NCBI RefSeq assembly: GCF_004010195.1
Contig: NC_057742.1
Span: 3,235,084-3,299,083, forward strand
DNA length: 64,000 nt
Reading direction: 5' to 3'
Source: Chiloscyllium plagiosum
Taxonomy: Eukaryota
The notes under the pieces are model-generated. The model saw only the letters and a program-made list of their open reading frames with translations, was not told the DNA's origin and made no database searches. Position 1 is the first letter of the stretch, and every line of letters starts with the position of its first letter. Shown here piece after piece: positions 1 to 64,000 of this stretch. Position numbers and translations under genes: made by a program.

Positions 1-303
1 GAGAATCTTTTTCCACGTATGGGGTCAGCTATTACAAGGGGGCATAGCTTTAAATTAAGGGGGGGTAGTTATAGGACAGATGTTAGGGGTAGGTTCTTTA
101 CTCAGCGAGTCGTGAGTTCATGGAGTGCCCTGCCAGTAGCAGTGGTGGACTCTCCCTCATTATGGGCATTTAAGCGGGCATTGGATAGGCATATGGAGGA
201 TAGTGGGCTAGTGTAGGTTAGGTGGGCTTGGATCGGTGCAACATCGAGGGCCGAAGGGCCTGTACTGCGCTGTATTCTTCTATGTTCTATGTTCTATGTT
301 CTA
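1..303 (+). mobile_element. CR1-clade (HER1-like) LINE 3' end: ORF2 C-terminal fragment, 3' UTR and (TATGTTC)n tail
   Basis: ORF 19..216 peptide RGHSFKLRGG...RGRFFTQRVVSSWSALP...FKRALDRHM matches the typical CR1 ORF2 C-terminus. It is followed by the GGGCCGAAGGGCCTGT motif and a short tandem-repeat tail TTCTATGTTCTATGTTCTATGTTCTA (~278-303). Confidence 0.88.
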
Positions 304-3300
304 ATTGTTAAAATATAATATTTTGAAGACTCGGGTAATATATTAACATTGCCAATACAAATGTTCAGACACATTTGCTCACTTGAATTGCTGCCTCAAA
401 TGCACAATTTTCAATGTGTGGTGTATGTTTAACCGAGGCAGTGATTCAGGCAGTGTCTGTCATTGGCTTGATCCCATAGTAATCAGTGACATGTTAAACC
501 CCACTATAAGGGTCTCACATTCTTTATTCTGTAATTAACCTCTTTGGTGACATCATTAGTGCAGTATTACCAGGAAATCATCTGCTGTATATTACTGGGA
601 AATTCTAAACCCCCTATATATTATAACGGACTACATGATATTGTAATAAATATTAGTCCCATTACTTAAGAAAGGTCGTGACATTAATTTCTCAGAAACC
701 TAAATGGTAATCAAGAATTAGATTGCATTCAGCAAATATAATTTCTAGCTCATTATCGAGAATCATCGTTTGTCGAACAAAAAGATTTATTTTTTTGGTG
801 TTGGTGCTAGATTTTTGCCTTACTGGTAAAACCCAGTGAAGTGAAGTGAGTTAATCGCTGTTAGCTTTCAAATCTTCGCTTACAAGTGCCTGATGTGATT
901 TTAATAGTGTGTGCACACGTCCAGGGCGCACATCTCCAGATATACTGCGGATGACATCTGTTTTCCTTCAAATAGGTTATACTGAGCCCAGGAATTGACA
1001 CAGTGATAACCTTTTAACACAACGCGTCCACAAAAGGGTTGGGTTGTATTTTCACTGCGAAAATAAAAAAGCTAATGTGAATAGATTGGAAACTGGAGTC
1101 AAAATTGAGACAAACACAAAGAATAGTCACATCCTGAGACTCCAGTTTCGTTAAAAAAAATTGAAATGTGTGTATTTTTTTAATGCAACGTAGACATTTC
1201 GTTAGTTCTTTGCCCCTGCATTCGCTGGGTCTGTTGTCCAAATAAAAATACTTATTGATTAAAAGTTTAAGATTTATATTTTCATTACGCTTTGATTTTT
1301 TTCGATGTACGTCCTCAGGCGACAAAGGTCGAGTCTGAATGGACCCCATCAGGTTTGTCACAAACTTTATTCGTGAACTTACACTTCTAAACAATTATAC
1401 AGGTTTTTTCGATACCGTTTCTCCTCGATATTAACAATAATTCATTTCCTGTATGTGCTATCTATATTTTCTGTAATTTCGCTGAGAACTGTTGATGCAA
1501 AACCGATGCCATTACTTGTAGATCTACCTCTTGGTCCCAGCCCCTGTTGGGTTTATCAACTTGGACGTGGTCTGGAGGTTTGAGGAAATCAAAGTGAAAT
1601 ATTGTGTTCCAGTATCCAATATGGGCCCTTCATAGGATGTCGCATTTTGACATGGTTACCTATTCTATATCATTCGATTTTTAGCTGTAGTTGCTCAGTG
1701 ATGCCTAATACTCACGTGTTCTAAAATTATTCAAATATTAGTGAAGTAAGTAGATATGTAAGGGTAAGTGACTAAACCGCGTACTGTAGAGAAACTTGAG
1801 CTGTAGTTGTAGCTATCATTTTCCCGGGGAACACATAGAGGCGGGAAAAAGCATCTGCAATTTAGGCAGATAACTAATAATTTTAATTTATAGATTGGAT
1901 GCATAAATAATTAAGTAAATAATGTATAATGATTGATATTCCAAAATATCTATGGATAGAAAGGAATTCTATCCATTATCTTGTTTTCTGCAGTTACACC
2001 TATTCGGGGATTGTACACCAGGGTGACACCTACTTGTTTACAGATGCGCTTGTAAACAACATCATGTAAACATTCCGTCTTAATACTCAGTGGTGACGGT
2101 TTGGCGAATTCTTAATGAAGGCGAATAAAATTGGCTAAAAAGATCAAATAATTGGGACAGGCAGTGGCTGCTCCAGTACAGAGGAAAAATCAGAGTTAGA
2201 TCACTTTCTGCTTACAAGCGAGAAATTAGTTTCTAACGGGAACATCAGGAGAAATGCTACGTGTTTTAAATTTGTGACGATACGCCTGATTGTAGAGAAT
2301 CTGGGAATTCTCAAACGCGGTCATCAGGGCCAATGGTAGCGGTAGTATTGGACAAATCTCACTGGACCTGTCAATGATGATTAAATAGTACAGGTTGAAT
2401 TTTCACGTGGATCGTGAAGTGGAGGTCACGAGTAAAGCGCGGCTGGTTGTACACAGGATGCATTGGTTGCGGAATGCGCATCCATTCGGGCTGAAATATT
2501 GCTTTCTTGTTGAAAACAGTCGAGAATACTGACAGTGGAAAGGAACCAAATTAAAATCATCGCTCAGCTGCGTAGTTATAGCAGATTTTGGATCTTATCA
2601 CTGTCCAGAATCTCTTACTCATAATAACATTGGAACAGGAAGACCTAAAACATCAAATACGAACCAAAGTCTCTTTTAACATTTCACAATTTTAAGACTG
2701 GTTTAATATGATTTTGGCTGTTGCTTAAATGGTTAAGTTATGATTCCGCTGGGATGAGAACTGTGGTGTGTGCAATAAGACTGTATTTCGGAACAAACTA
2801 TTTCAATGTTGAAACTCAGGTGAACTTGTTAACTAATAGAAATTCAATTCTCTTGTGTGTTCACACCTCCAGAAAATGTGCCCTGTTATAAAGTTAAGGT
2901 TCTGAAGTTCGATTGAAAACGAATAAAAGTTTCAAGATTGTCACTGGGAATATTTATACCTGAGGGAACTCCCTCATGTTCCAATATAATTGCACAACCT
3001 TTGCTTATTTATTTGCAAAACAATCATCTCATTGTTGATAGAATGTAAATACCGCGCCCAGACACCCACATGAATTAATTATTGGATTAAACTTCTTTTT
3101 TCTCCAGTTCCACTGTTTTTGTATTCATTTTACGTTGCACCCTGTGTTCCTATTAAAATCTATTCACCTTCTTCTCACTTCTCGTTTCCAAATAAATCAA
3201 GCAATGATTTGACGTTTAATTTCCGGCCTTGAAAAGATCTTTTTGATGAGGAAACTGAGTGAAGTTTGTGTGTATTTATATATAAAATATTAAACTTTAC

Positions 3301-3454
3301 CTCTGCCGAGACCACCTGCGAGTTCAGTTATTCTGAGATTGTGATTTGTTTACCGCACACTTCTGGGTAAATGCCCTTTTTATTCATGGTCCAGCATTTA
3401 ACACCCATCCATTTTCCGTGGGTTTGGAGTCACAGGTAGATCTGACCGCTTAAG

Positions 3455-4045
3455 GATAAGAACATAAGACGCAGGAGCGGAAATAGGCCGTTCAGCCCAT
3501 CGAGTCTGCTCCATCAATGAAATCATGACTGATCTGATAATCCCCAACTTCACTTTCCTGCCCTTTCCCGATAACTCTTGATTACTGTACTTATTATAAA
3601 TCTGTCCACCTCAGCCTTGAACATGTTTAATGCCCCAGCGTCAATTGCCCTCCGTGGTAAAGAATGCCACAGGTTTACTACCCTCAGAGAGAAGAGCTTC
3701 TTTCTCATCTCTGTTTTAAAATGGGGGATCTTTATTCTGAGAGTATCCCTCTGGTCTTAGGCACTCCCGCAAAGGGAAACACCCTGTCAACTACACTAAG
3801 AATTTTCTATTTTCGATAAAGTTACCGCTCATTATTCTAAATTCAGATGAGTACAGGCCCAGCCGACTCAACCTCTCCTCCTACAACAATCCCTCCATAT
3901 ATAGCATCAGCCCAGTGAATCTTCTCTGGACTATCTCCTCTGCTAGAATATTTTACCTTCCATGAACGGCCCCAAACTATTCGCAATATTCCAGCTGTGG
4001 TCCTACTTAGTGTCATAGAGAAATTCAGCAAAGCCTCTTCCTCTT
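3455..4045 (-). mobile_element. Degenerate 5'-truncated CR1-like LINE fragment
   Basis: Plus strand begins TAAGAACATAAGA...AATAGGCCGTTCAGCCCATCGAGTCTGCTCC...ATCATGACTGATCT, the reverse of a CR1 3' tail and UTR. It continues into the antisense of ORF2 C-terminal sequence (CCCTCAGAGAGAAGAGCTTCTTTCTCATCTCTGTTTTAAA). Boundaries are approximate. Confidence 0.78.
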
Positions 4046-4069
4046 GCACTTGATAGCTTTCCTTTATTT

Positions 4070-4185
4070 AAAAAAAATCCAGATTTGTATCAAATTCAAA
4101 TTTCACCATCTGCCATGGCGGAATCGAACAGCTGTTGTATGTGTTTGACCACTGCCGTGATATTGCCACTGCACCTCTACCGTCC
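4070..4185 (-). mobile_element. tRNA-derived SINE 5' fragment (SacSINE1/DeuSINE-like)
   Basis: Minus strand reads GGTGCAGTGGCAATATCAC (A-box-like)...GTTCGATTCC (B-box) GCCATGGCAGATGGTGAAATTTGAATT, which resembles shark SINE heads from memory. Confidence 0.6.
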
Positions 4186-4339
4186 CAACTTATTTCGGTG
4201 ATGTATTTAGTTATAAACAAGCATATAGATAGAAATGTATTGATAAATCTCCGTTCATGATACGCAGTTCTTTCCCGTATTATATAGCTGGGATTAGTCT
4301 GTGACATATTAAGTAGGGACACATATTTTAAGTAAAAGA

Positions 4340-4582
4340 CAGGAGGTTTAGAGAAGACTTGGAGAAATATCGCCCAGGGGTTAGTGTGGGTCTGGAATGC
4401 ACTATCTGGGGCGGTGGATATGAGGCGGGAAACCTCACAACCTATGAAAAAGTACTTGGATAAGATCTTGAAGTGTCATTAACATTCAAGGCTATGAGAT
4501 TACTGCTGAAAGTGGGGGCTAGTGTAGGTAACAGTGTATTTTGACAGTACAGACCCGATGGGCTGAAAAGTGTCTTCTGAAC
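4340..4582 (+). mobile_element. Degenerate CR1-like LINE 3' fragment
   Basis: Contains the GTCTGGAATGCACT (W-N-A-L) motif, then AAGTACTTGGATAAG (K-Y-L-D-K), and the terminal GATGGGCTGAA motif. Confidence 0.7.
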
Positions 4583-4591
4583 TTTAGTCCA

Positions 4592-4682
4592 AGTTAAAAA
4601 TCACGCAATACCAGGTTATAGTGCAACAGGTTTACTTGGAAGCACTAGCTTTCAGAGCGCCGCTCCTCTATCAGATGGTTGT
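4592..4682 (-). mobile_element. Penelope-like element terminal fragment with degenerate hammerhead motif
   Basis: Minus strand CTGATAG-AG-GAGC-GGC-GCTC-T-GAAA-GCTA followed by AAACCTGTTGCACTATAACCTGGT; resembles a common shark PLE terminal repeat. Confidence 0.6.
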
Positions 4683-5722
4683 GTATTAAAGTCCACCAAC
4701 ATTTTGGGAGATCCGTTTTGTCGAATTGGTTCAGCATAAGATTATGAAAATGTATTGACTACTTCAACTGTTGGGAGGATACGATTAAATGGAAACAAAT
4801 TCACTAAAATAATGATCCCGAAGATTTTTTAAATCATTAGCAGCCTTTTGTGCTGTAGGTGTCTGTGTGGACATTAGAACCTTATCCATAAGATCCAGCG
4901 CGAACTTAAGCCAATAAAATGCATGAATAAAACGGAAAAGGACTTAGAGTATGTTATTTGTATCGGCTGCTTAAGAAAAACATAAATATAACATAATAAC
5001 TCGAGTTATGGATTTTTTCAGGCATTATGAACTCCCTGTTCTCACAGTTTAGTTATGGAATATGACATTCGGGATAGATTATGGAACTCAAGATTTGCAA
5101 CAAATCTGTGGACTGTTACTTTCAAGATATTCTCGTGAGATATGTGAATGTGGGTGGACATAGTTTTCGGTTTATTACAGAATGTGGTGGTGGTGGGGGG
5201 AGGGGGGAGTGACTCATTGCAATGAAATTCCAGGTCCACAGAAAATTGAAAGGTTCTGAGAATTTTTTGCGCTCTCCCTACTCCTTGACAGAGACGGTAG
5301 GTGACCTTGGATCTCCACCACCAGGAGTTTATGCGGCTCTGTTTCCCAGGCAGTTGTCACTCCCTGGGAACTCCCTGGGCCGTGTATCATAATCACTGCG
5401 ATCAACTTGAAACGGACGGTGCAACAAAATGGATTTCAATGTCCAAGGTGCCCTATCAATTCCTGGAGATGTGTTTAACAAGTGTATGCACTCACTTAAA
5501 CTTATAACACAGATATGCAATGGTCCAACCAATTCTTTAAACATACCCTCACCGTCCATCTAGTTAGATTATGTTGAATCACTTCAACCAATGAAAAAGA
5601 ACAGAAATATGAATCTATCTTTCCATCACTTTATATAGTGGTATATTTCTCGGTTAAGCGGCAGCTCACCAGAATAGGCGATGTATGTATCTACTTAATT
5701 GCCATTCAACATTTATAGAATC

Positions 5723-5906
5723 AAGCAGAGAAAATGTTGGAGGAACTCAGCAGGTCTGGCAGCATCTCTTGAGAGAAAAAACAGTTAACGTTTCGAGTCC
5801 AGACTCTTCTTCAGAATGCAGATTCGAAGATGTTGATAGACCTGCTGAGTTTCTCCATCATTCTCTGTATTTGTTTCAGATTTCCAGCACACGTAGTATT
5901 TTGCTT
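5723..5906. mobile_element. Palindromic Penelope-type repeat with hammerhead core on the minus strand
   Basis: 14-bp perfect inverted repeat (AACTCAGCAGGTCT 5744-5757 / AGACCTGCTGAGTT 5838-5851). Minus strand 5814-5787 reads CTGAAGA-A-GAGTC-TG-GACTC-GAAA-CGTT. Same family as 20360-20540. Confidence 0.7.
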
Positions 5907-6424
5907 ATATCTAAACATTTCTTGAAAATTCCTGGGTTTGACGTTTGGAAGAAAAAAATATACAGTTTACTGATGTGTGTCCAGCTCATTGGCGATTTGT
6001 TGCTTTGGTCGGGAGTGTAATGAGGCTTCCTTCTGTTGGCGCGTGTTTGTTTTGCAAGTTTATATGTTTACGAGAACAACGGCGTTGGGAGCAACCGGAC
6101 ACTCTGTCAGAGATGTTAACTGGATGGTCTCCTCAGACAAGGAGCTGACACGTTGCATCCATAAAAACATAGTTCGTGACAACGTGTGCAAGGGCCACGG
6201 ATTTGGTTCGCAAATTTCTGATGTAACATAGATTGGACCTAAGATGAATTAATTCACAAAAGGATAGCGATATAAAAAGGCATCTGATAGAAAATAAAAG
6301 GAAATCAATTAATGAATTAGTTCCACTCTACACTGTTAGGACCTGAACAAATATATGTGTGCGAATGCAAGACGTCTTTATACAAATTGTAATGTGCGAA
6401 GAAACTCGCCTGCAGCATAAACAC

Positions 6425-6715
6425 CAGCAGGGACCAGTTGGGCCGAATGGCTTGCATGTAAAACACGATATGAACAGTGATCGGCCACTCGGTCCACCAT
6501 ACCCATGCTGGTATTTATGATGTATAGGGCATCTTCCAACCCCAATCAATCTCAGTTTATCAACATGTCCAGCTATTCCTTCAATCTTGGTGCTTACAGG
6601 TATTTTCCCGATCAGGATGTAATTACACACACACACACACACCTCTGCTCACCTCTGGAGCAGGATGGACTTGAACCCTCAAAGGTAGGGTCCCGACGAG
6701 AGACCCTGGGTTCCA
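6425..6715. repeat. Mixed decayed LINE-tail/SINE fragments with an (AC)9 microsatellite at 6625-6642
   Basis: GGGCCGAATGG CR1-tail motif near 6440. (AC)9 is seen directly. GGACTTGAACCC (reverse tRNA B-box) lies near 6667-6678. Confidence 0.45.
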
Positions 6716-8436
6716 TTGTATTTATATCTAGTTCCCCTTAGATTCATTTACCCAACTTGCCTCAAGTATTCTGTTTGTCGGGGAGTTTCACACTATCAAT
6801 TGTGATATTTCCAAAATCCCCGACTGGATTTATTTTTGTGAATTTAATGGGGTCTCATGCTTGGAAACATGCTTGTGCTGCACCTATGCAATTTTACACT
6901 ATATAGACGCGCCTATGTGTGTAACATAATAGTTTTAAACATGCTATCTATCCACAGTTTATATACCTCAATGGATAGATTGACAGCAAAATCGTTTAAA
7001 TATCTTACTAACACTCTCCTGAACCAAAATAAGCACACATTAAATGAGCTTTTTAAAAAGTATCTCCTGTAATTCTCAAAGCTACCTTAATGCATTCTCC
7101 CCTTTGTGCCTTGATGCCATTTACTGAGCAATAAAGAAGTTCCTTTCTATCTTTCAAAGAAAATAATCAATCTGTTATGAGTGGATTACTCGGAGTTTTC
7201 TATAAGAATGGGATAGTGTGTCTTAAATACGACACCAAGCAAAAGTTTAGTTTGGATTTTGCTTCAATTAATGAACGGAAACTTTTAACTTTGTTTTCAC
7301 CCGAATTTAGTTTCCGAGTTTAACTGTTGATAGAGGCGGGGAGGCTTGAATTCGCCTCCGTTGTCAGATGCTTCCGGAATTTAACAAAAATCCACTCAGC
7401 CTAATTTTAGCGGTTATACTCTTGCCCAAAAAAGGAATTAAATAATTCCGTCAGAATTTGCGACGTGGCTTAACTTTTTCATGTATCCTGTATAGGAATT
7501 GTATTGGTGCTTCTGTTTCGTTTAACAAAGAAAATAGTCATCGTTTGTGATAAATAATGTTTAAATTCCAGTTGCTGCATTTTCCACAGCAATTTCCTTG
7601 CTCCTCCTGTTTTTCCTAACGTAATGAATAAGAATTTATAGCTGTAATAATACATTGCTGGAGCAGTTCATCGCCGCTGTGTTATTACCGTAACGTCTTG
7701 TTTCCTTGATAGATGAGAACTAAGCTTTTGTGACCCCGGTACAAAAAAAATAAGCCAAATGAGAACATTCATTAATGCAATAAAGATTCATCTGAGGCCG
7801 ACTTTGCCACGAATATTTTAGCGCCGTGGTGTTGAGTAATATCAAATATTGATGGATTTTGATATAATATGGTAGGTAACGTTTAAATAATTAAACTGAT
7901 TGCGCCACACATAAAAGGGCGAAATTATTCGAAATATGGCAAGTAAAGCATTGGAAACTTCAAGAATTAGCTTCCAATCTTCCCTTATTTGCAAAGTGTT
8001 TGTTTTTGGACCCTAGTGATCAAACCCGTTCACATCAAATGAGCGATCTGTTTGTATACATTATCAGATTTTTAAAAAGGTATCTTTTTGTTAGGATTGT
8101 AATATCCCATCTCCACATCAAGAGCTCGCGACAGGCGTGGCCAACGTCATCCATAAACTATCATTAACTATTCATTTATTCAGTGTAGATGCGACCTTTG
8201 ACCTTCCCAAATCTAAATGAGTTGTGATATATTCTCTATCTTGACACTTCTAAGTTTTACGAAATCATTTTAAGACAGTTTTGAGCAAGTCCTTTTATTT
8301 TTTGTTTTAAAACTGCATTGCCCTTGGACTACAGGGAGAGAAGAGTGAATGTCCCTTCTAGTCTAAAGTTGACCCTAAGCGAGGAGCTACGAACGCTTAA
8401 TCAACAGTGACCCAGACTGCTGAATTAATTTCGGCG

Positions 8437-8453
8437 TGAACTCTCCGTGAACC
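8437..8453 (-). promoter_or_regulatory. DR5 retinoic acid response element, 3' distal hoxb1 RARE
   Basis: Minus strand GGTTCA-CGGAG-AGTTCA, a perfect DR5 about 4.8 kb 3' of the hoxb1 stop. It has the same half-sites as the known Hoxb1/Hoxa1 3' DR5 elements. Confidence 0.85.
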
Positions 8454-8792
8454 GAAGACAAGTGAAGGAGAGCTGGTTTCTTGCGGCTGGCTCTGGGCAA
8501 ACCTTTCAGCCTGAGTAAATATTGAACGATTCCATCTGATGGTCGAAATGAAACGGCCCTGTCAGGCAAAAGTAAACTTAAAGAGGGTATACCACAAGGA
8601 GCTGAAAATTATATGGCCACGTCCTTATTGTTTTCGGTTCGGGTCAAATTCTCCCTCACCTGCCTGTTAAGTAAAGACACACGGAGGTGATCAGTAATTA
8701 AATGGAAAAGAGACAAGTGCTGACAAATGCGTCTCCCGATTCTCAATAACACTTTTCAATAAAACTAGAAGTAAAATAAAGCAAATAAGATC

Positions 8793-8896
8793 AAAGTATT
8801 TCGAAGTTGAGTCATTTAGACTCCCAACGTTAACTCTTGTTTCTCTCCATAGTTGCTGCCAGACCTGCTAAATTTCTCCAGAACTTTCTGTTTTTA
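8793..8896 (+). mobile_element. Decayed copy of the Penelope-type/hammerhead repeat
   Basis: GAGTC-ATTTA-GACTC stem, then CCAACGTTAACTCT...TTGCTGCCAGACCTGCTAAATTTCTCCAG, homologous to 5723-5906 and 20360-20540. The catalytic motifs are mutated. Confidence 0.6.
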
Positions 8897-11581
8897 TAAC
8901 ACTCTAAACTATCGTTTTTAACTGGGGATAGGAAAAAAAACCCAGCGTCCTTCACAAATGTAATAACTTGCATATATGCATATTACAACTTTAATTTCTG
9001 TAGTGTTTGAGACGATTGAAAGTTTTATAAGTCGCTATTCTGATCTGATTTGGTAAATGAACAATCTGATTTGTCTGTAGGCAAGTGTTTTAATGATCTG
9101 AGACACACATAGCCACAAAAGATCCTGATGAATGTTATCCATCCTGACAAAATGCTGTTTTTTTTTAATGTGCATTTGCCATAACTTTAGTTTTTCTGCC
9201 TTCAATGGAAGGGGGTGAAACAATTTGTTTGTTTACCTTAATCACCAACTTGCTATTTCCTGCACCTTAATCGCTTGAATTACTTGAAATGAAACACATA
9301 TGAGGGTAAGATAATAAAGAGCGTGGAATCATTTAGCCAACTGCTTTCGACGATTCTGAAATCAAGTTGCATACGCCGGTGGGAGGGACAGTCTCTTTGC
9401 TCTGCTTGATGCACTCTTAATCTCACTTCAATCACTTCTATGTGCGGTTTCTCTGACGCTGCACAGGTTGGAGTAAACAGGGCTGTTGTAGAGCCTTCCT
9501 CTCAAAACATGATGTAATGTTTTCAAGGAAACGATAATACGTTAAATAGATAGAAACGTGTCATTAGAAAATGAAGAAACAGAAATGTCATAGGCTTAAC
9601 GTCAGTGCAGAGGAGCTGAAACAGTACAAGATACGGAAACTTATGCCCCTTGCTGTCTGTTTAAAGCTGTTTGCATCTTCACTGTTTGTTTTTCGTTAAA
9701 CGCAAGAAGTATTTCATTTTAAAACGCGTGAAGTTGCAGCCAATTCAAGAGCGGACCTTGTGAGGGAGAAGAAACACGAATGACAAAGGACCGTTAAGAG
9801 TTCAAAGGGAACCGTCATAAATTTTATGAGTGCGGTTTCCTTTACATCAAAAGACATCACATAGTGAGGGTAAAAGCTCCCAAAAACACAAGTGCAATTA
9901 ACACAAAGTCGTCAGGAGCAGATGGCTATGGCCTTAGTGCTCAGTTAGTCACTTTGAAATTACTTTTTCTAAAAAGCATCCCCTACAGCCATCAAGCAGA
10001 AAAGGCGTTCGGACCTTGGCTTTTATTGATTTTCAGCTTTCTCGGGATGATTTGGGACTGAAGACGAGAGTCATTTCTTTATTTATGTATTTACTGGGAG
10101 GGGGGTGGGGGTGACGTGAGGGTTGGCACAGCTTTTGCTGAAGTCACTCACTCCGAATAGTTCTTTCATTCAATGCATATCAAAGGCAGGTTTGAGAGAA
10201 GTGTGACATGAGAAGTATGTGATTCGCAGCAGAGTTTGCATTTAGAAGGGTCAAAGGGGTGTGTGGTTGCCAGTGAAAATAAAATGTTGACCAAAGGAGC
10301 ACTGTACATAAAACACGGCTAAACAGTATTTATTGCTTTTTACAGTCGGTGAATTCCTTAGATGTTTTCAGTAACAATGCGCCAAACAACAAAAAAAAAA
10401 CTCGTTGCATGGAGGGACCGGGTGATTTGCAACGATTTTCTCTAACAATTCCCGATTTCCGTAGAAGGCTACACTTGTCTTTTGTTAGGCTCCACAACAC
10501 AAGACAGATCAGAAGGAGTCCTGGTTACATCATTGTTTGCCGCACATGTATTCAGTTGAAATGTATTGTGCGTCCATGAGGTTTCGTACAGTCTGCTGGT
10601 TTGGGTGAAGTTAGTTCTAATTTTTTAACACTCATTGCAATGGAATAAAAATGACTGAATAAGGGGAAAAATGTTTGCACTAAACAACTCTGTCCCAAAA
10701 GGCAAAATGACTTTTATCTCAGGAATTGTCAACCCCAGGCCCAGCAATATATTTTATCTCCTCTGCGTTTTTAAACACTGTTTGTTGAACTTCTCAAATT
10801 TAGCAGCCTTTTTCTTATAGTAAAGAGTTTACAACTAACGCGGGTCATGCCGCATCTGGTCGAACTTTTCATATACGGATTTCCTATTAAATAAGCTCCA
10901 ATTAAAGTGACGGCAGCGCCCGTATTCTTTTAATGAGAAATATTTAAATTGTTTTTTTACAGAAAAAAGAATGAAAACGTTTCAAGCGTAAAATGTCAGA
11001 GCATTTGTGACAAGAGTACGTCATGTGTGAGTGTACAGTTTTGTGTGTACGTGTGATATTATATATCTGATTGTTATTTCTGCACAAATGTGTACATGTG
11101 TAAATAACCGCGTATGGACATGTTTGGGATCATCTATGAATATGTGCAATTTGTAGAAAAACTGTCTTGTGTGCTCGAGTGTAGGAATGTCTGCGTGCGA
11201 GAGGGGGACTAAATCTCCCAATCAGCCTTGACGCTCACAATTGAATCACATCCGTAGTTTATATAGATCGCAGTCTGAATATTGAGCGGTCCGATTTAGT
11301 TCGCACTTCAGTTATTATTGCATTATGTTATATTCGATATCGGAATCTGGCTTTTCCAGTCACCAGTTTATTCGGGGCAGTGAGCGGTGCAGAGAAGTAT
11401 TTTACTTTGAACAAATGTCTCAAGGTTTATGTAGTTAGGTCCGCACTGCATGTCGAGCCACCAGTGGGTATATAAAATATACCTGCACATCTCACAAGTT
11501 AGAATTATCTGCCTGAGATGGACAATGGTGTCATCCTCAAGCGGCTTTGTTGACTTGTTTGTTAATCCCAGAGGCGTTTGG

Positions 11582-11595
11582 AGGTAAAAAGGTCA
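11582..11595 (+). promoter_or_regulatory. DR2 RARE, hoxb1 3' early neuroectoderm enhancer
   Basis: AGGTAA-AA-AGGTCA, 1.66 kb 3' of the hoxb1 stop. It matches the mouse/pufferfish Hoxb1 3' DR2 as I recall it. Confidence 0.85.
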
Positions 11596-12159
11596 CTGGT
11601 ACATCCGGAGTTTGCTCTTGCATTCCTCGCTTCGCCTATACATTTATTTTAAAGACGCAGCCGATGAGTGTTTGTTTAACATCATTCAGCAAGGAGATTC
11701 AACCTGAGAGTACTATTTCCTTTAAGATTTCGTCGTGGTTCATTCATTGAATTAAATCTTTTCTGAAATGATCCATGCTTGCACACACAGGGGTTGGTCT
11801 GTCCAGCTGCTTGTTTGTAATTGTATATCTTCAAGTTCTTGTACTTTGTTTGAAACAAGAGGAACTTCATGTGTTAAAATCCCACCATTCAGCTGACCTG
11901 GTTATGTGTATTGGTTTATTTATGGGCTGCCAGCAGATAGATTACTGGCTATGGATTGGAATATCTCATAGTGGTCAAAGTGCAATAACTACAGGAAATA
12001 AAACATAGGTCCAGATCATCATATTGTCATCGTTATTAAAGCTTGATCATAGACTTCCGCAGAAAGACGTCTTCTCATAATTTGTGTTGTCTTAAGAAAG
12101 AAAACTGAGAGAAATGGAAATAGTCGAGAAACAAATTGTGTTACAAGAAATAAATCGAA

Positions 12160-12165
12160 TTTATT
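12160..12165 (-). terminator. Candidate hoxb1 polyadenylation signal
   Basis: AATAAA on the minus strand about 1.09 kb after the stop, followed by a U-rich tract. Confidence 0.5.
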
Positions 12166-13251
12166 GGAATGAGGTAGCTGAGCACAAGGGTTGTAATTTG
12201 AACGAAATTGAGCATGTTGGAAGAGCTGCTAAACGGGCTGGGAAAACTACACTGATAAAACTCAGTGAAACAATTACATGATAACATAACCACCTAAGGT
12301 AGAATTACTCCAATCGCCTTGCTTAGTGACATGGAAAATGCCCCTTTTTTAAAAACAAAATCGTATCGTCGGTTTTTCTAGAGAAACTGTAATCTCAGCT
12401 AGTAATTGCTGAGGAAATTTTTTGTGGATGCATTTTTAAGACATATTTTTGGGCAGATCCACTCCAACATTGCTCACATTGATATTAACAGGTACCTGAT
12501 TCTGAGGCTTAAAGTCAGTTGAAACTTCAAATATTTTCCGAATTATCATTTCTTTCGGGAAACATTTGACTGTTTAACAGTTTTTGAACTAAGAAACAAC
12601 CAGCTTTGATCTCTTAATAATTAAACAAACGAAAAAACCATAAAATTAAAATAATGAGATTAGTATTTATATGTTGACATTTAACTCGCACCTGCTACAT
12701 TTTTCATTCAATTTCTTCCAATCTGCATTTCCTTTCTAACCCTATCATGTATATTTTTAATGGATGACCCTGTTACAGTATTCGTAGTGCAATCAAAGAA
12801 GTACCACAGATTTCATAAAACGCATCAAACTGCAGAATAACGGTGTGTTTTTTTTCCTCTCAATTTCCGATATATACAAACAGTTCCGTTTAAAATCACA
12901 TTTCTTAAATACAAAATAAACTGAGATCTACATCTATGCATAGACGTCAAGGCTGTGTGACTCCCTATGAAGTTAACAATGACTTAAGGCGAGCAGTCGA
13001 AATCGCAAGCTAAATATATCTATATAATATACAACCAGCCGGTCAATGTGATGTTACAGTATTGCAATCATAGGTATCAAAATGTGGGATTCTGACGTTG
13101 TAAACATGGGAAAAGTGCAATGTTTTTTTTTGGTCATTTCCCTGAGCTTCTAACAATGTTAACAATAAAAGAAAGGGCAATTAACACCAGTAATGAAAGA
13201 ATTTAAAGTCATATTCTCTTTTTGTTAGTTTCATTATATATGTAGCCCGAA

Positions 13252-13595
13252 TTAAGAGGTCTGGAGGTTTTCTGACGTGGACGACCTGGGCGATGTGGAT
13301 GGAGAGGTAGTGGATGATTTGTCTGAACCGTCTCCGGTCTCTTTTGCAGAGTGAACGGAGAAGTGGGGTGCGAATCCCTCCTTCTCTCGCTTCTTCTGTT
13401 TCATCCTGCGGTTCTGGAACCAGATTTTTACTTGGGTCTCATTCAGCTCGAGCGTGGCAGCTATCTCCACTCTCCTGGCGCGGGTCAGGTACTTGTTAAA
13501 ATGGAATTCTTTCTCCAGTTCAGTTAATTGCTTGGTGGTGAAATTGGTCCGCATTGTATTCGTCTGACCACCTAAACCGTAATCAGCAATTCTGG
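13252..13595 (-). CDS. hoxb1: Homeobox protein Hox-B1, exon 2 (homeodomain)
   Basis: Paralogue-group-1 homeodomain [56 protein letters not shown], with the B1-type ATLEL. Acceptor TTTTTGCAG lies at 13596-13597, phase 1, and the stop TAA at 13252-13254. Confidence 0.96.
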
Positions 13596-14364
13596 CTGCA
13601 AAAACGAAAAAGGAAACAATTAGACCGGCACTACGTGAGCAGCTCCCACCCATCCCCCATTCCTCAGCATTAACCAACAACTTCAGCACTTAGTGTCCCG
13701 GAACTTGATAGAGGGAAGAGATAAAACACAGCGCGAAGCTTTTAGACTGAATTTACTTCATCTCATTAAACGACAAGATTCCAAAAACAGAACACTTAAA
13801 CTTCCAATGAAGCAGTATAACGTGACTGCAAATACTTGCTCACCCTCCCGTTGGTATTTTTCTAAGTATCTTCTTTAATATAAAGTACACTAAACCAAAC
13901 TAAATCTTAAATATTAAAATAGCAACTTGTGCAACAGCTTGTTCACAAGGTTTAATTACAGAGTCAGATCTTAAGGGACATCACACTTAAAGCCGCAGTT
14001 CAGCTTCCTACAAAGATCTGTCTGTCATTTTCAGGTCGGTTTCATAAATTAAGAATCAACCGAACATTTAACTGTTATTTACTCCAGTTGATTCCCGGAA
14101 GGGGGAGTGCCGAGCGAATGGGTGACGGTGAAACTCCACTTGAATACTGTAGGTCTTAATTAGCAAAGTTCAAACAGAGGGCAAAAGTATTTTTCATTAC
14201 TTTGGACGTTTGTTGGGAAACAAACGGATGTTAACGTCACCATACTTTTGCCATTTGAAGAAATTAAATTGCAAAAAAAGTAGCAAGCAAATGAATTGGA
14301 TTTTAGCCAGTTCTTTGACTCACTGCACAGGTAAGGAATGGATTAGAGCATTTCTCATACTAAC

Positions 14365-14956
14365 CTGTTTTAGGAGGATTTCTTTTCACTTTCATCCAGT
14401 CAAACGTCTGGCCCGAAGAGGATGAATCAGAGGTGCCGGGAGGTTCCTTCTCCACCTCTTGAGATGGAGACAGATTAGCACAAATCCCATACGGCAAACC
14501 CTGTTGCTCTTGGCCGTAGGAATGCTGATACTGACCCGGCCCTGAGACACCACAATAACCGTCTGAAAGCGGATTGACATTGGACGCTATATTGGCAGTG
14601 TACCCCGAGCTTTGAAAGTATGCCCCATCCGTTTCTTGATTGAAAAAGTAATGGTGATTGTAACCCGGGTTGCAAGTTTGGGTCGTGTAGTTGTTGGGGC
14701 CTGAACTGGCGTATGGGTTCCCCAAACTGGAATGATGCGAGGAACTGGCTGACTGGTGCTGATGCTGGAATGCATTGTGTGCGTTTCCTCCTACTAAGAA
14801 TCGTCCATCACCATTGCAATTGTCAACGTTACCTGCACAAGGAGCGAAAGCTGTTATCCCTTGTTCTGAATGGTGGTAACCCTTGGATGAGTAGGCGCTC
14901 GTCCCACGATTACAAATTGCGTACTCTAAGAAGGAGTTCATCCTGGTATTGTCCAT
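14365..14956 (-). CDS. hoxb1: Homeobox protein Hox-B1, exon 1 (spliced product 311 aa)
   Basis: N-terminus MDNTRMNSFLEY and hexapeptide TFDWMKVKRNPPKT. Donor CAG|GTTAGT. 592 nt + 344 nt joins in frame. Confidence 0.95.
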
Positions 14957-15081
14957 CTGCCAGTGATGGACGGTCAACCTGTTCGGGATTCTCCCTGCCC
15001 CTGAAACCCCAAGCACTATGTCACCCAGTAAACTTCCTCCATGGCTTGCTGGCAATCAAACGATATCACTCAAGGGGACGT

Positions 15082-15104
15082 TCACGTGACCCCGAGTCGC
15101 CAAT
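15082..15104. promoter_or_regulatory. hoxb1 proximal promoter E-box (USF-type) plus CCAAT box
   Basis: TCACGTGA at 15082-15089 and CCAAT at 15100-15104. Confidence 0.65.
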
Positions 15105-15139
15105 GGCAAGGGGCCTCCTGATGTTAGTGAACTGCATGA

Positions 15140-15240
15140 GGTGATCCATCACCGCGGTGACATTTACATCACAAAAGCCTTCAATCAAAGTTACCACATC
15201 AATCTGATAGCAACACTTAAACGTCAAATCGGTCTTCAAA
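15140..15240 (-). promoter_or_regulatory. hoxb1 rhombomere-4 autoregulatory element (b1-ARE)
   Basis: Minus-strand order is AGATTGAT (R1, 15205-15198), TGATTGAAGG (R2, 15187-15178), CTTTTGTG+ATGTAAAT (Sox/Oct, 15177-15162), TGATGGAT (R3, 15151-15144). This is the same order as the mouse b1-ARE. Confidence 0.9.
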
Positions 15241-17004
15241 AAAAAAGTCGTGGGGGCAGGGGTAGTGGTGGGGAGAGTGGGGAGAAAGTTAGAATTATTC
15301 AAGATTGGCTTTAAAGTGTTAAAAAAGATTTGGTCAAAGCAAGAACAACAGCTGCTTACAAACCTGGGCATATTATCTTACTGAAGCACAGCAGAACTCA
15401 AGTAGGTAACTTAATATCAATTTTAATGTTCATTTGAATAATATTGCATTGCAAGGATAAAAAGAGTTGCGTTATAGTCAATTTGAATAATCTGTTTTTT
15501 ATAGAATAAGTCGTATGAAGGCTGGTTAGTATTTCACGTAACTAAGTCTTGAAATACTAGAGTAGATGGAAATGAATCAAACATCAAAGTATGAACACTG
15601 AAAAAATATGTGGAGGAATGGTTATAAAATAAAGTATCCGTTTGAAATGAATTGCAATGATCTTTTGGCGATTGCTGCAGTGGATTAAACGCTTTGAGAT
15701 GTCCATATGATTTTTGGAAATGTAATGTTCCTCATGGGATGTTTGATAAAAGGTCTCGTAACAAATGTAATATAGATGAGTATTACCCTGTTAGAATTGC
15801 ATGTTGCTTAATTACAGTTTTTTATATCCCAATTTTGTAATTCGCTGGGATCTGCTGTGGAGTCATAAAACCATGGGTTAAATTTAGAAGTGGATTGTAA
15901 TAAACCATAACCATGCTGTCATTTCTGTTCCTTCAGTGAAACTGCACAGGGAATGCAATGAAATACGAAACATTAAAAATATGATGTCAATCCGATAGAA
16001 TATTTCCCATAATTTGAGAGTTCAGCCTGGTTATACCATTAAAACAAAGATAATATATATTTAAGAGGTCTATTTCAATGGTTTGAAAATGGTTGTCTTG
16101 CGAAACTCATGCATCCCGTTAATTCATCAACACTGTAATAGTTTCAAGAAAGTCAGTCAAGTTGATTATATGATTTCGATTGTTAACATTAAAATACCAC
16201 GAAATATTTATCTTATAGAATTTGAGACTGACCAAAGTTTATGGGTACCTGTAATAGATGCACAGCTGACAACACTAGCGGAGAAATCAGTCATCTAGTT
16301 TCTCAGCGGGTGCCGTACATTACTTTCCAACACTGAGACTGAAGTTTTGACGACTCTACACGAGGAAGCAGAGGGGGAGGGGTGTGATTCCATGGATCAT
16401 AAATATTTCCTCGTTTAAAGTTTTGAAATGCATCTTACCTAAGTCAGCAAACTCAAGTTAACTAGAAGTGGCAGAAAAGCCTGACAAAGTGAATGGTGAT
16501 TATTCATATTTTGGCGGAATTGAAGGCATCTCAAACAATGTCCTTCACAGTTGAGTTTCGTTAGCTGTCAAGATATGTACTATTATCTCAACATTTAAGC
16601 ACGTTTAATATGTTTGACATAATAAGATGCTTTTCCCTTTATATTCTGGGTTATCACATATATACACACAGTTTAGTGGTGATTAGCTAAAAGCCCGGGG
16701 CCTACAATTATACTAATTTACTCAGTTAACAGAAAAAGATTAATTGTACAGTATGTGATGTGTCACTGTTGCACCTAGACATTCGAGCTGTTCGTCGTCC
16801 GCCATCTGCTAGGTTCATGGAGAGCTTATATTTTCTACATAATGATACCTTATCACTGTCACTGAATTCAAGAAACATTATTTTTGCCTTCACTCATTCA
16901 GTCGGTGGATCCATATGTCAAATGCAGCTTTGGCAGCGAGCAATTTAAATGTTTGATGTCAGCTCCATTTTGCTGCTGCTTATTATTGCATTCTTCCCTT
17001 CAGG

Positions 17005-17210
17005 GATGGATGGGGTGGAAAGAGAGAAAGAAATAAGGATAAAGATGGATAAGTTGAAATACAAAGGGAGGATAACAGGAAAAAGAAAGGCAAAGAGATA
17101 GTAATCGAGAAGTGCAGGCGAATAAGCAAGTAACTGATAAAGACAAAGGTGTCCAGAAAAATGTGAAACAGAGGGAACAGTTGAAAAATACAAGAGAAAA
17201 AGAAAGCACT
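17005..17210 (+). repeat. A/G-rich low-complexity tract
   Basis: Strong purine bias on the plus strand, which explains the overlapping spurious F/L/S-rich ORFs. Confidence 0.55.
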
Positions 17211-20200
17211 GTGGGTGCACGAAGTGAGCCAGGGAGCGAGAAACAAACTTGTTTTTTTAAAAATCACATAACCATCATTGAATTTTCATTAGGCGAGACC
17301 TGCAGACGTCATTCTAGCTAACAGAAATCCTCAATACTAAATGATGATCTACAAAAAAACCCACGAATCTTTGGATTGCAATATAATCTTTAAGTAACGC
17401 CGCAAAGTTTTATTGTAGTAGAGGCCCAAACGTTGCCACTTGCTGCGATTTCACTGGACTAATGATGTACCACGTGGTGACACAAGAGTGTGACCGAGAG
17501 CCATAAATGCTGTTCATCTACCAGCTGCTTTTGCAGGGTGCCAGATGTAGCCAATGTTGGCAAAATAAAGAATTGGACCTCTGGTAAAACTTCTGAGCCA
17601 GTAAACCTGCACAACCTGTGAAGCAGTATCCTTGTTCTATTTTGTTGTATTTCGTGAAAATAGATTTGTAGCTGACTGTGTAACTACGTATAACCTTACG
17701 CCTTGTATGAAAGACATTTAATTAATCACTGGAAAATAACTGTACTGACACGGATTACTTAATAATCTAGCAATTTCCATTTAAGCTCCGTGTAAATGGA
17801 AAGAAGATGGTTGACAGAAATGAATAGTACCTTCAATCCATACTGGATTCCTTTATTGATCAGGATAGTTGGGAAGTGGCCATGATGCATTTGATACCAT
17901 ATAATGCAATATTGGCGACAAGTATTTAACTGAACTGAGCTAAAATACGATCATTTTCACTGACCCATATTCTAATCTTTCATGAAAGGTAAAAATGTGT
18001 AAATGATGTCTGTCGTGCACTGTAAGTAGGTGAGCTTTCTCTGGTCACAAGTGCAACTATCTGTTCAGAACCCGTTTTCACTCATTCAATGCGAACGTAC
18101 TTTACTTTCAATCTAGCAGATACATAAAACCTGGATTTGTTCGGGATTGGAGTTCCTCTTTTTAATGAGAGGTTGCACATTTGATTTGCTAGTATCACAG
18201 AGGATAAATCACATATACCATAATTAGCAAGACTGCAAACTTCTCAGCCAATATTCTGCATTTCAGTTGTAGGTGATTCTCCCAACAGTGAAGCAATTCT
18301 CCATGTCGATCCCTTTCTGATGTCAGCTTCCGTCGACAATATGGTTACACAATTATTTCTCTGTGATTCATCCAATCCCAGTGCCCACCACAGCTGTCGT
18401 GTTGGATTCAACTTGCTGAGGAAAACTGATGCCTGCTTCTTTATCTCCTTTACCTACACCCCTCTTTATGCCTCGAATCTTTATTTCAGATTAATACCAC
18501 CTCTCGATTGAGGCGGGGGGAGGGGGGGGGGGGAATATTTCGAACACATATATTTCTCAAAGATGTAAGAAATGCCTTCCTTGAGAAATAAAACAAAAGT
18601 ATGAAATACTTCATTCTGGTTTTGTAAAGTGTGAATTATATCTCCTCGTCAGGGCATCGACTTGATACTGATACACTAATCCCGTTTTAAGGGGGTACCA
18701 CATGATGTCCAGCTGCCCGACTGAATAAGCAGTAAGAGTGCTTCTAATCACACAGCAGAGTTAAGCATTGTGGTCAGACTCCATCCGAAACTCTTCTTCT
18801 GTACTCTGGTCTTCCCAAGGCTCCAATATGAACCAGATGTGAAGTCTCACTGGGTTAAAATATCAGAAACGTTTTAGTCGGACAACAAAATAGGAGAAGT
18901 TAGTAAACAACAAGATAGCTGATGAATGAATGTGAGATAAAGGAACAAGCAGTTTAGAATTTGAGAGCAAAAGTGCACTGGACTATAAACGAAAGCCAAG
19001 ATCTAGAAAGAGCTCTGCAGTTTTGAGACCTTGGCAATGATTGCGTTAAAAAAAAAACCCGGGAGAAGTGGGTTTGATAACGAGAAATGGGAAAAGCTGC
19101 CCTGCTGAAGTTGATGTATTTTACAAAGTCGGCTGTAATGCGTTATTTTCAGGCAAAAGCTTCGCCCACTTCAGTTGCCATAGCGACATGTGTGCTGGCT
19201 GCAGTTGTCCGTTTTCAAGGGTCTGATGGGATAGCATGTGTGCAGAAATACCCCTACGCTAGGTTAGTACCTCACACTCGGTGTATGGCGGGAAGTGAAG
19301 AAGCTGTGGGCAGAAAAGAAATGGAACATTTCAAAAACGCGAAACCATGCGGTCTGTTGTCGGCTATAATGTTTTAGCCACGGTCACTGGGCAGTTCATT
19401 ATGCACAGACGATAGGAGTCCATCACTCCCAGGCAATGATTTGTAGATTTCTGTATGAACAGGAGAAAAACTCTTTAAAGCACAACTCAGCATATCCCTA
19501 GGCTTTTAAGGGTTTAATTTAGCGACTAGTAATATACAAATCCAATGTCTGGCATTTGTCATTTTGACTTATGTAATCGTTTTATTATTGACATTTACTG
19601 TTTAATTGTTAAATTTATTACAGTATTTGTTTTCTTAAATAATATTTAACTTTTATTTCAACCATCTATTTATTGGCTTCCCAGGTTTGAACCAATCAGA
19701 GTACTTGGAGAAATATGTCTGAAAGATTGATTTTAAATTTATGAAATTGATCAGAAATTGACAAGTAGGAGGAGGAAAAAGGGATACAATATGTGTTTAG
19801 GGAAGGTCGGATTGAGTGGTTAGTTCCCATTTATTAAAGCTGTTGTGTGGGCATAGAATTGATTTGTAATTGTCACTGGCGTGTTCCCTGGACGTGAAGC
19901 AAGTTTTACTGGTCATTATGCTATGTAAAGAGGTGCTCGTTAGAGATTTGTATTGATAACACGTCAAGGTTTGCACATGTAAGTTGACGGAGTTTGTACT
20001 CAATTAAACTGTCATGCATTTATATTGGAATAAAGCAGAGCACCTAACTCTATAGCAAGATTGAATCTTAGAATTTCTTGGAGTCTCCGCCCTTAAACTA
20101 CATTGAATACATAAGCAGAATTGTCCAAGGGAACTGATCTTTCAATGTGGTCTTAGAATTGTTTGATAAATAATGGAATTCTAATTCTCATTCTACTCAT

Positions 20201-20359
20201 ATTTCCATTTGCCCTCCCAATGTATCTGTGTTTGCTCTTTTTCTTCCTCTTCACTCTTTGTATCTCTTTCTCTTTAGTTATCCTGCACGTTCTGATCTCA
20301 AAATTTCCTATTCTTCCAGCTTTTCTAAGACCATTTCAATGTGACTTATTCATAATAAA

Positions 20360-20540
20360 AGTAAATTACTGCGGATGCTGGAATCTGAAACCAAAAGAGA
20401 AAATGCTGGAAAATCTCAGCAGGTCTGGCTCGTTAGAGCTTTGACAAAGGGTCAGTTCGACTCGAAACGTCAGCTCTTTTCTCTCCTTACAGATGCTGTC
20501 AGACCTGCTGAGATTTTCCAGCATTTTCTCTTTTGCTTGC
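20360..20540 (+). mobile_element. Palindromic Penelope-type insertion with a minimal hammerhead ribozyme motif (20435-20477)
   Basis: Perfect 36-bp inverted repeats at 20392-20427 and 20500-20535. Between them is AGAGCT-TTGACAA-A-GGGTC-AGTTC-GACTC-GAAA-C-GTC-AGCTCT. Confidence 0.78.
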
Positions 20541-22907
20541 TTATTCATACTTTGTTTTTTGTTTTCTCTCTGTGGTCTCCTATCTTTTTTTTACCATGCC
20601 TCACCACATGTCATACAGTAAAGGACGAAATTTGTTGTTGTTAAAATAATGTAATATTGTCATGTTTCTTGCCCTCAAACCAGGACATTTTCTCGTGTGG
20701 TTTGTACTTTTCTGTCGAATATTCCATTGCGAACTCAACGAGCAAAACGTGTTGAACTGCAATGCATGCGACAAGTAGCTTTGAATAGGACGCCTGCTTG
20801 TTCCAATAGGGGCTATGCCTAAAAGATGAAGTACAGCGTAATAAACGAATAGATTACCGAAAGGAGCCACAGACAAAGGACGAACGCGGTGGAGAGTTAA
20901 GAAATGACTTGATTTTGTAGGCGTTTAAGGCTTTTTGTAAAGCATTCCGAAACAAAACTTGGGATTTTAAAATGAAATTGAACAAAGAATGGAAAAAAGT
21001 GCAGATAAAAATTGATAGAATAATCATTAGCAGACAGTGAGTGTTTTGCGTTTTGCGCTCTCACGGCGCCATTTTGAGGCTGCAGAAGGCGGACCTTGTC
21101 ATCCTGATACTTGCAACATTTTCTGTGGAGCATTTCCGAGGCCCTACCAAATTCCTGCCTTTCTTGGGAAATACCGTGACTAGGCTAACGCGCAATATGA
21201 TTTATTTTTTATGTCACTCCGATTGATTTCTCAAGATGACCCCCCTCATTCATAAAGCAGCTTGATGTATGAGTTTAAACAAAAAAATTACATCTTGTAA
21301 ATAAACCTCCCTTGGCAGAGCGCAAGGGGCGGGGGGTGGGGGCGAAAAAGTGGAGCACAATTGCGAATAAAGATGAAGTCTTGATCGATGTTGTTAGTTA
21401 TTTTCTGGCCATTTGCACAAAGCCTTTTCCTCTTCACGCTCTTTTTATCGAGCAATGTTTTTCTCATCACAAGCTACTATTTGGCCGCCACCCCTTATAC
21501 TGTCTCAGCTGTTCCTCTGGCTTTCATTTCCATTTTTATTTTAAAGTGTATTTTCTCGTGCTCCAAAGTTTTCGTTTTAATTTCCTCGTCATATTTCCCA
21601 CTCGCCATTAATTGTATCGCGATATTATTAAACATCAGAGAGAATGTGGGAATTGCACCAATTGCATTCAATCCCAGATATATTGGTGCCCCCAAACTCA
21701 GAGACTATCAGTGCCAGTCCCAGTCCAATAAATAGAAAGAGGTAGGCACGGGAAGGATACCCGGCTGAAAGGAACACCCCCTCCCCTCAAAATACTGTCT
21801 GCTTGATGCGAAGGGTGAGCAGCACTGAGGCCATTTTATTCAACATTCGAGAAGCTGATGGGGACAGGACATTAAAAACAGCGCATCAAGGGACCCGATA
21901 GCTGATTTCTTTTAACAGTGGGATTTAAATGCCTCCAGACAGAGCAACGAAGCGAATCCATTTGGACGGATAGAATCGGAATCACTCTAACGCTCCCTCC
22001 CCCCAACACCGACCTCCGTGTTTGTAATAAGCTTTGTATGTCTTGACGTTTTGATGGCCAGTTTTGTCTTCTAAGATATTCCAGTAGAGTTTAAGCTAAA
22101 TTCTAATTGGCTATTCTGCAAAATAAAATCAATTTTAAAATAAGGTGACCACTCTGCCCATCAAGCCTGCAATCGTTCATGCTCCATGTTGGCGATATCT
22201 ACGAAATCCAATTTCCCTCATCAGCTACTTCTTCAAGTAATTTTCTATTGAATTAAGTGGCAACATTAGAAGGTTGAGTGTTTTGTTTTCCTAGAAACTG
22301 GCGGAATCAAGGGCTGGAAACTTCACCCCTCTGAGCTCGATTGGGGAGCTCATGAATAATGGGTGATCACTTTGATTCACGAATGGGTGGGGGCGGGGAC
22401 AGGACGTCAAAAACAGGGAGAAATTGCATTAGCAATCTAAAATGCGATTAGCTTTTAAGACTTCCATTTGGTTTACTCGTTTCACTGAATCATCTTCCAG
22501 CGTAAAACGACCCTTGTATAATATAGTATACAACACACATCAATTTAGAAAAAATGTTGCTTAGAGAGGAATTTCGAAGGATATTAAAACATTTGGTTAT
22601 CCATCCTGTTTGATGCTTAAAGCAATAGGTTGGTACAAAAACTAGATTATATAACACCTGCCATTTTACTACCGCAAATCCGGCGTGGCCAATTCGCGTA
22701 GATACCTTCTCGTAGATATAAATTCGATGATTTATTTCTTTCAAACACACGCGTTTTACGTCTTTTTTTGTCAGCTAACAACAAACATATTCTCTATGCG
22801 CTATTTTTGATCTGATTCTTGATGCAGAAATTTCGAAAGTAATAATATTAACACTAACAGCCACCTTGAAACACAGACAGTAAAGTTTCATTAAAGAATT
22901 AAGTCGT

Positions 22908-22913
22908 TTTATT
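22908..22913 (-). terminator. Candidate hoxb2 polyadenylation signal
   Basis: AATAAA on the minus strand ~440 nt after the stop, with a downstream GU-rich CTGTCTGTGT. Confidence 0.55.
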
Positions 22914-23351
22914 TAAACTATGAAAATAATGTACAATAAATAATTTAAAATTCACTATATCGGAGCTTATAATAAATAGGCTACTTCTAAAACATAAAAT
23001 AAATCAGGTGTTGTTTTGGGACTTATTAGATAAAACAGTTTTGCCATAAATACAATTCCCGTTTAAGTTTTCCTGAGTTAGTGAATAAGGGGAATCTACA
23101 ATTTTTTTTCACGATTTTAACATAGTTTAGCAAAATGAAACTGAATAAAATTGTATTTGTTTAAATACCTGTGCAATAAAGACAGCAATTCTTGTAGACT
23201 CCAGGTCAAGGCTGATGGATAAATTATTTACTGTGAGATAAATTCTATATTTTTCTTTAATATTCCACATTATTGTAATTTAAATAGGAAATACTGAACA
23301 TATTTTTAAACATGGCTGAATTTGTACACGGGCCCTAGAGCTTCAGAATTG

Positions 23352-24067
23352 CTATTGATAATTAAGGTGTTGCAAGTCTATTGTGCAGAGAGCGCTGGTG
23401 AAAAAATCAAAGCTGTCCTCGGGGATATCCACAGGACTGTCGATGGAACCCTGCAAGCTGGGAGATAATCCATCGGAGAACGGCAGATAGGAATCCGAAG
23501 AAAACATGTTTAAATCTGCGAGGGGGACCAATTCGAGGGCCTCTGAACTAAGAGTGTCCAGACCAGAGCTACAAGTCTGGCCTATTGTAAACCCGTTTTC
23601 AGCGCTGGCTGTCACGTAGAAGGGGCTCTTGGCTTTTCCGTCGCTGCCGCATACAGTCAGGCCCTGCAGGTTCTGGAGTTCTTTGCTAAGTGTGTGTTGA
23701 ATTTGTTTTCTTGCTTGCTCGGCGCAGTTTTTACTCTCTAAATAAGTCCCTGATGCTTCTACCGGTTGGGTAAATTGTGATGACTCCTCGCCTTTGTCCT
23801 CTGGAAGCGAACTGATAGAAAAACTAACTTCCCCGTCTTGATTTTCTTTATACTGTGATTGCCTCTTGTGCTTCATGCGTCGGTTCTGGAACCATACTTT
23901 AACTTGCCTCTCGGTTAGGTCGAGGAGGGCCGCGATCTCCACTCTGCGTGGCCTGCACAGATATTTGTTGAAGTGAAATTCTTTTTCTAGTTCCAAAAGC
24001 TGCGTGTTCGTGTACGCTGTCCTCAGTCTCCGGGAGCTGTTGCTGTTTTCCTGTTCACACTGGCCTT
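23352..24067 (-). CDS. hoxb2: Homeobox protein Hox-B2, exon 2 (homeodomain)
   Basis: PG2 homeodomain [59 protein letters not shown] and C-terminus [15 protein letters not shown]. Pyrimidine tract plus TAG acceptor at 24068-24069, phase 1. Confidence 0.95.
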
Positions 24068-35911: not shown

Positions 35912-38547
35912 AGGTGGTGGGCGTGGGGGGGGGGGAGGCGGGTTCGTGGAAGTGAAGTGGGTAGAGGTTAAAGAAGCAACTCAGAAGTCCGTGGCCTTCA
36001 TTAGGTGAACGCTCCACTTCTGTTGGATTATGAGAGGCGACGAACGGATTGATTTTTATTAACGTGCAGTGATTTCCTACAACGCAGGGCTCCACTGCCA
36101 AAGGAGTAACTTCATAAAGCAAGGCTAAATTCGTGCTGTTAAAAAAGTGTTCATTCTGCTTATAAGTAAGACAGGTTAGAAACTTTATACACGATTGCAT
36201 ATTATTTTCAATAGCGTCTTGGCTGAATAAACAACTTTGCAACTCCCCAACTTCTCTGAATGAACGATTTTCGGTAATTGCATTTTCTTGCACATATTAT
36301 TTTGCCTATGATTTACCTCTGCGTCTGGGAAAGGAGTCGGTTTCAACAATGGACCTTTTTTTCTAGGTTCAACATGGATCCCACAATTCTACCAATTTCG
36401 AAATTCGGGGATTTTAAAGTAAAATCTCACGTGGTGGTAAGATATTTTACTTGAACATGCCGGTGCAATGTCGAAAGTTGCTTTTATTCTTGTAGAACAA
36501 GTTACTCCTGATTATTGTCAACAAAACATTTGAATTATTCTAAATCGGATTTCTAATAACATATCAATTGGGAATTTGGAACTGGATAATATGACGTGAC
36601 AGAGCTTGAACAATGTGCGCAATGTATAACTTGATATAATGTAGTTTATTTAATGTTAACTCAATTAGTCCACCTATCCTTCTATCCTTTTTTTTCTATC
36701 TGATAGATAAGTAGAACATTGAATTCTGGGAAATGGTTCAGGTATGGAATGAACGCAATATGACTTACCGCAGTAGTGCTGCTAGTCCTCGATCCAAGGT
36801 GCAGCTGCTGACAGGGTCTTTATAAAGAGCCAAGACTGCAAAAAAAAGAAAGAAAAAGAGAAACCTTCGATCAAGTAAATCGTTACAAAATCGAATTCGT
36901 TGCACACGACGAAGAAATCGAGTGTTTTCGAGCAAGTGACAGAAAGAAGCATCTAAAAGTGGAGCGTCAGGAATCAGGAGCAGATTGTGCATTAGTAATA
37001 ATGTTTAACAAATGGCAGCCTATTGTACTCGCATATAAACATTAATTGTCAATGCTTTAATTTATACATTTTTATGTTACATGTACATTGGTCTGCTCAC
37101 CCAACCAGCATTTTGACTCTTTTAATTGAAATAACATGCTGTGTATATTTTTGAAATTGCACTTGAAAAGTTGTTTGTGCTTAATCATTGTATTTCGTGC
37201 ATTTTTGTGGAATTCTTGCCAAGAGGTCAATAAATTAAATATCTTTGCCACCCTAAACCACTTACTTGCCTGATTTTATTACCTCCTAACTGTTGTTAAC
37301 CTATCTTTAGTTTAAAACACACATGTTTAGTCAGTTTTATATGCTGTTTGGATCAAGTCGGCGTTTAATTCAACTTTGAGCTTTTAACAGTGAAAATTAC
37401 ATTAATACATATTTGCAAAGTGTTTGCATTGCCACAATGAATCTTTGTTATTTTACTTTGAACAGCTATTCAAAATTAGGATCACTACGTTGAATTATTT
37501 AATATTTGCATTCTTATTTTAAAATCAGTGATTTCATTGAAACTAAGTTCTCTTCGATTGCAATAAAAAGTGGGGAAGCTGATATCTTTAATAATGAAAA
37601 TTGTTGTGTTCTTTCATATGATTCTGCTATTGGTCCCGAGTAAAATATTCGTTACACTTTACCCCAAAAGGCATCAATTCCGGAAAGATAAAATACACAA
37701 AGCGTTCTGATCTCCCGGAATAAAATGTTTCCCTCCGTCCGAAAGCTGCAACAGTTACGCACGTTGAATCGTTAACCTTTCCTATCGAATGAATTGAATT
37801 GTAAATATTTAAAAGGGTTAAATACGAAATGTGAGAAATGGAAAAGTAATACTGTTCGTCGAATCTTAATAATAAAGATTGCGCACTTATGTGTGACTAG
37901 ACGCCAGCAGCGCAGCAGAACAAAGGAGAAGGAAAACTGGGTGCGGGTTAAAGCAGGAATTCACCTGCTGGTTGTAATAAACGAAAGTCTTCGGTGTTTT
38001 CATATAAAACATTAAAATTAGTTGAATTATACAGTTGTGTTAACTTTAATTGTTTTTCGGCATATTTATTCGTCGGCAGGGTTCCATTCCTGGGACAAAT
38101 GCAATCGAAAAGGTTTAGTTCTTTGCTGCGGACTGCTAAACTCATAAATTATTTACCTTGTCTGGGAAACAAATGTTCAAGAATCATTGGTTGCCATAAT
38201 GGGCTATGGTTAAAATTTGTTTTCTTTTTGCTAAATTAATATGAATTCCAAAGGAAAAAAAAAGACGGAAAAGAGCGTTGAGATCGATGCATGGAGAGGG
38301 TCTGAATTAGGACTCCTGAAATCACATATACACGCACACACGCACATTCACTGTTGAGTAAAATACATTGAGAATTATTCTTCCAGTGAACTAATTTACA
38401 GTCGTTGAGTATCAGGAGGACACTTAAACATTTGCAGTTGGGCTAAGTGGATAAAAAAAAGGGAAAAGAAATAAAATATGACTCAGTTCATTGTGACAGA
38501 TATAAGCCTCTCTCTGAATGACCTTTCCTTGAATAGTAATAACTCAC

Positions 38548-38660
38548 CACATTAATGATCAATCAGCGGGAAGGTTTGAAATGTGTCCAAAATAACAATC
38601 CGTCCCACTATCCCAGGCTTTCTCTGCGATCGCATATAATCCTTTTATAAGAGGTATTGG
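38548..38660 (-). promoter_or_regulatory. Candidate TATA promoter and short first exon for hoxb3
   Basis: Minus strand CCAAT (38660-38656), TATAAAAG (38649-38642), then donor GTG|GTGAGT about 100 nt downstream (38547). A TGATTGAT Pbx site lies at 38565-38558. Confidence 0.5.
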
Positions 38661-41600
38661 ACGGCATACATATCTTCCCCCTGACCCGATTTGTTTTTTA
38701 AATGGCCTGCTGTAAATAATCAGAGTACTGACTGGGTGATCACAGCCCGGAGACACAGGCGAAGGCCTTCCATCCAAATGCCAGAGTAAATGCGCTTGGA
38801 TTATGCATTCACGTGGTCAGTACGTCAACGTTTCCCCATTTTATACAGACTTTAGCAATTGTTAATTGAACTCTTCTTTTTTTGTGCATGATCGTTGAAA
38901 TTCGGGCATTTCAAAAACTTGTCGCTTTCTCGTGGATGACGAAGGGCACTCTACGTTGTTATTGTTTCCGTAGAAGCTGTTTGCAAAGGTGAGTCGTTAC
39001 TTAAATAAAAACCAAAATACATTCATATAATTAGCTTCTTCGAAGAACCCAAGGGAAAGTAGAGATTGAGAAACTTTTATGCTCCTTTTTACACCTCTTC
39101 AGCTTCTCTGCTGAAGGAAAGCGGCAGTTTGTTTTTTTTAGAGCAGGCCTGGTACTCCCGGTTTGGGTCAGAACTCATAAGTTGTGGTCTCCCCCTCTTG
39201 TTTTGTAGAATACTTGTGATAGTGGGCTTGGTTTACACCCACGCACGGTCTGTCAAAGTAATGTGGGACTCCAAAATTAAACGCCTTATTTATTCTCAAC
39301 AAGCAAAGAATTAGTTCACAGCAGTCCACATTCTTTAGCAAGGTGGTAATATATCCGACAGCAAAATTAGCAGCATATCTTTGATTTAAGGAAGTCTTAT
39401 ACAGTCGCATTTGGCATACTTAGCGTAAAGTTAGACTAAAACTTAATCATTTTAGCATAAATCAGAGTAAAATGTATGAAGCAGTCGTAAAACATGTAGT
39501 ATTTGCGGGTTATTTCAATACAAAATATATAATATCATCATGCGTGCTAAATTTACCGAACATTTTGTATTTGATGCATTTTAGGTACACGTTACTTGAA
39601 AACAAAACCTAGTTTAAAGCAAGAGCTATTTATCAAATTGCAATTTACAAGTACGTTATGCACTCATCGGAATGTGGTCAAGCGTCTTATTTTAAATGTA
39701 AAAGATAAAGATATCGCCTTCCTTAGATAATGTGTTCTCTAATATTTAAGCATGCTTTTTTAACATATAAAAGTGAATGCCAGCCATACAAAACACGTTG
39801 CCCAGTATACATTGGCACGTTTCCAAATGTACCTTTTCATCTGACCTATTAATGCATAACTTGTGTTTAATGTGACATTTGACCTGTAGAACAGTGACGT
39901 GCTACAGCGGTTTGTGCTCTGCAACTTGCCTAGTATCACTGGCCTTTAATTTTACTTCTCAAACGGTCGAGAAATTAACGTTAGCGTAACACTGACAAAC
40001 TAAGATAAATAAAGTTATTGGTTTAAATTAACGAGAACGTTGATGGTTAGGGTGGGGGCTGGGGGTGTAAAGTGTACGTGTGTTGGTGGGGGAGGGGGAG
40101 AGTGGTTGAAATGCCTGGCATGAGTCAAAGGGAGATCAATAGGGTTACTGTACAACTGGAACAGAGGGTCTTTGATCTACGAGGCTAACCAGAATTGCAG
40201 TGACAAACTCTGCGCCTAGCTTGCAAGATAATGCACGAGAAGGGACTATCCAACAAGAAAGAGTTAATATTTAGTAAGGATACCTTTAATGTTATTGTCC
40301 TTTAACCAAATAATTTGCAGCCCAGAACGTAGAAAGAACACTTTGGAATCTGCAACTGTTTTGGCAGCCAGTAAGAAAAAAATGAAATAAAACTTGAGCT
40401 TTCCATTTGGTTCTCATTTCAGAAAAAAAGACCTCTGCTGTAAAACAGTTAGTTCTGTTTATGTGCCAAGAACGATAAAATTCAAGTTGATTATTCCTAG
40501 ATCCATTCTGACGCCTGCAGTACTAACTATCTTCCTCAGCATATCAAACAATTGGTACATTTTCATTTCGCCTGAGGCTGGCTACAGCATATAAAAATGA
40601 TTTGTTAAAAAAGGAGAGGAATTTAATGCAAACCCATTTTCTGCTAACATCAAACGTCGCCTTATCGCTAGCCGTCTATCTGGCTACGAATGCCTAAGGA
40701 AATAAAAACCTATTAAAACGCTTTCCGTTTAACAGAACATTGTACTACCATGAATTAGAAAATGCTCCAGTGATGTTTTTTGGTAGTACTTTAAGGTGGT
40801 GGATCCTTTACTAGAACCGCGTTCTTGTGTATCCCAAATTATGATTATGTTCTCGGGAGGTTGAGTAATGTCGAAATTATTTTTCTATGGGAATGAATAC
40901 AGGGATGTAGCAATTCGGCAAAGTTGAAAGAAGTAAAGTGTTTACCTCTTTCTGTCTCTGTCTCTCTCAAGGTTTCAAGGAGAATGCCAGGAGATTGAGT
41001 TGAGGAAGTTTAAGCGGTCAACATTGGATGGACCTCAGTTTGGAAACTTTCAAAGTCGCGAGTATAATAGCTAAACACTGTTTACCCAGGTCATAAATCA
41101 TGTGCACATTCATCTTGAGGATAACACCCTATCTAAAAATGCTTTTGAAGCTTTTTGCACGAATTCAGAGGTGTCAATGGCCATCAAAGGTAGATCCAAA
41201 CCAAACGTTTAACTGTTTGTTAGATCTTTAGGATGTTTGAAGAGGAGAAGAATTTTCAGAAGAAATCTTCGCCGCCCTCTTGGAAAATAGCACTTTGGGG
41301 TTGGGGGGCGCGGATGCTGATGATGAGTTGGTGGGGGTGGGGTGGGGGGGGGGGGGGAGTTGGTTGCCTGGTGTGGGAGAGGCCACGTCTGTCTTAATCC
41401 GTTACACACAAAAAGTCAGCAATAGTTCACGGAAACCAACCGGGGACCTTTCTCTCAGGTCAAGCTATGGGCCATTAATTATATCCAGCCTGGAATTCAG
41501 AGCTGCAGAGAGGAAAAATGTTTAAACTGCAGTTAACTTGGTTCGTTTACCTGTTGGATTATAGCAATGGAACTTGGAAAGCGATCACTGAATCTGGTCT

Positions 41601-44600
41601 TTCATCACAGGTGGTGGAGCTCAGTTATACCTCCCACGGGAGGAAAAATATTTATTGGACCCTGGTGGATTTAAAAGAAATGCATTCTGGAAGATCTCGG
41701 GAGCGTCATCGAAAGATGCATGGATTCGTTTGGCAGCAATGGATTCAATAGCAATTGGACTGTGAAGTTACAAACGGCTGGTTCCCAACTAGCCTTATAA
41801 GTGAACGGACTTTCTGCAAAAATCTGAGCAGTTTATTTATACCGGAAGCTTATATCTGCACATGCTGTTAAAAAAAAACTAGTACAAATGTACACTCAAC
41901 TCTATTTAAGGGATAGGCTATTGCCAAGATATAGGCCAGAATGGTAAACAGAAGGTGAAATATAGATGCGTGTAACGTGTCCAATGGGAACTGGTCTCGT
42001 GGATGGATGTCAGAAATTGCTGAGAATACGCAGAACAACATTAGCGGACTCCTTAAAATACCGGACCCGCCAGCTAAATGTGCTGTGATATTTAGCAGCG
42101 GTCGAGAGTGAATAAGAGATGCGGAAATAGAGTGAAAGAAATATGCACAGAATATGAGAAAGCCTTAGTGAGAGAGATTCCAAAAGAAGCAATGCTAGTT
42201 CCTGAGTTCACTGCTGCAGACTGACCATGTCAATTCCCCAACAATATCCATGTGATTTATAAAATGATTACAATCATTACTTTCAAGCAAATAAACCTCA
42301 AATCTCTACGGAGTGTGAACAGGGCATCACCTTATTCTATTTTTGTTCCTCCAGTTGCAACAATTTCGGACAATTGCTCCTCAGAGACCGACCACATTTC
42401 AACACAAAGAAATGAGGGGAGGGGGGGGGGGGGACATGGAAAATTTGGCACCAAAAACATTAGCTTTTCGGTGATTTGACGCCTTCGCTGAACAGAAAAA
42501 AAATCAAAAATCGTCACCGTTCGTAACAGGGAAATCTGTACTACCGGAGCCATCAAGTAAATTGCATCTCAAAATTAGTTTCGTTTTGTATTATCAGGGA
42601 AAGGTCAGAGGTTATAGTTATTGCAATTTCACTTTTCTAATAGCCAATCTGGGAGCATGGAACAGCATCAATATAATTTATTACCTTGTTTTTACGGGAG
42701 CTAATTTTATCGGTTATTGAGATGCGTTGAAACGCCATGAGTTGCAAAGTCAGGAACTTTACATACCTACTACAATGCTGCCGTTTAATTATATATCCTT
42801 TATGTAAGAAACTATGTGAATTTATATTTGACGCACTTTGCTTCGCAATCTTTGTCGGATGTTGCATTATGCTTATATATTTATTTTACAAAAGATTAGC
42901 AGCGAAATGATGCATGTTTGTGGAATTTTATTTGTGATCGATTATCTTATTGTCTGACTCTGCTCCATTCTTAATATTAATTTTCTATTAAACACATCTT
43001 GTAATACTGGCCTGTGTATGAACAAAATATAAATCCTTTAACGATCTGACTATTTTGAAAAAGGTGAATTGTTTATAAATTGTAACGTTAGTTTGTTTCA
43101 TTTTGTTTCCTATCATTGTGCAAATACTAGGAAATTGAAATACATTGCCATCCTCGCCCCACTCTTCTGTGCGCTGTCCCAGACACACTCGCTTCCAGAG
43201 AAAATATCATTTTTTTCAGTAATTTTAAACAGCCACATACAGGCTGGCACAATATATTAACGGGGAGAAGAGACATGATTTATTATGAGTAGTATAATTA
43301 CCTGTACATTAAATAGCCATCCTATAAGAGCAACGGCTATTTTGGGAGTAGGTAGGAATACTTCCTTATAACCCCTAATATATTATCATTCCGTTAAAAA
43401 GATTTTATTTAAACTATATCTGTTCAGTTTGAAGGATGTAAACGCAACTGAACGATGTAGATAAGCGAGAGAGCAAACCAATTATGAAATGAGACACCAT
43501 AAATAAATCTAAAAACTGGTTCACAAACTTAATTCTGTCAGCTGATGAACAGAAAGAGAAAAAAAAGGGTGGGAGTGGAAGGAGAGTGCACAAATCAGAA
43601 AAGCTGAGCAATTTTCCTTCTTGTTTGCATAATGTTGTTGCTCATGCAGTGGAATGCGATCTGTAGCAGAGAAAAATTAGACAACTTGGTTTACAAAACA
43701 AATAAGAAAAACAGGAAGGATCAAGATAAACAATGTTGTTCGATATCTCGGCACGGTATCGAATGCTGTGTTTTCGGCGTTTTCTTATTTTTGAAATACA
43801 GTGACCCTAGTCTTGATGCGATGCTTTCTATTGAAGTCGCCAATGCTGTTAAAGACAGGCACACGAACAAAGCCTTTAGGAGGGGCTTTTCGTTGAGTGA
43901 TTCGGCAAGGCATTGTCAGCATGGTTATAAAGCACAATAATCATATGTAAATAAGAGCCTGTAATTTTTAAAGATAAAACAAATAGGCTTCAATCCTTAA
44001 TATTTTCTGAATATAAGAGTTTATTCTGCCTCTCCGGGTATTTTTTTTTCAAAGAATACACATTGCTCTCAGCTCCTCTGAACGAACACTGTGCCATTGA
44101 GCATGATTCATGTGTGTTGAGGGCAGAGAGTCACATTATTTTTCCATTTTGGTGCTGGGAGTTATCAATTAATAAAGCCTCAATTGAATCCAGGGTCAGA
44201 CTTGCAAAGAAATTTACACATCTTTGCTGTGGAAGCTAAGCAATATCCAATTGTGTTCTGATATCGATTTGCTAATGCCTTACCCCTTTCTCTTCTCTCA
44301 GGAGCATTTTTTGGCAAATGAAGAAAATCGACATCCCAAAGGCCTGCCAATCATAGAGCAACTGCGAGTTTTCGTTCTTTCCCCTCTTCATTTACAAGCA
44401 CAGAACCAATATTCAGAGATGGAGGAAACAGATTATGTGCCACATTCTTTTAAGCCATATAAACTTTATCAAACTATTCCATGGCGTTTTAACCTTAGTT
44501 CATGTAACATATACATATGAATAGAACATATATAAATCTAACCAGTACAAAAGAACAAAGCCGGACATAGCATATTTTTATAGGAAATGTATTAAATCAT

Positions 44601-47600
44601 AAACAAATTCCAAATTTGTTCCATGTACGGCGCTCCTTGTGTCTATTTTTTAATTTCTGCATCTTACATATTAAATAGTTAAATGGTTAATGGGTATTTT
44701 GAGATTTTTAAAATCTTTGTTGGGTTACCACATAGAATATACAATAGGTAATTCCAACGCCGAGTGTAATTATCAAAACAAACACTTAAAAGGACTTCAC
44801 ATAATCATAATTAAAAACGACCATTAAATATCTCTCAATAAGAAAAAGATTACCATTCAACTGACAGATAATGGTATTTTGAAAGGCACGCGTGTTTCAA
44901 TACTGATGTTCTTTGCCTGCTGCAACCATTAATATTTAATGCCAATCACTAAGTTATTCTAATTTTACTACATAAAGGTTTGCACTAACGATCGGTGTTA
45001 AATGTTACGCTGCTATTAATGGCTTCAATTTGACTGGCTGGCGTCCAACCGCAGAATAAAAGGACCGAGGCGTTGTGGAAGTCTGTTAGTCTTCGCTCAT
45101 TTTCAAAATTGGGTTTCGCAATTCATTTCTGGTCACCCAAAGCGCCTCCTTTACTAGGTTTTTATTCCAATGAGGCGTTGTGTTTTAAAGAATTCATACA
45201 AAACTATCCATAATTGGTAATCACGGATGCTGTAATTTAAGACCCCCAGCTATAGCTTTCATATTATCCTCTGATCTATTGCTACAAATGGCCCGCAATA
45301 ATCAACTCTGGGGAGAGGATTACAGCCTTCCTCATTCCTGAATATCATCACTTGCACATCATTCTCAAAGAGCATGATTTATCACACAGACGAACATAAA
45401 CAACACACAACTTACACACAATGGCATCCATAGTGCTGCTGACATATTTTGCAATAAATCAAGAAAGCAAGAAGGAAAACATTCCCACAAAAATCAAAGA
45501 AAATGGAGAAATAAACAAATATACCACCGTGGTAAATTGAGAAATAGAAGGAAAGACACTATTTGTCAAATTATATGACAGTCTTGTAAAACATAAATAA
45601 CACATAATATTTACATAGATAGACACGAGGCAGTGCAGCTGTACTTACAATAATCCAACCCACGGTGTGTGTCTCTTCCCAAATTGTTTTATTCCAGCCT
45701 CTCTCTCAAGTTATAGGCTTGTTTTTAAAAGGACAGTAGAATTTCACGTCAGACACAGGGAGACCATGTCGGCGATTTACCGACGAATACATATCTATTC
45801 TGCAACAGCTGCATTAATTATTTAATGAGTCACGTGATCGAGGGGGAAGGGGGGATTTCAAATTCATACTCCAAGGAGAAGTGTCACCTTCCACTGGGAG
45901 AGAAGAAAATATTTCATATTCCTTTCTATTCTTAATGATTTTTGTTCTCAAAATGATATTCATGCATTGTTAACAACACATGCTAAAAAGTGGGATTCAA
46001 GAGGTTTTCAATCGGGCGGGAATAAAAAGGAAGTGTGACTATATCAAAGGATTCAGAGCTTTCTAAGTCTCATCCTTTGCATTCTAGGACGCTTCTTCAG
46101 ACTTAGAACCATGTCCATTCTCAATGGCGTTCTTTATTCATTATAGATATTCCAATGGGGACATGTTGCCAGAATCATGCATCTCTGCCTGTTTTATTTC
46201 ACCACAAGTTTACTTCTCTCATGCATTGTCTTTCTAAGTTTCAAACTCTCATTTTATCTTTCATATCCATGTTTTCTGTCGCACAGTTGGTTTTGTACTA
46301 TTGTGGAATCACAATATATTTTTCAAGGAAGATCGCTTTTCACTACACAAGGGCAATTTTACTCCCCCTGCAATAAATCTGGCAACCAGTCGCTACTAGC
46401 AACATAAATGCCTCCGAAAAATTTCGAGCAACTAGAAGAATGATACGCCTTTTTGAAAAAAAATCAACCCAATCTATTTTGCGTTGGAGACATTATAATG
46501 ATTCGGATCAAATCTGTGGTAAGGGATGCTGAATCTCTGTTATTGTCAAAGAGGTTTGGATAAGGTGGAAAATCCTCTTTTTTTTGGTATCAGCGATGCT
46601 TTTTTAAAAATAACAATAATCTTAGGGAGAATCATGCTCCGGGAGACCAATATGACACAGAGCTTTCTAACTTGGTCTTGTTTCGATATTCTCTCTGCGG
46701 ATGCTTCCTAACGTGCACACCAGCAATGTACATTACGGTAGGTTTATTTAAAATAGCACCAGAGATTATTTCGTTGTAAGTTTAAAGAATCCGTCCTAAG
46801 TGGCCCAGAATATTACCTGCAACTCAGCCTTTGTTCTCTTCAGAAACCCCACCGTTTTCAGGAAATTATAATGATATAATTTAATGATATCCTTATAAAG
46901 CTCATCCGTCATATTTATTGCATTTTAAAATGATGTTAGAAAATTCCAGAGGCTTATAAAAGAGAACAAAGCATGCTCCGTTATAAGAGCCATCTAAATA
47001 ATTTGGGGGGGAAAAGCGTGGATTGAGGGGCGGGACTTCTCAACCAACAAAGGCAACGTTTTCATTTATTTCTTTTTAACATACATTTGAAACTTTTTTT
47101 TCTCTAAAGTGCATGATGGATTATTGCGTTCATGTGTTTATTGCCTTGAAAAACACAACACGTTGCGCTAATAAACTGGAGTTAGAAAAGATGCGGAAAA
47201 ATTGGGCTTCAGTTTCACGCACTCTTAATACAATTTGCATTACACGGTAGTTGTTTCTACAATCGTGAAAAGGTGATATCGATTTTATGCTCTTAGCGAA
47301 GAAAGACCCTGAATAACAATAAGGTTTGAATTAGAGCGTCCGCTTCTAGCGGAGCTATGATAAGAATAAGCTAGTCTGCAAAGCCCAACACGTTGCATGC
47401 ACGAAATGTCTTTCTCTTCTGTCCCTCTCTACCTTCCAGTTTAGCTCGATGTCCATTGTCCGCAAGCAAACCGCATTTCATAATTTTTAAAAGTCAAGCT
47501 AAAATCTATTTCTTATCACAAATACACAAAAATGTATCAATAAAATTGCAAGGCAATTCAATTTTGAATGGGTTTGAATCTTATTGAATCTTGTATAGAG

Positions 47601-48028
47601 AAAGTGCAGCCTGATAACACAACAATGGTTTTTCTTCTCAATGGTTGAGTTTTAGAGACCATCCTTATATGCAATTGTAAAGAGCAGCACGCACACATAC
47701 ACGGACACAGGCATGTGTGCATGCATCTAAGATTCATCCCACGGCCTATTCTTAGCCATTGCTGAATATTAAAAACAGGATTTCAAAACAAACATTCAAG
47801 ATCGTTTATCTTTTCTAATGCAAGTTGGAACAGTCAAGCAAGGCTAACAGAACGGGCAGTTTCAGCGACGCACCACAGATTTTAAACTCAGTGAACGAAG
47901 GGTAACCCTGATTTTTTTTTTATCCTTTAGTATTGAGAATGTTCAGATAGAACAGAGTCATGTCTTAAAGGTCAAGGGTTTCAGAGGTCAGACTGTTAGT
48001 ATAAAAACAGCTAATCGGATAGAAAAGT

Positions 48029-48045
48029 TGTCCTTTCCGTGAACC
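48029..48045 (-). promoter_or_regulatory. DR5 RARE of the hoxb4 3' early neural enhancer (ENE)
   Basis: Minus strand GGTTCA-CGGAA-AGGACA, 2.8 kb 3' of the hoxb4 stop, in the position expected for PG4 3' RAREs. Confidence 0.78.
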
Positions 48046-48490
48046 CTTTCTGCTGTCCTGCTGACCAACCGACATGCTGATTTTATTCTGTAACCTTCAA
48101 ATATGGTTAAAAACTTAACAAACGATAAACACCAAAACACAAACCATAAGCAGATTCTATAGCCAAAATGTTGGCGGTGTGTATTTCAAGTTGCACATAG
48201 CAAGTAAGCGTTGCCAATTAATTGTCAAAAGAACAACAAAGCGATTCAAAGTGATGAAATCAATTGACTTTGTTTGCTATTACCTTTCCTTTCAGCATTT
48301 TCCGTTCTCCAATTCTGAACATTTTTACGATTTTTAAGCATGGTTGAGAGACAATCTTCCGATGTGACTGAAAAATTCCACGCTCTGCTCATATTTTTAA
48401 AGAACTCTCCAGGTCGCACATCACTTTTCCCCGGGACCAGCCATCCAGATTTGCTGTTGAGCAACAATGGGAGAAGTATTTAAAGAAAGC

Positions 48491-48518
48491 AGTGATTAAT
48501 GATTTCAAGTTAATTCTC
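48491..48518 (-). promoter_or_regulatory. Probable hoxb4/hoxb3 late neural enhancer (CR3) Hox-binding TAAT sites
   Basis: Minus strand GAGAATTAACTTGAAATCATTAATCACT has paired ATTA/TAAT cores and closely resembles the mouse CR3 HS1/HS2 sequence as recalled. It is 450 bp from the ENE RARE. Confidence 0.65.
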
Positions 48519-49894
48519 GCATTTTCAGAACCTCTCCGAGTACAAATAATGCCTGTGAACTTTAGTTGTATAGCTTGCATTCAGAGCCTTTGGCAACAGT
48601 CTGGCAGAGGGTGTAGGACTGACTGGCCTGTTATCTGTGTTTGAATGGAGAAAATTGAACAGCTACTGGCGAGATTCAATGAATAATTCTTATATTATTA
48701 ACTAAAGTAATTACTCATCAAAACACTTCAGAATTATATACCTAAACGAAAATGTTACATTTGGAAAGGCTGCATTTCAAATAGTCTCGGTTTCGTGAGA
48801 CCTCGTGGGGGAAGCACAAAACACGTATACATTGGTTAGAAAGGATTTTCTCGTATAAGCGACAAATTGTAAATCTTTCTGCTGTCTCCAAAGGCAATAC
48901 GTGATTTAAGAAAATCAAACTTTATTCGAGTTTCTTTTGTAACAACCTGATATGTGAAATCTCATCATACTGTAAAACACGTTCCAAAGAATCATCAGAA
49001 AGGACATTTTATATCTTCTTCAAATCAATGATGTTTTACAGGTTGAGTTTGAAGGGAATATTTTTGAACGATGGAGATAGAGCAGAGTGAGATCACCATC
49101 TCGTTTAGTTATGACATCTAAATGCAGTTTTGTAACATCATCTATTAAATTACAGTTCTAAGACAAAACATGTGCATCAGTAAACTGAACCATTGAATCA
49201 GCAAATATTACACTCAAATGTTGAATATTGTGTTACGCAATGCTGTGCACCGAAGTTAGCTTTCTTTCTGCATATGGTGAAGTTTCAGATTCCAGGTTGC
49301 ATATGCAATGTGTTATAAGAAAGAAAATTAAAATTAATACAAAGCTTCATCTGACAAAAGAGGTCATTTGTCTTCTTGATTATCTATTTGCTTGTCAAAG
49401 CTTGAACCATTACACCTTCCAATCCCTTTCCAATACACATGCACAAAGAAAGAAAATGTTAAGAGGTTCTGTAAAAATGATACAGATGGATTTAACTTAA
49501 CAAGATTGAGTGTTCGACAAGGAAAATGGGGGCATGGTGATGAACGTAAACAATCAAGAAATAACAGACAACTGTCGTGAATGAACAAATCTTCATCAAG
49601 GAGTGCTTTCCAAACGTATTACTCCTATTAAATTATTGCACAATTCATCTGTATCCACAAGCAGGTGTAAAGGCCTCTAACAATGGCTGGATGAACATTG
49701 TATTTGGATAGAGGTGCACTTTACTGGCATTTTTTTCCACCAAGACCTATGTCCTTTGTTATCACCCTGGCCAACTCACACAGATGAATGAGCATAGAGA
49801 AATTGGAAGTCATGCTACCAGATCATATTTCTGCAGAAAATGGACCAGCAGACTAGATATAAATAAACAAAGGAAAAGATACACCTTGAAAAAA

Positions 49895-49900
49895 TTTATT
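49895..49900 (-). terminator. Candidate hoxb4 polyadenylation signal
   Basis: AATAAA on the minus strand ~920 nt after the stop, followed by a U/GU-rich tract. Confidence 0.55.
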
Positions 49901-50817
49901 TCAGTTATCACTATTTACACATATTTTGGTCTGGATGAGAGTCAATACATAGAGAACAATGCAAGGACACAGACTGCTAACGAAAATACATCCTCCTGTG
50001 GGCCCGAACGAAGCAGCTGCTAAACTTCAAAGTTTGGAATGTCATAAAGAATTATCAGGAAATTAAAACAGTTCACCTCTCTCTAACTTTCCACTTCTTT
50101 CAGCTAATGTACAATCTGCTAATACTGAGGCCAGAAGCAAGTATTATATCGTGGCTGTACAAGTCACATGCAACATATTTTCATAATCACTTTAAATAAC
50201 TTTGTTGACATAATTTATTCCTACATATGATTTTTTTACACGTTTGTCTTTAAAGTTCAACTACATACATTTTATTGGCACCGAAAGCAATATATTTGGG
50301 TTCAAAACGTCTGAGGAAAACGTTTGAGTACATGTCGGTGTAATATTCCAAAGCAAATACCCCAAATGTTTCTTTTTGTAAACCCCAACGGAAAATGACT
50401 CCAAGCTTAAAAACCACAAGGGCCATCTTGTTGAAATGCTTCAACATTCTTGTTGTGGGTTTGTTTTTGTGTGAATAAAAGACAGTTTGTCATCCCAGGT
50501 TGGCGAAACGGAGCCTCATTTATTAAAGTGTTCGTTTGCTGTCGAGGTAATCGTAGGCATAGAGTTCATCCTTTGTACCACCAAGTAAACATGACAAATG
50601 GGGAGACTTTGGCGTGATTAAAGATGAAACGAGGATTCATCTTTGCCAATCTCTTCTGAAAACTGCAATCTACAATATTACTAATGGGGGAGGGGAAAGA
50701 GGAGTGGGCAAAATCGGAGTATTTACAGTTTAGACTTGGTCATTATAAATAAACAGTCTTTCAGTTAAAATTATATGCTTATGCGCGCGTCTACCAATTT
50801 CTCTCCCATAAGAGCAG

Positions 50818-51137
50818 CTATAATGTGGCTGATGGTCCACTTGGATCCTGGTTTTGAGAGCTTCCTTGCGATTGATGACTTGCAGAGGACGAAGAACCAG
50901 TAGTAGACCTGATTTTGGTATTTGGCAACTTGTGGTCCTTTTTCCATTTCATTCGCCTGTTCTGGAACCATATTTTAATTTGCCGTTCTGACAGGCAAAG
51001 AGAATGGGCTATTTCCACCCTTCGTCTCCGGGTTAGGTACCGATTAAAATGGAACTCCTTCTCCAGCTCTAGAACTTGCTGCCTCGTGTAAGCAGTGCGG
51101 GAGCGTTTGGGTTCCCCTCCTTTGTAATTAGGGTTCA
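50818..51137 (-). CDS. hoxb4: Homeobox protein Hox-B4, exon 2 (homeodomain)
   Basis: [75 protein letters not shown]. Acceptor TTTTTGTTCAG at 51138-51139. Confidence 0.96.
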
Positions 51138-51299
51138 CTGAACAAAAAGCAACAACACAGAAATAACTGACTGAACACCACGAATCTCACAAGGAATAGA
51201 ACTAGTGTACTTAAAGTAAGCATTAGAGTCAGAAAAATGTAAACGTTCACTTCTAACATTAACTGCTGTTCAAAGAAATCTGAGCGGCTAGGACACTAC

Positions 51300-51390
51300 A
51301 CATCAAAGGCACATGGCCAGAAGTGTAATTGTACTGCAATAAAAATTTATGGAGGATGTGATTACTGACCTCCAGATAGGCGATCGTAAA
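51300..51390. promoter_or_regulatory. Conserved Hox4 intronic enhancer (HB-1 / region C-like)
   Basis: Clustered ACATCAAAG (TCF/LEF), GCCATGT (YY1-like, minus strand), TAATT, CAATAAAA/TTTATGG (Cdx/Hox) and TCGTAAA within the 331-bp intron. Confidence 0.7.
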
Positions 51391-51468
51391 TCTAAAGAAT
51401 GGCTATTTACAGTGGGTGCAATAGATCCCGGACTTTCAGGTGGTAAAAAGCCCAGGCAAACGACTCAC

Positions 51469-51874
51469 CGGTGTTTATATGCAATTTCTTCATCCACGGA
51501 TAAACCACGGGCTCTTTGGAACAAGGAGTGTTTTGGTTGCTGAAGTTCTGGCTGCAAGAGGGCGGTGGGCTTGGAGTCACCGAGACACACTGGTGGCCAT
51601 GCTTGGCTAAGTGGTTCTGCAGGCCGGTCTGCGATTGTACGTGACCCCTGGGCGCCACGACTTGCTCGCCCGAGCCCTGGAGGTTGCTGCAAGAGGAGTA
51701 GGGCTGCTCGCTGTACGCTGACCGCGGGTACATCGCCTCATGCTGGAACCCGGGCTCCCGTGCCCGGGTAAAGTATTCCGGAGAATGGCTTGGTAAGTAA
51801 TTGTTCTGTGAATACTCTTCACACGGTGGAAATTTAGGGTCCACATAGTTAGAATTAATCAAAAACGAACTCAT
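51469..51874 (-). CDS. hoxb4: Homeobox protein Hox-B4, exon 1 (spliced product 241 aa)
   Basis: MSSFLINSNYVDPKFPPCEEYSQ N-terminus and KEPVVYPWMKK hexapeptide. Donor CCG|GTGAGT. 406 + 320 nt joins in frame. Confidence 0.96.
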
Positions 51875-51945
51875 GACCTTTAATATCTGAAATGCAAAAT
51901 AACTCAAAATTTTTTCTAACCCAGCCGTTTTTCCTGTTACCTAAA

Positions 51946-52005
51946 CCCTCCTACTTTACTGTCAAGTGAACAAAGTTAGGCGTTCATGTGACACTGACAA
52001 CCAAT
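51946..52005 (-). promoter_or_regulatory. hoxb4 promoter / 5' leader: NF-Y CCAAT, USF E-box and conserved PG4 leader block
   Basis: CCAAT at 52001-52005 and TCATGTGA at 51984-51991, followed on the minus strand by TAACTTTGTTCACTTGACAGTAAAGTAGGAGGG, a block conserved in Hox4 genes. Confidence 0.75.
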
Positions 52006-53284
52006 GGTAGGTTCCGTTCGATTCCCGGATAAGGAAATAGAATTGGACGCTGAATGCTCCCAAGCTTTTCCTCCAAACAGTTTTTGATTGCAGAATTTAG
52101 TGAGCTGCTTTTTTTCATTCTTAAAACTTGGTATTTTTTAAATAGGCTATTTTTGATTTAAGTCCGTTAAACAAGATAAAATTCGTCTACAAGTTTTTTC
52201 CTCTTATACACATCAATGATGTCTTGCTAGTCGATATCACCTCAAAAATGAGTGAGCCTTTATTTTAAAAAGGCATAAAATAAGATCTGATATATTGGAA
52301 TCTGTCCGTGGCTTGTAAATCTTTTTGTAATCGTGATGCTAACGCCTTTGCAAAGCTTGGGGAAGGGGGAAGGCGTTATGGCTGGCAAAGATAAATCGGG
52401 CTGCTTTGGATCAATAGAAAATTCATCAACTAATTCAGGACACCTAAGTCAACAAATTACATTTAGCAATGCAGTAGACGGGCGATATTCACCCAGAATA
52501 TCTCTTCGTGAAACGATTCCACTTCAAACATATCCAGAATACCACAATTACAACATAAAAACGCTTCACAGGTAGCAACCACACACAGGTCTAAACGAAG
52601 TTGCCCATGTTCGATTAAAAGCATGTTCGCAAACTGTGGGAGGAATGTAAATGCACGTTTGCCTCATGCTATATTGAATGGCATTCGTTGACTTTAATTA
52701 GAAAGTCGCCTTATGCAAAAGAGCTGCACCATCCTTGTAATTTGGAAATCGTATGTTTATCAATTCCTGAGAAAGTGATAAAAATAATTACAACATTTTA
52801 TTTAAAATGATACATATAAGATTAAAGGAAAATGCCACAAACAACTGGATTTAAATAATTGGAGGTACTCATAATCTTATAATGTTTGATATACTGTAGT
52901 GTCATGGACAGCAAACGACATGCGCAGGGGGGTTCAGGTTGATTAATTTCTAAGTTATATCAAGTCTTCAAAAACTGACCATTTTAACGGAGGAATGCGC
53001 GGGATTATCGAAAAAGGTAACAGTTACATTTCATATCTAAATGACGTAACAAATACAGCACCAGAGAGTGCTGAGAGTTCTTACAACGAGACTGAAAAGG
53101 GAGGGGTGGGGGGGGGGGGGTGCAGAGGGGGAGGACAGCTCGCCATTCCAGACAGCAGTCTGACCCGCAGAATCAGGTAGATGAACACTACGCTTCGATT
53201 TTATTTATTCAGATATGTTATCGATTTGTACGAAGAAAATTCTAGGCGTGAATACATTCTTCTGTCTTCCGAGTGAATGTTGTA

Positions 53285-53380
53285 GCGTTTGTGTCGACTA
53301 CATACTCCCCTAGATACGAATTTGTGACCACAACTTTGTCAACACAAATTCGGATCTACAGGGTATATATAGAGGACAGA
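53285..53380 (-). ncRNA. mir10a: microRNA mir-10a precursor
   Basis: Mature 5p UACCCUGUAGAUCCGAAUUUGUG at 53365-53343 and 3p arm CAAAUUCGUAUCUAGGGGAGUA at 53324-53303 form a hairpin, in the canonical position upstream of hoxb4. Confidence 0.97.
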
Positions 53381-55447
53381 CATAGATTTCAGCATTTTTG
53401 TAGCTCAGAGACGTTCAAAAACATCCATGTACCATTGAACCAACTGTGTTTTAAATGTAGCTACACAACTTTAGTGAGAAACCCTTTCTCCGACTTCTTT
53501 CAGTCATTTGTAGTGCAGCTGTGCATTTTTTTAGATATTGGAATATGAAGTCTGCAGTTTCGAAAATGCAACGAAAGCAATGTCAGTAAATTCGAATCAA
53601 AGTATTCAGGATTACACTAAATCAATTTTCAGGGCCAACTTTGAATCACTGCCCAAATAAATACCCTTACGTTTATATAATTCAGCTAGTTTAGAGGGCA
53701 CTTCACATATGATGCTTTCCCAAAAGTTTGTTATCAGCTGCGCAGAGCAAAGATTTTTTCTTAATATTTAATTTATTCAAGAGCAGTGGGCAAGCCTCCA
53801 CGCAGCGGTTGCATGAATCTTGTAGTAGCCATTGCGAAAATCACGCATCCTCCATTCTGAATAATTCTCCTAAAATGAAAAAACGTTACTGTGATGTATT
53901 TGGCTGATTTGATTTGAAGTGACATGTGGTTGGAGTGGGAACTGAACGACCAACTAAAATGACCTCTGTAATTTCTTATTTAACAACACTTATTTTCTTA
54001 AATAGAGTAACTGCCATAAATTGTCCATAAAATTATATATTAAAAGCTTTGCCAATCTAAATACATTTACGACGATGAATTAGAAATATCAAAAGGTTTC
54101 AGCATACAATTATTTAATGAATGAGGACAATGTATTGTTTCGGGCATGTAAACTGTTCCAAAGAACCTTATTTCCGGTAGTAAGAAAGCATAAAAATGAT
54201 GCATTGGCTGCACTCAGCAGAGCATCCGTATGTGAATTGAGTTTATGGCTTTTTATTAGCAAAAACTTTTTTACAGTTCTAACTTTACGGTTAGGTTGAT
54301 CACTATCTTTCTAACCTCCCAAACAGAAGCAGAATTTTGTATAATGTTACTCTTATCTAATATCCTTTGCCTTTGCAGTTGTATCTTTTTAACAAGCTTC
54401 ACTGTTACTACAGTTAAAAAGGAAACGTGGAGCCTGTTCAAAGGCGTCTTTTCATAAAAGATAATCCTTGTGCCTTGTTTAACTCGCTGTAATAAAAATG
54501 TCGACATTTCGGAAGTTTGGAAGATGAATATATTTACTGTCCCCTATCTGCTCTGCATTTCAAAAGAATCTCGCTATAGATTGCTATCCTAACAGAGGAT
54601 GCAAGCATCAGCGGGATGGGGGGAGGCCTTTTGCCCCTCCTGTTTGGAGCTTGCCATAGGATAAGTGAAAGCAGGCCTCAATCATACTGTAGAATAGGAT
54701 TCAACACAGCCAATAATATGGACATAAACAAGTGAATATGCAATCACTATCACCACCAGAAGCGTTTAAAACCCAACTATTAACGTTAGTGCCGTCATTG
54801 TTTGTACCTTTAGAAACACAGTGATAGTTAAAGGACTGCAATTATTTTGCATTATTAGTATTTAAATCACATATTCCGATATTTTTTGCAAAGTTAATAT
54901 GTAATATTCTCTATTAAGTAACTTCATACATACACTTCTCTCGACATCGTGCTCCCACCCGTTCATCTACATACACATGTTGAGGTTAGTTCAAGGCTAA
55001 ACATGTCACCAACTTACTCCTACGTCCTAGCATAGTTTTTCCGATTACGTTAAATCAAATACACATGCACAGACGCGCACACAAAACCCTTTGTGTTGTC
55101 TTCCTCTACATTCTCAAATTATACATTACAGGACGCGTCGGTTTGGGCTTTGCAAAAAAATAAAATCGCACCGAGTGGTCGAAGTACCAACTTCAACATA
55201 AACATATTCGTTCTCCTTTGTCTGTTCTTGAACTGATAACATCTAGTTAGAGTAAGGCTTTCCAGCAGCCCTCTTTTTTTCCTCATTCGAAATGCCTAGC
55301 AGCTTTTTAAGAAGTGGCCAAGCACCGGCCTGGTGAACATTTTGTTTTCTCCTTCAGTTTTCGTATTAATCTCATACACTGACAGTCTTTGTTAAACACC
55401 AAGGCGTGCCGTGCGTCCGAGTACATTTTAATATTTGTTAGACGCTT

Positions 55448-55464
55448 TGACCTGAGTTTCACCC
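55448..55464 (-). promoter_or_regulatory. DR5 RARE upstream of hoxb4 (B4U-type)
   Basis: Minus strand GGGTGA-AACTC-AGGTCA, 3.6 kb 5' of the hoxb4 ATG. It has the same half-sites as the mouse B4U RARE as recalled. Confidence 0.8.
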
Positions 55465-58400
55465 CGCTCTTGGACTCTCCCCCTCTACAAGTTCTATAGT
55501 ATGGATAGGTCTCTCAGTCATATTGAATTTTGCTCAGGTCATTACGTTTGAGAAACATAGCGAGGCAGGAGTTTACCCAAAACAGCATTAAGGCTCTGGA
55601 AATTCTCTCAAGCATTGCATGTCTTGTGATTCCATTAGCATCAAATATTTATTATAGAAATCACAGTTCTAGTCTTCCATTGGCCGATACGCACCCAGAT
55701 CCAATTTGAATAACAAAAGTAATTAATTGATCTATTTTCTTGTGCACGCTTAGTTGCATTAATATAAAATGTTATCTTTTTCAGTTGCATATTTCACCTG
55801 TTATTACATTGGCTTAGTTAGAGAATAACATCAAGAGATAAAGCAAGTCCCAGCACATTTTATATATGTGTGCATGTGTGTGTAACAGCAAATTAATTTA
55901 ATCTGTTGAAAACGATTGTTTTAACACGTCAGAGGATTTTCTAATTAAAACTAAAGAGAATACCCTCACTCCACATAGCCCTCTCCAGGCAAATGTCAGC
56001 AAAATTCTCGAAAAACTTATATTCAAACTTGCTGAAACTATATTTCATTTCTCCTCCATTTTCTCCCCATGCATTCTCTACCGTTTTGCAGATTGGTGAA
56101 ACGTATCAGTGCACTATTAAATATTCACTGTAAGACTCCTGTGAAATTTTATTTGGCAACCCTCGTACGATATTGAGACATAAATATAAAAATGGTACAA
56201 ACATTTTCCAATTCCAACGTACTGTTTCACATATAAAGCAGAAATTTTAATTTCATGCGAAGGTCTGATGAATGTTGTTTTCGAGTGAATGTTTCAATCA
56301 AGTTGAAGGAAACTGCAAAGCCTACTTTCGGGACGTTGCATTGTTTAAGTGATAGGTTTTGCACACTATAACACAGTCCTTGTCGCCATTAAATGATATA
56401 AACATCATAAAAATCGTGTTGACGATTTCTTCCACCACGCCTCCACCCCATTCCAGCCCACCCGTTATAGAAGCTGCTCTGATTAGAAATAATGGTTTTA
56501 AGGAACAAAATGAATTCGTTTTATGTAAAATACCTAAAATGTACGAACAATCAATTTCTTGGGGAAAAATAACAAAAGAAGGTGCATGTAATTCACCAGT
56601 TGCGAAGATTTGCTTGGTTTGTTGCCGAATTTAAACCGAGGCAAAGCATTTAATATGCAAAAAAGGAACTTTGATTTCACTTTACATCAGCGTGTAAAGT
56701 AAATATTTAATTCCTACACTGTAATATTGACCATTCTTCAAAAGTGCTTCACTGGATGTAAAAAAGAGTTGGGAAGACCCGAGGACATTGGAAACGCTGT
56801 AATGATGCAAAGTATTTTTATATTTATAAGTATTAAGCAAGTTACGTGAGACATTAACATAATCTAACCATGACGAAAAAGTTTATTGAATTCGATTAGT
56901 GAAAATGTCAGCTATGACAATTGAAAAGAATAACTGTACATCTCTGCCTTTGTTCAAATAAGAAAAAATATGCCATGTGCACATTGATTTCATGCTTAAG
57001 TTATTATATTATACTATACAAAGGCATTTGTTTTGATGCTAATGCCAAAGGAGGCAAAAATTAGTGGTCTGAAGAGTAGTCAGCCGCAAAGCTTCCTTGC
57101 TGCCTATAAATGCGTTTTTCGCAATACTTTTAATGTTGTGCTACACAAATTGTTCATGCAAACATTCAAAATTTAAGAACTCGTACATTTACTTTAAACA
57201 GATTTAATGCAGAGTACCAATAGTATAAACAGATTTAAAATGGGTTCGGTGCGCAGAACGACTCTGAACGCACTACATCGTAGACAGATGTAAATGTCTT
57301 ACTTTATTTAAGTGGTCAGACTAGGGACCATAGTTTGCAGATTTTTGCGGCAACTTTAAAAAAATGTGCTTTAGCTTGAGCAAGCATTAATAGTAATTAC
57401 ATGAGACTGACATCCAGATAATTTGAAATAGATTTTAGATCTTTGGCAAAATGTTAGATTTTTCTTCTCGCTTTTGAAAAATGTAATAAAACCATCTTCC
57501 TAAATGGGCGCTGAGAGACAAACATATGTTCTGAGAATCTATAAACCGATTGCTGGAGGAGCCCCCTCAAATTAATGCATAGAAAATTTGAAGAAGTTGA
57601 TCTATTCCTTTTTGTGATATTGAAAATAAATTTGGAGTCTCACGTTCCCGTATCTCGCGATGTGTTTGCTTAACCTGATACTTTAAAGCACAGTAATTCG
57701 TCAATTAATTTCAAAACACTCTCTATTGTTGAGTTCCTTCCTCAGCTTTCTCCATTTACACCTATTCACGTCACGACGATGTTTAAAAATCTGATAAATG
57801 TATATGTGAACTCTTATTTTATGTGCCATTGTCATATTGTACTCAACTTATCTCATGGCCTCTTGTCCAGATATAATAACAGACATTTATTATTCATCCT
57901 TTTTCGCTATACCACCTAGTTTAAATAAACCGTTCCTACTTCCATACTACTTGACTCTTTAATATTTTTAAAAGCTGATTGTATCTGGCGGGAAATATTT
58001 ATCCCATCTATTTGTGTTTTCAAAGTCTCTTTTAACCGACACCACAGTTACTTCCGTCGGCGATTTACTGATTTCTATTTATTGTGCAGTGTGTCCTATA
58101 AAAGGGATCAATTAATCCTCCCTGTTTTTGTGCAGATCCTGATCAGGATAGTTAGCCATTCCTCCCCCACCCCCAATCCCACATTTCTCCATGTCTGTCT
58201 CCCTCTGTCTCTCCTGTTTTATTTTGCGTACTTTGTAGATTGCTGACAATCTCGAAAGCCTACTTCCACTTCCACATCTTACCTCGGTATCATTTTCTCA
58301 TCTGTGCCGATAGCCAAGATCATCCCTTTTACCATTGACATCGAACTGAGTCTATCTAAGCAGACAACACCAAGTCACGCACGACGTAAACTTTTGACCC

Positions 58401-61400
58401 TCCACTTTTTGACCTCTTAGCTATAATGCTGTACTAACAAGCCCCCATGAACAGTTTCAACATCGCATCCTCAGACAGTATTGCTGTACAGTTTTGCTTT
58501 TTCCCCCACGAGGCTCGATTTTATTTCAAGCTTCGTCCTGCTTCAATTAAGACATATAATCTAGAAATGGAAAGATTTCATTGAGACACCGGAATTCCTT
58601 GAAAGTTGGTTTGAAATCTTCAAGAACAATTTGTTTTAAACCGGCACTGTTTTGAATGAATTTATATCATTATTCGTCAGGAAAAATGTCCAAACTGAAA
58701 GGGTGAGTTTTGAAGAGACAAATGACTACAGCACTTAGAAACTGCTGATAGTGCATAAGTAGATCATTTTGGGGAGATATCAAACAGACTCCTCCGACTC
58801 TGTCCTGCCAGATTAACTGAAATGGAAAGCATTGTAAGGATGTGGCAGAAAGGAGACGCATAATGACTATGAACTTGGTCTGAAGCGGGCTCTGGTGGCG
58901 GATCTGACACGTTACACGTGCAAAATAACTCCCCAAATTATGTTCGTATTTATTTGAAATTTTGCTTTAAGTTCGGTTTTATTACGAAAAATATCTTAAG
59001 ATGTTCATAGCAAAAGTTTAATTTCCAAAGCCATTGTCAGTTTGTCAGTTCTGTGCGTTCCGGGTGACGTTAGACTGTTAGTAATCGAGTCTTATTTAAT
59101 GAGAGCGGAGTAAATTTAAACAGGAAAGCAGGTCATCAGAAGAATCCCTTAAGGAATGAGGCATTAACAAGGGTTTTATATTATCTTTGTCATAAGATTA
59201 TGTAATTATTTCGGAACCTTAAACAAATTTAATTCAATTAAATTATAATATTGCATTGTAAATGCTAAAAAAAACGAACACTGCATAAATCAGTTTGGGA
59301 GATTAGTGTTACTCTTTTAAAATGCACGAATTGGGTTTTCTGTTGTGAAAATGACTGGTTCAATTGCACAGCAATATCAGTTATCAACCCGTTTTTGTTT
59401 AAGTCAATGGTGGTTAACAGATGTGCAAGTCCTGTGCACCATCAAAAAAAGTTAAGCCTTTTTTGAAGTATAAAAAATGTTGCCTGATACCAATTATATT
59501 ATGGTTTATAGTTTTTCTTTCATTTTATAATATATTAAGTGGAGGAGATGCATCGAAAATAATAGTGCAGTGTAATTTAAAATCTCACCTTATGCCCGTG
59601 TTGCATTTAATTAGACTATGATATGTGTAGTGGCCTTACTTAGGTCGCATGTTCTGGAACAGGGTGCCGGTTTATGGCCTAAAGTGATCCCAGTTACTGA
59701 CGGTTGAAACCACGGGGAAGAGTTAATGATAACGTATGAGATATAAATGCTTTTATCCATGTGGCTGCAACTAGGTGTTTAATATGGCGATATAATCATC
59801 TGACATATTTATGACTCCGTCGCGCGTTGTGTGACCGCCTTTTGTTCCCGTTTCCCCTAAATTACAACCTGAACCTAGTACTACTATCCATCCAGAGCCT
59901 ATAAGCGCAGCAGATGTATACCACTTAAAAACCTTAACAAAGAAAATGCATCACCTTAGACCATGCCGTTAACCTGATAGGAATGGTTATCGATCCCGAA
60001 CGTTTCCATGGAATAGATAATTCGCTCGTGATAGTATCAGGAGCAAATACATCTGTGTTAGAAGGGGCAAGGAACGACACCACTTTCTCTGAAACCAAAT
60101 TAGTAATGTTACAGTTGGCTATTGATTCATACCATAAACATTTATGCCTGAGTCGATTTACAGACAGCAAAGGCGGGCCGTTAGGTAGCCTTAAATAGAT
60201 TGGGAATGAGCGGAATGGTTAGTTGTTTTTACAGTTAGTTGTGAAATATTTACAATGAATTTTCTCCCTAGGAGAGTTAGGTCCAATTGGAATTCAATCA
60301 GTACTTTTCTACATTAGGGAGCGTTCTAATCAAATGTATATATGGCGCGATTCAATATCCACTTCCTTACATTTAGCTCTGTCATTCTTAGTCAGCTTTG
60401 GTATATTTTACTTTTGTCCTAGTATCTACCAGCAGCCCGTAGATTGTAGCCACTTTCTGCATTTATTTATACTCTAATAGTTTATTTCTTGCTCTAATCA
60501 AAAACTATCAAGCTAACGTATTTCCTGACCATCCTGCCTTTACATCAGACTGAAGAACCTATGTGAAGGGCCAAGTGTAGAAACCAACAAGGCTGAAAGA
60601 ATAGAAGTTGGTTTTAGCTTTGAAGCCAATTGACAGATTATTTTGTTCTTGAAAACAAACGATGAAAAAATTGCAAATCAGTATTTTTCTGGGAATGATG
60701 GCCTCATTCTAAACTCAAAACATTGATCCATTTTCTTTTAATGCTCTCTCGTGTATTTAGGAATTGAAGACAAAAGAATAGCATTAATTGTTACCATCTT
60801 CCATTTTACTACAGAACACTGAAGAAAATTCATTCAATTACACCGAAAACTCTGAATAAAATGAGAAACGAAACGCAAGACCACAATGTACTTCCTCCAT
60901 CAGGGATGTGTTTTCCTGTTTACACACTGGATTTCCTCAGATATCAGCGCGGAAAGGCAATTAAAAAAAGATGACAGAAACATTTCGGCATTCTGCGAGA
61001 AAAAAAACTTTGACTCCTAACAATGATTTTAAAAGGTCCCTCCCCAGCCCCTCACACTGCACACCGGAAGCGGCCAGAATTAAAAACTTGACGGATTCGA
61101 GGACTGTGTCACAACAAATGATTATCAACGGGTGAGAAACTTGACATTTACTGATGAGAAATGTCAAAGTATAATTTTCGTCTTATATATCTACATTTCT
61201 CCTTAGACTGGTTTGTGACTGCTCAAGTAATCGTTACAATGGGTATCAAAATATGTAGACAATCGTCATATTAGCATGACAGGAAGTCCATTACAGTAAG
61301 GGAGATTTGTTTCCAACGTTACTTGATAAAAGCATATGGCAACAATATTCAAGTACTGTAACAAACAGTAAGTGCAGTATATAAATAAAATGCTCACTAA

Positions 61401-64000
61401 ATTATAAAACTTCAGTCTATACTTTCTTTCAGTGATACTTTACTTGTAGGTTCAAAGGATATCTACTTATGTTAAGAATGGGTTTAGCCTAACAAATAGC
61501 ACCTATTCCCCCGTCTCTCACTTCAACTTGAAATCCCAAAGGAAAAATTTTCGTATAAAACTCTGCAAAACGTTCAATTAGTTGTACTTAAGAGTCACAT
61601 TTCAAAACGATGACATTTATAGACGCTAAAAGACTATAATTCAAAACTGACAGCAGTGGGGGAAAAGTTAAAGTCTCCAATTTAGCATTAGTCATTGGGT
61701 CTCACGCCTGAATTCTGAATTGTAGTGGAAAGCATGGCACACCTAGTGCTAGTCCATTGTGATGGATGCAAAATACGCCACTGTCTTCTTTTAGAGGTGT
61801 AACTTGGGCTTTTTAAGAGACATTAAGGTTTTTGCTGCCCCCTTGCTCACCTTGAAAACATTAAGTTCTAAAATAGTTCAGGTAGGCAAAGGTTCAGTAC
61901 CTCAGATTAACAAACGAACTGACTGAGTGTTGAAAACAAATGCGCGAAATACCGAAGGTGAGATTGTGGGGGAAACCGGGAGCGGGGTGATAATTGAATC
62001 ACAAAATATTATTGAGGGTCATTTTGAGATTAGATTCCACCGTAACATGGCTGATGTTAAATCGTGTCCTACGTTTCTTTAATCTTTGCAAAGTCTTACG
62101 ATATAGTTGCAAATAAACATTTGGATGTGCCTTCACTTAAATGTTTAAACAATGGCAACCAATTTGACTCCTCATTTAGCAAGATATATAATGATCATTC
62201 TTTCGACATTCAGTTAGAGGGGGAGTCAAGGTTTGGAAAATTAATCGTCCCAGGAAGTGCTTAAAATAATATGAAGATGTCCTTGACTATACACGGCCTT
62301 CCTCAAAAAGGCCGATTTCCTCCTTAAAGCATTTATGTAAATAGATAACAAAATAAATGACATTTATCTTCACGGGACAGTGTTGAACTGTCCGTTTTCC
62401 TGTAGAGTGATTTTTTTCAGGAAATTGCAAAAACATTTTGAATATTTTAAAAATAAAATTAAGTTAAGGTAGAAACGAAGAAACAGCATCCACGATGAGC
62501 CATGTTTAGTATCTGGATTATTAACGAGTGTAAACTTTGCATAAGACTGGCTACTAGAACATGTTTGAGTACCCTTACTCCCACCCGTGCTCAGTGTTAA
62601 ACAGTTGAAATTCACATTTATTTTAATCTTTGCTCCGAATCATAGATTAACAAATCAAGCGCTAAAAATGAAAGAAGCTTGCTATAATTGTATTAAATAG
62701 ACGGAGGAAACGAATTCTCAATCACTCAATGAATTTGCAGAAGGCAAGACGCAAGGTTGCCAGAAAAACAGCACCAGTGTATCTTATATATGGAAAATCT
62801 AATCCAGTTCAATGTCAACTCGATAAAACACGAAGTACATTTAAGTCTATTTAAATAAGATAATCAGTCGCCAGAAATGAGGCCTATTAATCTCGAGCAC
62901 TATAGCTCACATTTCTTTATAGTTTGGGCCCATTGCACAAGTTAAAGGAAAGGTAAAACACATATTCGAAGAGATTAAACTATTGCACTATTGTTAATTA
63001 AGCATTTTATCAAGTTTTTTTCCCCCTCATTTTGAAAGCTTCGCTGCGCCCTGCTGACAGCCATACGCGTCCTGTTGTATAATTCGACGTAACTTACCTT
63101 GAGCAGTACAGTTTCATCAGATTTTTAACTGTAGTCAGTAAAGATTTTGGAGCCTACGGGTCTGGTAAAGGAGTCCTGTTCAATCCCTCTGGAAGACTAG
63201 TCACATTATACGCTTACAGTCTGCAAACTCAGTCAGATAAAGTTCAGCGTCACTAACATTATACAGAATGTGAAATATATTGTACCTTGTCAACTCCCCA
63301 GAACCATAAAACTAACTTTAACGACCCCACGTGACTTTTGAGAGCCAGTAGGGGTATCTGACTGCGGTATGGGCGATTTTTACGATCTAACTTTGAGATA
63401 AATACCCAATTCATTTGACATCCCCATGTCATACCGACTTCTTGTATACGTAGTTTGTTATATTCACAAGGGGAGCATGCACTTTTCAGGATAGACCTAG
63501 CATTTGCTGTGTGACTTATCAACTACCGATAAGCACTTGGACGTTCTTTTGGTAAGTTGAGTTTAAACTAAACTAAGAGTTACCTGTTGCACAAAAATGA
63601 AGCCAGATTTAAAAAAGAAATGCGTGTAGTTTGTTATTTAGACAAACTTCGGAACAACACATCTTGTTACTGTATAAATCTCTAGGGGCACAGCGCAGAA
63701 ATCAAGTCCGAGACACGTTTTTTCGAATATACACAACAAAAGTGAATAGTAAAAAATCCTTTTAAAGTGTTTAGCAAGAAGATGGCGAGTTTAGTTAAAT
63801 CCAGAAATCACCAAATGCAAAAATTCAAATCACATAAATATCGCCTTTTAAACATCAACCAGCAACTCAAAGCCGCGCGTAACAGATGAGCTTTAGCGTT
63901 TAGCATAAATGGTTAACTAAAACAGCTAGGTAAGGTCACGTTCTAATCATATCTTATAGAACTATTTTTGAAAGATAAACCCAGAGTTAATCAATAGATG

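What the first reader, a model, noticed from the sequence alone, without database searches (positions are those of the whole stretch)
20435..20477. Minimal hammerhead ribozyme with a compensatory U3-A8 core, inside the Hox cluster between hoxb1 and hoxb2
Seen in the sequence: the plus strand folds as a type-I minimal hammerhead. Stem I is AGAGCU (20435-40) paired with AGCUCU (20472-77), 6 perfect bp. The core is UUGACAA (20441-47) plus one extra A. Stem II is GGGUC/GACUC with an AGUUC loop, followed by GAAA (20464-67), a palindromic ACGU mini-stem III and a GUC cleavage triplet (20469-71). Established: the canonical core is CUGANGA with a C3-G8 Watson-Crick pair, U3-A8 is a known tolerated covariant, and Penelope-like retroelements carry minimal hammerheads that cleave as dimers. 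Inference: both positions changing together suggests the ribozyme was functional in this subfamily, so any plus-strand (antisense to Hox) transcript through this interval could self-cleave. A sister copy at 5814-5787 keeps the C3-G8 form, giving covariation within the window.
Basis: partly seen in the sequence, partly recalled or inferred. Interest (0 to 1): 0.8.

Follow-up and report, generated by a model that had tools for sequence, protein, structure and literature searches.

The report
Penelope hammerhead stub between Hox genes
A 185-base end-piece of a very abundant Penelope-like jumping gene sits between two Hox genes and carries a small hammerhead self-cutting-RNA motif whose swapped U-A core pair is shared by over a thousand sister copies and is already in print for another animal, so this copy is likely an inert passenger.

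Summary
The motif is real but ordinary. It is the first 39 bases (20437-20475) of the forward arm of a 185-bp fold-back insertion (20355-20539, 10-bp target-site duplication): the 3' end of a Neptune-type Penelope-like retrotransposon. U3-A8 is the subfamily norm (at most 1232 of 1356 exact core matches; 53 of 57 in an unselected sample), appears once on an endonuclease tree whose other labelled lineages are C3-G8, and is published for Schistosoma elements. Family-level point: 5' ends pile up at the first base of helix I (33 of 95 exactly; 1 of 95 at the cut site), about 30 bases behind a TATA-like box kept in five subfamilies, so the element's RNA likely starts at the ribozyme and is copied uncut. 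The scan had already noted both the U3-A8 subfamily and the pile-up on other DNA of this genome.

The parts
20345..20354 (+). Left target-site duplication CTTATTCATA
   Evidence: Occurs exactly twice in the window, at 20345 and 20540
20355..20429 (-). Inverted, 5'-truncated arm of the element's 3' end, including the 35-bp optional tail (20355-20389)
   Evidence: Inverted repeat I3, 91% over 47 nt; tail end matches the commonest 3' end of the family, 25 of 95 arms
20430..20436 (.).
   Evidence: Absent from native copies, which read CCCTTTTTTT-AGCT
20437..20475 (+). Native minimal type-I hammerhead motif: helix I AGCU 20437-40/20472-75; core UUGACAA 20441-47 (U3 20441, A8 20446); extra A 20448; helix II 20449-53/20459-63; GAAA 20464-67; palindrome ACGU 20467-70; predicted cut after C20471
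   Evidence: Sequence, descriptor scan, family alignment
20437..20535 (+). Forward arm of the element's 3' end, without tail; begins at the family's 5'-end hotspot (first A of helix I)
   Evidence: 33 of 95 arms begin at this base
20540..20549 (+). Right target-site duplication CTTATTCATA (20536-39 CTTG is filler)
5718..5882 (-). Older fold-back stub of another subfamily; C3-G8 core at 5814-5808, helix I 2 of 4 pairs, loop II shortened to 2 nt
8790..8895 (+). Third, more decayed stub; core destroyed (GAAA reads CCAA, 5' core unrecognisable)
13252..14956 (-). Hox1 gene (hoxb1-like), two coding exons; context only
   Evidence: ORFs; homeodomain best PDB match HoxB1, E 5.4e-30
23352..25015 (-). 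Hox2 gene (hoxb2-like), two coding exons; context only
   Evidence: ORFs
21079..21298 (+). Conserved non-coding stretch matching the Rfam HOTAIRM1_2 model just at its gathering score; context for a possible plus-strand transcript
   Evidence: 37.0 bits vs gathering 37, E 0.16

Best explanation
The motif is the inherited front end of a 185-bp, target-site-duplicated fragment of a Penelope-like retrotransposon, its U3-A8 core is the standard state of a subfamily with more than a thousand copies, and this single copy is likely catalytically silent. Shown: the insertion's anatomy (inverted arm with tail, filler, forward arm, TSD); the link of the same sequence to an upstream 3' UTR, GIY-YIG endonuclease and reverse transcriptase in longer copies; fixation of U3-A8; the pile-up of 5' ends at the first base of helix I and not at the cut site; an AT-rich box about 30 bases upstream in five subfamilies. 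Inferred: the terminal repeat's promoter starts RNA at that first A; the element's protein begins reverse transcription about 100-135 bases downstream and runs off the uncut 5' end, giving these stubs; the master element kept the 3-8 pair under selection (G8>A at a CpG, C3>U restoring the pair; order unknown), with cleavage happening only as a dimer through ACGU or with the element's protein; after insertion, copies drift. The Hox copy lacks the TATA box and a partner.
For: Anatomy. Parent element: native upstream in 230 exact matches; endonuclease with CX4CXXC linker and RT motifs upstream in L083, L096, L103, L104, L334; Pfam GIY-YIG E 6.8e-4. Core states among 1356 matches: 103 non-U3 with A8, 21 non-A8 with C/G/T at 3 (6 C3-G8, 7 U3-G8, 5 U3-C8, 2 U3-U8, 1 G3-G8), leaving at most 1232 U3-A8; 53 of 57 in the downstream-anchored sample. 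Other subfamilies: C3-G8 in 58 of 68 (B), 26 of 28 (C), 7 of 7 (D) parsed copies, C and D partly fetched by a C3-G8 pattern; helix I covaries AGCU/AGCU, AGUU/AACU, AGUC/GACU, AUUC/GAUU. 5' ends: 33 of 95 at the first A, 58 of 95 within -2..+3, 1 of 95 at the cut site (0.56 expected; upper 95% bound 4.8%); B 13 of 31 and C 13 of 30 within -2..+3. TATAAA/CATAAA/TTTATC box at about -33 to -24 in 20 hand-picked native copies of five subfamilies. Literature: monomer inactive, dimer weak (PMC4209133); protein-assisted, uncleaved RNA is the dominant template, RT starts downstream of the ribozyme (PMC11167929).
Against: The window copy's core is intact, including both CpGs (about 0.3 of copies would be, from the frequencies), and helices I and II are predicted to form in context. 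The Pfam score (20.3 bits) is below the curated cut-off 22.6. No full-length, two-repeat parent was recovered from 18 stretches of 10 kb. The transcription start is inferred from DNA ends only; the extra-G mark expected from copying a cap was looked for and not found (base before +1: C 40, G 15, A 45 of 100 listed rows, T excluded by the pattern). The pile-up is looser in the older B and C subfamilies, and the C anchor excluded cut-site starts. The RNA test was weak (2% and 6% of two runs of one sample). The tree rests on 23 short rows, only 6 of them labelled for core state.
Confidence: 0.85

Rival explanations
1. One reading: the copy cuts a plus-strand (Hox-antisense, HOTAIRM1-like) transcript and so affects Hox regulation. 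It would need such a transcript, plus pairing of two RNA molecules or help from the element's protein.
For: Core intact; helices I and II predicted at P 0.95-1.0 (innermost helix I pair 0.47) because the flanking hairpin clamps them. A HOTAIRM1_2-like conserved stretch lies 540 bases downstream on the same strand. Contigs of a run guessed to be RNA from another organism cover parts of the unique flank at depth about 3 (X1).
Against: No intact same-strand partner in 64 kb. Predicted GAC/GUC pairing (P 0.94) buries the cut site in the monomer. RNA run X13: 108 reads laid, all on the repeat, 33 of 35 with the family's A instead of this copy's C at 20458, none on unique flanks; X14 laid nothing. 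The Rfam match is borderline (E 0.16). In Anolis no RNA-seq reads began or ended at the cut site (PMC11167929).
Confidence: 0.04
2. U3-A8 is not a selected compensation: the master element lost ribozyme function (G8>A at a CpG, C3>U by chance) and amplified anyway because transposition does not need cleavage.
For: It is a single event of two transitions. Ribozyme mutants still insert in vitro (PMC11167929); Naiad elements thrive without canonical hammerheads (PMC8557442). Insertions come from uncut RNA.
Against: All other core positions and both helices stay intact in this subfamily's majority sequence while the spacer upstream has diverged; the two changes hit exactly the paired positions; no single-mismatch subfamily amplified; the same swap arose in Schistosoma elements (PMC4209133).
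Confidence: 0.2
3. The 5' pile-up is not a transcription start but a processing or pausing site: a 3' splice site (pyrimidine tract plus AG, as in D. virilis Penelope where an intron ends at helix I), slippage on the poly-U run, or joining through the palindrome AGCT.
For: Subfamily A reads CCCTTTTTTTAG|C. 29 of 100 listed arms form perfect palindromes centred on AGCT. No extra-G cap mark. D. virilis Penelope has a TATA-less internal promoter and an intron there (PMC2377424; PMC4209133).
Against: Ends start at the A, before the AG junction, with unrelated upstream sequence rather than a shared exon. Subfamily B has ATTC (no AG, no palindrome, no poly-U) and C has AGTT, yet both pile up near the same place. 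The second AGCT, at the cut site, draws 1 of 95. A TATA box 20 bp before an Inr-like motif is reported in rotifer Penelope repeats (PMC3846280).
Confidence: 0.2
4. If the insertion matters at all, it is as a long hairpin (double-stranded RNA on either strand, or a DNA cruciform), not as a ribozyme.
For: The whole element folds at -76.1 kcal/mol, z -9.92, 0 of 200 shuffles; it draws weak pre-miRNA-like Rfam matches on both strands.
Against: Fold-back form is common to the family (51 of 95 arms have an inverted partner), so it needs no local function; no locus-specific RNA seen.
Confidence: 0.05

Closest known systems
Minimal type-I hammerheads (min-HHR) of metazoan Penelope-like elements, including the U3-A8 variant of Schistosoma mansoni Cercyon elements (Cervera and De la Pena 2014, PMC4209133; read parts 1-2 of 4 and searched 2 supplementary files)
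   Same: Short 4-5 bp helix I, extra base between 9 and 10.1, G10.1-C11.1 pair, palindromic 15.2-16.2, mostly solitary truncated copies, about 1300 U3-A8 hits reported in Schistosoma.
   Different: Host is a shark-type vertebrate genome; helix II is 5 bp; no shark term was found in the two supplementary files searched (one file could not be searched).
Poseidon element of Anolis carolinensis (Frangieh et al. 2024, PMC11167929; read parts 1-2 of 4)
   Same: Ribozyme in the terminal repeat upstream of two reverse-transcription start sites that define an optional tail; uncleaved RNA is the dominant template; no RNA ends at the cut site.
   Different: C3-G8 core; its ORF starts inside the ribozyme; Poseidon rather than Neptune-type linker; the parts read do not describe a pile-up of genomic 5' ends at helix I.
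Insertion architecture of endonuclease-bearing Penelope-like elements (Craig et al. 2021, PMC8557442, passages; Arkhipova et al. 2013, PMC3846280, passages)
   Same: 5' truncation, adjacent inverted 5'-truncated copy, 30-40 bp tail at one end, 8-10 bp TSD, palindromes at the inverted junction, putative TATA plus Inr in the terminal repeat, CX2-5CXXC linker of Neptune/Nematis.
   Different: Here most insertions are only the last 100-135 bases and begin at the ribozyme's first base.
Non-LTR retrozymes of animals (bioRxiv 10.64898/2026.07.22.740005; read part 1 of 5 and passages)
   Same: Type-I hammerhead-bearing non-coding derivatives of Penelope terminal repeats; reported in one chondrichthyan.
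   Different: Retrozymes are head-to-tail tandem arrays with a ribozyme per unit; this is a single head-to-head fold-back stub.

Membership tests
Minimal hammerhead (min-HHR) of Penelope-like elements | Core Y3-U-G-A-N-R8-A ... GAAA ... UH with a Watson-Crick 3-8 pair | tested here: met
   UUGACAA, GAAA, UC; U3-A8
Minimal hammerhead (min-HHR) of Penelope-like elements | Helix I of 4-5 bp, helix II closed by G10.1-C11.1, extra base after A9 | tested here: met
   Native 4-bp AGCU/AGCU, 5-bp helix II, A20448
Minimal hammerhead (min-HHR) of Penelope-like elements | Palindromic helix III region for dimer pairing | tested here: met
   ACGU at 20467-70; CG is the majority state in subfamilies A-D
Minimal hammerhead (min-HHR) of Penelope-like elements | Located in the terminal repeat of a Penelope-like element | tested here: met
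   Longer copies carry 3' UTR, GIY-YIG endonuclease and RT motifs upstream
Minimal hammerhead (min-HHR) of Penelope-like elements | Self-cleavage (as dimer or protein-assisted) | not testable with these tools
   Needs a bench assay; read laying showed no pile of RNA ends but had 108 multi-copy reads only
Canonical hammerheads in Rfam | Match to an Rfam hammerhead covariance model | tested here: not met
   None among 15 matches at E<=5
Neptune-clade Penelope-like element | [quoted passage not shown] | tested here: met
   VYCIRCSQCGLLYIG in L083/L103/L104; Pfam hit weak, below cut-off
Neptune-clade Penelope-like element | CX2-5CXXC zinc-finger-like linker between RT and endonuclease (shared with Nematis) | tested here: met
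   CNRRRCNTC; definition from PMC8557442
Neptune-clade Penelope-like element | RT phylogeny places it in Neptune rather than Nematis | not tested
   No reference RT set was at hand
Penelope-type insertion | TSD, inverted 5'-truncated arm, 30-40 bp tail at one end | tested here: met
   10-bp TSD, 75-bp inverted arm, 35-bp tail
Non-LTR retrozyme | Head-to-tail tandem units each with a type-I hammerhead | tested here: not met
   Single ribozyme, head-to-head arms; a direct upstream repeat in 3 of 95 sampled arms
Domesticated (host-exapted) hammerhead | Conserved at the orthologous site across species and present in a host transcript | tested here: inconclusive
   No relatives held for this genome; no junction-spanning record from another organism among those shown and no flank RNA reads in X13

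The most novel reading that the evidence does not exclude
In shark Neptune-type elements a TATA-driven promoter starts transcription on the very first base of the hammerhead, so the ribozyme is a 5'-terminal switch: cutting at +35 removes the cap only when two ribozymes meet (both terminal repeats in one RNA, or two RNAs on the element's dimeric protein), while uncut RNA serves as template. The thousands of genomic stubs are then a fossil 5'-RACE experiment showing that cut RNA is excluded from insertion, and the U3-A8 subfamily is a natural compensatory mutant that kept this switch.
Probability: 0.25. Interest if true: 0.55.

Novelty: new member of a known kind. Interest (0 to 1): 0.17.

Why it matters
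For Hox biology it most likely does not: it is one of three such stubs in a repeat-poor cluster. For retroelement biology the family is useful: the role of the hammerhead in endonuclease-bearing Penelope-like elements is called unclear in PMC8557442, and this genome offers a natural C3-G8 to U3-A8 swap plus thousands of mapped 5' ends that say the template is uncut and likely starts at the ribozyme. That agrees with the in vitro result for the Anolis element and gives a short, defined RNA for a direct test.

Tried and rejected
Rfam scan: no hammerhead family. Copy-level decay as the source of U3-A8: rejected by counts. An amplified C3-A8 intermediate: rejected; 70 of the 100 listed non-U3 rows are C3, but 0 of 20 fetched had the native upstream and most are inversion junctions; native-context C3 gave 3 matches (2 C3-A8 in one locus, 1 C3-G8). 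The one subfamily-A copy with C3-G8 (L160/L352) may be a survivor or a double back-change; not resolved. Cleaved RNA as template: 1 of 95. Extra-G cap mark before +1: not found; C is in excess instead (40 of 67 non-palindromic, non-native rows), unexplained. Full-length parent with two ribozymes: none in 18 stretches of 10 kb; no shared continuation beyond about TCCA after the tail in 109 tails. Sequencing runs: no RNA holder listed; reads were laid on 19400-21800 only, so the rest of the intergenic stretch is untested. Literature: 10 searches; none listed a paper on hammerheads in shark Penelope elements or on 5' ends piling up at helix I, but most subscription papers are outside the library. 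Lunse et al. 2016 (dimer cleavage), Martick and Scott 2006 and a recalled paper on 3-8 pair tolerance could not be opened, so measured rates for U3-A8 are not cited; Lunse is known only through the review PMC6765202 (passages). PMC6155905, PMC7151607, PMC2377424 and bioRxiv 10.1101/2025.06.08.657570 were seen as passages only. Supplementary alignment figures of PMC4209133 and bioRxiv supplements were not seen and could list shark motifs.

Full report
Observation. The letters at 20435-20477 are as described, and a generic minimal-hammerhead descriptor picks this site alone in the window. Rfam has no hammerhead family among 15 matches at E<=5; the 43-mer folds only slightly better than shuffles (z -2.16). 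The site lies between minus-strand Hox1 and Hox2 genes; the Hox1 homeodomain's best PDB match is HoxB1, which fixes the group better than the cluster letter.

What surrounds it. The motif sits in the loop of a long inverted repeat (whole element z -9.92). The insertion runs from 20355 to 20539 between two copies of CTTATTCATA, a 10-mer found only twice in the window. It has an inverted arm with a 35-bp tail (20355-20429), 7 bases of filler, and a forward arm from 20437 to 20535. This is the layout described for Penelope-like elements: inverted 5'-truncated copy, tail at one end, short TSD (PMC8557442; PMC3846280; passages).

Family. The window lies in a 3.56-Gb genome that I take to be shark-type from recalled likeness of the repeats and Hox proteins. 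A pattern free at positions 3, 7 and 8 gives 1356 exact matches, the reversed control 0. A downstream 37-mer gives 2449. In 230 matches the motif is preceded by CCCTTTTTTT, and such copies continue upstream into a 3' UTR, a GIY-YIG endonuclease with a CX4CXXC linker, and reverse transcriptase motifs (Pfam GIY-YIG E 6.8e-4 but below cut-off). So the parent is a Neptune-type element (Nematis not excluded).

Covariation test. Of the 1356, 103 have a non-U base at 3 with A8 (70 C, 17 G, 13 A among the 100 listed) and 21 have a non-A base at 8 (6 C3-G8, 7 U3-G8, 8 others; A3 with non-A8 was not counted), so at most 1232 are U3-A8. The C3-A8 class is largely a junction product: 0 of 20 fetched copies had the native upstream, and only 3 native-context C3 matches were found by the pattern. 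In a sample anchored downstream of the ribozyme, 53 of the 57 arms that could be scored without gaps (of 95) are U3-A8 and the other four are singletons, while G12 is changed in 17 and G16.2 in 20, both CpG sites: copies decay neutrally. Other subfamilies keep C3-G8 (621 matches; B 58 of 68, C 26 of 28, D 7 of 7 parsed copies, C and D partly chosen by a C3-G8 pattern) and show compensations in helix I and different helices II. On a tree of 23 endonuclease fragments, 6 of them labelled for core state, the three U3-A8 rows fall in one clade (93/95) whose sister is a C3-G8 row of subfamily D; one member of that clade (L352) has C3-G8. The swap is thus one event, probably through G8>A at the C7pG8 CpG. 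It fits selection in the master element, but one event is thin evidence. The same swap is reported for about 1300 Schistosoma motifs (PMC4209133).

Would this copy cut? Published minimal motifs do not cleave as monomers and cleave weakly as dimers (PMC4209133); the Anolis motif needs the element's protein, and no RNA-seq read began or ended at its cut site (PMC11167929). The window holds three stubs only: the one at 5.8 kb is on the other strand with 2 of 4 helix I pairs and a 2-nt loop II, the one at 8.8 kb has lost its core. In the predicted ensemble GAC pairs with the GUC triplet at P 0.94. No RNA holder was listed. In run X13 (about 2% read) 108 reads were laid, all on the repeat, 33 of 35 with the family letter rather than this copy's at 20458; the unique flanks had none; X14 laid nothing. 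That is a weak negative from one sample of unknown tissue. In favour of a plus-strand RNA there is only a borderline HOTAIRM1_2 match at 21079-21298 and shallow contigs of another organism's run guessed to be RNA (X1). DNA run X9 has a contig across the left junction with no differences, but may be the assembled sample.

The family-level result. Among 95 arms found through the first 90 loci of an anchor 14 bases downstream of the cut site, 33 begin exactly at the first A of helix I, 58 within -2..+3 of it (2.6 expected from the background loss rate), and 1 at the cut site. The window copy begins at that same base. Subfamilies B and C pile up near the equivalent base, more loosely (13 of 31, 13 of 30; the C anchor could not see cut-site starts). 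About 30 bases upstream, hand-picked native copies of five subfamilies carry TATAAA, CATAAA or TTTATC although the spacer differs. The simplest reading is a promoter that starts RNA on the ribozyme's first base, with stubs as run-off copies of uncut RNA, matching the internal start of reverse transcription and the uncut template shown in vitro for Anolis. A splice site or palindrome does not explain B. Against it: the extra G expected from a cap is absent and C is in excess before +1, D. virilis Penelope uses a TATA-less promoter, and no RNA 5' end was mapped. I reached this before looking at earlier notes; the scan had already recorded the pile-up and the U3-A8 subfamily on other pieces of this genome, which is not independent support.

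Verdict. Observation confirmed with corrections; interpretation partly supported. It works like, and by every sequence feature tested is, a Penelope minimal hammerhead; cleavage is untested. The Hox setting adds little: three stubs in 64 kb against up to 38 intervals in 200 kb of random sequence (some being two arms of one insertion) is what a repeat-poor cluster looks like. New member of a known kind; interest 0.17.

Noticed in passing
window 21079-21298 (+): Match to Rfam HOTAIRM1_2 exactly at its gathering score (37.0 bits, E 0.16), between Hox1 and Hox2 of what looks like a HoxB cluster: possibly a conserved non-coding element paralogous to the HoxA one.
   Followed up: partly
window 53297-53372 (-): Strong mir-10 precursor match (79.8 bits) upstream of a fourth homeobox gene.
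   Followed up: no
window 14023-14059 and 19727-19763: 37-nt inverted pair, 81% complementary, 5.7 kb apart, one arm in the Hox1 intron; both contain TTTATGA/TAAATT-like words that recall Hox/Pbx sites (label recalled).
   Followed up: no
window 21860-21881 and 22395-22416: 22-nt direct repeat (91%) 535 bases apart between the insertion and Hox2.
   Followed up: no
window 3491-3517 and 4541-4567: 27-nt inverted pair 1 kb apart, resembling two oppositely oriented ends of another repeat, perhaps a CR1-type LINE (label recalled).
   Followed up: no
L160 / L352 (G000:C49:7256029-7256066): The one subfamily-A copy found with C3-G8 and a TTTC before helix I like subfamily D; lies in a duplicated segment (L347/L349, 89% over 4.9 kb). 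Survivor of the pre-swap state or double back-change.
   Followed up: partly
rows; loci L353-L382: The base just before the 5'-end hotspot is C in 40 of 67 non-palindromic, non-native junctions (G 15, A 12; T excluded by the pattern); unexplained.
   Followed up: partly
rows: 29 of 100 listed arms form perfect head-to-head palindromes centred on AGCT, meaning both arms end at the same base.
   Followed up: partly
L350/L351 (G000:C11:47104844-47105755): Two same-strand fold-back units 883 bases apart, both with native-context C3-A8 cores; a rare place where a cis dimer geometry exists but with a mismatched core.
   Followed up: no
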